This document shows, piece by piece, positions 1 to 64,000 of a DNA stretch of 64,000 nt. Source of the DNA: Okamejei kenojei (lineage: Eukaryota); NCBI GenBank assembly GCA_035221665.1, contig CM069156.1, positions 30,070,001-30,134,000 on the forward strand, written 5' to 3'. The position numbers were made by a program, and so were the translations under genes. Numbering within the stretch: the first letter of the stretch is position 1; each line of letters begins with the position of its first letter. The notes beneath the pieces are model-generated. The model searched no databases. It was given only the letters and a program-made list of their open reading frames with translations, and had not been told where the DNA came from.

Positions 1-272
1 CACAGATTCACCACCCTCTATGACTGAAGAAATTCCTCCTCATCTTCCTAAAGGAATGTCCTTTAATTCTGAGGTTATGACCTCTAGTCCTAGACTCTCC
101 CACTAGTGCAAGCATCCTCTCCACATCCACACTATCCAAGCCTTTCACTTTTCGGTAAGTTTCAATGAGGTCCCCCCCCCCTCATCCTTCTAAACTCCAG
201 CGAGTATAGGCCCTGCGCCAAACGCTCATCACATGTTAACCCACTCATTCCTGGGATCAGTCTTGTAAACCT
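1..272 (-). mobile_element. CR1-type LINE 3' fragment (ORF2 C-terminus), runs off the window edge
   Basis: ORF 162..383 contains RFTRLIPGMSGL...LYSLEFRRMRG, the CR1 ORF2 C-terminal motif; same family as 4817-5376. Confidence 0.85.
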
Positions 273-322
273 CCATGCTGTGTCTTTCAAACGATCAATA
301 CTCGGCTTGTGAAGTTTGGTAA

Positions 323-538
323 TGCCCCTGTCCCACTTAGGAAACCTGAACGGAAACCTCTGGAGACTTTGCGCCCCACCCAAGGTTTCCGTGCGGTTCC
401 CGGAGGTTCCCGGAGGTTTTTGTCAGTCTCCCTAATGGTCGAAACTGACAAAAACCTCCGGGAACCGCACGGAAACCTTGGGTGGGGCACAAAGTCTCCA
501 GAGGTTTCCGTTCAGGTTTCCTAAGTGGGACAGGGGCA
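323..538. mobile_element. Palindromic MITE, PIF/Harbinger-like
   Basis: Terminal TGCCCCTGTCCCACTTAGG...CCTAAGTGGGACAGGGGCA with ~100-bp inverted arms; TAA on the left flank (right flank TTC); related copy at 11304-11484 has a TAA/TAA duplication. Confidence 0.8.
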
Positions 539-549
539 TTCGGAACAAA

Positions 550-712
550 TGTTTGAGATGGGGTCGGCGTATCTTCTGAGAGCTTCATCCCCTGATGGTG
601 GAGCATTTCCTCAATATAGCAGTGAGTGGATTAGAGGCTTAAATCTTTGGATTGGGACTTGAACCTATAAAGTTTTTACTCAGTAAAGTGCTACTTGCTG
701 AGTCACAGACAA
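550..712 (-). mobile_element. Degenerate SacSINE1/DeuSINE-like 5' part
   Basis: TGGGACTTGAACC (antisense B-box) and flanks resemble the reverse complement of 32395-32530. Confidence 0.5.
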
Positions 713-1294
713 CACCCAATGAGGCAGAAATGAATGGTCTCTGACACAGGGCTGCTGAAGGAATCTAAATGCATCCACTCGGATGCACGGCACGCCAGGC
801 AGTGATGGAAAAAGTAAATGTATTTACATACAAAATGCGACCGTGGAATATTTTACATCATGAGCTGCCTGCAATCTGGGGATCCAGGGGGAAGGAATAA
901 CATGCAAAGTAGACTTAGCGCCTCATCAATATGGAATGCTGCAGCCTTAAGGCAGACAGGGAACGTACAGCGGGAGGAAGTCGTGTTAAGCAGAGGACAG
1001 CTCAGTCACACCTCAAGTGCAGTCGGAAGTGGCAGAGTTTACTAAACATCCCGGTCGGTAACCATAGGTTAGAGAGGAGATTAAAAATCACACTCCATCT
1101 TTAATGTGGTGTGGTGTACATCTTGAGTCATCCCGGGAGGCGACGTTAGCAAGGCAGGCTCAAGATATTGGGATCATTTCCTTCGGAACTGAAAAGGTTG
1201 AGAGGATATTTGATAGAACTCTTTGAAGCCCTGGTGGACTTCAATAGGATGATGGAGACAGATGATTAGCCCTGTTTGATTGGATCGATTGAAG

Positions 1295-1624
1295 GATACA
1301 GCATGGAAACAGGCCCCTTGGCCTACCAGCCACGCTGACCCTTTTGAGGTACAGCACAGAAACAGGACCTTCGGCCCACCGAGTCCACACTGACCAGTGA
1401 TCACTCCATACACTAACACTATCCTACACACTAGGGACAATGTTATAATGTTACCAATCAACCTACAAACCTGTACGTCCTTGGAGTGTGTGAGGAAACT
1501 GGAGCACCTGGAGAAAACCCACGCAGTCACAGGGAGAACGTACAAACAGCACCCGTAGTCAGGATCGAACCCGGGTCTCTAGCACTGTCGGGCAGCGACT
1601 CTACCGCTGTTCCACTATGCCACC
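1295..1624 (-). mobile_element. HE1-type tRNA-derived V-SINE (plus an extra 3' fragment)
   Basis: Reverse complement of the A/B-box head (GGGTTCGATCC), V-domain CGTTCTCCCTGTGAC..GGGTTTTCTCC..CCAAGGACGTACAGG, and LINE-shared tail GGGCCGAAGG.CCTGTTTC. Confidence 0.85.
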
Positions 1625-1974
1625 TGTTCACAATATTTCTATGTTAACTCATTTTCACATCCACTCCCTACACACTAGGGGCCACTTACTCAGGCCTATG
1701 TGTGAGTGATGGTTGCCGTGGACTGGGTGGCATGAAGGACCCGTTTGCATGCTGTATCTCTGGAGTAAAACTACACCAAACTATATTCTGCACTCAATTT
1801 CCTTTCTCTTTTTGCATCACCTTTTGTACTCTTGTATGGTTGGATTGTAATCATGCACGGATGATTTGCCTGCAACTGTATTTCACTGTATCTTGGGACA
1901 CATGGCAATAATAAACCAATACCAATGGCAGTTTAATGCCTCCAGGATACAGAACAGCAATAATTTAACTTAAT

Positions 1975-2202
1975 GTGTAGGAAGGAACTGCAGATGCTGG
2001 TTTAAACCGAAGATAGGCACATAAAGCTGGAGTAACTCAGTGGGACAGGCAGCATCTCTGGAGAGAAGGAATGGGTGACAATTCGGGACGAGACCCTTCT
2101 TCACAGTCTAAAGAAGGGTCTCGACCCTAACCGTCACCTATTCGTTTTCTCCAGAGATGCTGCCTGTCCCACTGAGTTACTCCAGCTTTTTGTGTCTATC
2201 TT
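1975..2202. mobile_element. Palindromic Penelope-like pLTR insertion with degenerate hammerhead cores
   Basis: Inverted arms 2010-2103 / ~2106-2202; TSD TAATTTAACTTAAT at 1961-1974 and 2203-2216; 35-nt unpaired tail 1975-2009. Confidence 0.8.
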
Positions 2203-2240
2203 TAATTTAACTTAATATTGGAACAATCTTGAGAAACCAA

Positions 2241-2472
2241 ACACTCACTCACTCACTCACTCACTCACTCACTCACTCACTCACTCACTCACACTCACAC
2301 TCACACTCACTCACACTCACACTCACTCACTCACTCACACTCACTCACTCACACTCACTCACTCACACTCACACTCACACACACTCACTCACTCACTCAC
2401 ACTCACACACACTCACTCACTCACTCACTCAATCACACACACACTCACATACTCACACACAAACACTCACTC
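2241..2472. repeat. (CACT)n/(CA)n compound microsatellite
   Basis: Direct reading. Confidence 0.95.
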
Positions 2473-3204
2473 CCAATTCCCTCCATATATTTGGCACCAT
2501 CTAACTATCTACCCAATACCACTGCAATCCCCCCATGGCTGCGCAAATGCCTCCCTTTTAAAGCGGTGTCATATCTGAGTAAAAGTCATTATGGAAAGCA
2601 AAAAGAAGGAAACAGAGATAAGGGAGAAAGTGTGGTAAAATGGAACTGAGGTCTTGGCTTCCCCCAACCTCTGATGACGATGTGTTATCCGCTTCAATCA
2701 CCCTGTCATGCAGTGTGCCCTAGGCCATCAGAACACACGACAATAAAATATTGCTATCTCCCCACCAGCAAGATTATCTGTGGACGCACTGACACACAGC
2801 GCGTACACATGTAAGGGATTCAGTTGGGAAGAACATCGCAAAGGGCTTCTGTCCATTTGCTGCTGCCTCACACTGGGGCTCAGACACACATTAATTCATA
2901 AACATTACATGTTTTTTTTCTTTTCCAGGCCTGCTTTGAAAAGTATGGAGCATCCAATAATCCATACGGTGCATCTTAACTGAATAAAGAGCAGAGTGAT
3001 AACATGCTTTGCTCCTGATACTGTCAACTCATGCTCAAGGTCATAAATTTAAATTAGTTCCTTTAGCTTATCCCCACCACTTTGCTCCAAACTCACTTTG
3101 CCTTTGCCTCATAGCAAGTTGTATTTATATTTTAGTGTTAACATACTAAGCTGTCCCAAACCACTTCACTGGAGTGTTATCCAACTCCGTTGAGTGTTAC
3201 CCCA

Positions 3205-3515
3205 CGAGTCACCAACTCTTGCCCAGAGTAGGTGAGCCGATGACCAGAGGACATCATTTAAGATGAAGGGGAAAAGATGTAATAGGAATCTGAGGGGCGG
3301 TGGGTGTATGGAACGAGCTGTCAGAGGACGTAGTTGAGGCTGGGATTATCCCAACGTTTAAGAAGCAGTTAGACAGGTACATGGATAGGACAGATTTGAA
3401 GGGATATGGACCAAACGCGGGCAGGTGGGACTAGTGTAGCTGGGACACGTTGGGCGCTGTGGGCAAGTTGGGCCGAAGGGCCTGTTTCCACACTGTATCA
3501 CTATGACTATGACAC
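3205..3515 (+). mobile_element. CR1/HER1-type LINE 3' end inserted in an older L2-like remnant (~3110-3660)
   Basis: GGGCCGAAGGGCCTGTTTCCACACTGTAT followed by a (CTATGA)n tail; same 3' end as the HE1 SINEs. Confidence 0.75.
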
Positions 3516-3892
3516 TAAAATTTGATGTTGGATCACAGGTGGAGGTGACTAAAAAGTGTGGTGAAGGTGGGCTTTAAGGACTGCTGTAAAGGAGGAGAGG
3601 AAGACATGCCAATGGGTTTAGGAAGGGAATTCCAGGCGGTATGAGGACCTGCCATCGGAAAGGCATGTCTGGCATCTGTTTACGCAATGGTAATTGGGGA
3701 TCCTGAAAGAGGTCAGAATGGGAAATGATTTGACACGGATGAAAGCTGTGGAACTGGAGATTGCAGATTCACACCTCCAGATGCAGGGGCAGCTTCTTCC
3801 CAGCTGTTATCCGGCAACTGAACCATCCTACCACAAGTAGAAAGCAGTCCATGATTACTATCTACTTCATTGGGGACCCCCCGAATATCTTT

Positions 3893-4076
3893 CAGAAAGA
3901 AGTGCAGGTGTTGGAAAAATCGAAGATAGACAAAAAAATGCTGGAGAAACTCAGCGAGTGAGGCAGCATCTATGGAGCGAAGGTCTGAAGAAGGGTCTCG
4001 ACCCGAAACGTCTCCTACTCCTTCGCTCCATAGATGCTGCCTCACCCGCTGAGTTTCTCCAGCATTTGTGTCCACG
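3893..4076. mobile_element. Palindromic Penelope-like pLTR insertion
   Basis: Arms GCTGGAGAAACTCAGCG..CATCTATGGAGCGAAGG / CCTTCGCTCCATAGATG..CGCTGAGTTTCTCCAGC; imperfect duplication CGAATATCTTT / CGGATTATCTTT. Confidence 0.75.
3985..4012 (+). ncRNA. Minimal type I hammerhead ribozyme core
   Basis: CTGAAGA-A-GGGTC-TC-GACCC-GAAAC-GTC: both conserved boxes, stem II and GUC cleavage triplet intact. Confidence 0.7.
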
Positions 4077-4816
4077 TCGGATTATCTTTACTGGCTTTAC
4101 CTTGCACTAAACATTGTTCTCTTATCATGTATGTGTACAGTGCAAATGGCTCGATTGTAATCATACATTGTCTTTTCGCTGACTGGTTGGCCCGCAATAA
4201 AAGCTTTCCACTCTACCCCAGTGTACGTGACAATAAACTAAACTGAACTGGAAGAAGGATGCGGAGATAGGAGCGTGGATCTTGACAGAGGATTTGGAAA
4301 CATGAATTACAAAACAGCAACAACAGGATGTACAAGAGACTTGATATCTGTTCTGAATAAAAGACACAAAATGCTGGAGTAACTCAGTGTCCCTGGAGAA
4401 CAAGGATAGGTGATGTTGTGGCACCCTTCTTCACACTGGTATTTCTGATATTTGTTTCTCTCTTTTCTATTTAAACGGCTGTCCAACCACCTTTCCTTTA
4501 TTGCTTCCATGCTTCTAGTTGCAGTGAAGAGTTCCCATTCAAGCGATACCTTGACTAGGTTTAGTTTAGTTTAGAGTTTAGAGATACAGCGTGGAAGCAG
4601 GCCCTTTGACCCACCAGGTCCGCGCCGACCAGTGATCCCCGCACACTGAAACATCGCTTTTGGTCATGTCTTGCCCAGCTCAGTGTTGTGTATTGGTTGC
4701 GTGAAGCCTTCTTCCGCTGTTTGAAGGTGGTTCATGAACAGAGTTTGTGGGTAAATGAGCACGTGGAGGGTCACGTGACGCAGAGCTGTGACAGGATTAT
4801 AAACACAGGGAGTCAT

Positions 4817-5376
4817 TAGACAATAGACAATAGGTGCAGGAGTAGGCCATTCGGCCCTTCGATCCAGCTCCGCCATTCAATGTGATCATGGTGATCATTC
4901 CCAATCAGTACCCCGTTCCTGCCTTCTCCCCATATCCCCTGACTCCACTATTTTTAAGAGCCATATCTAGCTCTCCCTAGAAAGCATCCAGAGAACCTGC
5001 CTCCACCGCCCTCTGAGGCCGCGAATTCCACAGCCTCACCACCCTCTGTGAGAAAAAGTGTTTCCTCGTCTCCATTCTAAATGGCTGACTCCTTATTCTT
5101 AAACTGTGGCCCCTGGTTCTGGACTCCCCCAACATTGGGAACATGTTTCCTGCCTCTAGCGTGTCCAAACCCTTAACAATCTTATATGTTTCAATGAGAT
5201 ATCCTCTCATCCTTCTAAACTCCAGAGTGTATAAGCCCAGCTGCTCCATTCTCTCAGCATATGACAGTCCCGCCATCCCGGGAATTAACCTTGTAAATCT
5301 ACGCTGCACTACCTCAATAGCAAGAATGTCCTTCCTCAAATTAGGGGACCAAAACTGCACACAATACTCTAGGTGT
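4817..5376 (-). mobile_element. 5'-truncated CR1 LINE with (CTATTGT)n tail
   Basis: ORF 4977..5561 HLEYCVQFWSP..KDILAIE.VQRRFTRLIPG..FFSQRVVRLWNS; TSD GAGTCAT at 4810-4816 and 5377-5383. Confidence 0.92.
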
Positions 5377-5979
5377 GAGTCATACGGCAGGGGAGGAAAG
5401 AAATGGACAAGAACACTGGATACTGGATGTCCCCCAAGCTGACGGGACGCTGATCTCAATCCTGTCATCTGAAAGGATACTGAATAGTGCCAGGCCATTT
5501 CCATCCAGGTCTGACAGATGATGTGGCCAAACATTCCCGTACTAATTGGCTGACTGCACACCGCTTCATGAAGGATTCAGACAGTCCTCCTTTCATTGAT
5601 GAGCCGAGACTCAGCATAAAAGTGGAGGCCGAAATGTATCCACCTCTCGGTAGGAGGACAATCCGATCCCTTAATCAAAGAGTGGCATGAACATTATCTT
5701 ATGAAAACTGGAATCAGGGGGTGGTCCATGTTTGACTGTGCACAAAGCAGGATTCAGGGCAGTTCACCCAGATAATTTCTTTGGCTGCTTTGAACCATAA
5801 TGGTAAACCAGAGAAATGTTTATGACTTCTTTATACATTTTTTAGCATCAGTGTAGATCCAGTAGGGTCGTACCTTGGATTCCAAAATAAACAAAATAAT
5901 TGCTGCTTAGAGAAGCATAATGTTTTATTAACTACAGTATAGACAAATGTCATGGCCAACTGGTTTTGAAAACAATTAT

Positions 5980-6268
5980 AGTTAGAGATACAACATGGAA
6001 ACAGCCTCTTGGGCCAACCGAGTGCACACCGACCAGCAATCCACTATCCGACATACTAAGGACAATTTCCAATTTTTACCAAAGCCAATTAGCCTACAAA
6101 CCAGTACGTCTTTGGAATGTGGGAGGAAACCGGAGCTCCCGGAGAAAACCCACGCAGCCACAGGGAGAACGTACAAACTCCGTACAGACAGCACCCGTAG
6201 TCAGGATCGAACCCGGGTCTCTGAAGCTGTGAGGCAGCAACTCTACCGTTGCATCACTGTGCCACCCC
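5980..6268 (-). mobile_element. HE1-type V-SINE, near full length
   Basis: tRNA-like head, V-domain and LINE-derived tail all present. Confidence 0.88.
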
Positions 6269-6959
6269 AAAAATGTTGAAACCCTTTCCCATTAGACCTC
6301 AGAGAATACATACTGTTTTGCAACAATAAATTGTTGGGATATTTTAAGCCACTTTTAAGTGACTTTCTTTCCCCCCTTCGAACACTGAGGAATTGTTTTT
6401 CCTTCTCTTGCGATAAATCTCTGTCCCAAGGCCTAAGCAAACTGAAGAGGCACGGAGAGATTGCAAACATCACGAGTGGCACAGAATCAGATTTGTCTTA
6501 TTGTTCAACGGCGCAAAAATGACTCTCAGATCCTCCCTCCCCATGGGACGTGCAGCAAACAAACACTCGCAGACAGTCAAATGAAACACAATCGAGTGTC
6601 ACAGACTCATGCGTCTCCCGTGTAGGGTATGTTGCCCTCAGCTACCAACACACACAAAATTAAACAGCGCACAATATACACTGACTGCTGTCACAAAAGG
6701 GAATGAATCCGAAAGGGTTGGATTGGAAGATTAAAAAATTCCGTGAATGTTACCATCAAGCTTGTGGCACTTCCGTCCCTATTACGGAATCAGGGATTCG
6801 AACCGTACTGGATCCTAGTCTACATTTATGCTATGAGATGCATAAAGAAATAATTTGAATTTCTAGAGCTTACCACAAAGGTTCAAAGCAACCATTAGAA
6901 TTATTTGACAGTCTGGTTTTAAGACAGGAAACAAAGCAGTCAATTTGTGCACAGCAATG

Positions 6960-7315
6960 TGATAGAACATTGAAGCATTGAAAAGTACAGCACAGGAGCA
7001 GGCCCTTTGCCCATAATGTCCGTGCGGGGCACGAGGCCAATTTAAACTAATCTACTCTGCTGCACATGATCCATATCCCTCCATTTCCGACATATCCATG
7101 TGCCACTCTAAAAGCCTCTTAAATACCACTCTCATAACTGCCCTCGCCACCACTCTTGGCAGTGCGTTCCAGGCACCCACCACTCTCAGTGTGAACATCT
7201 TACCTTGCATATCTCCCTTAAACTCTGCTCCTCTCAACTATGTGTTCTGCCCGCTAATCCTTGACATTTCCATTCTGGGAATAAAGTTCTGACCATCATC
7301 CCTATCTATGCCTTT
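6960..7315 (-). mobile_element. CR1/HER1-type LINE 3' end
   Basis: ORF 7052..7237 FTLRVVGAWNALP..FKRLL..HMD; tail AGTACAGCACAGGAGCAGGCCC. Confidence 0.8.
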
Positions 7316-8494
7316 GTGTAATGCCTATTATACAAAGGATGATGGGTGTATGGATGAGCTGCCAGAAACGGTAGTTGAGGCAGGTACTATCGCAACGTTT
7401 CATGAAATATTTAGACAGGTACCTGGATAGGACAGGTTTAGAGGGCCAAACGCAGGCAGGTGGGACTAGTGTAGATGGGACATGTTGGTCAGTGTGGGCC
7501 TGTTTCCACGCTGTAAGACTCTATGACTGTGTATAATTAGTTTTTGTGCCTGTGATACTGTTGCAAGCAAGATTTTCATTGTACTAGTACTTCACCGTAT
7601 TCATGCACAGGACGACGAACGACTAGAAGTTGAACCGATCCCACATCCTTGGTCGCTAGTACTGTGGCTCTTGTGAGATCTTTTACTTGAAACATTCATC
7701 CAATTTGGCTACAAAAGATGCAACGGGCCTTGGATCAGCCAGTCATGGCTCCACACAATAATGCTACAAATGTTGGAATCCAGAACTCCACACATAAAAT
7801 GTAATTTGGTTTGCTTAATTCTTTTTTTTTTGGGTGTGGGCACATTCGGCCGGATCACCATTTATCCTCCATCCCTAGGTGGAGAAGGATTTGGTAAACC
7901 CCTGCAGTTTTTCTGAATAAGCTACTTCCACATTCCTTTTGGGGAAGGCGTTCCAGGACTGAGGACTCAGCAACAATGAAGGATTGGTGATACGTTACAA
8001 AGTCAGGACAGTGTTTGACTTGGTGGAGAACCCGCAGGTGGTGGCGTTTGCAATTGGCCATTGCTTTTATCCATCTTGCGGTAAAGTTCAGAGATTTGTG
8101 CCAGGCAGCCTCTGTGGAGGGCGGAGGCTAATGTGTCAGATCAATGACCTTTCTCGTAACCAGAGAAAGCCAGAGATAAAACAGTATTTAAGAGTAAAGT
8201 CATGGTTTCATAGAGTTGTGCAACATGGAAACAGGCCCTTCCTGTACAACTCGTCCATGCCCATCAAGATACTTCATCTAAGCTAGTCCCGTTTGCCCAC
8301 ATTTGGCCCATAATCCCTACAAACCTTTCTTATCCATGGACCTGTCCAAATGTGTTTAAGGGAGAGATGAGTGTCCTTACATCTATAGCAAGGTGGTTTA
8401 GAAAGAAAAAGATCATGCCCACAGCACAGATGCTGACAACCAGCAAGATATCCTGGCAATAGACCAGCATGGTACTGCATTCCCGCATTTTGCC

Positions 8495-9140
8495 GTGATA
8501 TTCAATTTCAGGTATCCCCTATCCCTTTCTTCTCATCTTCATAGCTTCACCTCCCCTGCTCATCTTCCTTTCCATTCCCCCAAACCCCATCGCCCAGTTC
8601 CTCCCTCCTCCACCCCCCGCTCATCACCCACCTCTCTCTATTCTCGGTCACTTAACTTTCTCCCCTCTACCCGGCATCATTCCCTCTGGTCTGAAGAAGG
8701 GTCCCGACCCAAAACGTCACCCGTTCCTTCTCTCCAGAGATGCTGCCTGTCCCTTTGCAGTTACCCCAGGATTTTGTGTCTAATCTTCGATTTAAGCCAG
8801 GATCTGCAGTTGTGGTTCTATGTTTCACTCCCTGACATCCTGTTTTGACCATATTCCACCATGTGCAACCCTTTTGTCTTGTCCACTTGTCACCAGCTTT
8901 GCTTGCTGTTTCCATCCTTCTCTCCCCGACCAAACTTGCCATCAACACCTCCTTCCTTGGATCCACCTCCAACTTTGCCCCACTCCTTCCCCTCACCTCA
9001 TTCTATCCCATCACTCAGAGGTAGGGTCCTGACCCTAAACATCATTGTCTGTCCAATTCCCTCCACAGATGCTGCCTGACCCGCTGTGTTCCTCCAGCAT
9101 TTCCTTTCTTTCTCAAGGTGCCCGCATCTACGGTCTTGTG
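8495..9140 (+). mobile_element. Penelope-like element 3' region with two hammerhead-like motifs
   Basis: TTCAATTTCAGGTA resembles the recalled end of the elasmobranch PLE ORF (..FSNFR*); pyrimidine-rich UTR; cores at 8691-8718 and ~9013-9050, each followed by AGATGCTGCCTG..CCAGCAT-type tails. Confidence 0.6.
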
Positions 9141-9726
9141 TGCCTTCTTTAGCAAGATTCTGTTGGTGAGAGTCAACTTCTGTAGGTCAGAGCGATAAAG
9201 AAACAGAAAGACATGGTGCAAATGGAGGTCATCTGGTCCATTGTCTCCATGCTGGAAAAATCCATTGATGAACCAGATGGGCATTTTATGTTAGTCTGGC
9301 AAGCTCATGCTCACTTTTACTGTGGCGAGCTTTTTAATTCCAGATTTTATTTAATTAATTGGATTTAAATTGTCCAAGTCCTGCCATGGGATATGAACCT
9401 TGTGGCAGATTTCCAGCATCTGCACTAATTTGCCTTTGGATGGGATCTCATGTCCTGGATCGGAGTCCAGTCACCTCACCAGTTTCCTGCCGCACTTTGC
9501 ATGCCCTTTGGTTCAAGTCCCATTCGACAAGACTCCAGCACAGAAATCTCGGCTGATCCTGAGGGAAGGCCACATTGTGGGATGTGTCAACTATCTGATC
9601 AGAGCCCTGGCTGGCCTCAGAGGTGGCCTTTAATGATCTGGTGGTGCTATTTCAAAAATGGATCCTGGGTAGTGTTGCAGAATAGACCGAGATAGGGATA
9701 CAAGCACCAAGTACACATGCAGCATA

Positions 9727-10028
9727 TTGGCGTAGCAGTTGCTGCCTTACAATGCTTGCAACGCCAGAGACCTGGGTTAGATCCTGACAACAGGTGCTGT
9801 CTGTATAGAGTTTGTACGTTCTCCCCGTGACCACGAAGATTTGCTCCGGGTGCTCCGGTTTCCTCCCACACTCCAATGACACACAGGTTTGGAGGTTAAT
9901 TGGCTTGGTATAAATGTAAAGGGTCCCTAGTGTGTGTAGGATGGTGTTAATGTGCGGGGATCGCTTGTCAGTGCGGACTCGGTGGGCCAAAGGGCCTGAT
10001 TCTCCTGCTGTGCGTCTAAACTAAACTC
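9727..10028 (+). mobile_element. HE1-type V-SINE
   Basis: TGGCGTAGC..GTTGCTGCCTTACA head, V-domain, (CTAAA)n tail. Confidence 0.88.
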
Positions 10029-10409
10029 AAAAAAGTTCCCTGAAAATGCCGGCACAGTTAGACAGGATGGTGAAGAGTGCATATGGCATGTTTGCCTTAA
10101 TCGGCCAGGTATTTTATAATAGTCTAGCAAGGTCACTCTCTCACTATTAGTACAGGAGTTGGGATGTCTGAGGCAGCTGGTCTGGATTTCTCCAGCATGG
10201 AGACAATGGATCAAATAACCTCCATTTCCACCATAACTTTCTAATTCTACATCTCTTTGACCCACTGAGCTTGACTGACACCAAGAGAATGTTGTTATGG
10301 AAGATACAAGAGATGGCAGATGCTGAATTCTTGAGCAAGAAAGAAAATGCTGGAAGAACTCAGCGGGTCAGACAGCATCTGTGGAGAGAATTGGACACTG
10401 TTTTGGGTC

Positions 10410-10992
10410 AGAAACATAGAAATAGGTGCAGGAGTTTGCCATTCGGCCCTTCGAGCCAGAACCGTCATTCAATATGATCATGGCGGATTATCCAAAATCA
10501 GTACCCCGTTCCTGCTTTTTCCCCATATCCCTTTCGTTTCCGTTGAGCTTTATCTAACTCTTTAATGCATCGAGTGAATTGGCCTCCATTGCCTTCTTTG
10601 GCAGAGAATTATACAGATTCACAACACTGGGTGAAAAAGTTTATCCTCATCTCAGTCCTAAATGGCCTACCCCTTATTCCTAAACTGTGACCCCGGTTCC
10701 GGACTCTCCTAACAGCGGGAACATTTTTCCTACATCGAGCCTGTCCAATCCCTTAAGAATTTTATATGTTTACGTAAGATCCACTCTCATCCTTCCAAAT
10801 TCCAGTGAATATAAGCCCAATTGATCCATTCTTTCATCTTATGTCAGTCCCGCCATCCCGAGAATTAACCTGGTGAACCTACGCTGCACTCCCTCAATAG
10901 CAAGAATGTCCTTCCTCAAATTAGGAGACCAAAACTGCACACAATACCCCAGGTGTGGTCTCACCAGGGCCCTGTACGACTGCAGTAGGACC
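10410..10992 (-). mobile_element. CR1 LINE 3' fragment with (TTTCTATG) tail, inserted into a PLE fragment
   Basis: Homologous to 4817-5376 and 23061-24175; PLE motif TTTTGGGTC..ACCC.TCTTCAG is split across it. Confidence 0.85.
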
Positions 10993-11084
10993 CATCTTCA
11001 GCTAACAAGATGCTAGTGAGAGAGTTCTCGGTGTCTGATTATGGTTGTCGAGCTCTGAGGAGGATGTGGTTGGGTGCAGAGGAG

Positions 11085-11680
11085 ATTCACAAAGATGTTG
11101 CCGGGATTGGAGGGCTTGGCTTGTCAGGAGAGACTGGAGAAGCTGGAATGTAGGTGGCTAAGGGGTGACTGGATAGAAGGTTATAAAATCATGAATAACA
11201 GAAATAAGGTGGATTGTCACAGTCCTTTTATCTCAGGGTAGAGGAGTCAAAAACTGGAGAACATAGGTTTAAGGTGAAGGGGAAAGATTTAAAGGGAACC
11301 TAATGCCCACCTTCAACTAGCATTGCAACCGGCTTCGACAAAAAACTTTTCGATTTTTAAAACGGAAACCACTTTCGACCATTAGGGAGACTGACAAAAA
11401 CCCCTGGGAACCGCACGGAAACCTTGGGTCGGGCGCAAAGTCTCCAGAGGTTTCCATTCAGGTTTCCTAAGTGGGACAGGGGCATAAGGGGCAAGTGTCT
11501 TACACAGAGTGCATGCGGTAGGTGTATGGAACAAGCAGCCGGAGGAAGTGGTAGAAACCAGCACAATTACAATGTCTAAAAGACATTTGGACAGACACAT
11601 GGATAGGGCAGGTCTAGAGGGAAGTGTGCATGGACAAGTTGGGCCGAAGGGCCTGTTTCTGCGCTGCATGACTATGAGCA
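11085..11680 (+). mobile_element. CR1/HER1-type LINE 3' end interrupted by a MITE
   Basis: GTGCAGAGGAGATTCACAAAGATGTTGCCGGGA...GGGCCGAAGGGCCTGTTTC. Confidence 0.8.
11304..11484. mobile_element. Harbinger-like MITE, left arm deleted
   Basis: TAA TSD (11301-11303, 11485-11487); right arm nearly identical to 445-538; left end reduced to TGCCC. Confidence 0.8.
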
Positions 11681-11904
11681 GGGGAACCACCCCTGACACC
11701 CCGGCTAATATATAGAGCGATCAACAATCCCTCCCAATAAATTAGTTCCTCAATACAGCATTGCTATTTGAAGGAGCTTGATGGCGTAAATCAGCATTTC
11801 ATTTCATGATAAGAGAGACCACAATTCAAGTAAAGTCCCCAGCTTGTAAAATGCTTTGGACTATACTTAGTTGGTGAAAGGCATTGCTCAAATGCTTCCA
11901 TTTA

Positions 11905-12716
11905 GAAACACATTCACTCACACATGCACATAGATACACAGATACCTCACACACACATACATGCACAGAAACCTCACACACACATAAACCTCAAACGCAC
12001 TCTTGAACATTGACAGAAACTTCACTCACCTACAGAAACAGTCACTTCACGCATGCACACGCGCGCACACACAGACCCCTCAATCAATCTCTCATACAGA
12101 CAGAAACCTCAACACTCTCACACACACACCCACACACACCCACACCCACACACACACACACACACACACAGAACCTCATCCACACATAAACCTCAAATGC
12201 GTTCTCGTACATTGACAGACACGTCACTCACATACAGACAGAAACCTCACACACAGACACCTCAAACACACTCTCTCACACACATAGACGGGAACCTCAC
12301 TCACTCACACAAACACAGACTGAAACCTCACACATGCGCAGGCATGCATGCGCACACACCTCAAACACACTCTCTCATACACATAGACAGGAACCATACT
12401 CACACGCACACACAAACCTCAATACATTCTCCCACTCACACACAGACACTTGACATGCACACACACATACAGGCACACACACGGAAACCTCAACACACTC
12501 TCTCACTTCATGGAAACCTCATTTGCACACACACAGAAACCTTATTCACACAAATACCTCACTCACACACTCACACACAGAAACCTCACTCACACACACT
12601 CACGCACAATCACACACAGAAACCTCACACTCACACAGAAACCTCACTCCCATACAGAATCCTCATTCACACACTCTCACACACAGAAACCTCACACACA
12701 TGCACGGACAGACACA
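11905..12716. repeat. CA-rich low-complexity tract with recurring CAGAAACCTCA(CA)n units
   Basis: Direct reading; generates spurious H/T-rich ORFs in three frames. Confidence 0.9.
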
Positions 12717-13319
12717 TCTGCTTATTGCTTCAATATCCTGTAGCAGCGCCGACCCCCACTGATCCACCCACCACCTTACCCAGTGGGGTAGAAGCGAGAT
12801 GCAATCAACTGACGTGCAGATTCTGTTTGATGTTTATACCTTCTTTGCCTTGTTCTGCTTTGCAGAAGTCACTCTCCCTAATGAGACATGGTTTGAAGTG
12901 TAATCGGCGACGGGGGTTGCTGTCTTTCGCTTCAGTGTCATTAGTCAGAATATAAACACCGACTGCAAACAATTCCTGACAATATCAAGTGTCCCTTTTT
13001 TCCCTCTTTTGGTCTGAAAATCAAACTTCCTCTGAAGCCGTTTTGTGCTCCCACTTCAGAGAGAGTAGCACAGTGTTAGGATCGCCAGTGTCCAGAAGTA
13101 TACAGGGATCCCTTGGAATGCAACTTTAATCTAATAGACACTGCCAGGAACAAACCAGAATAAACATCATTCATAGAAATAGTGTTTCTTACCTCCTCTT
13201 CTTTGAATATTTTTGTTAATTAATCATAATATTGTAACAGAAACAAGGTGGCCTGCCCAACGTAGCCCACTGGTGTATTTAAGCCACAATGCTGGAGAGT
13301 ACGCTGACGTCTCTCAGAA

Positions 13320-14005
13320 TCATAGTCAGAAGGCCTAACTCGTCCATGCGGACAAAGATGCCCCATCTAAGCTAGTCAGATTTGCTTGTGTTTGGCCCAC
13401 ATACCACTAAATCTTTTTGAACCTGTACTTGTCCAAATGTCCTTTAAACATTGCAATTGTATAGGCCTCAACTATCTCCTCTGGCAGCTCATTCCATACA
13501 CCATTACCCTTTGTGTGAAAAGGATGCCTCAGGTTCCTATTAAATCTTCCCGCTCTCACCTTAAACCTATGCCCTATGGTATTTAATTCCTCTACCGTGG
13601 TAAAAAGGTCTCTGTGCCTTCACCCTCTCTACTTCCCTTTGGATTTTATACGCCTCTATAAGGTCACCCCTCAGCCTTCTGCTCTCCTTGGAACAAAGTC
13701 CTAGCCTGTTCAACCACTCCCTATAGCTCAGACCCTTGAGTCCTGGCAACATCCTCGTTAATCTTCTCTGCACTTTTTCCAGCATAATGGCATCTTTCCT
13801 ACACCAGAGTGACCAAAACCCAGTTTTCTCTTTGTACCCCTTCTTAAATAGAGGCACATTAGGCAGCCTCCAATCTTTCGTCACTTCATCCGTGTCTAAT
13901 GATGATTCATAGATCTCAGCAAGGACTCCAGCAATTTCCACTCTATCTTTCCACAGTGTCCTTGGATATATCTGATCAAGCCCGGGAGATTTATCATCTT
14001 CAGGC
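13320..14005 (-). mobile_element. CR1 LINE copy lacking its RT core
   Basis: ORF 13567..14007 joins the pre-RT motif KSPGLDQIYPR..DWR..NVPLFKKG directly to the post-RT FWS..RKD..LEKVQRRLTRMLPG. Confidence 0.8.
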
Positions 14006-14599
14006 ATCTCTCGGCAGTGAGTATGGAGTCAAGGGAAGATTTGACCATGCAGGCAGATAAAAGGATCCAAAAAATGAGTTCCACATATATGTGAAGTAAT
14101 GCCAAGGGTCTCATGGCCCATGATGGCACGAAGCAGAGTAGAAGCATTCAGGCAGGTCCTGAGAAAGAAGGTCAAGCCTCAGGAACACCGGTTACAAGTG
14201 GCAGAGGAGCAGACTAGCTTGCAAACTACTCACTGCCCATTCCGGCAGCCATTTTCTGACATTTTCTGGCCATAGAGTACATAGACAGCCAGAATCTTTG
14301 TCCAAGAGCAGGGGCTCCGGGCTATGAACAACTGATTATGGGCACCCATTACATATGAAACAACACTCTATAATAATATTATATACAAATGTTCAATGTA
14401 CGTATATATGTTCATTTCTATGAGCAGAACCAGTTTCTTCTCTCTATCCCCACTCTGGTAATTGTTCTTTCTTATGAATTATGGACTTTTGATGCCATTC
14501 ATTACAATACTGTGGAGGTGTAGTAATTGATTTAAGTGACTTCTGTGTTTATTTTCCAATTTACGGACAAACTTGAGTTATGGGCATGTTCTTTACTAG

Positions 14600-15385
14600 C
14601 ATGCTGCCTGGATTAGAGGATATTGACTATAAGGAGAGGTTGGACAAACTTGGATTGTTTTCTCCAGGACGCTGGAGGTTGCGGGAAGACCTGATAGAGG
14701 TAAATAAAATTATGAGAGGCATCTAAAGTTATGTGAGGCATAGATAGGGTAGACAGTCAGAGCCTTTTTTCTCAGGGTGGAAATGTCAAAGATTAGAGGG
14801 TAAAGCTTTAAGATGAGGGGTGCAAAGTTTAAAGATGTGCGGGAAATGTTTTTTACATGGAGGATGGTGGAACATGCTGCCAGGGGTGGTGGTGGAGGCA
14901 GATATGATAATGGCATTTCAGAGGCTTTTAGATAGGCACATGGATATGCAGGGAATTGAAGGAAATGGATAACGTGCTGGCAGAGGAAAACTGGTTTATC
15001 TTGGTTAAGTGATCTGCACAGACATTGTGGGCTGAAGGGCCTGTCCTGTGCTATGTTTTGATGAGTTAGATATAACTATTAGGACTAAAAGGAATCAAGG
15101 AATATGGGGAGAAAGCAGGAACTGGGTACTGATTTTAGATGATCAGCCATGATCATATTGAATGGAGGTGCTGGGTCGAAGGGCCGAATGACCTACTCCT
15201 GCGCCTATTTTGTATGCTTCTATGTTTCTATGTTAGATAGGGCTCTTAAAGATAGCGGAGTCAGGGGATATGGCGAGAAGGCAGGAATGGGGTCCTGATT
15301 GTGGATGATCAGCAATGATCACATTGAATGGCGGTGCTGGCTCGAAGGGCCGAATGGCCTACTCCTGTAACTATTGTCTATTGTT
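14600..15385 (+). mobile_element. Three stacked CR1-type LINE 3' ends
   Basis: HER1-type end at ~15058, then a TTTCTATG-tailed end (~15060-15232), then a CTATTGT-tailed end (~15233-15385). Confidence 0.8.
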
Positions 15386-15544
15386 TTAAAAACAGAACCC
15401 ATTTGTTACTCAAGGACGGGCTATACTTTACTATTTACCCTTTGAGCATCAGAGAGATGATGTGAAGGGCGCTCTAGAAGTGAAGAATTTTATATTTCAC
15501 ATTAGCCATTCAAACTAGAATCAGCATTGGGGCTACAACCTTCT

Positions 15545-15730
15545 TGTGTAGGAAGGCACTGGAGATGCTGGTTCACACCGAAGATAGACACAAAATTCTG
15601 GAGTAACTCAGCGGGGCAGGCAGCATCTCTGGAGAGATGGAATGGGTGATGTTTCGGGTCGAGACCGTCCTTCAGACCCTCCAAAGATGCTATCCGTCCG
15701 GCTGAGTTACTCCAGCATTTTGTGTCTCTC
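15545..15730. mobile_element. PLE pLTR insertion with short inverted arm
   Basis: GTAGGAAGG..AGATGCTGG tail, antisense core GATGTTTCGGGTCGAGACC.TC.TTCAG, reverse arm GCTGAGTTACTCCAGCATTTTGTGTCT. Confidence 0.7.
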
Positions 15731-16219
15731 TACGACCTTCTTGCTGGGCTTGGTGGCTCCACCCAGTGGGAAGTCAATGTAAGACCTCTCTGCGGGCTGT
15801 GGTCTGCAGAATCCAGAGACCATCAGCAGGCTGGGCTATGGAATAAATCTGACCAACACATCAGCAACTGGCTACTTACTGTTAATCACAAACCCTACTG
15901 TATTCCCAGAACACATGCAACTGCGGTGTGCTTTCATCACTGAGAAAGCAACCACAAAATTCTCATCGAAAAACAAAAAGCGTCGGAGGAACTTAGTGGG
16001 TCACGCATCATTTGTGGTGGGAATGGACAGACGATATTTCATCAGTCTGAAGAAAGGTCCATACCCAGAACGTCGCCTGTCCATTTTCCTGCACATTTGC
16101 CGCCTGAGCTGCTGAGTTCCTCCAGCATTTTGTATTTCAGTATCTGCCGTTTCTTGTGTGCCTCCATAAAATTCATATCCTTGCTTGCCTTTCCTATCTG
16201 GGAACCCCTCCTGTAGCTA

Positions 16220-16510
16220 GTTAGTTGAGTTTAGTTTATTGCCATGTGTACGTGGTACAGTGAAACGTTTTTGTTGCGTGGTAACCAGTCAGCAGAAAGA
16301 CAATGCATGATTACAATCAAGCCATTCACAGTGTACAGATACACGATGAAGGAAACAACATTTAATGCAAGATAAAGTCCAGTAAATCTGATTAAAGATA
16401 GTCCGAGGATCTCCAATGAGGTAGATAAATAGGTTAGGACAGCTCTCCAGTTGTTGATAGGCTGGTTCAGGTGCCTGATGATAGAGAGCTGGGAAGAAAT
16501 TGTCTGTGAA
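16220..16510 (-). mobile_element. Rex/Babar LINE 3' end
   Basis: Reverse complement of the 3762-4250 family. Confidence 0.75.
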
Positions 16511-16557
16511 TCAGTACCACAGCTACTGGAATCTCTGTGGCGCTCTGATTCTTTCTT

Positions 16558-16925
16558 CATAGAAACATAGAAAATAGGTGCATTCGGCCCTTCGAGCCAG
16601 CACCGCCATTCATTGTGATCATGGCTGATCGTCCCCTATCAATAACCCGTGCCTGCCTTCTCCCCATATCCCTTAACTCCACTAGCCTCTAGAGCTCTAT
16701 CTAACTCTCTCTTAAATCCATCCAGTGACTTGGCCTCCACTGCCCTCTGTGGTAGGGAATTCCACAAATTCACAACTCTCTGGGTGAAAACGTTTTTTCT
16801 CACCTCAGTCTTAAATTACCTCCCCTTTATTCTAAGACTGTGGCCCCTGGTTCTGGACTCGCCCCACATTGGGAACATTTTTCCTGCATCTAGCTTGTCC
16901 AGTCCTTTTATAATTTTATATGTAT
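16558..16925 (-). mobile_element. CR1 LINE 3' fragment
   Basis: YKIIKGLDKLDAGKMFP..GESRTRGHSLRIKGR; (TTTCTATG)n tail. Confidence 0.88.
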
Positions 16926-17417
16926 ACTCTTCCTCTTGCCTTCCTGCCTCCTGATGCCGAATTCTCGCCATTCTGCAATTTTCTCCCCGAACCACTTTGT
17001 TCCTCTCTCTTTCTCCAAGATGCTTCTGAAAACCTACACCTGTGATCAAGCTACCTGTCCTAATACCTTGTAGTGTGTCTTAATATCAAATGTTGAATCT
17101 GCTTTGGGAGACTGCAGTGTTACGCCGCTATATATGCAAGTTGCCATTGTTGATAACTGAATGGTGGCAAATATTAATTAAATACATTTATCTGCATTGT
17201 GTGTATGGTGAAGACTTATCTAAAATTAGTAACGTTGTTGCCATGGCAACAGCCAGCAGTGATTTCCATTGGACAATACTGCCATAGGGAGCAGAGAGCA
17301 AAAAATAGATGGGTGCGTTCCATTTAATTATTCACACATATCTTTCCCAGAACACCACCACCACCACTTTCCAGTTATACTGTTTCTATCCACCTGAATA
17401 AGCACAGGATCCCACAC

Positions 17418-17715
17418 GATGGCGCAGCTCCTGCCTCACAGCGCCGGGGACCCAGGTTCGATCCTGACTTCGGGTGCTCTCTGTGTGGAGTTTGCACGTT
17501 CTCCCAGTGACCACAAGTGGTTTCCTCCGGGTGCTCTGGTTTCCTCTCACATCCGAATGTCTTGTGGGTTTGTAGGTTAAGTAGCCGGTGTACATTGCTC
17601 CCACTGTGTAAGGGGTGGGTGTGAAAGTGGGTTAGCATGGAACTAGTGAGAGCGGGCGATCGAGGGCCGGACTGGACTCGGTGGGCTGAAGGACCTGTTT
17701 CCATGCTGTACCTTT
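17418..17715 (+). mobile_element. HE1-type V-SINE
   Basis: GGTTCGATCC B-box, V-domain, tail. Confidence 0.82.
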
Positions 17716-18139
17716 CAAGTTATCATTCAGGAATAAAGCACTTCTGACAGAACAGCAGCCACTTCTGTGCTGTAATCTACAAAATAGTCTGGATTAACCA
17801 GGCAAACACAAAGTGAACATTTTACTTTCGTCAAGATTGTTCCCCACTGCGACAGAGTGACATGAAGAATCTATCAGCGTCTCGGTGAGATGGGTAAAGA
17901 TGGGGGATCTAACACATCAAAGTCACCACTCTCATCGTCCCACAGCCTTAGTACAGGCCTCCTTGATCACCACTGCAAAGGGACTATTCTCAGGCCAGGA
18001 GCAACAGAAAACACTACGCGGAACTGAATGTTGCTTGTATACATTCCCAATGCCGAATGCTGTATTTCTTCCCACCCGCACGATTCCGGTGAAGAATGGC
18101 GCTGCCTGGGCAAATCTTTGCAGTGACTCCTGACACATC

Positions 18140-18735
18140 TGGGATGTAAAGTTGAGGCTCTATAAGGCGCTGGTAAGACCGCATTTGAAATATTGTGAGC
18201 AATTTTGGGAACCATATCTGAGGAAGGATGTGCTGGCTCTGAAATCTGGGTCCAGGGGAGGTTAACAAGAATGATCCCAGGAATGTGTAGATTAACCTAC
18301 GTGGAGCGTCTGTAGGCACTGGGCCTGTACTTGCTGGAGTTTAGAAGAATGAGGGGGGGACCTCAGTAAAACATACAGAATAGTGAAAGGCTTGGATAGA
18401 GTGGATGTGGAGAGGATGTTTCCACTAGTGGGAGAGTCTATGACTAGAGGCCATAACCTCAGAAATAAAGGACGTTATTTCAGGAAGGAGATGAGGAGAC
18501 ATTTCTCTAGTCAGAGTGCGATGAATCTGTGGAATTCTTTGCCACAGAAAGCTTTGGAAGCCAAGTCAATGGATATTTTTAAGGCAGAGAAAGATAAATT
18601 ATTGATTAGTACACGTGTCTGAAGGCAGGAAGATGGGGTTAGGATGGAGAGATAGATCAGCCATGATTGAATGGGGGAGTAGACTTAATGGGCCGAATAG
18701 CCTAATTCTACTCCTATCACCTATGACCTTATGAC
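18140..18735 (+). mobile_element. CR1 LINE 3' fragment
   Basis: ORF 18383..18622 KGLDRVDVERMFPLVGES.TRGHNLR..NLWNSLPQ; (CTTATGA) tail. Confidence 0.88.
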
Positions 18736-20026
18736 AACTCTCACTGCTCAAGAAAAATGACTGCGGCTGTTGCAAGGCATTGTGGGGGTGACCAGGCTGT
18801 TGGGGGCACTGGTGGGTGGTTTCAGTAACTAATTGGTCATTTGAATACATACTTAAATGATAAAGAAGGTATTCTACGGGTAACATTAACATTGCACATT
18901 ATCGCGTAAGATGTGGGAAGCCTAGTTAAGTGCTCAAAATCTCCAGCTATATTTCTGCTTCATGGAATGAGTTAATTAATCCACTTAGTTCAGGGAAGAT
19001 GGAACTTAATCCGCCTGCCATTCCCCGCAGCATCCTAATATTTCTCATTGATACAGTTCCCTAACTCCTCAGTCACAATCCCAAGCACTTCACCTCGTCT
19101 TCTGTAGATCCTACCTTACATCTCTTTTGGACCTCCTCTCCCTGCTCCCCATATCTCTGTCCGTTAAATGCTGATGTAAAATGCTCCTAACTTCCCTCAA
19201 GTTCCTGATACTCCTGATTCCTGATACAGTTCCCTCAGCCTCATTTCCTGACTTTTTAGTTGTCGCGATACAGCATCGAAGCCCTTTGGGCCCACCGAGT
19301 CCACTCCGACCACACCCATTCACACGATCCCCATATTATCCCACTTTCATACCTACTCTCTGGGCAATTCATTGCACACTCTGGGCAATTTTACAGAGTC
19401 TAGTTAACCGACAAACCCGCACATCTTTGAGATGTGGGAAGAAATCAGAGCACCTGAAGGCAACCCATGTGCAAACTCCACTCACACACAATGATGAGAT
19501 ATCAATAAGAACACAAATAGCTTGTTTGGAATCCTCCCCCAATCCAAACCCCACTGCAACAACTCTTTATATCTTAGAAAGATACTGCAAGGAAGCAGGC
19601 CCTTCCGCCCACCAAGTCCACAGCCACTGTCAATGACCCATATACACTCATCAATGCAACGCGTGCACAAATGTCACAACAAATAACGTATATACTGTAT
19701 TCCTATTCTGTAATCAAATTAAGATTCTTGACGTGATTACATTTAGAAGAAAATAATGCATTTTACCTTGACTAGCCCTCTCAGAGGTGCTGGTTTTAAG
19801 ACGCAATCAAGAGAACTGAATATATAACCCAGACAGGATTGTGGGAAATGTCACAGATCGAACGAGATATTAAAACTCGGCTCTGCTCTCCCTCCCAGAT
19901 TAAATAAAACATTCCATCACCCGATATGAAGGTTCAGTACGGCAGATCTGGCTGGCATTCTTCCCTCAATAAATACCACTAAAAATAGAGAGGCAAGAAA
20001 CTGTAGATGTTTGATCTTGAGGTTAA

Positions 20027-20772
20027 AGGACAAGGGACAAAGGACAAAGGACATTTATTGTCACATACACCAATTGGTGTAGTGAAATTTGTCTTGCCAT
20101 GCAGCACATAGATAAAGGGAAGACATAACATTAAATAATTTAACATAAAACATAAAAAACATCCCCCCACAATGGTTCCCATTATGAGGGAAGGCACAAA
20201 GTCCAGGCCCCATCCCCAAGTTCACCCATAGTCGGGCCTATTGAGGCCTCCACAGTCGCCGCTGTGGGGGCCGATGTTACAGGCCCTTCATCGCCGGGTG
20301 TTGGGGCTCCGGCGTTGGGAGAACCCTCTCAGCGGCTTGGGGTGCCTGTAACGGCTGCTTCCTTGCTGGAGACCGCGGCTTCCGACGCCAACAGGCCGTG
20401 CTGAACGGAGCTCCTCAACTGGCGATCTCACCGAGAGATCCCAGGCTTCTGATGTTAAAGTTCAGTGCCGCCGCCCGCGGTGTTCTCCTGCGGTCTTCAG
20501 CTCACCGGAGCTCCAGCGCGGCGACCCAGGCAAGGCATCGTCCCTCCGCTCCGGGATGGCGCTCCAGCGCTGCGCTGCTGCCGAAGCCGTGGTTCTGGGC
20601 GGTCCCCCCAGGATACGCCGCTCCGGGCCTGCTGGTAGGCCGCGAGGACGGGTTGACAGAGAAAGCTGCCTCTCCGACCAGGTAGGGACCCTAGAAAGTA
20701 GTTTCCCCCTTCCCCTCCCCCACCCCCACATAAAAAAGGCTAGGACTCCGATAAACAGAAAAACTCAACTAA
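20027..20772 (-). mobile_element. GC-rich non-coding retroelement with AATAAA and (TGTCCTT)n 3' tail
   Basis: Minus-strand end GTGTGACAATAAATGTCCTTTGTCCTTTG resembles Rex/Babar tails; CpG-rich body; splits a PLE fragment; related in layout to 60076-60818. Confidence 0.6.
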
Positions 20773-21267
20773 AGGTAAGGTAAGAATGTGTTTGAGGATC
20801 TCAGCAGGTTAGGCCTATCTGTGGAGGATAGACAGATAGATAGAATATAGACAGGATCTGAAGAAGAGTTCCGACTCAAAATGTCACCAAAGATGCTGCC
20901 TGACCCTCTGAGTTACTCCAGCATATTGTGTCTATATTCGGTGTAGACCAGTGTCTGCAGTTCCTTTCTACACAGTATCTGTAGAGGAAGTGGACAGATG
21001 ATGCTTCAGGTCGCGACGTTTCTTCAGCGAGTTCTACAAAATTAGATAATGATTTTACTGGTGTTTTTAAGACCTTGCTGCACCTTCGTTCTTTCCCAAG
21101 CAGTAACTCTAATGCAGAAATACTCCATTAACTCTGTGAACCTAGATTCCTCTCTCAACGGCTAAATTCTCCTAGTACCGGAGATCTAAATAGAAAATAA
21201 AAAGTGGTGGAAATGCTCAGCTGGTAACGATGCATCTGTGGAGAGAGAAATAGGAAAGCATTCTCTG

Positions 21268-21454
21268 GATGCTCTGGTTTCCTCCCACATCCCAAAGACG
21301 TGCACGTTTGTAGGTTAATTGGCCTCTGTAAATTGTCCTGAGTGCGTAGGCAGTGGATGAGAAAATGGGATAACATGGAACTGGTGTGAACGTATGATCG
21401 ATGGTCAGCGTGGACTTAGAAGGCCGAAGGGCCTGTTTCCATGCTGTATCTTTA
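21268..21454 (+). mobile_element. HE1-type SINE 3' half
   Basis: V-domain end and tail GGCCGAAGGGCCTGTTTCCATGCTGTATC. Confidence 0.8.
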
Positions 21455-21833
21455 AACCCCTGTCCCACAGTAAGTTCATTCCAAGAGCTCTCCCGAGTTT
21501 GCCCTGATTCGAACTCGGAGATTTACGGTAATGGCCACTCGTCGGTACTCGGGGCTCTCGTGGACATTTTTCATCATGTTGAAAAATCTTCACGAGTCTT
21601 CCCGCACTTACCTGCCGTTAGCGAGTCTTCACGAGTACCTGCCATTAGCAGCAGCAGCGTTACGCAAAAAAAAGCCTTGCTACAGAGATGTCCCCGAGCT
21701 CCGACGTACCCGCTACGTTCATTCTCCGTGCTTACCACGAGTTTGATGTTTTTTTTAACTCTGGACTGGAGAGCTCTTGGTTCAAATTAACTCGTACCAG
21801 GGAAGGGTGTCTTTACCTGGACAGCTGGGGCTT
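21455..21833. mobile_element. Second Harbinger-like non-autonomous DNA transposon family
   Basis: Starts TTA|AACCCCTGTCCCAC; CCAAGAGCTCTCC mirrored by GGAGAGCTCTTGG near the right end; garbled right TIR; sits in a SINE tail; relative at 33580. Confidence 0.65.
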
Positions 21834-22444
21834 TTAAACTAAAGTGTGGTGAATTTAGGATTATGCCGGAGTTAGCAGGGGGCTCCTTTACCTGCAACGC
21901 TGCCACAAATTAGATGATGCTGCCCAGAGCTAGTGAAAGTGGGATAAAATAGAACTAGTGTGATAATTCTTGATTAGTAGGGGGTTATCGGTGAGCCATG
22001 ATTGAATGGTGGTAACTTGATGGGCGAATGGCCTTAATTCTGAACTTGTGACGTATGGGACATGCAACATCTCATGTTTCGGCTCGAGACTTCACTGACA
22101 GCTGTCTAGTGATATGGAGGGGGGTGAAAACGGCAGATCAAAGCAGACTATCAATCAATCAGTAAAATTAGTCAGAAGAATAGTAAAACTGGTCAGAAAC
22201 TAGAGCAGGATGTCATTTGTAGTTCCTTTCTACACACCTTGAGCCTTTGCCCAAAAGCGTCAATGTCGGTCCTAAGAGATAGGAGCAGAATTAGGCCATT
22301 CGGCCCATCAAGACTTCTCCGCCATTCAATCATCGCTGATCTATCTCTCCCTCCTAACCCTACTCTCCTGCCTTGTCCCCAGAACCCCTGACACCCTACA
22401 GTATTCCGATAGTCCGGAATGGGGCCGGCAGCACTCACTCACTC

Positions 22445-22612
22445 ACTCACAGACGCTGTCCTTACACCGACACATCGACAGACCAGAGTGTGTCTTTCAC
22501 CGAGTCGACGATCTTCCAGAAGCAGATGTTTGTGTCGTACTGTGCCCCCGGGAAGGGCCTGTAGATCAGAGGATTCTCTGTTGCTCAGGGCAAAGCTCGA
22601 TGAGGAACACCG
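22445..22612 (-). pseudogene. Tx1-clade LINE ORF2, extreme C-terminal fragment
   Basis: Minus-strand translation LIYRPFPGAQYDTNICFWKIVDSVKDTLWS matches the recalled Tx1 motif LYGLFPG..TN..W.IINSVKDALWS. Confidence 0.7.
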
Positions 22613-22613
22613 A

Positions 22614-24350
22614 GCATAGAACATAGAGCAGTACAGCACAGGAACAGGCCCTTCAGCCCACAATGTCCGTGCCAAACATGATGCCAAGTTAAACTTATCT
22701 CATCTGCCTGTACATGATCCATTCCCTACATATCCAAGTGCCTATCTAAAATGCCTCTTCAACACTACTGTCATATCTGCTGCCACCACCATCCCCGGCA
22801 TCGTGTTCCACGTACCCATCACTCTCTGTATAAAATCATGTCCCCCCCCCCCTTACATCTCCTTCAAACCTTGCCCCTCTCATCTTGAAGCTATGCCCTC
22901 TACTCTTTAATATTTCCATGCTGGGTAAAAGATTTCTAACTGTCTTTATATATTCAAAAATTCTGAGTATATAAAAGCTCATTATTGTATATACTTCTAT
23001 TAGGTCTCTCCTCAACCTCCAATATTCTACAGAAAACAATCCAGGCTTGTCCAATCTCTCTTAGAAACATAGAAAATAGGTGCAGGAGTAGGCCATTCGG
23101 CCCTTTGAGCCTGCACCTCCATTCAATATGATCATGGCTGATCATCCAACTCAGTATGCTGTACCTGCCTTCTCTCCATACCCCCTGATCCCTTTGGCCA
23201 CAAGGGCCACATCTAACTCCCTCTTAAATATAGCCAATGAACTGGCCTCAGCTACCTTCTGTGGCAGATAATTCCAGAGACTCACCACTCTCTGTGTGAA
23301 AAATGTTTGCCCCTTATCCTTAGACTGTGACCCCTTGTTCTGGATTTCCCCAACATCGGGAACAATCTTCCTGCATCTAGCCTATCCAACCCCTTAAGAA
23401 TTTTGTAAGTTTCTATAAGATCCCCCCTCAGTCTTCTAAATTCTAGCGAGTACAAGCCAAGTCTATACAGTCTTTCCTCATATGAAAGTCCTGACATCCC
23501 AGGAATCAGTCTGGTGAACCTTCTCTGTACCCTTCTATGGCAAGAATGTCTTTTCTCAGATTTGGAGACCAAAACTGTACGCAATACTCCTGGTGTGGTC
23601 TCACCAAAACCCTGTACAACTGCAGTAGAACCTCCCTGCTCCTATACTCAAATCCTTTCGCTATGAATGCTAACATACCATTTGCTTTCTTCACTGCCTG
23701 CTGCACCTGCATGCCTACTTTCAATGATTGGTATACCATGACACCCAGGTCTCGTTGCATCTCCCCTTTTCCTAATTTGCCACCATTAAGGTAATAGTCT
23801 ACACTCCTGTTTTTGCCACCAAAGTGGATAACCTCACATTTATCCACAATATACTGCATCTGCCATGCATTTGCCCACTCACCCAACCTATCCAAGTCAC
23901 CTTGCAGCCTCCTAGCATCCTCCTCACACCTAACACTACCCCCCAGCTTAGTGTCATTCGCAAACTTGGAGATGTTGCATTCAATTCCCTCGTCCAAATC
24001 ATTAAAATATATTGTAAATAGCTGGAGTCCCAGCACTGAGCCTTGCGGTACCCTACTAGTCACTGCCTGCCATTCTGAAAAGGACCCGTTTACTCCTACC
24101 ATTTGCTTCCTGTCTGCCAGCCAGTTCTCTATCCACATCAATACTGAACCCCCAATACCGTGTGCTTTAAGTTTGTATCTTTGTAGCTAATGTCCTCTAA
24201 TCCAGGCAGCATTTTGTTAAACTTCTCCTGCACCCTCTCCAAAGCCTCTACATTCCTCCTGTATTCAGGAGATGAGAACTGCACACAATACTCCAAATGC
24301 GGCCAAACCGTAGAGCTGCATCCTGACTTCCTGACTCTTACACTCAACGA
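22614..24350 (-). mobile_element. CR1/HER1-type LINE 3' part, split by a younger CR1
   Basis: Segments 22614-23060 and ~24180-24350 are collinear with the family consensus (..GTCCAA.CTCTC|.TGTAGCTAAT.TCCTCTAATCC..); ORF 24138..24347 PHLEYCVQF..LERVQ. Confidence 0.8.
23061..24175 (-). pseudogene. CR1 LINE ORF2 RT fragment (frameshifted) with 3' tail
   Basis: WIENWLADRKQ..VPQGSVLG..FTIY.NDL..SKFANDTKL (FADD altered)..KCEVIHFG..RDLGV..EYCVQFWSP. Confidence 0.93.
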
Positions 24351-24357
24351 CCTGGTG

Positions 24358-24678
24358 GGGTGGCACGCTGGTGCAGAGGTAGAGGTTTTGCCTTACAGCA
24401 CCAGAGACCCGGGGTTGATCCTGACTACAGGTGCTTGTCTGTATGGAGCTTGTATGTTCTCCCTGTGACCTGCGTGGGTTTTCTCCGGGATCTCTGGTTT
24501 CCTCCCACGCTCCAAAGGCGTACAGGTTTGTAGATTGATTGGCTTGGTATAATTGTAAATTGTCCCTAGTATGTGTAGGATAGTGTTAGTGTGTGGGGAT
24601 CACTTGTTGGTGCAGGCTCTGTGGGCTCAAGAGCCTGTTTCCAAGCTGTATCTCTCAACGAAACTAAACTAAACTAAA
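24358..24678 (+). mobile_element. HE1-type V-SINE
   Basis: Full head, V-domain, (AACTA)n tail. Confidence 0.88.
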
Positions 24679-24684
24679 GACCCA

Positions 24685-25370
24685 CCATTGCATCCTTGTT
24701 TAGAAGATCTGGGCAAGCACAGCACACAAGGAAGGGGGCGAACAGCTCATAAACACAAGAGTCATCATGAGGGGGTGCATGAGACTCTAGTTGTACAGGA
24801 AGTATACGATGGAGTGGCCCTTCTCATGGCCAGCCAAATGAGGTCATGCTGCCTGCTGGTGAGCTTTTGTGCAATGAGGAATTCTACCAATTAACTCTGA
24901 CAGGCTGTTGGGGAACTATTCCACAGGATCTCCCATTTCTTTCCCCGGCAGGACATTTGAGATATTCCACGATGACCCACTACCTGGTGGACTTGTGGTC
25001 AAAGGTGCTTTTACAGCAGAAACGTTTCTGCAAAAGGCAGGTAGTGTGAATGAAACTGTGAGCAACCTTGAGCCAGGTCCATCCATCGCAGCACAGAGAA
25101 GCTCCGCATGTTGTGGTTGCAGGTTCAGGCTCAACCCACACAATCAGGTTGAGGACTTTGTCGGGTACATTGGTTTCTCTCTTCTCTTGGCGACATGGTC
25201 CTCACAACCCAACGCACCCAATCCATTCTGGATATCGGGATGAAACAGATATGGGCCACACCTTGGCCGGGCACAGCAATACCAAGAGCACCTCTACTCA
25301 AACTCTGCTCTTACAGTAAACCCACCATCCATGAGACCAATAGACTGAATCCTTGCTGCATATCCCCCAT
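24685..25370 (-). pseudogene. Tx1-clade LINE ORF2 post-RT region, decayed
   Basis: Minus-strand pieces TFDHKSTR*W, KEMGDPVE*FP, W*NSS..LTSRQHDLIWLAMRRA and ..RMQW match recalled fish/shark Tx1 ORF2 motifs in the right order. Confidence 0.7.
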
Positions 25371-25854
25371 GGAAGGTGCAATCTTTCTTTAGGTAAGGTG
25401 ACCTAAAGTGTACACAACATTCCAGCATGCGGCCTCACCAAGCTCCCTCACAATTACAGTCATTCACTGTTGTCCAAATGCTGTTATAATAAAGGTTAAC
25501 TGGCCAACTGCCCTCCTACTTGTTTGCTGCCTGAATGCTGGCGCTCATGAACTTGTGCACAAGGGCACCTTGTCCCCTTTGAACATGGCGACCATGTCAG
25601 TAACAGCCACATCCCATCAATACATTAGAAACAAAAACTGTTGGATCCATATCCCCAGTGTCGAAGTTGTGAATTCGATATATTGTATAGAACTCATTTA
25701 TTTCACTTTTAACATAAAAGTCTATTTTCTGCAGTCAATCTGAGCCTGAGGGTTTATAGGAGAAGAGGAGGCTGGAGAATCTCTACTGCCCCTTCATCAC
25801 CATGACTGTTCTCTTCCCTTAACCATTCCTTATCACCTTTCCTTATCATCTTGA

Positions 25855-26348
25855 GGGTGGCACAGTGGCTCAGCTGGTAGAAATGCTGCCTCACACTGCC
25901 AGAGACTCGGGTTTGATCCTGACCTCGGTTGCTGCCTGTGTGGAGTTTGCAGGTTCTTCCTGTAAATGTGTGGGTTTCCTTCTGGTTCCCTCCCACATCC
26001 CAAAGACGTGTGGGTCTATAGGTCAATTGGCCTCTGTAAGTTGCCTTTGGGCGGCACGGTGGCGCAGTGGTAGAGTTGCTGCCTCACAGCTCTACAGGTG
26101 CAGGTTCGATCCTGACTATGGGTGCTGTCTGTACAGAGTTTGTACATTCTCCCTGTGACCGCGTGGGTTTTCTCCGGGTGCTCCGGTTTCCTCCTAACAT
26201 TCCAAGACGTGCAGGTTTGTATAATTGGCTTTAGTGAATTGTCCCTGGTGTGTAGGATAGAACTAGTATACGGATGAACACTGGGCGGTGCGGACTCGGT
26301 GGGCCGAAGGGTCTGTTTCCCTGCTGTATCTCTAAACTGAACTAAACC
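25855..26348 (+). mobile_element. Two tandem/nested HE1-type SINEs
   Basis: Heads at ~25855 and ~26048; the second is complete to its tail. Confidence 0.85.
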
Positions 26349-26384
26349 TGATAGGAGACACTCGAATGCACAATGCACCTATAA

Positions 26385-27200
26385 TTAGAGTATTGTATCC
26401 AACGTTGGTGCTCCATTACAGGAAGGATGTGGAGGCTCTGGAGAGGGAGCAGGTGTGTACCTGTATGTTGCCTGGATTAGCCAAAGTGAGATGTTGGACA
26501 CACTTGGATTTCTTTTTCTGGAGTGCTGGAGGATGAGGGGAGGCCTGAGAGAAGTATATTAAATTATTAGAGATGTAGATACGGTAGACAGTCGGGACCT
26601 TTTACCATGGTGGAAATGTCAAGTCTAGAGGGCATAGCTTCAAGGTAAGAGGGGCAAAGTTTAAAGTAAATGGTGGCGCAGCGGTAGAGTTGCTGCCTTA
26701 CAGCACCAGAGACCGGGTTCGATACTGACTACGGGTGCTGTCTGTACGGAGTTTGCACGTTCCCCATGTGTCCAGGTGCTCCAGTTGCCTTGCACATTCC
26801 AAAGACATGTAGGTTTGTAGGTTAATTGGCTTCTGTAGATTGTAAATTGGCCCTAGTGTGTAGGATAGTGCTAGTATCGGTGGTGATCGCTGGTCGGTCT
26901 GGACTCGTGGGGCGAAGTGCCTGTTTCCGCTCTGTATCCCTGAAGTCTAAAGTAAAAGACTAGGTGTGCAGGACAATTAATTTTTTCTCAGAGGATGGAA
27001 GGTGCCAGGAACACACTACCAGGGGTGGTGATGGAGGCAGTGTGTTACATAGTGGTGTTTAAGAGGATTTTAGATGGGCACATGGATATGTAGGGAAATT
27101 AGGGATGTGGATCACCTGCGGGCAGAAAGTTTAACTTGGATCATGTTCATCATGGATATTGTGGATTGAAGGGCCTGCTCCTGTGAGGTTCTGTCCGATG
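26385..27200 (+). mobile_element. CR1/HER1-type LINE 3' part with an HE1 SINE nested at ~26670-26955
   Basis: LINE sequence resumes after the SINE tail; AAAGTAAA on both sides of the SINE. Confidence 0.8.
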
Positions 27201-27218
27201 TTATGCAATTAACTCATT

Positions 27219-27543
27219 ATAGAACATAGAAAATAGGTGCAGGAGTAGGCCATTCGGCCCTTCGAGCCTGCACCGCCATTCAATATGATCATGGCTGATC
27301 ATCCAACTCAGTATCCTGTACCCCCTGCCTCAGCCACAAGGGCCACATCCAACTCCCTCTTAAATATAGCCAACGAACTGGCCTCAACTACCTTCTGTGG
27401 CAGAGAATTCCACAGACTCACCACTCTCTGTGTGAAAAATATTTTTCTCATCTCGGTCCTAAAAGACTTCCCCCTTCTCCTTAAACTGTGACCCCTTGTT
27501 CTGGACTTCCCCAACATCGGGAACAATCTTCCTGCATCTAGCT
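27219..27543 (-). mobile_element. CR1 LINE 3' fragment
   Basis: ORF 27308..27526 FPMLGKSRTRGHSL..FFTQRVVSLWNSLP. Confidence 0.88.
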
Positions 27544-27727
27544 AAATGGGGAATATTTCTCCCTTTAACAAAAAGATACCTGCACTTCAATATCATCTTT
27601 CATGCCTTGTTGATCTAACTGGAGTACTTTACATCCGGTGCAGTTTGTGGTGTCACTAACGTGATGCAGGGTATTCAATAATTAATATTCACACCACAGA
27701 CAAATGTATTTTACTTTACAGAACAAA

Positions 27728-28220
27728 AGGGCGGCACGATGTCGCAGCGTTAGAACTGCTGCCTTGCAGCGCAAGGCACTTCGGTTTGATCCTGACACTG
27801 GGTGCTGTCCGTACGGTGTTTGCACATTCTCCCTGTGACCTGCGTGGGTTTTCTCCAGGCGTACCAGCTTCTTCCCACACTCGAAAGACGTGCAGGTTTA
27901 TAGGTTAATCGGCTGGTAAATTGTGCCTGTGAAGGAAAGAACTGCAGATGCTGGTTTAAATCGAGGGTAGACATAAAATGCTGGAGTAACTCAGCGGGAC
28001 AGGCAGCGTCTCTGGAGAGAAGGAATGGATCGGGCAGCTTCTCTGGAGAGAAGGAATGGGTGGCGCTTCGGGTCGAGACCCTTTTTCAGACCGATACCTT
28101 CTCTCCTGTAAATGGTCCCTTGTGTGTAGGGTAGTGTTGGTGTACGGGGATCGCTGGTCTGCGTGGACTAGGTGGGCGACAGGGCCTGTTTCTGTGCTGG
28201 ATCTCCAACCTAACCTAAAC
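27728..28220 (+). mobile_element. HE1-type SINE with a PLE pLTR nested at ~27928-28100
   Basis: SINE halves are collinear; insert carries GAACTGCAGATGCTGG tail and an antisense core, with an internal duplication of TCTGGAGAGAAGGAATGG. Confidence 0.8.
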
Positions 28221-28254
28221 TCTCATAATGAGATGAGCTCCAGGAGCCAGCTAA

Positions 28255-28450
28255 TCTATTCCAGTGATGTTGGGGGAGGGCATGACTGTTTGTGAGAGGT
28301 CCTCTTGGGATCTATGATGTGCAACCGAGACAGCGGGCATGGCCTTAGTTTAACGCCTTGTCTGAAAGTCGCTCCTTTGGAAAGTCCCTCTGGACAGTCC
28401 GCCTCGATTTAGTGCTCAAGACTCTGAAGTGGGAATTGGATTCATAATGA
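28255..28450 (-). mobile_element. Degenerate SacSINE1/DeuSINE
   Basis: TGGGATCT..GGCCTTAGTTTAACG.CT.GTCTGAAAG..GTGCTCAAG.CTCTG.AGTGGGA resembles the antisense Deu domain and head. Confidence 0.6.
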
Positions 28451-29525
28451 TTCAGGGATAGCAGTCAAAACTGTGAGTTGAAGCCTTACTAAATAAACCT
28501 GCAAAGGTACCCCGAAATTTAGCACATTTACCAATTGCAAATCAATTGGAGAGAGCTAATTATTTTTTCAATATATATAATGTAATTGCCATTGCCTCAG
28601 TTACTCCCTGTAGATAATGCATTCTATGCACAAAGACATTCTTCCAAACCTTTCTCAATAGCAATTTTAAATTAAAGACCCCCAAGTCACTGATTCCATT
28701 ACATGGAATAATCTTCCTAACCCACTAGCAGGCTAATTTGCCTGTTGAAGCGCTTCACATCCAGCACTCTCAATCAATCTGCAATCTCAATCCCATTGGG
28801 ATGCAGCTTTTCCTTGTGTATCCCTTTGGACATCACCCTGACAACAGATGAGGGTAAGCGAGCCAGAGAGAGTGGCACAGAGTCAGAAAGATAAGGACAC
28901 AGAGGCAGAGGGAAAATGATATATAGGAGGGGGGAATTAATGGAAACCAATGAAAAAAAAACATTATAAAATATGCAGAATTGAAGCGCAGAAACCCAAA
29001 TTGCCCTTCACCCTCTGAGATCAAGATAGAGGTAGCACAGAAAGAGAAAACAATGGTGTTTGTGGAATCACAGAGTTAATTTTGAAACTGTTCTTCTAAA
29101 AACTCTGAATAAATACATTCCCCCATTGAATAATGCACAACCTGTGGTGCTAATGAAAGTGAGCAATTTTAAAAAGAAAAATAGATGTTCAAGATATTGT
29201 TTTAGAAAAAGGAAAACCATTTACCAGGGCTATTACACAGCCATTTAATTGACTTGTTACAACTGACATTTAGACATTACCTGCAGCAGCTGTGCCGACA
29301 TAGTTTGATAATTTTTATTAATAAAGTCAGGCTGCACTCTTAACCCTTGTAGAACAGAGATCAGTGGAAACCAAAACAATCGTTAACATGAAGTGAAAAT
29401 GCACAACGCGGCGTGAATTGATCACACGCCAGAGGCACCTGTATTGATCTCACGCTAGTTGGGACATGAATTGACCTCACGGCAATGGCACGGTGCAATA
29501 GTGTGAGGTCAGACCATCACTGCAC

Positions 29526-30050
29526 AGCACCAGGCATTGCCAGGTGATGATGTCACACCAGGCGTTGCCAGGTGATGATGTCACACCAGGCGTTGCCAGG
29601 TGATGATGTCACACCAGGCGTCAACACGTGATGCCCTCACACCAAGCGTTGCCAGGTGGTGACCTCACACCAGGTGTTTTCAGGTGATGATGTCACACCA
29701 GGCGTTAACACGTGATGACCTCACACCAAGCGTTGCCAGGTGGTGACCTCACACCAGGTGTTGCCAGGTGATGATGTCACACCAGGCGTCAACACGTGAT
29801 ACCCTCACACCAAGCGTTGCCAGGTGGTGACCTCACACCAGGTGTTGCCAGGTGATGATGTCACACCAGGCGTTAACACGTGATGACCTCACACCAAGCG
29901 TTGCCAGGTGGTGACCTCACACCAGGCGTTGCCATGTGGTGATGTCACACTAAGCTTTGCCAAGTGCTGACGTCACACCAGAAGTTGCCACGTGGTGATG
30001 TCACACCTGGCGTTGTCATACCAAGCGTTGTCATGTGTTGAAGTCACAGT
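29526..30050. repeat. 28-bp minisatellite, ~17 units, with higher-order periodicity
   Basis: Unit CACACCAGGCGTTGCCAGGTGATGATGT; unit starts at 29554, 29582, 29610 ... 30002. Confidence 0.95.
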
Positions 30051-30364
30051 AGGCGGTCAAGGTGCCCTCCATCTATTCCCTCTCTCCTCATGACAACCTG
30101 GGCTAGATCACATCCAGCTATGGGGATTTACCATCCCTAATTTACCATCCCTGGTATCTAAAACAATCTCCTTCTTTTAAAATACTGACCTGCTCCAAAT
30201 TGCCCACGTACCCTTTCTCAACGCACAATCACCCATGTCCATCCCCTTAGTGAATAGAGACGAGAAGTTATTCACCCATGAAGCATGGCTCCACACAAAG
30301 ATACCCCTTTATCCCACTTTTTCTCTAGCTGCCCTCCTTTTCCTGATTATACTCAGAAGAAATA

Positions 30365-31950
30365 CAGAGTTTGTATGTTCTTGCTGTGACCGCGTGGGTT
30401 TTCTCCATATGCACCGGTTTCCACACACACTCCAAAGACATAAATTGTCCCAAGTGTGTAGGATAGTAGATAGACGGGGTGATCACTGGACGGCCTGGAC
30501 ATGGTGGGCCGAAGGGCCTGTTTCTGCGTAGTATCTCCAAAATAAAGTCGAAAGAAATTTAATTTAATTTTTTGTTTTAGTGATACAGCATGAGCACAGA
30601 ATCATCCTGTGCACACCAACCATCGATCACCCGTTCACATTAGTTCTCTGTTTTCCCACTCCCACATTCACTTCCTCCACACTAGGAGGCAATTTTACAA
30701 GTAGGCAGACAAAAGTGCTGGAGAAACTCAGCGGGTGCAGCAGCATCTATGGAGCAAAGGAAACAGGCAATGTTTCGGGCCGAAACCCTTCTTCAGACTG
30801 GTCTGAAGGAGGGTTTTGGCCCAAAACGTTGTCTATTTCCTTCGCTCCATAAATGCTGCTGCACCCGCTGAGTTTCTCCAGCACTTTTGTCTGCCTTCGA
30901 TTTTCCTGCATCTGCAGTTCCTTCTTAAGCAATTTTACAAGTGCCAATTAACTTACAAGCTTACACCTTTTTGGGATGTGGGAGGAAACCGGAGCACCCG
31001 AAGGAAACCTATGCGGTCACAGGGAGAACGTGCAAACTCCGCTGCGTCAGTGCCAGAGGCCGAGGTTTGGGCCTGATCACTGGTGCCATCAGGGTGGATT
31101 TTGCACGTTCTCTCTATGACCACATGGATTTCCTCCAGGTACTCTGGTTTCCGTCCACATCCCAAAGACATGTGGGTTTATAGGTTAAATGGCCTCTGTA
31201 AATTGTCCCTAGCGTATAGGTGACCGGTAGAATTTTGGGTGAATTGAAACAATTTGAAGAGATTAAAATTGGATTAGATTACTGTCAGATTAGTTAGTGT
31301 AAGTGGGTGGTTCATGGTCAGAGTGGCCCAAGGAGCCTTTTTCAATTCTGTATCTATCTTTTATATTCATATGAATATAATTTTTACACATCTAACTTGG
31401 GCGGCAATACGAGCTAGTGGAGCTGCTGCCTCACAGTGCTAGAGAACCGGGTTCAATCCTGACCTCTGGTCTGGTGTTCTCCCTGTGACCATGTGGCTTT
31501 CCTCTGGCTGGTCTGCTTTCTCCCACAAGAAGTGTGGGTTTGTAGATTAATTGGTCTTTATAAAGAATTGCCCCAAATGTTTTGGTGTGGATGAGAAAGT
31601 GGGATAGCATATAACAAGTGAGAATGGGTTTAGTTTAGTTTAGTTTAGTTTAGAGATACAGCGCGGAAACAGGCCCTTTCGGCCTACTGGGTCCGCGCCG
31701 ACCAGCGATCCCCGCACATTAACACTATCCTGTACCCACTAGAGACAATTTTTACATTTACCAAGCCAATTAACAAACCTACATATTCTGAACGTCTTTG
31801 GAATGTGGGAGGAAACCGAAGATCTCGGGGAAAACCCACACGGTCACGGGGAGAACGTACAGACAGCAGCAGTAGTCAGGATCAAACCCGGGTCCCTGGC
31901 GCTGCGTTCGCTGTAAGTCAGCAACACTACCGCTGCGCCACCGGGCCGCC
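30365..31950. mobile_element. Cluster of at least five HE1-type SINE pieces in both orientations
   Basis: V-domain/tail motifs at ~30365-30540(+), 30575-31075(-), 31080-31350(+), 31398-31628(+), 31628-31950(-). Confidence 0.8.
30703..30928. mobile_element. Palindromic PLE pLTR insertion inside a SINE
   Basis: TSD GCAATTTTACAAGT at 30689-30702 and 30929-30942; arms 30703-30808 / ~30811-30896; 32-nt tail 30897-30928. Confidence 0.88.
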
Positions 31951-32374
31951 GTGATCGATGGTACTGAAATAATTGGTTAAATTGGTATCACTTGATTGTC
32001 CGCCTTTGTTTATTGTCTTTTATCATGGATCACAGCATGTCATTTTATAAACGATAGAAACAGGAACTACAGATGCCAGTTCGCAAAAAAGTTACTCCAG
32101 CCGTTTGTCTCTTTTTAAAATTCCATAAACGATATTCTCCTCATATCATTTAACCTCCAAAATAGCAAGTCCGTGTCTAGTTATCAAACATTAAACAGTG
32201 ACTTCGCCAAAGAGCAAACAAGTTGACCTGAGAGCATCTTCCCCTCTGCCCTGTCATGCGGGGTTGACCTCAGAGCCAAACTGAACCCAGCGAAGACTTG
32301 ATCTGAAAGACACTGCTAACACAACCACATATCACAGCTTTCTCCACTTACGATGCAATCTGATCACTGAGGCC

Positions 32375-32795
32375 CGGAAGGCAGAACTCCTTCTTCGAAG
32401 TCAGAAGGCTGTGGGTTCGAGCCCCATTCCAAGATTTGGATTCAAGATCGAAGTTGACACTCCAATGCAGTGTCGAGGGAACGCCACGCCGTTTGAAGTG
32501 CCCTCTTTCGAATGAGATATTAAACTGAGGCTCTGTCTTTTTTCCCCTCTCAGTTTGATACAAATGATCCCGTGACAATGTTTCAGGAAAGAAACTGGAG
32601 TTTTTTTCCCTGGTGCCGTGGTCAACATTAGTTCCTCGACTTACATCTTTAAATGAAGAAAAGTTCTTTGCGTGAGCGCTTGCTTCAGGCTTTTCTGCAC
32701 TGCACAAGTGACAACATTTCAAAAGTACTTTTCTGGCTCTGAAGTGATTTTATAATCTTTAAATCATGAATGATGATGTCGAAAGGCAACTCTCT
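32375..32795 (+). mobile_element. SacSINE1-type DeuSINE, near full length, diverged
   Basis: TCAGAAGG.TGTGGGTTCGAG.CCCA head; Deu domain TCTTTCG.ATGAGA..TTAAAC.GAGG..GATCCC.TG.CA..TGGTG.C.TGG.CAA.ATT; L2-type tail TTCAAAAGTACTT. Confidence 0.75.
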
Positions 32796-33379
32796 TCTCT
32801 TCTTTCTGCTGTTGCCTTTTTAAATCCGGAGGCCACATATCCGTAGAGAGGGACATCTCAGAATGTCAGTTCATCTCATAAGGCAGCAAGCGAAATGTGC
32901 AATGAGCAACAGACACAATCTCATTTACCAAAGTTATAAGACGCTTGTAGATATTGAAGCACAGATCAGTTGTTTGCCAAAGAGTCAAGGATATCACACT
33001 CAGGGGCATCAAATGAGAGCGTGCACAGCCATCAAACCATGCGCTTGTTACAACCTAGAGTACACTCCCAATGTTGTTTATAACGCGCTGCTCTGATGTG
33101 CCATTACATAATGACATTGCATTTCCCATGCCAGCAGAACCTCTGCTCCCTCTGACTGTGAGAGCCAATTTAGTGTCAATTAGCACGGAGTTATGGGCAA
33201 TTTTGTGCTCTATACTCGCGGCCATTAGGACTTGGATCGAGGAAACCTGAACTATTTTGTATAGGTGTCTTGCAGCTGCCGGGGAATCAAGGGGTTTATT
33301 TTATTCTTTCAACAGCGAGCGACTCAATCCAAATTCTTATCCACGGGCAGAACAACAGAGCTAGAAATGTTACCGCACT

Positions 33380-33579
33380 CATGACGGGAATTGATAGGGT
33401 GAATGCACAGAGTCTTTTTCCCCACGGAAAGGGAATCAAGAACTAAAGGGCAAAGGTTTGAGGTGAGAGGGACAAGATGTAACAAGGCAACTTTTCACGC
33501 AAACAGTCTGAAGAAGGGTCCCGACCTGAAACATCACCCACCCATTTTCTCCAGGGATGCTACCTGACCCACTGAGTTA
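33380..33579 (+). mobile_element. CR1 fragment followed by a PLE hammerhead-bearing fragment
   Basis: GATAGGGTGAATGCACAGAGTCTTTTTCCC then CTGAAGAAGGGTCCCGACCTGAAACATCACC. Confidence 0.7.
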
Positions 33580-33775
33580 AGCCCCTGTCCCACGATGCGA
33601 GTTTACCCAAGAGCTGTCCCGGGTTTAAAAAAAATCAAACTCGTGGTACTTCATCACGAGTATTTTTTTACTCTTGGAAAATTTTCAGTGTTGAAAAAAC
33701 TTCACGAGTTTCATGAGCTTACCGTGTTTCCTGAGTACCTGCCGTTAGCGTTATGAGCCGCAACGCTACCACTCG
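33580..33775. mobile_element. Harbinger-like element left part (family of 21455-21833)
   Basis: TTA|AGCCCCTGTCCCAC; shares CTTCACGAGT and GAGTACCTGCCGTTAGC blocks; right end lost at junction with the SINE at 33775-34005. Confidence 0.65.
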
Positions 33776-34857
33776 GGTGCTGTCTGTGTGGAGTTTACAC
33801 GTTCTCCCTGTGATCGCCTGGGTTTTCTCCCACATCCCAAAGATATGCGGATTTGTAGGTCAATTGACCTCTGCAAAAATTGTCTCTAGAGTGTAGGGGA
33901 GTAGATGAGAAAGTGGGATAACATAGAACTAGTGTGCACAGGTGGCCGATGGTCAGCGTGAACTTGGTGGGCCAAGGTGCCTGTTTCTATGCTGTATCTT
34001 TAAACAAAAACCACCACAAAAATCAGTCCGTGTCGGTTCAAATGAGTTAAATTCTGAGGCCAATAGATTTTTGCTGGACACAGTTGGCAAAAGCACTTGA
34101 TGATGAGATGAGGAAGGTGGCTAAAGGTATGGTGCGAATCAGCAGTGAACTCCAAAAGACTCAATGGGCCTCTCTCATGACTATACTCTTATCTCCATGT
34201 GGCTGAGAAGGTACTTGTCAGAGAAAAGAATGAACCAATTTGTGAAGAAATAAAAATCAATTGGAACATTTTCTCAGGCAGATTTCAAATGGATTATTTT
34301 TTAAGTTTAGCAGCCATAGTTCCTGTGTCAATCTATTATTATTTGGGAAGGTTAGAAGCTCTGTGAGTCTTTCATTTTTACAGAACCTATCAGCATCATT
34401 CAATCTTCAATGCAAGGAATAGGCTGGGTTTTAGCATGGAGACGAATTGCTGTTAATTTTGTTTGAAAAAGTCAGTTAACACACTGTTAGACTGTGATTA
34501 TTACTTATTTTGTATCATCTAAGGCAAATCTAAAAGTCGTAGTTTAATGATATTGGCATCGGATCCTAAAGGACACATACAAATAATGATCTTGGTTGCC
34601 CAGGTTCTAATTAACATATTCAAGCATTGGTTAGAGATCGATCATTGATCATTTCTCTCAATGGATCAATTCCAGTTCCAATATGTTCTTCAGTCCACCT
34701 ATCACCAAGATTACACCACTCAAATCTTCAGTATGACATGTATCTTGAAGGTTGCATCTTGTACCTGAAAGTACTTTGCACTTTGAAGCACAGAAAGTCC
34801 CTAGTTTTGGCAGCAATTCAGAAAACGAACATGAATTGCAACTCATCAACTTGAAAC

Positions 34858-35595
34858 CATAGAACGTAGAACATAGAATAGTACAGCACAGGAACAGGCC
34901 GTTCGGCCCACATTGTCCGTGCCTAACTTGATGCCAAGATAAACTAATCTCTCTGCCTGCACGTGATCCATATCCCTCCCTTCCCTTCATATTCACATGC
35001 CTATCCAAAAGCCTCTTAAACCCTGTCTCTACCACCACCCTCACTCTCTGTAAAAAAATACACTTGCCCCACACAGCTTCTCTAAACTTTGCCCCTCACC
35101 TTAAAGCCACACTCTCTAGTCAATGACATTTTCACCAGGTAAAAAAAGTTCTGACTGTCTACCCTATCTCTGCCTCTCATAATTTTATATATTTTTCTGA
35201 AATCTCCCCTCAACCTCTGGCATTCCGGAAAAAATAATCCAAGTTTGTCCAATCTGTCCTTGTAACTAATTCTGGTAAACCTCTTCTGCATCCTCTCCAA
35301 AGCCTCCACATCCCTTTTATATATTCTTTGTTCTCACTGTGTAATCACAAGTTCATAAGTTTTAGGAGCAGAATTAAGCCATTTGGCCCATCAAGCATAC
35401 TCCACCATTCATTCATGGCTGATCTATCTCTCCCTCTCAACCCCATTGTCCTGCCTTCTCCCCCTAACCCCTGCACCCGTACTAATCAAGAATCTATCAA
35501 CCTCTACCATAAAAATATCCATTGACTTGGCCTCCACAGCTTTCTGTGGCAATGAATTCCACAGGTTCACCACCCTCTGACTAAGGAAATTCCTG
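34858..35595 (-). mobile_element. Two CR1-type LINE 3' fragments
   Basis: ORF 35082..35309 EALERMQKRFTR..LDKLGLF; second fragment ~35350-35595. Confidence 0.8.
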
Positions 35596-35813
35596 TCAAA
35601 TTACCCTAATCTTCCGTATTCTTGTGACTACATGGCTGGTTTACTATATCTTTCCATGATCTGTAGGCTAAATTAGTATGTGGAGGTCTGACAGTCTATT
35701 GTCATAATACCTGCCATGCATTAGTATTCACATCCCATCAGAGTCAAGTTGCTCATATATTGGCTAGATGACGAGAGGACATCTCTGGTATGTATGTATA
35801 TTATAGTACCCTT

Positions 35814-36023
35814 GTGTAGGAAGGAACTGCAGAGATGCTGGTTTAAACCGAAGATAGACAGAAAAAGCTGGAGTACCTCAGCGGGATAGGCAGCATCTCT
35901 GGTGAGAAGGAATGGGTGATGTTTCGGGTCGCGACTGAAGAAGGGTCTCGACCCGAAACGTCACCCATTCCTTCTCTTCACAGATGCTACCTGTCCCGTT
36001 GAGTTACTCCAGCTTTTTGTGTT
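35814..36023. mobile_element. Palindromic PLE pLTR insertion with intact hammerhead core at 35935-35962
   Basis: TSD TATTATA(G/A)TACCCTT at 35799-35813 and 36024-36038; CTGAAGAAGGGTCTCGACCCGAAACGTCACC. Confidence 0.85.
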
Positions 36024-36060
36024 TATTATAATACCCTTCGTAGCCACTTGACCTATCATG

Positions 36061-36329
36061 TGTAGGATGGAACTGCGGATGTTGGTTTACACCGAAGATG
36101 GACTCAAAATGCTGGAGTAACTCAGCAGGTCAGGCAGCATCTCTGCAGAAAAGGAAAAGGTGATGTTTCGGGTCGGGACCCTTCTTCAAACTGAGAATCA
36201 GGGGAGAATGGAAACTAGAGATAAGAAAAGTAACAAAGAACAAATGATTGCAAAATGAATACAAAGGTATGCAAAAGGACAAATCAAGGCCAGCAACGAA
36301 GATTCAGGAACGGTGGAGCCTTTCATGCA
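36061..36329 (-). mobile_element. Single-arm PLE pLTR insertion
   Basis: TSD ACCTATCATG at 36051-36060 and 36330-36339. Confidence 0.8.
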
Positions 36330-36794
36330 ACCTATCATGCTGAGTCTTGGAAGCGTTTTATTTGCTATTAGCAAGCCGAGCATTTATTGCTCAACCCTAA
36401 TTCCCCTTGAACTGAGGCTATAACATCAAATAATTAAGAGTCATTAGACTTCCTTTCTAAAGATCATTCATGTGTTCATAAAATGTAGGAGCAGAATTAG
36501 ACCATTCGGCCCATCAAGCCTACATTGGAAAAAATATGCCATCAGTCATGGCTGATCTATCTTTTCTTCTCAACCCCATTCTCTTGCCTTCTCCCTATAA
36601 CCCCTGACACCCGTACTATGTTCTATTCTGATCTCCAATTTATAAAATGTTTTCATTTATTGTTCCTCAAAGTAGCTGACTTTTGGTTTACACATACAGA
36701 AAAGGATAACAGGAGAAAGTTTTCAAAATGTAACCATCTGTTCTGAGGCAAAACACCAGGATTGCTGCTTCGCACTCAATAATAAAGGGCTGGG

Positions 36795-37315
36795 CAGCCA
36801 TAGAGTTGCTGCCTGACAGGTTTGTAGATTAATTTTAGTTTAGTTTAGTTTAGTTTAGTTTAGAGATACAGCACGGAAACAGGGCCTTCGGCCCACTGGG
36901 TCCACGCCGACCAGCGATCCCTACACATTAACACTATCCAACACCCACTAAGGATAATTTTTCATTTTCCAAGCCAATTAGCCTACAAACCTGAACGTCT
37001 TTGGAATGCGGGAGGAACGCGAAGATCTCGGAGAAAAGCCACGCAGGACACAGGGAGAACGTACAAACTCCGTACAGACGGCCTCCCGTAGTCGGAATCG
37101 AACCCAGGTCGCTGGCGCTGCATTCGCTGTAAGGCAGCAACTCTACCGCTGTGCCACTGTGGCCACCCTAATTGGCTCGGTAAATGTACAAATTGTCCCT
37201 AGTGGGTGTAGTATAGTGTTCATGTGCGGGGATCGCTGGTCGGCGCGGACCCGGTGGGCCGAAGGGCACGTTTCCGTGCTGTATCTCTAAACTACACTAA
37301 ACTAAACTGAAACTA
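36795..37315. mobile_element. HE1 SINE (-, ~36835-37168) nested in an HE1 SINE (+)
   Basis: Host breaks at GTAGATTAATT| and resumes |TAATTGGC. Confidence 0.82.
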
Positions 37316-37599
37316 AAGACTGGAATTAAGGCAATCTTGTTACTATCCAGATGATCTCATGGCAGTAACTTTCATGAAATTACTCATGCATAAACCTCAG
37401 AAACACACATTTTGCGGACACGTTTTTAAACAGCAATCCAGCAATTCCAGTCTCACCATTACTGGTAATTCTATTTTTAATTAATTGAACGTATTCTACA
37501 GCACTCCATGGTGGGAGTCAAAGACATGTTTCTTGATCATTAGAACAGGCGTTTGTCAGCGCAGTAATTTAACCACAAAGCTACCAAAATGCGGCGCAC

Positions 37600-38965
37600 G
37601 GAACAGGAACAGGCCTTTTGGCCCACAATGTCTGTGCCAGACGATGCCAAGGTGAACTAATCTGATCTGCTTGAACATGATCCACATCCCACCATTCCCG
37701 GCATATCCTATCTAGAAGCCTCTTTAATTAGTTATCAGGCAACTGAGCCACTATCTACCTGATTGGAGACCCTCGGACTACCTTTAATCGGACTTTACTG
37801 GACTTTATCTTGCACTCCATTGATGAACTGAACAGTGCAAGAGTCAGGAAGCGAGCGGGCAAGATCATCTCTGACCCCTCTCGCCCTGTCCACAAACTTT
37901 TTGAATCACTTCCCTCTGGAAGGCGACTCCGGACTGTCAAAGCTGCCACAGCCAGACATAAAAAACAGTTTTTGACCACGAGTAGTTGCTCTACTCAACA
38001 GCCAAAAATCTGTCGCCTCCCTTTGATCTGGTACTGTGTTGGTTCACATGCTTGATCAATGGTGTTTTATCGTTAATGTTTCATTATTATTAATGTTTTC
38101 TGAGTCATTCGTAACTGTCACTGTATGTCATGTTGTTACTTGTGGGCGGAGCACCAAGGCAAAGTCCTTGTATGTGAATACTTGGCCAATAAACTTACTT
38201 ACTTACTTACTTAATCTTGCACTAAACGTTATTCCCTTTATCATGTATCTGTACACTGGATGGCTCGATTGTAATCGCGTGTTGTCTTTCCGCTGACTGG
38301 TGAGCACGCAATAAAAGCTTTTCACTGCACCTCGGTACACATGACTCTAAGCTAAACTAATGCCACAATCGTATTTGCTTCCACCACCGTCCCAGGCAGC
38401 ACGCTCCAGGCACTCACCACCCTCTGTGTAAAATAACTTGCCTCGCACATCCCCGTTAAACTTTGCCCCTCACCTTAAAGCTATGCCCTCCAGACGTTGA
38501 CATTTCCATGCTGGGCTAAAAGGTTGTGACTGTCTACCCTATCCATGCCTCTCATAAGGTTACAAACTTCTATCATGTCTCCCCTCAATCTCTAGCGTTC
38601 TAGAGAAACCAATGCATGGTTTAACCAACCTCTCCATGTAGCTAATACCCTCTAATCTAGATACAAGGAATCGCAGATGCCGGTTTACAAAAACAGACAG
38701 AAAGTGCTGGAGTTCCTCAGCGGGTTAGGCGCAGGCGGCCTCTCTGGAGAACATGGATAGACGACGTTTCGGGTCGGACTGAAGAAAAAGGTCCCGAGCC
38801 AGAATGGCGCCTATCCATGATTCTGAAGGGGGGTCCCAACCTGAAACATCACCGGTCCATGTTGTTTGACCCGCTGAATAACTCCAGCCCTCTAATCCCG
38901 GCAGCTTTCTGGTAAACCTCTTCTGTGCCTTCTCCTAAACGTCAACATCCTTCCTGCAATGGGGC
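37600..38965. mobile_element. Nest: HER1-type LINE (-) containing a Rex 3' end (~37725-38360, +), which contains a second Rex (37817-38213, +); also a PLE piece (38658-38887)
   Basis: Inner Rex ORF IISDPSRPVHKLFESLPSGRRLR with (ACTT)n tail and TSD ATCTTGCACT (37807-37816, 38214-38223); PLE TSD CCCTCTAATC (38648-38657, 38888-38897). Confidence 0.85.
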
Positions 38966-39433
38966 GATTTCTCTTTTCCCCTGGTCCAAAAATGTTCACA
39001 TTGTAGGCATTGTGTCATTCGGCATTCAATCCCCCAGTTTAAAACAGTGGCGGTCAGAATTTCACACTCGCTGATAAATGTATTATTTTCCAATAACTGC
39101 TGAGCACATGTTCAACCTTTAAATGTCTGCAACAAGCATCTTCAATTCAGATATGATGAGCTGCCTCAGGATTACTGCACCAGTGTGGCACTTTCTTCCC
39201 ACAGCGGTCATTCCAACTTGGAATGGAAACTGTCCAGGCGTCCCCGCGAGACACATGACTCAAGCAGATAACGTTTTTTTTGTTTACGGTCTACAATTAT
39301 TTTCATCTTCAGGATTAAATTTCAGTTTTTTTCCCCTTTCTTTCTTTCACATCCACAAATCAATGATATTAAAACGCCTGAGTGATGAACAGGTTTTACT
39401 GGATATTTCTATAACTCTGCTCTGGTGATGAAA

Positions 39434-39468
39434 GGGAGGGGGGGGGTCGAGGTAGAGGGAGTGTGAGC

Positions 39469-39499
<31 letters not shown>

Positions 39500-39613
39500 A
39501 GTGAGAGAGAAATAGAGGGCGAGGGGGAAAGAGGAAAATAGAGAGAGGGGAGCGAGAAAAGTAGATTGGGAGAGGGAGAGATCGAGAGATATAAATTGAG
39601 ATAAAGATAGAGA
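39434..39613. repeat. GA-rich purine tract with (GA)n
   Basis: Direct reading; abuts the gap. Confidence 0.9.
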
Positions 39614-39762
39614 NNNNNNNNNNNNNNNNNNNNNNNNNNNNNNNNNNNNNNNNNNNNNNNNNNNNNNNNNNNNNNNNNNNNNNNNNNNNNNNNNNNNNNN
39701 NNNNNNNNNNNNNNNNNNNNNNNNNNNNNNNNNNNNNNNNNNNNNNNNNNNNNNNNNNNNNN
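39614..39762. other. Assembly gap (149 N)
   Basis: Run of n. Confidence 1.
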
Positions 39763-40829
39763 AGGACAAAAAGAAGGGAGAAAGTATAGAAAAGAGGGGT
39801 GGCAGCAGGGAAATGGATTCTGCTTGTCATACAAGATGGACAGTCAGTAGTGCCCAGAAGGCTCACCTGGCACATTGGTAACCATAGTCATTTTCAACCT
39901 CCTTCCTAATTAAACCTATAATTATTACAGGTCAACTCTGGGATTAGTCACAGGGGTATTTTACATTTCAAAAGTAAATACCGGCAGCTGCGGGGAAGAA
40001 TGCCATTACTGAAAAACTTGTCCTTAAACCTTTCCTTTAATTTGAATTGAATTAGAAATAAGATTTTAAAGGGAGTAATGAGCATGAGTAAATGCCAGTG
40101 AACAATTCAAATTTAATTCAGGCCATAACTTCTCCCTGATATGATGGGGTTTTTTTTCCCTGACGAAACGAGATTTGCAATCATATGGTGACTGGCTTGA
40201 CCTCAGGATGCCCTGAGGCATTTTGCAGCCATTGGAAATACCGTCAGGTTCAGACAACAATTCCCGCCAATTTGGTGGAGGAAGCTCCCACAGCAGGCAG
40301 TGTGACAAAGGCCAGGGAGAGCATCAGTACCTCAGGGACAAGTGCTGGTCCTTGGACAATCTGCCCAGCGACCGACCTCCAAGCACTAGATCAGTCACGA
40401 CAGTGCTTCAGTATGTCTCTTATTGCACTCACAGGATAATCTGGCCGTAAAAAAAAGCTCCAGCTGTGAAGAATAACGACTTGAACAAGTACTTTACATG
40501 TAAATCACAAAATCATTGCGAGTCTCAGCACAGGGGGAGGACATTGGGCCCACAGCGTGCAACCAGTGCAGAAAGAACGATTTAGACAAATCCCACTCCC
40601 TAGCTCTGGTTTAGCTCAGTTTAGAGATACAGCACGGAAACAGGCCCTTCAGCCCACATAGTCCAGGCTGACCAGCGATGCCCACACACTAACAAAACAC
40701 ACAGACAGCACCCGAGGTGAGGATCGAACCCGGATCTCAGGCGCTGTGAGGCAACAGCTCTACCAGTCTGTAGTCCCCACAGACTCTAGATCGAGAGTCT
40801 TTCAGATCACTGCACATGATGCCTACTCA

Positions 40830-42590
40830 TGCTGAAAGGAAACATGATAGTAGTATATAAAATTACGAGAGGCATAGATAGGGTTGAGAATCAGAACTTT
40901 TACCCAAGGGTGGGAATGTCAAAGACAAGAGAGCATAAGGTGAGAGGGTCAAAGTTTAAGGTGGAAGTGCAGGGCAAGTCTTTTTACATTGAGGATGGTG
41001 GGTGCCTGGAATTCATTGCCAAGAGAGGTTTAGTTTAGTTGTGTTTAGAGATACATAGAAACATAGAAATTAGGTGCAGGAGTAGGCCATTCAGCCCTTC
41101 GAGCCTGCACCGCCATTCAATATGATCATGGCTGATCATCCAACTCAGTATCCCGTACCTGCCTTCTCTCCATACCCTCTGATCCCCTTAGCCACAAGGG
41201 CCCATCATCCAACTCACTCTTAAATATAGCCAATGAACTGGCCTCAACTACCCTCTGTGGCAGAGAGTTCCAGAGACTCATCACTCTCTGTGTGAAAAAA
41301 GTCTTTCTCATCTTTTAAAGGATTTAAAGGATTTCCCCCTTATCCTTAAGCTGTGACCCTTGTCCTGGACTTCCCCAACATCAGGAACAATCTTCCTGCA
41401 TCTAGCCTGTCCAACCCCTTAAGAATTTTGTAAGTTTTCTATAAGATCCCCTCTCAATCTCCTAAATTCCAGAGAGTATAAACCGAGTCTATCCAGTCTT
41501 TCTTCATAAGACAGTCCTGACATCCCAGGAATCAGTCTGGTGAACCTTCTCTGCACTCCCTCTATGGCAATAATGTCCTTCCTCAGATTTGGAGACCAAA
41601 AACTGTACGCAATACTCCAGGTGTGGTCTCACCAAGACCCCTGTACAACTGAAGTAGAACCTCCCTGCTCCTGTACTCAAATCCTTTTGCTATGAAAGCT
41701 AACATACCATTCGCTTTTTTCACTGCCTGCTGCACCTGCATGCCTACTTTCAATGACTGGTGTACCATGACACCCAGGTCTCGCTGCATCTCCCCTTTTC
41801 CTAATCGGCCACCATTTAAATAATAGTCTGCTTTCCTGTTTTTGCCACCAAAGTGGATAACCTCACATTTATCCACATTATACTGCATCTGCCAAACATT
41901 TGCCCACTCACCCAGCCTATCCAAGTCACCTTGCAGTCTCCTAGCATCCTCCTCACAGCGAACACTGCCCCCCAGCTTAGTGTCATCCGCAAACTTGGAG
42001 ATATTGCCTTCAATTCCCTCATCCAGATCATTAATATATATTGTAAATATATTGTAAATAGCTGGGGTCCCAACACTGAGCCCTGCGGTACCCCACTAGT
42101 CACTGCCTGCCATTGTGAAAAGATACTGCGTGTAGCAGGCCCATCTGCCCACTGAGCCCACGCCGGCCAGCGATCCCCGCACACTTACACTGTCCCGCAC
42201 ACACTAGCGACAATTTGCAATTATACCAAGCCAATTAACCTACACACCTGTACGGCTTTGGAGTGTTGGAAGAAACCAGAGCTCCCGGAGAAAACCCACG
42301 CAGGTCGCGGGGAGAACGTACAAACTCCATACAGACAGCACCCGTAGTCAGGATCAAACCCGAGGCCCTGGCGCTCTAAGGCTACAGCTCTACCGCTGCA
42401 CCACCGTGCCACAAATGATGGAAGCAGATAATGACAGTGGCTTTTGAGAGGCTTTTAGATGCATGTGGATGTGTAGGGAACTGAGTGATATGGATCCCGG
42501 GCAGGCAGAGATTAGTTAAACCTGACATCGTGTTGAGCACAGACGTTGTGGACTGAAGGGCCTGTTCCTGTGCTGGACTCTTCTATGTTA
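40830..42590. mobile_element. Nest: HER1-type LINE (+) containing an HE1 SINE (-, ~41029-42410), which contains a CR1 (-)
   Basis: Each host resumes collinearly after its insert. Confidence 0.85.
41055..42120 (-). pseudogene. CR1 LINE ORF2 RT fragment (frameshifted) with 3' tail
   Basis: VTSGVPQGSVLGPQLFTIY, GCGGATGACACTAAG (ADDTK), KCEVIHFG, RDLGV; TSD AGATAC at 41049-41054 and 42121-42126; very similar to 23061-24175. Confidence 0.93.
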
Positions 42591-43281
42591 TAAAGAGGGA
42601 CTTAAGCCCATGGACCTCTCAGTGGCCTAGAACCACTGAACCCTGGTCCTCAACACTTCGATTCCCGAGCAAACTGTGCTTTCTATTTTTGCGGCACCTT
42701 CTCTCATTAAACGCATAGCTCTGCCCTCTGATACTGATGGTAGTCTTTCTCCGGAAGTGCACAGAGTACCTTTAAGTGCTTTCACTTCCCTCAGGCCAAA
42801 TCCCTCTTATTATTTATTACTCTGGATCTTTCCTCCTGCATAACTATCCGGGTAATTTCCCGTTAGCGTCCCTAATTACTGCTCACAACCTGCACCTTTG
42901 CACACTCATAAATCTAGTCATTGCTTATGGACAATATTAGTTTGCAAAATAATTGCAGCCCTAAGTGCTATATCAGTACTGAACAATTACATGCCCAAAG
43001 AATAAAGCACAGCCACTTCCATGGAAAGCTCCAACTAACTTGGCGTCCTACTGTGGACAAAATTACTCCTTGCTGTCCACTCCCGAATGGTTCTTGTCTC
43101 TCCGGAAAAGTTGCTCTCTCTCCTCATAATTCTTGTCAATGCCATGGCCTCAGCAGGTTCACCTACTTTTTCACACCACCATTATATGATACGCGGCGGG
43201 CTGTATGACCACTCCTGTTGGCTGGCAAGGAATGCCCTGCAGTACACACCAGCTAGCAACAAAAGCAGGAACCAATAAGCA

Positions 43282-43528
43282 TACCAAGGAGGACCCGGCG
43301 CTGGGGGAACGGCGTGACGGGGGGGGGGGGGAGAACAAAGGAGGACTCGGCGTGGGGGGACTGCCATGAGGGAGTAGGTGGGGAGGGGGGAGGAGTACAA
43401 AGGAGGACCTGGTGGGGGATACGTTGTAACTTTGACACGGTCCTTTATGTGGCGTCTATTTGCATACCTTAAGTATGCAAGCGAAGAATTGCACTGTGAC
43501 TCGTCACATGTGACAATAAGGTATTCAT
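43282..43528 (+). mobile_element. G-rich retroelement 3' end with internal CAAAGGAGGAC repeats
   Basis: Ends CACTGTGACTCGTCACATGTGACAATAA (Rex-like tail); possible TSD TAAGCA at 43276-43281 and 43529-43534. Confidence 0.55.
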
Positions 43529-44329
43529 TAAGCACTGCTGCTTCAAGGATGATGAGGAGTGTTGTGGTGTCCAGTTCTCTATCATATCCATGACCACAGA
43601 ATGTGCCCCAGTTCCACAACACACCCAAGAATTCATGAGCAATTTTCTATATTAAAATGAAATTAAACTTGAGCTAACAGAATGATCCTCCCATCAGCTA
43701 AGATGTAGACCCGATCTTCCAACCTACCTGTTTGCGGACCTTGCACTTTTTCTTTGCAACTGTGAAGCTACACGCTTGTTACATAATGTAACATAATGTT
43801 GTGCACTCTGGTAATTCTCTGTTTGCAACACATGTTGTACTTGTGCATGGCTCGATTGTATTCACCGATACTCTGATTTGACCGGATAGCATGCAAACAA
43901 ATTCAGTATCTCGGTGCACGTGCAATAATAAACCAATACAGGAGCTCTATTTACACAAACATTTCCAAGTAGAAAGAGAGAATGTCATTTCTGAGGTGTT
44001 TTACTGCCCCGGCATTTTGTCGGCAAGTAGGTACTTTTGAAGTCTGATCACCTCTCCGAATAGGGAGATGTGTTACCAACTTGCCAGGAGATCCCATAAA
44101 AATCAATGAAATAATGACTAAACCATCTGTTTGGAGGACACGGAGAGTGGAATTAACTCCGGCAGGTCAATGGGGATAAATCACGTACGTGAATGTTGCT
44201 GCAAATTTGCCACATTTTAAAAATCCCGCTGAAAGAACAAATAGGACATCTGCAAAGGTGGTATGCATATCAACAATGCGGCATCCCCCTCAGTACTGTA
44301 CATGGCCATCGGTCAGTGTGCTCTCGGCG

Positions 44330-45040
44330 TAGTTCAGGTTAGTTTAGTTTAGATGTGTTTAGTGATAACAGATGTGGAAACAGACCCTTCGGCCCCCCGA
44401 GTCCAAGCCGATCAACAGTCACCCGTACACTAGTTCTATCCTACACTCTAGGGACAATATACAGAAGCCAATTAACCTACAAACCTGCATGTCTTTGGAA
44501 TATAGGAGGAAACTGGAGCACCCAAAGAAAACCCAGGGAGAACGTGCCAACTCTGCACAGATAGCACTTGTAGTCAGGATGGAACCCGTGTTTCTGGAGC
44601 TGTGAGGCAGCAACTCTACCGCTGCGCCACCATGCCGCCCACTCAAACCTTTGGAATGGGATTTCAGCTCGAAACCTTCTGAAGGAGGTGAAAATGCTAC
44701 CATTGACATGAGCACCAGCACCAGAGTGGCACAGCCGGCAGAGCTGCTGCCGCACTGTGGCACAGACCCAGGTTCGATCCTGATCTCAGATGCTGTCCGT
44801 GTGGAGTTAACATGCTCTCCCTGTGACCGCGTGGGTTTCTTCCGGGGGCTCTGGTTTCCTCCCACTCCCCAAAGGCGTGCAAGTTTGTAGGTTAATTGAC
44901 TTCTGTAAAAATTGCCCCTGCAGTGTTGGGAGTGGATGAGAAAGTGGGATAACATAGAACGAATGTGAATGGGTGATGTGGTCGGCATGGACTCTGTGGG
45001 CTGGAGGGCCTGTTTCCGTGCTGTATGTCTAAATTAAAAC
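44330..45040. mobile_element. Divergent pair of HE1-type SINEs (- ~44330-44641; + ~44724-45040)
   Basis: Both heads, V-domains and tails visible. Confidence 0.85.
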
Positions 45041-45759
45041 AGATACCACATTGGAAAAAATAGTAAATTGGAATTTAATATAAGAGTATCACCATCAATG
45101 TGATGACACTTTTTTTCATTTAATTAAGTAACCATCAAAAATAAGAAGATGCCTGTTTATTCCACATTTAACAAGCTAACACTTCACAACTTTTTTGTGA
45201 CAGCCAATTTGCGCACAACCAGCTCTCACAAAAACAGAATATCATAGACACCAGATAAATTGATTTTGCTTAGTAGATGGCTGATGAATTAATATGACCC
45301 AGGAACTGAGCAGTCCAAAGTCATACCTTCTAGTTACAGAGGCACTGGGGCATAGCAACTAATCCATTATCTTCGTTGAAGGAAGGGATTCAGGGGAACG
45401 CGGCTGAACAAAAGATTTGAATGTTTAAACAGAAATTCTTTGAAGGGCAATGAAAGAACAAGGGAATTTTGTTCCTGAGAGCGGTGCCTCAACAGGCTGC
45501 ATACAATCTCAACAGCACAGTGGCACTAAAACTGGTGCTGGATATATAGATGGAGTCTGTAGTTTGAAGGATTGATGCACTGCATACGCATTCTCTGTAT
45601 TTCTACGGAGTCATAAACTACCCACAGCGGGAGACAAAAAAATCCCACAAAGACTACATAGAATTCTGCACAGTACAGCCATTCAGTCCAATCAGTCTAT
45701 CCCTCACGAGTCTCCTCACACTAGGTCCCAGCTCTTCTTTCCTCTTCATCTATCAACAA

Positions 45760-45985
45760 AAGGTAATCCAGCAGGTCAGCCTGCAACTGTGGAGGGAACG
45801 TACAGGCGACGTTTCGGGTTGAGACTCTTCAACCAAATGAAACATTGCGTGTCGAATCATTGTGAAGAAGGGTCAAAACCCAAAACATCCTTGTCCATTC
45901 CCTCCACAGATGCGGCCTGACCTGCTGAGTTCTTCCAGCACTTGGCGTTTTGCTCTGGATTCCAGCATCTGCAGCTCCTCGTCTC
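45760..45985. mobile_element. Older, diverged palindromic PLE pLTR
   Basis: GACGTTTCGGGTTGAGACTCTTC ... TGAAGAAGGGTCAAAACCCAAAACATC..CACAGATG..TTCCAGCATCTGCAG. Confidence 0.65.
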
Positions 45986-46394
45986 CCCGGGTTATCTATG
46001 TATGTGTGTGGCTGCTGCTGTTTACAATAATGACTGTACTTAGGCATCTGCTGTTGAAACCATCCAGCTTGTTCTGCCATTCTGTGAGATCATGGCTCAT
46101 CTTAACTCTGTGGATCTTTGAAAACAAATGAATCTGAAGTGAATGCTCATAAATAAATTATCACTTAAGTTGAAGTTGCCGCTTGCTTTTCCATTCCCCA
46201 TTCTCCATGAAGTAGTAACTTTCATCTCGCCTATTTATCAGGCTACCTTCAGGAGGCATCTATGGTCAATGCTTCAGTCCCTCTCGCTGGTAGTGACTTC
46301 CACATTCTCATCATCACTCTTTGGGTGAATAGTTTCACCCTAGTTCAATGTTGGCTGTATTAGTGGCTGTCCAATCCTACTTTCCCCAAATTGT

Positions 46395-46830
46395 GGAAAC
46401 CCAGACCATCACACGAACAAACCTCCATTGTCTTTATTTATACCTCACGCTGCCTCGGCGAGGCCTCAAGCATAATTAAACACGAGTCACACTCCCTCTT
46501 CTCCCCTCTCCCATCAGACAGAAGGCATAGAAGTGTGAAAATGCACACCTCCAGATTCAGGGGCAGTTTCTTCCCAGCTGTTATCAGGCAACTGAACCAT
46601 CCTACCACAACCAGCGAGCAATCCTGAGCTGACCTCATTGGAGACCCTGGACTATTTTTAATTGGATTTTCCTGGACTTTATCTTACGTTATTACTAAAC
46701 GTTATTCATGTTATTCCCTTTATTGCATTTCTGTGTACTGTAGATGGTTTGATTGTAATCATGTATTGTCTTTCTGCTGACAAGTTTTTCACTGTACCTC
46801 GGTACGCGTGACTGTAAACTAAACTCAAAG
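46395..46830 (+). mobile_element. Rex/Babar LINE 3' end
   Basis: ORF 46391..46627 SHSLFSPLPS.RR.RS...TSRFRGSFFPAVIRQLN. Confidence 0.85.
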
Positions 46831-47569
46831 TCAATAAACATGTTTCAACAGGAAAGTAATGGATGTGCCCTCTTGCTTAATTCATTACCATGATCTGACC
46901 ATCATCAGTACTGGCCAGAATGCCACATCTATTCCTATGTAGGCTTTTAGATTAAACCTAGAAACAGTTTTCCACAGTTTTCCATGACATCATTTAACCC
47001 TGTTCCCAGAAAGTGACTAGTTTGTGGAGCGAGGAGAATAGGGAATGGAAAAGGAGGCTGCAACTTAAATTCGTATTAATTTATTCATGAGCACCCACTT
47101 CCGATTCAATTGTTTTTAAAGGATCGTGCAGTTAAAGTCACAATCTCATAGAATGGAAGAATAGGCACAATGGTCTGAACAGTGTATTCCTAAATCAGTC
47201 ATTATTGCAAAACACACATACAACAAATCAGTGAAAGATGTACTCACATAGGAAGCAAGATGGCTCATTTGCGCACAGCAAGTGCCCAGAAGCAACAACT
47301 TGATAAACAAGAGGGATGCAAGAAACTGTAGATGATGGAATCTAGAGCAAGATTCAAATTGCTGGATAAACTCAACGGTTCAGGCAGCATCTGTGACAGG
47401 AATGGATAGACGACATTTTGGGTTGGGACCCTTCTTCAGACTGAATATCCCGTCATGAGGTACCACCTACCAATCCTGCCACAGATGCTGCCTGACCTGC
47501 TGAGTCGTCCAGAGCTTTCTGTTATGCTGCACGTGATAAACAAAGGAGATACTGTGCTGTTGACGCAAT

Positions 47570-47900
47570 GTTCATTGCGCATTAGTCAAACATCTGCCTG
47601 GGGCGGAGGTATAGACCGCAGTCATGATGACGGAGGTGAATGGCTCGTAGGGACACATTTCACTGCGAGGTGCTCCAGGTGCAGAGAGCAGGAGTTGGAC
47701 AACGTCAACACTTCTGAGCACCAGGAAGAGTTTACTGAGGTAGATGCGATGCCTCTCCCTTTTCCTCACGATGGGATGGATCAAGTCAGCTTTGGGTTGG
47801 AGGGTTGAGCCTGGAGACCTGGTGGTGAGCCATGTCTCTGTGAGATAGAGTAGACAACACTTCCTTGCGTCCCTTTGGTACAGCAGTCACGCCCTTGACA
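47570..47900 (-). pseudogene. Rex/Babar APE endonuclease remnant
   Basis: Minus-strand LTETWL, LEHLAVKC and FTSVIMTAVY..PQADV motifs across frameshifts. Confidence 0.7.
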
Positions 47901-48049
47901 GACACCATTGTATGCAGATGCCGAGAAGTGACGCAACAAGACAGACACCATTGTATGCAGATGCCGAGAAGTGTGTTCAGCTCTGGCTGAACAACTTCTA
48001 ATCATGTGTGTGAACTCGACAAGAAGGAGACCTATGTATATAAAAATGC

Positions 48050-49460
48050 TATTCATGGACTCAGCCTTCTATATCGTGATAAGTTCATTTCTAAACTTCT
48101 GGATCTTGGCTCCTCCTTCTGCAAATGTCTTTGACATTACTTAACTGGCAGACCTCAGTCACTTAGATTTGGTCATAACTTTTTCCTCCACCCTGACCCT
48201 CAACACTGATGCCCCTCAGGGCTGTATGCTCAGTCCCCTGCTCTACTCCCTGCACTGGTGCGGTCAAGTACAACTCAACTCAATCTTTAAGTTCAGTGAT
48301 AACTTGCTACATGGGTGGGTTTAAACTAGAATGGCAGAGGGGGGGAGGGTGGGGGAGTACTGTGGCAGGTGAGAAGCTGGTCGTCAATATGGAAGGTGAT
48401 GAAAGAAGGTTCAGTGGACAGAATAGGCAGAAACATGGCAGGGAGTAATTATTGCATTTATTTTGTGAGAGACTTGATGGGTAAGGCAGAAGAACTGAGG
48501 GGATGGATAGGTACTTGTGGCTGGGATGTTGTCAATGTGAAAGAACCTGAGTCTCGAATCGAAACGTCACCTATTCCTTTTCTCCTGAGATGCTGTCTGA
48601 CCCGCTGAGTTGCTCCAGCTTTTTGTGTCTATCCTGACTCAGCCATGATATGCTCATTTCTAACCTTCTGGATCTTGGCACCTCGATCTGCAATTGTCTT
48701 CTAGATCTCCTGTCTGGCAGACCTGGGTCACTTAGAATTGGTCATGACATGCTCACGACAATGCACCATCTTATTTACTTTTGTGGACATCCAGGATTGG
48801 GCATGTTCATGATGACTCTCTCGAACCAGTACACATGCTTCGCAGAAAGTACTCTGACGAGATGCATCTCATCCTGGTGTGGCAACTGCTCTGCTCTTGA
48901 CCTCCGGAAGCTGCAGAGAGAGGAGGACACAGCCCAGTCCATCACGGGCTCATCACTTCCTTCCATCCAATCCATCCTCACAGTGCGTTGAATCAGGAAG
49001 GTGGGGGTGGGGGTGGGGGGGGGTTATCGTAAGGGGTGCCTGACAAACTCGCCAATCTCTTATCTCCCTTCTACCTCCTGGCAAGAATGTAATACAAGGT
49101 ATTACAATACATGCAGTACAAGGATACAAGAGTTTGAAAGCCCAGACATCCAGACTTAAGAACAGCTTCTTCCCCACTTCTATCAGACCCCTGAAGCAAT
49201 CGCCTACTTCACACGGCCTTCCCGGAGGTGCTGCTGCAAACTCACCCTGACCTCTACCTCATTCAGTTAATCCATTGTTGCACTCAGCCATTTCTTTTTT
49301 CTTTATTTTTGATGTCTCTTGCGCCACCCTGCTGTTTTGTACCTGTCATTGTGTTTATTGTTGTATTTATCATTACTCTATGCATTCTGTTTACTCTGTA
49401 AGGTTCGCGCGACTAAGGCATTTCATTGCCCCCATGGTAAACATGGCAATAAACTGATCT
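48050..49460 (+). pseudogene. Rex/Babar RT and C-terminal remnants, interrupted by CR1 endonuclease and PLE pieces (~48310-48635)
   Basis: TGRPQ..STLTLNT.APQGCMLSPLLYSL; ESTLTRCISSWCGNCSA.D.RKLQR..TAQSITG..LPSI; TSRLKNSFFP; tail GCAATAAACTGATCTG. Confidence 0.75.
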
Positions 49461-49659
49461 GAATCAGAATCTGTGCTTTTAACGCAATAAAAACACAATG
49501 GAAACACTCAGCAGGTCAGGCGCCGTCTACAGAACGAGAGACAGAGTCGATGTTTTAGCTTTCAGACTCTTCGTCAGAACTGGGATTGCGTGCTCACCCA
49601 TTAACCCAGTTCTGCTCCAGGACCTGAAATATTAACTGTTTCTCTTTCGACAGGAAAAA

Positions 49660-49960
49660 AAAATCTATTTTTCCTTCTCCTGTCCCCCGTCCCCTTCCAC
49701 CTATATCTCTTCCTCTGACTTCACATTTCACGCTTCTTTCCTCCCCATCTTCTGCCCTTTGCCCATCCATCTGCCCAGCAAAACTCCCCCTCTCCTGTAT
49801 CCACCTATCACTTGCCAGGTTTTGTCCCACCCCCATCTCTCTTCCAGCTTTCTCTCCCCTCCCCAATCAGTCTTGGAGAAGGGTCCCGACCCAAAACGTC
49901 GCCTATCCGTGATCTCCTTAGATGCTGCGTGACCCGCTGAGTTACTCCAACACTGTCTCT
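49660..49960 (+). mobile_element. PLE 3' UTR/pLTR with degenerate hammerhead
   Basis: Pyrimidine-rich CCACCTATCAC tract then GAAGGGTCCCGACCCAAAACGTCGCC..GATGCTGC..GCTGAGTTACTCC. Confidence 0.65.
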
Positions 49961-50294
49961 TTTTTTCCTCTTTCCACAATGTTGCCTGACTTGCTGAGTA
50001 TTTCAAGCATTTTATTAATCTGTACAATTCCTAGCATCGACGAGAGAAGGACAACTCTGGTATGTCTGTATATTATAGTACCCTGGTGTTGGTAGGAAGT
50101 GCAGATGCTGGTTTAAACCCGAAGATAGGCACAAAAAGCTGGAGTAACTCTGGAGAGAAGGAATGGGTGAGGTTCCTGGTCAAGACCCTTATTCAGAACC
50201 TGCTGCAGCCTTTGGATGGTACTCAAGTCATAGGAATTTCAGGTTGCAGGTGTCAAATGGAAAGAAAAACTCCAATTAAACAACCACACTATTG

Positions 50295-50685
50295 AGTTGA
50301 GAAGAATGAGGGGGACCTCAATGAAACATACAGAATAGTGAAAGGCTTGGATATCGTGGATGTGGGGAAGTTTAGGACTAGAGGTCAAAGCCTCGGAATA
50401 AAAAGGACGTTCTTTTAGGAAGGAGATGAGGAGGAATTTCTTCAGTCAGAGGGTGGTGAATCTGTGGAATTATTTGCCACAAAAGGCCGTCAGTGGATAT
50501 ATTTAGGCCAAGATAGATAGATTCTTGATTAGTACGGGTGTCAGAGATTATGGGGAGCAGGCAGGAGAATAACGTTAGGAGGGAGAGATAGATAGATAAG
50601 CCAAGGGATATGGGGAGAAGGCAGGCACGATTGGGTACGATCAGCCATGATCACAATGAATGGCAGTGCTGGCTCGAAGGGCCAT
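50295..50685 (+). mobile_element. CR1 LINE 3' fragments
   Basis: Similar to 18340-18670, followed by a second tail. Confidence 0.78.
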
Positions 50686-51554
50686 ATGTAAACCATCATC
50701 TGCAGTTCCATGTGCCCCCATGATTAAGGACCACTCATAACCCAGTCATTGTCCTGCAGGGCAGAGGATGCAGGTGCTACCACCCAATTCAAGACCAGTT
50801 TCTTCCCTGCTGTTATCAGACTCTTAAATGAACCTCTCATATGCTGGAGATGAAGAATTCCCAATCTTTAATTCACCTCTTTGTGGCCTTTGCGCTTTTA
50901 TTAAATCGTCACTTGTTACACCATGTACTGTTGCTGAAACTGTGAAAATGCACATGTCCAGATTCAGGTACAGTTTCTTCCCAGCTGAACCATCCTACTA
51001 CGTCTAGAGAGAAGTCCTGGGCTACCAGATGCCTCATCTGAGACGCTCGGACTATCTTTCATCGGACTTTACTGGACTTTATTTTGCACTAAACGTTTTC
51101 ATGTTATTCCCTTCATCATGTGGATACACTGTGGATGGCTTGAATGTAATCATGCATTGTCTTTCCGCTGACAGGTTAGCACGTCCTTTCACTGTACCCC
51201 GGTACATGTACCTCTGTACCTCGGTACATTAAATTCAATTCAATTTATTTTCTCTTTGCACTACCTGAGGTACTCATGCATGGTCAGAGTTGCTGGGAGA
51301 GCTGGCAAAAAAAAAAAAAATAAGATTTTCGCTGTATCTTGTTGCAGATCACAAATAATAAAGGTATACCAATACTAATACCAAAATGAGATGACCAATT
51401 TGTACAAAGATCTCATAATGTTATTCTGTTTTACCAGTGATGTGATTGCGGGACAGGATTTGACTTGATCTAATCAGGGAGAATGTTCAACAGAGATTGT
51501 CGCAGGGATCAATCAACATGATCTGAAGTTTTGATATGATAGATATCATGGAGT

Positions 51555-52050
51555 CAAACGCGACAGCTCCCTGAAAGTGACACACAAGTAGATTTAGTAG
51601 TAAATAAGACATATGGTATATTGGCCTTCATCAGTTGGTTATATAGTGTTAGCTATAATGAGAGGTTGGACAAACTTGGATAGTTTTCTCTGGAGCGTCG
51701 GAATCTGAGGGGAGACTTGATGTTATGAGAGGCATAGATAGAGAGGTCAGTTGGAACTTTTTTTCTCAGGGTGTAAGTGTCAAGAACTAGGGGGCATAGC
51801 TTTAGGGTGAGAGGGTCAAAGTTTGAAGGTGATGTGCAGGGCAAGTTTCTTTGCACAGAGAGTGGAACACGCTGGCAAATGTGGGGGTGGAGGCAGAAAC
51901 AATAGCGACATTTAAAAGGCTTTAGGTAAGGCGCGTGTATGTGGAGGGAATGGAGGATATGAATCACGTGCAGGGAAGATGAGTTTAATTTGGCATCATG
52001 TTCAGCACGGGCATCGTGAGTCAAAGGGCCTGTTCCTGTGCTGCACTTTG
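51555..52050 (+). mobile_element. CR1/HER1-type LINE 3' part
   Basis: GAGAGGTTGGACAAACTTGGA..AAGGGCCTGTTCCTGTGCTG. Confidence 0.78.
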
Positions 52051-52195
52051 TTTATGCTTTATAATGGGAAGGAACACACAATTATCATTCAGGTTAATAA
52101 AGAAGGAACTGCAGATGCTGGAGAATCGAAGGGTACACAAAAAGCTGGAGAAAACTCAGCGGTGCAGCAGCATCTAAGGAGCGAAGGAGATAGGC

Positions 52196-52223
52196 GACGT
52201 TTCGGGTCGAGACCCTTCTTCAG
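52196..52223 (-). ncRNA. Minimal hammerhead ribozyme core (minus strand)
   Basis: Reverse complement is CTGAAGAAGGGTCTCGACCCGAAACGTC. Confidence 0.7.
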
Positions 52224-52390
52224 ACTGGTCAGGGATCAGGGAAACGAGAGATATAAGATGGTGATGTGGAGAGATAAGGAACAATGAGTGAAAGATATGC
52301 AAAAAGTATTTTTTGCATATCTTTCACTCATTGTTCCTTATCTCTCCACATCACCATCTATATCTCTCGTTTCCCTGATCCCTGACCAGT

Positions 52391-52418
52391 CTGAAGAAGG
52401 GTCTCGACCCGAAACGTC
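52391..52418 (+). ncRNA. Minimal hammerhead ribozyme core (plus strand)
   Basis: CTGAAGAAGGGTCTCGACCCGAAACGTC. Confidence 0.7.
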
Positions 52419-52714
52419 GCCTATCTCCTTCGCTCCTTAGATGCTGCTGCACCCGCTGAGTTTTCTCCAGCTTTTTGTGTACCCCTATCATTCAGGTTAA
52501 CTTGGCAGAAGATTTAAAACTGAGAGAAACATTGCAAACAAATGGTGTGGCAAATGAGGTAATTTGGAATGTGTTGCTTGAATGAGTTGTGGGAGCAGCT
52601 TCAATCTAAGTTTCCAAAGGGTACTGGTCAAATACTTGAAAAGTAAATATTTCCAGAACACGACATAAAGAGCAGGATCCAATTAGACTACTCTTTTGGG
52701 GAATTTTTATTCAG

Positions 52715-53172
52715 GTTAGCTGAAGTTAAGTTAGAGATACAATGTGGAAACAGGCTCTTCAGTCCACCAAGAGCATGCCGTCTATTGATCACCCGTTAAT
52801 CACCTGTTGATCATACATTAATTCTATGAGTAGGAAAGAACTGCAGATGCTGGTTTAAATCGAAGGCAGACACAAAATGCCGGTGTAACTCAGCGGGACA
52901 GGCAGCATCTCTGGAGAGAAGTTTCGGGTTGAGACCCTTCTTCAGACTGTTAATTCTATGTCCTATACAGAAGGGACAATTTACAGAAGCCAATTAACCT
53001 GCAAACCTGTGTGGGCTACGAATGTGGGAGGAAACCAGAGCACCCGGAGAAAGCCCACGCGATCACAGGGAGAATGTACAAACTCCACGCAGACAGCGCC
53101 CGTAGTCAGGATCGAACCCGGGACTCTGGCGCTGTGAGGCAGCAACCCTACCGCTGCGCCACCGTGCCGCCC
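52715..53172 (-). mobile_element. HE1-type SINE with a single-arm PLE insertion at 52829-52949
   Basis: TSD TTAATTCTATG at 52818-52828 and 52950-52960. Confidence 0.85.
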
Positions 53173-54529
53173 AGTTGGAGGAAAACGTGATGGGCTGAAT
53201 GGTCACCTTGCGAACGACATGATTGTACAACCCGTGTTAGCATCCCAGAGGCAGCCCAGTTCCAGCGCATCACAAACATGTCAACCATCCAGACAATAAA
53301 CAAAAGAAAATCACTCTCGATTCAATAATTTCAGATGCTATTGATTGTGCGCTGGGATTGCACAGCTCAGTCAAGTCACCACTTCATATCTCTGCCGAAT
53401 GAAGTCGCAGCAGCTGACGTACAGCTGGGCAGCCAAAGTCACTTTTATACTGGGCCTTTTAAGATTTCAATCGATAACGTTGATTGCTGCAAATATAAAG
53501 GCAGTAGCCCCATAGATTATGGTTAACTCCTTAGCAGCAGCGTTGCCTCTATCATGTCTAAAGGGACAAAGAGTGGAGTAAAACCTTTCTATTTTTGTGA
53601 CTCAACTGAAATTTAGGAAAGGATTACACTCATCCAACACCTCATCTCGTTTCCAATGCGCTTCACACTCAATGGATCACTTAAACCCAATGACTGATCT
53701 CACTAAGGCCAACATGGTACACTTCCTGCCTGCAGGGCTGCCAATGGCATGGGCGAAGGAGGTTATTTTCTGATGCTGGTGGTTACATTGTACAGTGAAC
53801 ACAGAGTGCTGGAGTAACTCAATGGATATTTTTAAAGCAAAGATAGATAGATTCTTGATTAGTACGGGTGTCAGGGGTTCAGGGGAGAAAGCAGCATAGC
53901 GGGTTTAACAGGGAGAGATAGATCGGCCTTGATTGAATGACGGAGTAGACTTGATGGGCTGAATGGCCTAATTCTGTTCCTATCACTTATGACCTTATAA
54001 TTCAGCGTGTCAAGGCAGCATCTCTGGAGGACATGGAGAGGCATGTCTGACCCCGCTGAGTTTCTCCAGCACGTTGTGTTCTATGCAAGATTCCAGCATC
54101 CGCAGTTCCTCGAGTCTGCATGTTGATTGGGAACATCCCCACAGATCGGAGAGCGAACATGACAGAGCCACGCCAAAGGGGAACAGACCATTCCGCCAGT
54201 GAGCCTGCTGCTCACACCTATTCCTTTTGTCCAGAGATGCCCTGCCTGACCCACTGAGTTACTCCAACACCTTACGTCCCTTTCACCACCGTCTCTCTGC
54301 TCTTTCTCAACAAACTTTTCCTTTTTGTTAATGTTTTTTTCCCCCCCACAGTAACCAGCAGCACTCAGAGAAGGACGTATGTCTGCCTTTCAGGCATGGA
54401 CTGCTCCCCCGTGGCAACACTAAACGCACAACATAAATTGGAAAGTCCCATCCTTTGGTGCATTGTGTAACTACAACATAATCCCTGAGTAAATAAATCA
54501 CCATTCCCGGGCCGCACATCATATCCGAG

Positions 54530-54845
54530 AGGTTCTTGCACTTTTATAATGTACGCCAGGAACTCAAGAGTCCCAAAATGCTTTCTCGGCTACGCTCTAT
54601 CGTTATGTTTTGAAGTGAGCTCACCGTTGCAATGTGTGAAGCAGACCGCACCATTCCACAAATAGCTGGCGATAATGAGCTGGATAATTTGTCATTTTAG
54701 CGATGTTTGTTAAAGGATAAATATCAGCCATCGCACCGTGAAGATCTCCTCTGCTTGCTTTCGAAAATTACCTTGGGATTTCTTTTTTACACGCACCCAA
54801 GGAGCCAGACAGGGACTCAAATTAACAAAGTTTCCAAAAGACAGA
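54530..54845 (-). mobile_element. Degenerate SacSINE1/DeuSINE
   Basis: TTTTGAAGTG..TCACCGTTG.AATGT; GGATAAATAT..GCCA..CACCG..TGGGAT.T..CACCC.AGAG..AGAC.GGG resemble the antisense tail and Deu domain. Confidence 0.6.
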
Positions 54846-56276
54846 CAAGAGAATAATAGGATAAACCCACTGACACCATTCCCCTTTTTTTAATGGCAGT
54901 ATAATGGAACAATTATTGGCCTAAGTACAACTCACAAAGGACACTTAAATGAAATATCAAGCCTGAAGATGGGAATGAATGCAAAAGTGGCTTCATTATA
55001 CTTAAAAATTAAAACTAAACATGATGTCCCGAATTTCCCATTAGAATCATGGGATTGTTAATATGCAGGTGGCTAATATGCCCATATCCGATGTATACGA
55101 CAATTACACACGATGCACTATTATATATCTTCTTTGTATGCTCTTTAGGTTCCTTACAATGCTTCTTAGAACATAGAATAAGAACTGGTAACAATACTCC
55201 AATTGCAACAATTATAGTGGTTAACCAAAGGGTGGGATATATTGGTGGGAGTTAGCGGGAGCAAAATGTTACAATGGAAGATGAAGGGGTTAATTAGGAG
55301 GGGAAATTCGAGTATGAGAGTAAGCTTGCAGGGAACATAAAAAGTAAATATGAAAGATTCTATAAAAATGGGAAAAAAATATATTGGTGAAGATAAGAAT
55401 TGGGTCCTTATCGTCAAAACAAAGGTGCAAAGAAATGCTAGATTTGTTCAAGAATCACTGTGGAGGACACCAATAAACCAGAAAGATTAGGGAACTGAGA
55501 GTCGATTGAGGGAGGAACAGAAGGACATTGTGGGCCAAAGGGCCTATTCCTGTGCTGTGCTGTTCTATGTTCAATGCTGCCACTTACTCTCTGGCCCTAA
55601 GTTTTGCAAACATTATGTAGCTCCTCATAAGCCACTATGTGAAAATATTACAATGTGGAGATGGATTGAGATTTCAAATTATAACAATGTCACTGTGGCA
55701 GATAGTTGGAATGAAATATGGAATGGTGAGAGAAAGAACCAAACCACTCTAATGGACTTTGGTCTCTAAAGGTTTCTTAAACGCCACTGTCGTATCTGCC
55801 ACCACCACCACCACCATCCCTTACAGCGTGTTCCAAGCACCCTTCACTCTCTGGTGTAAAAAATCATCCTGCTCGTATTTCTCATTCAAGAGCTTGTGTA
55901 AAGAGGAGCTGGAGGTGTTCTGGAAGTGGGATTTTGATCTCTGGTTAGATGCGCTCTTTGCAGCTGAGAGCATGATCACTTTTCATAAGTCACCCGCCTG
56001 TGCTCCCACCATTCACCCTGGCAAGGCCATGTACTTGGGTCCTTGGGAAAGTGGTGGTAAATCACTCCATGGACTGCTGCAGTCCTTCTGGTGGACGTTC
56101 TCCTGCTGTACACCCACTGACACTGAAGGAGCAGTGAAACATTTCAACGTGTGATCGATCTGATGCTGATCCTGTGAATGGTGAGTTTGGATAGTGATGC
56201 TAACGTAATCTTGCTAGGTTACCGCTTTGCATTGCATTTTGTAGACGGCACAAAATGTTGCCAGTCAATCACCTGA

Positions 56277-57068
56277 GTGACACGGTGGCGCAGTTGGTGG
56301 AGTTGATGGAGCTGCTGCCTCACAGCGCCAGTGGCCTGGGTTCGAACCTGATCTTGGGTGCTGTCTGTGTGGAGTTTTACATGTTCTCCCTGTGACCGCT
56401 TGGGTTTCCTCCAGGTGCTCCAGTTTTCTCCCACATCCCAAAGATGTGTGGGTTTGGTAATTGGCCTCTCCAAATTGCTCTAGTGTGTAGGGAGTGGATG
56501 AGAAAGTGGGATAACATAAAACTAGTGTGAATGGGTGACTGGTGGTTGCCGAAGGGCCTGTTTTCTTCCTGTATTTTTCAATCAATCAACTGGATTAATC
56601 TTGATAGCGAAGCAGCCATTTTCTGCCCCACCATCTTTATATCCAACAATTGGTCTGTCTGATGACAGTCAGAATTTTGTGATCACTCTCTTGGGTCTTA
56701 GTGTCTGAGGGTGCCCCCAGAAATTAGTTTGGTTCCTGGAGAGTCCCGGATAATCCTGAAAGCCGGAACTGTGGGTGGCACGGTGGAGTAACGTTAGAGC
56801 TACTGCCTTACAGCGCCAGGTTCGATCCTGGCTACGGGTGCTGTCTGTATGGAGTTTGTACGTTCGCCCCGTGACCTGCATGGGTTTCTCCGAGATCTTT
56901 GGTTTCCACCCACACTCCAAAGACGTACAGGTTTGTAGGTTTAGTGTAAATGTAAAATTGTCCCTGGTGCGTGTAGGATAGTGTTAATGTGCGGGGATCG
57001 CTGGTCGGTGTGGACTCAGTGGGCCGAAGGCCACGATTCCGTGCTGTATCTCTAAACCAAACTAAATC
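56277..57068 (+). mobile_element. Two HE1-type SINEs (~56277-56590, ~56772-57068)
   Basis: Heads, V-domains and tails visible. Confidence 0.85.
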
Positions 57069-58884
57069 TGGAATCGACATGGCAGGGGACTCGATCACAC
57101 ACCAACTCACTCTCTTCCTTCCACTTCCAATCCACTGTCCCATTCGCAGAACGTCACTTGGCTGAGGAACGTCTGCAATATATATGCTAGATTTGATTTT
57201 TGTGAAGAGTGGGGGGGGGGGGGGGGGATGGGGGAAGAAAGCATAAAGGCTTGAATAATGCAGAAAGCCCATATATTCCACCAACTCCACTAAACACCAC
57301 TAATGGTGATAACTGTATTAGACCAAATTAAGCACATTAATGTGGACAAGCTTTGCAAGCCACAGAGATCCCACTTTCAGACAGTGATGGCAACTTGAAT
57401 TAATTAAAATTAAAACAACTCAGCCTTTAAATTGCCTGTTGCTTCGGAGAATAGGATGAGTATTTTGCTGGTTACCGTAATATGATGAAATTAATTGTCA
57501 GTTCATTACAGCTCTCGTCTCATTTTATTCATTTGGTTTTTTAAATAAAATTAATTTGTTATACACTTCATGCACTAATGGAAATCTCAGCGCGATGTCA
57601 ATTCTACTCCCCAAGACCTGTACATCACACCAGCCACACAACACACACCCACACTTAGGTTGGGGAGGAGGTGTGGAGGACAGCATACTAGCCTGGTAAA
57701 CTATGAAACAGCATTAAAAAACAACCACATAAGCCATGTAACTGGAGTAAGACATTTGTATGCATGCTGAATCCCTTCCAGATTTAACCTAATTTAATGC
57801 AGCACAATTTGAACGGTTCCATCTATCTTCATCGACCAAGATGAAGACAAAAACATCAGTTGATCGTTTTATTTCTCTTAAACAAGGCTTGTTTTTTAAA
57901 CCATTCCTCTTCCCTTTCCAACTTCAGTGGCCCTGCTGAGATTCTTGATGGATTTTTGTTTCAATGTGCAAAGTGTGTGTGTGCCTGTAGCTCGGTAGAT
58001 TATTGCTGTACAACAGCCTGGGACTTGCCTGGTGCAGGCACCCCTCGTAAGAAACTAGAGTACGGTCTTTGAACAAGGCGCCAAAACATGGTACCTCCTG
58101 CCAGCCGCTCAGAAGATTATTCCTGTACACTTGCTAATCTGGGATGATGATACTCTGCTGGACTGTTTGTAAGAAAAAATAATTTAGCAGTGTCAACAAT
58201 TAACATATGTGACAATAAAAAGCACTATTGACGACTGACTATTGACTCTATCATTTTGTTTCAATCTTCCCGTTCTCAGAAACAGAGAGCACTACAAAAA
58301 CGTTCCTATGTAATGGGTAGGTAGCATTTTGTTTTGATTTCTCAGACAAGCTAATGAACTGCTCACTGCCTAGTTTATTGGAAAACAATTTACATTTGTC
58401 AGATTAACCACCTGTCGCCGACATCCCCTTTTTCAATCTAATGAGAATACACTTTGCTTTAAAACAAACATTAATCGAGGACGTGAATCTTACTATTACA
58501 TCCTTTCAGTGAAATGAGAGCAGAGTGCATTTTGAAAAATGACTTGTAGCTTGCTCTGGGGTGAAACATGGTTGTGAAGAATGCTGTATATGTACAAGCC
58601 TCCCTTTGCTTTGTGAAAGGCTGGTTCATGAGCAACATGTCTGGATACAGACGCAAGGCCAGCTCTTTAAAAGCGAACGGAAAATAAGTTGCGGCCTCAA
58701 AATAAGAATTGGAGGAGCTGAAGGTAGACCTGAAAAACCATCAGCCCCGGATGATTACTGCTCCCATCCATTGACATGTTTGTCAGTCGCAGGAAGACCT
58801 CAGCATCCACATGCACAGATGGAAGTCTGTCCTATCACAAGCAATGCTCGGCAAGCATCCCTTTCTGTCCTGCTCCATCTTCAT

Positions 58885-59245
58885 GAGGGCAGCACTGCCG
58901 CACAGCGTTAGAGAGCCGGGTTCGATCCTGACCTCCGGTGCTGTCTGAGTGGAGTTTGCGCGTTCACCCTGTGACCACATAGGTTTCCTCCAGGTGCTCC
59001 GGTTTCCTCCCACATCCCAAAGACGTACAGGTTTGTAGGTTAATTGGCTTTGGTAAAATTGTAAGGTCCCTTGTGTGTAGACTAGAGGTAGTGTGTGTGT
59101 TTACAGGTCAACTATCCTCTGTAAATTGTCCCCAGTGTGTACGGAGTGGATGAACATAGAACCAGTGTGAACGGAGGATGAATGGCCAGCGTGGACTCAG
59201 TGGGACGAAGGACATTGTTTCCACGCTGTGTCTTACAATCAATTA
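58885..59245 (+). mobile_element. HE1-type SINE with internally duplicated 3' portion
   Basis: GGGTTCGATCCTGACC, V-domain, two GTAAA(T)TGT..CCC..GTGTGTA segments. Confidence 0.8.
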
Positions 59246-60075
59246 ATTTCTCTCGTTGACAGTGCTTGCGTGAACACACTTGTATGCTCGTGTGCTCAAT
59301 ATCCAGTGGGTACCGTATCAATCTTATGATTCTCCCCAGGGTAAGAGTTCTGAATCAACCACTTTAATATACGGAAAACATTTCAACATTGCTGTACAAG
59401 AATTCATGGGGTGAATAAATAAGAAAAATGTGCTCATTGGACCAAGCACCACTGGCACAGATGTAGATGTATAAAAGACGTTGGATGCCTCTGCAGTTTG
59501 CACCATTCCTCGGGACAGCCCCCACTCTCCCACTGCTACGACCGCCCTCCGCCTCGTCTCCCCATGTGCGGCCGCACTGTGACGGGCTGTGGGTCTGCAG
59601 CACCGGGTGGATCAGAGGTGTGGGACAGGCTGGTCCCTCCGCCCACCCAGAGTCACTGACTGCGATGCACCGCCATCGGACCCCAACCCCCACACCAGGG
59701 TGATTCACCCCCCCCCCCCCCCCCCGACCCCTGCTCAGACCCTGAAATAATATCAAGGGATTTGATCTAATTAATTCCGAAGATGTCACAGACTAGGCTT
59801 GTGTTCCTCTATCTGGTGTGGTCATAGAGTCATAGAGCGTGGTAACAGGCCCTTCAGCCCAACATACCCGCACCGACAAACATGTCCCATCTACACTAGG
59901 CCTACCTGTCTGCGTTTAGCCCATATCCCTCAGACCCGCTGAGTTCCTACAGCACATTGTGTTTTGATCTTGATCTGCTGTTGTCCAATGATAATACCTG
60001 TGAGAGTGCCGAGCTTTCTGAGTCAGTGAGAAGCCATCCTAGGCTTTTAAGTGCAATGTGTGTGACCTGAACAGA

Positions 60076-60818
60076 TAATACAATACAATACAATACCGTT
60101 TATTGTCATTTGAACCTCAAATGAAGTTCAAACTAAATATGGTTTCTGCAGTCATACAACAAGGAAAAAAAAAACAAGACACACAATTAACACAATTTAC
60201 ACAAACATCCATCACAGTGAATCTCCTCCTCACTGTGATGGAAGGCAAACTCGTTGTCTCTCCCCTGTTTTCCATTCTTCTCCCGATGTTAAAGCCCCCG
60301 GCGGGCGATGGTAAGTCCAGCGGCCATTAAGATCGCGCCGGGCAATATAAGGCCCAGCTCCAGGTCTTGATGTTGGAGCCCCCGGCGGGCGATGGCAAGT
60401 CCCACGGTTGTTAAAGCCACGCCTGGTGATGTAAGGCCCCGCTCCGGGTCGTTTTCAACCCCGCAATTCAGGCGGGAGAAGTTGCCATTGCGGGAGCTCC
60501 GAAAAGCGGTCTCCCACCAGGGACCCGCGAGCTCCCGATGTCACCGTCCACCGGGCCTGCGGCTGAAGCCTCTGAGGCTCCGAAGTCAGGTCGCAGCTGC
60601 GCGCCACCACAGCTCTCCACGATGCTAGGCCCCAACCACAACAGAGATCCGACAGGGAAAATGCCGTACAGGGAAGATATTTCAAAGTTCCCCGCCCCCC
60701 ACATATACACAGCTAAAAACAATATATAAACTACAACCAAACTATACACTCAACAGGACAAACATTAAAAAAAAACAGACGGACTGCAGAGACGGCTGCC
60801 GTGAGGTGCTGCCATCTT
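60076..60818 (-). mobile_element. GC-rich non-coding retroelement, apparently full length
   Basis: Minus strand starts AAGATGGCAGC and ends GACAATAAAC..(TATTG)n; internal duplication GCCCCCGGCGGGCGATGG.AAGTCC. Confidence 0.6.
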
Positions 60819-60917
60819 AACATTCTGAAACGTTTTGGTTCAAATGGCAAGTAGAGTGCCCCCCGGAAGAAGTCCAACACAAATTCATCCCAATGATTCG
60901 GGTTTCCATTTCTCTAT

Positions 60918-61338
60918 ATCATAGAACATAATCTAGGACAGTACATCATAGGACCTGGCCCTTTGGCCCACAATGTTCATGCCGACCATGATGTCAATTA
61001 AAACTAATCTCCTCTGCCTGCATGTGATCCATATCCCTCCATTCCCTGCATATCCATGTGCTGATCCAAAACCCACTTAACTGCCACCGTCACATCTGCC
61101 TGCACCACCACCACCCTTGGCAGCAATTTTCAGGCGCCCACCACACTCTGTGTAATAAACTTGCCCCTGCTCATCTACTTTAAGCTTTGCCCTTCTCACA
61201 TTAAAGCTATGTTCTCTATTCACCCTAACTATGCCTCTCAAAATGTTATATACTTCTATCAGGTCTCAACTCTGCGTCCGACACTGTAGAGAAAACAATC
61301 CAAGTTCGTCCAACCCTTCCATATAGCTAATACCCTTT
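60918..61338 (-). mobile_element. CR1/HER1-type LINE 3' end; target of the DIRS insertion
   Basis: Family sequence breaks at ..ATAGCTAATACCCTTTAAT, where other copies continue CCAGGCAGC. Confidence 0.82.
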
Positions 61339-61678
61339 AATAGTAAGATTAAATGAGAACTTACCAGTTTGAAGTTTGATCTTTATTTTATGAGGAGTTA
61401 CGATGAGGGATTACGTGAAGACCCCGCCTGCACGCATGCGCGACATTCTTCAAAGCAGTGGTGTGAAATCACAGATACCAGAATGACTAATATACTAATA
61501 TAGTAAGATAAGAGAGAACTTACATACCAGTTGAACTTTATAATAGAGGGTTTTGGGAGCTGAGGGCACGTAATCCCTCACAGTAACTCCTCATAAAATA
61601 AAGATCAAACTTCAAACTGGTAAGTTCTCATTTAATCTTACTATTTGACTTTGGAGTCACATGAGTGACTACGTGAAG
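61339..61678 (-). repeat. DIRS right terminal repeat and internal complementary region (ICR)
   Basis: 61339-61417 is the reverse complement of 61567-61645 (77/79 match); 61646-61678 is the second ICR half. Confidence 0.88.
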
Positions 61679-61837
61679 ATTTCAAAGCTCTGTGATTTCA
61701 TGCCCTGGAACGAGTCCATGCTCACACCCTGCCATGCTAGGAAAAAGAGGATGAACGTAATTCAGTCATGACACTGTGCTGAAAAACAAAGAAAGGTATT
61801 TATTCATACCTAAACAATATGCCCCACATTGGGTAAT

Positions 61838-62760
61838 TTATTTTACAGAACTCAAAATTTTTCCTGCAAACGTGTCAGGAGCGGCCACGGGTTTATTATA
61901 AAAGCGTTGAAAAGTTTGTTCATTGCTCCAACCTGCTGTGGCAAGGATGTGTTCCAAAGGAACTTCCATCATCCTAGCCGCCGATGTAGATGCAGCCCTG
62001 GTAGAGTGAGATTTGAAAAACATAGTACCCACCCCTGCTGCATCTAATACCACCCTTAACCATCTGGATATGGTTTGCACTGTGACCTTATGGTGAGGGC
62101 GTTTATGGGTTATGAGTAAAGCTCTCTCCGTGCCCCTAAGAATCTTGGTGACTTCTATATATTGTAAAATGATGTGTCACAATGCAGAGCCGTCTATCTG
62201 CAGGATAGGCCAGAACTCTTAATATTTTGCCAGAGGAACCGGGTCTGTCGTGATTTGAAGTAACCCCTGTATTTAGAAAGGTTATCTTGCCCCATTTGTG
62301 ACATACATGGCGGTCCATATTTACTTGTGTAAGCGACTGGACCCTCGTTTGTTGCTGTTACAAGTGCCCATATCATTCCCATCTGTGTATGTTAGTTTGT
62401 CCCAGTGTGAGCCCCCGATATGGGTGTCCATCCTCGTAACATAGTATAATACATAAGTATGCCGTTTTTGTTGTTGTTTTGTTGTTGTTTTTTTGTTTTT
62501 TTGTTGTTGTTTTGTTTTGTTTTTTTGTTTTTTTTTTTGTTTTTTGTTGTTTTGTTGTATGTTTTGTGTTTATGTCCCATGTTGGTTTGTGTATCTGGGC
62601 CTGGGGGGATTGGAGTTAAATATACCCCTCATTAGTTTAGATAGGGGTGTGATCCTATAGCCAGGTGATCACTCCCTCTGCCCATATAATTAGATAGGTC
62701 ACTCCTTGCACAATTAATGGAACTGTAAACTCAATCCTTCATCGATAATGATGGGTGGCC
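61838..62760 (-). pseudogene. DIRS tyrosine recombinase, frameshifted; catalytic C-terminus intact in ORF 61838..62080
   Basis: QTISRWL..L..AG...FKSHSTRAASTS..ILATAGWS.E.TF.RFYNKP: HxxR, GW and catalytic Tyr motifs. Confidence 0.9.
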
Positions 62761-62972
62761 AGAAACTCCAGCACTCCAGTGATGGTTAGCTGTGTCATAT
62801 GTAGTGTTCGTCCTGGTGCAGAAACTCTTCCATTTCCTGACATCATGTCAGGTACTGTTTCGTCGTGAACTCCTGCACGACGCTGAGATGCATGATCGTC
62901 CCTGTCGTGAGAGAGAGTCCGTATACCAGGAAATGGCCTGTTCAGTATCTGCAAATCAACAAGTTCATGCGG

Positions 62973-63374
62973 TCATGGCAATGGATGACATTTCCCACTG
63001 TCAACGGGGCGGTAGTACCAACAAACTCTCTCGGCCGTTTTTGTTGATCTGGATGCAGGGTATCGGAGGCCATCTTTTTGTACTGCTGCTTGGAACCATG
63101 TTTGGGTAGGCCAGTCGGAGCAACCTAAATACTCCGTCTGCGGAGTCTTGTTTTTATTTTTTGTAAGACCCGACTGCTGAGGCCAGAAGGGGGGAAATTG
63201 CTGTATAAGCAAAACAAAATCCCGCAATGCAGCGAGCAAAGCGTCCCATCGCGGCTGCCCTGGGTCTGGTTGCCCAAGCAACATATGTTGGTAGTTGGGT
63301 GAATTAAGTCTGGACGCAAAAAGGTCAGATATCTGCGGTTCTCCATACCGTTTCTTTATAATATCTGTAAACAC
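62973..63374 (-). pseudogene. DIRS1 adenine-methyltransferase-like domain, frameshifted
   Basis: DLFASRLN, FPPF and WPTQTWF motifs. Confidence 0.8.
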
Positions 63375-64000
63375 TTTTTCCGATCCAACATTCCATTCAA
63401 TGTTGTAGTTGAATTACGTGATCTGATGTCTTGTCAGGTATTTAGCTTACCTGCGAAGGTAAGTGGCTGAGATCATATCTCTCTTTCAGACACCAGTGCC
63501 AGATATTATTAGACCAATTCATCACATGATATCGACTTTTTCCTTCCATTATAAGATAGGCCACGCACTGAGGTATTTCAATTTGTAAACTGTACATGCA
63601 ATCTGGTGCAGACGAGCACGTAGGCCCTGAGTTCCATGAAATCGAGGATTTCTAAAAAAATTAATCCTATTGCTTTAAACAGGGTTTAAAATTATGTGCA
63701 CTCCATTGCACCCCACAAACTATGATGGTATAAGTTGCTCCCAACCTTTAGCACTGCATCAGATTGTACATGTAAACGAGGGTCTCATGATAGTGATGGG
63801 CTTTAGAACAAATGCTGAGTCATTTTAATCACCATTTTAATTCTAATTTGCTCTCCCTGTAGTTTCATAGGCCTAGCGAAATGGCCTGCATGAAATTTGA
63901 GAACTGAAATTTTTCTCTTTGCATGATTTTGTAATGGAGAGGTCAAGTTGTGCTGCTGCTGGGAACGCAGCCACTAATTTCATTAACTTCAGGCTTACTT

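Follow-up and report, generated by a model that had tools for sequence, protein, structure and literature searches.

The insertion at 52083-52500 of the window, i.e. the whole 64-kb stretch of DNA analysed here, is a retrotransposed product of a Penelope-like retroelement (PLE). Its most probable origin, to which we give a probability of roughly 0.7, is that two 5′-truncated PLE ends were joined head to head by priming from both nicked strands of the target. We propose that the resulting hairpin is a by-product of integration; as a locus the insertion is ordinary and probably inert. The literature below is cited by accession or DOI, and statements on it refer to the accessible sections of each source.

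The insertion spans about 390 bases (Table 1). In a repeat comparison within the window its palindrome covers 354 bp (52131-52484), and the two arms, 52131-52305 and 52310-52484, are inverted copies that differ by two single-base indels. The original prediction, made from the letters of the window, described a near-perfect palindrome with a hammerhead core on each strand, a perfect 15-bp TSD and a 33-nt tail on one arm only. All of these features are present, the core as an exact 28-mer on both strands. The tail (52129-52098) is 100% identical to unit positions 1-32 of the full-length element L082, where this sequence lies upstream of the ATG (unit positions are counted along L082 2746-6701). 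The head-to-head junction occurs a single time in the genome. One other junction was found in the genome search at the same element position, and it has a different spacer.

Table 1. Coordinates within the window of the parts of the focal insertion and of four further head-to-head loci
Feature	Position	Strand	Remarks
TSD, left copy, 15 bp	52083..52097	+	0 mismatches vs 52486-52500
Tail, 33 nt, left arm only	52098..52130	-	Equals the sequence after the pLTR end in L082
Left arm, tailed, 5′-truncated pLTR of a young, presumably Neptune-type PLE	52131..52309	-	97.3% to L082 unit 3777-3956
Hammerhead-like core, minimal type I, 28 nt (CUGAAGA, extra A, 4-bp stem II, GAAAC-GUC)	52196..52223	-	Exact match
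Head-to-head junction, 4-nt spacer continuing the left arm	52306..52309		Microhomology at most ~1 nt
Right arm, tailless, 5′-truncated pLTR	52309..52484	+	98.9% to L082 unit 3781-3955
TATAT word, 29 nt upstream of initiator-like CCAGTCT (A at 52388)	52359..52392	+	Putative transcription start
Hammerhead-like core, 28 nt	52391..52418	+	Exact match; predicted cut after 52418
TSD, right copy	52486..52500	+	One extra C (52485) before the copy
Further locus	1975-2202		TSD 1961-1974/2203-2216, 14 bp; substitutions in both cores
Further locus	30703-30928		TSD 30689-30702/30929-30942, 14 bp; substitutions in both cores
Further locus	35814-36023		TSD 35799-35813/36024-36038, 15 bp, 1 mismatch; left arm ends before or inside core
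Further locus	3893-4076		Left arm ends before or inside core

The parent element can be found in the same genome. A search of 2.76 Gb in 1,141 contigs returned 48,215 exact copies of the 28-nt core against none for the reversed control, so the abundance of this 28-mer is not due to chance. Coding frames for RT and GIY-YIG lie upstream of other core copies. Of the 45,923 first-look candidates from a protein search, 150 were scored. Twelve with long open frames were examined, and two of these 12 (L081 and L082) carry an ORF of 1185 aa between two pLTRs. In the L082 protein the matches to RVT_1 (669-839, E=5e-6) and GIY-YIG (1089-1122, E=0.004) are below the Pfam cut-off, and the domain order and the motifs YIDD and IYC..IYIGET are as expected. 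Aligning the arms to such a full-length RT and GIY-YIG element, the check that had been suggested, gives 97-99% identity to the pLTR of L082. Together with the element-derived tail, the long and variable TSDs and the one-off junction, this match bears out the earlier view of the hairpins as retrotransposed PLE products.

Further features of EN+ PLEs found here are an optional tail of 30-40 nt, inverted 5′-truncated copies and TSDs of variable length. The tandem pLTR arrangement of these elements is also present, as seen from the partial units upstream in L081 (495 nt), L082 (897 nt), L084 (801 nt) and L089 (47 nt). Three of these partial units extend past the putative start site described below, which would need read-through, a template jump or a circular template. 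We take the family to belong to Neptune rather than Nematis, on general knowledge of vertebrate PLEs. Ahead of GIY-YIG the full-length element has a C-x4-C-x2-C linker (CNRKKCNTC); a CX2-5CxxC linker between RT and EN is shared by the Neptune and Nematis clades (PMC8557442).

The expectation that the genome would hold very many hairpins of this kind was right: thousands are present, with at least 2,616 close head-to-head pairs. The proper annotation for such hairpins is PLE stub rather than MITE or miRNA gene, and the head-to-head pairs are a possible source of long dsRNA, if they are transcribed. Three other identities were considered and rejected. A MITE or DNA transposon would have a fixed, short TSD, whereas the TSDs here range from 11 to 21 nt, the arms are variable and the junction is unique. 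A non-LTR retrozyme would consist of head-to-tail units, whereas here two cores lie on opposite strands. As for a miRNA gene, the Rfam miRNA matches all fall below the gathering scores and reflect the hairpin only.

The evidence on mechanism comes from counts over the family. We sampled 217 loci plus the window, mostly from the first 37 Mb of one contig, and the tail was absent from every search pattern used for sampling. Chaining of young copies (at least 90% to L082) gave 205 insertions, or 181 after duplicates were removed, comprising 41 inverted, 123 one-armed, 7 mixed and 10 at locus edges. Exactly one tail is found in 40/41 of the young inverted insertions, and two tails are found in none. 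In the sole exception the script had merged two neighbours, a one-tailed palindrome and a one-armed copy. The tail is present on 39/123 one-armed copies; some copies counted as one-armed have an inverted partner that is old or very short and escaped the identity filter. If each arm acquired its tail independently, 43% of the inverted insertions would be expected to be one-tailed (P ~7e-14, or 2e-11 at p = 0.5). In a subset drawn from one end pattern 23/96 insertions are inverted, and 22 of these 23 have one tail, with the same exception. We also scored 35 head-to-head loci of mixed age by eye, 10 of them shared with the set of 41: 20 are one-tailed, two apparently two-tailed (L104 and, doubtfully, L108), one tailless (L115) and 12 unscoreable.

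The 3′ ends of the family fall into two classes, one near the pLTR end and one at +30 to +43. By automated calls, good to about ±2 nt, a TSD of 11-21 nt (median 15) flanks 39/41 inverted insertions, and 63/126 one-armed copies have a TSD of at least 11 nt (median 14). Arms range from about 40 nt to more than 2 kb in length and grade into the retroelement ORF. After setting aside 7 complex cases from the 39 inverted insertions with a TSD, arm lengths could be compared in 32 simple two-segment cases. The tailed arm is shorter than the other by at least 10 nt in 12; in 17 the two are within 9 nt of each other, and in 3 the tailed arm is the longer.

The two arms of an insertion also resemble each other in their variants. 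Across 37 arm pairs, common polymorphisms are found on both arms in 15 instances and on one arm in 11, against 2.0 and 18.8 for re-paired arms, and five rare variants are common to both arms (re-paired mean 0.34, maximum 3). An extra T shared by both focal arms is present in just 4/219 arms. The discordant common variants are distributed as four in three TSD-bearing pairs (L076, L148 and L169) and seven in L088, which has no TSD. Since shared variants are far above those of re-paired arms, both arms of a pair usually have a single source, but the sharing could also have arisen by gene conversion.

In our best explanation the endonuclease would nick the two target strands ~14-15 bp apart. Both cDNAs would be templated by the same RNA, or by RNA from the same source copy; synthesis from one 3′ end would start where the pLTR ends, and from the other where the tail ends, about 33 nt further 3′. 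Both cDNAs would stop early and then be joined, giving a palindrome with one tail, while loss of one cDNA would leave an ordinary one-armed copy, either tailed or tailless. The template would mostly be uncut RNA. Arms are most often about 95 or 130 nt long, and these probably arose where reverse transcription ran off the RNA 5′ end just upstream of the core. A comparable process is LINE-1 twin priming, in which synthesis of another cDNA from the same RNA starts at the second nick of the target and both cDNAs are then joined. There the second primer is internal and the 3′ end is not duplicated, whereas here both primers would be at fixed sites near one end, and both ends of the insertion are element 3′ ends. 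Priming from both nicks matches the in vitro reaction of an anole PLE protein, a predicted dimer that nicks and extends both strands, initiates at two sites, one on each side of the tail, and can do without hammerhead cleavage (PMC11167929).

Of the 126 one-armed copies, only L211 has a clear remnant of a lost second cDNA at its junction, and L161 has a possible one. In L211, near position 4937, the 5′ junction of a tailless one-armed insertion contains 14 nt of the tail end in inverted orientation, which is what an aborted second cDNA should leave.

A more general claim, which we hold at even odds, is that PLE integration is inherently two-ended, with each nick tied to one RNA start site so that one tailed and one tailless cDNA are made. 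If true, the mirrors are cases where both cDNAs survive and the one-armed copies cases where one was lost; a single mechanism would cover the tail, the inverted pLTR and the solo pLTRs of ~100 nt, and the hammerhead would have no role in cutting the template. The origin of the inverted pLTRs and tails of PLEs is stated as open in the accessible sections of three papers (PMC3846280, PMC8557442, PMC11167929). In a family this young and abundant the question becomes countable, and the one-tail rule is a sharp prediction for the existing in vitro PLE system. The open-access article texts searched state no one-tail rule or twin priming for PLEs, and no report of these elements in sharks or skates was found among them.

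The original prediction spoke of fold-back products. In the version considered here, one strand (cDNA or antisense RNA) would snap back and be copied, with the endonuclease then trimming one end so that a single arm keeps its tail. Parts of this idea have been published: self-priming on an antisense template was proposed for PLE inversions (PMC3846280), and the tail was ascribed to endonuclease resolution of an intermediate (PMC8557442). As a general mechanism it does not hold up well, given one tail in 40/41, a tailed arm that is often the shorter and arms that share source variants, although variants common to both arms are also in its favour. The same is true of the nearly symmetrical focal junction, of the 17/32 simple cases with arms within 9 nt and of the many closest head-to-head junctions that lie on a CAG-T-CTG near-palindrome. 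However, most equal-length cases are at the common 5′-end cluster described below, where two independent run-offs would match too. The focal arm ends are within 4 nt of each other and away from that cluster; such near-equal arms are also expected from fold-back, and the focal locus alone therefore cannot separate the readings. The tails are more telling. Plain fold-back of a cDNA should leave zero tails or two: with a tailless first strand there is no tail to copy, and with a tailed one both arms would have it. Trimming should fix the side of the tail, yet the tailed arm is shorter in 12 cases and longer in 3. On balance we consider fold-back unlikely.

A variant of both-nick priming uses two RNAs held by an asymmetric dimer, with one start site per subunit. 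This accounts for the one-tail rule equally well, and the few arm pairs that differ at common polymorphisms would suit it. That said, the agreement between arms (15 shared vs 2.0) would need a strong preference for transcripts of the same source, or later conversion, and we think this variant quite improbable. We give almost no credence to the idea that the palindrome itself is the mobile unit, MITE-like or retrozyme-like, and is copied whole. The same 1-nt spacer form does recur in about half of the first 50 closest junctions listed, but the focal junction is found once in the genome and the only similar one has a different spacer, while the wide ranges of arm and TSD length given above, with arms grading into the retroelement ORF, also speak against a unit of this kind.

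Priming from both nicks also needs a template, and the places where arms begin are informative here. In loci L128-L217, 57/117 arms have their start within unit 3854-3868. These starts lie at the core, which begins at 3863, or directly 5′ of it. The edge of this cluster carries CCAGTCT, which from the motif consensus we take to be initiator-like, with TATAT 29 nt upstream; a transcription start may thus lie near the cluster edge. On visual inspection, several older subfamilies lack the TATA-like word. If reverse transcription begins in the 5′ pLTR of an uncut RNA, it would run off the RNA 5′ end there, and this is how the cluster may be read. The focal arms have their 5′ ends near unit 3777 and 3781, beyond the cluster, so their template reached further upstream. 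A cap-derived extra G is not evident by eye at 5′ junctions. Loose ends at the 5′ edge of the core are present in public assembled contigs, where they are confounded by older subfamilies diverging at this point.

Probes of 23 nt give 47,914 genome copies just 3′ of the predicted cut site vs 19,695 just 5′ of the core. Extending the probe across the cut site lowers the count to 46,899, 45,551 and 41,751, i.e. by 1.06, 0.97 and 1.73% per base, and the genome-wide counts have no step at the GUC. At most about 3% of arms stop at this site. With no excess of arm starts there, uncut RNA is likely to be the template.

It is possible, though we doubt it, that the cluster marks a 3′ splice site (a pyrimidine tract followed by CAG) or a block to RT instead of a transcription start. 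The sequence upstream is pyrimidine-rich with AG directly before the core, and the intron of D. virilis Penelope ends at helix I (PMC4209133). Against this, the copies that start in the cluster have no recurrent upstream exon between TSD and element, GT..AG ends are seen in 0 of the 15 joints listed among 43 (four sets, contigs only), and the cluster ends spread over ~12 nt rather than falling on one base.

We are doubtful that the cores are working ribozymes. The core boxes CUGANGA, GAAA and UH, the G10.1-C11.1 pair and helix II are all present, and the extra A after A9 that had been pointed out is a known trait of PLE minimal hammerheads (PMC4209133). The stem II first drawn, with 5 bp and a 2-nt loop, is sterically unlikely, and 4 bp (GGGU/ACCC) with a 4-nt loop is the usual reading. 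Only 2 bp are possible in helix I (U-A or U-G, and G-C), against a norm of 4-5 bp for minimal type I. Helix II is 94.6% paired over 37 copies, and in these copies the covariation of helices I and II is not above shuffles. The suggested search with hammerhead models, made with Rfam 15, returned no hammerhead match at E<=5. MFE folding, a weak test here, does not recover the hammerhead fold in the monomer, the short RNA or a two-strand cofold.

The context of the cores adds to this doubt. Folding predicts a single hairpin of -355 kcal/mol for read-through RNA of the palindrome. Either strand has one sense core only and, as the antisense arm is transcribed first in both directions, that core would be buried in duplex, and no activity is predicted for it in RNA of this kind. 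Transcripts that begin at the internal initiators would be free of the hairpin, but each would have a single monomeric core. Our doubt therefore comes from the 2-bp helix I, the lone sense core, the complement that is made first and the lack of a cut-RNA footprint. For a published minimal PLE hammerhead one monomer was inactive and dimers were weak (PMC4209133), and the hammerhead of the anole PLE depended on the PLE protein (PMC11167929). Failure of monomers or dimers to cleave, which had been offered as evidence against a PLE origin, is for these reasons a poor test of that origin. A retrozyme-like tandem that could allow dimeric hammerheads is found at L205 4688-5320, where three tailed pLTR ends lie head to tail with 252-nt spacing.

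Another candidate structure is a pairing of the tail with the pLTR (AGAUGCUG with CAGCAUCU). In this stem 90.8% of cells are paired, and covariation gives it no support above shuffles, 67/500 of which reach the score. Both AGAUGCUG and CAGCAUCU are near-invariant across subfamilies (L082 2690-2780; window 52098-52190), and the two inferred RT start sites would flank one side of this conserved stem.

The architecture, the tail and the motif are already published. Like EN+ PLE insertions such as Pen2a_Av (PMC3846280; PMC8557442), the focal locus combines a head-to-head 5′-truncated inverted copy, a TSD and a tail at one end, and the pLTRs of these elements have TATA and initiator-like words, as does the focal pLTR. 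The differences are that both focal arms are short and without ORF, that the median TSD is 15 here vs 8-10 in rotifer PLEs in the accessible sections of the same papers, and that a copy number in the tens of thousands makes the tail pattern countable. The minimal type I hammerheads of PLEs (PMC4209133) share the core boxes, an unpaired base between 9 and 10.1, G10.1-C11.1 and a palindromic ACGU helix III without loop 3. Helix II has 4 bp here vs 7-8 bp in the Schistosoma families, and the 2-bp helix I is like that of the D. virilis variant; in Schistosoma, hammerhead pairs on opposite strands occur 100-700 bp apart (PMC4209133).

PAc, a Poseidon element of Anolis carolinensis, has two RT starts that bracket the tail, extension of both strands and an uncut template (PMC11167929), as we infer here. 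It belongs to a different clade and its ORF starts inside the hammerhead, whereas the ORF here starts ~35 nt after the tail; the accessible part of that paper does not link two-strand extension to inverted insertions and gives no one-tail rule. Non-LTR retrozymes, described in a preprint in which one chondrichthyan was sampled (10.64898/2026.07.22.740005), are likewise small, hammerhead-bearing, non-coding derivatives of PLE pLTRs. Their units form head-to-tail tandems that make dimeric ribozymes possible, which a head-to-head pair like the focal one cannot.

The layout of the focal insertion was said to recur at four other loci in the window (Table 1). The one-sided tail is indeed found at all four, but two intact cores at none. 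TSDs flank three of them (14, 14 and 15 bp), and the scan detected no TSD of at least 9 nt at 3893-4076. A sixth one-tailed head-to-head insertion, from an older subfamily, lies at 15545-15734 with a 14-bp TSD (1 mismatch). An older one-armed tailed copy at 52830-52950 has its 5′ end just upstream of the core, an apparent TSD of 11 nt and an internal deletion. Two further inverted structures are of different origin: a near-perfect palindrome at 313-548 (88-nt arms, 99%) is unrelated to the Penelope family and looks like a DNA-transposon MITE, and an inverted repeat at 61339-61645 (79-nt arms, 97%, around 149 nt) is a different element. In a domain search of the 89 window ORFs of at least 95 aa, which short exons would escape, the only matches are three RVT_1 fragments. 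RVT_1 fragments at 23509-24186 (-) and 41586-42184 (-) are probably decayed LINEs.
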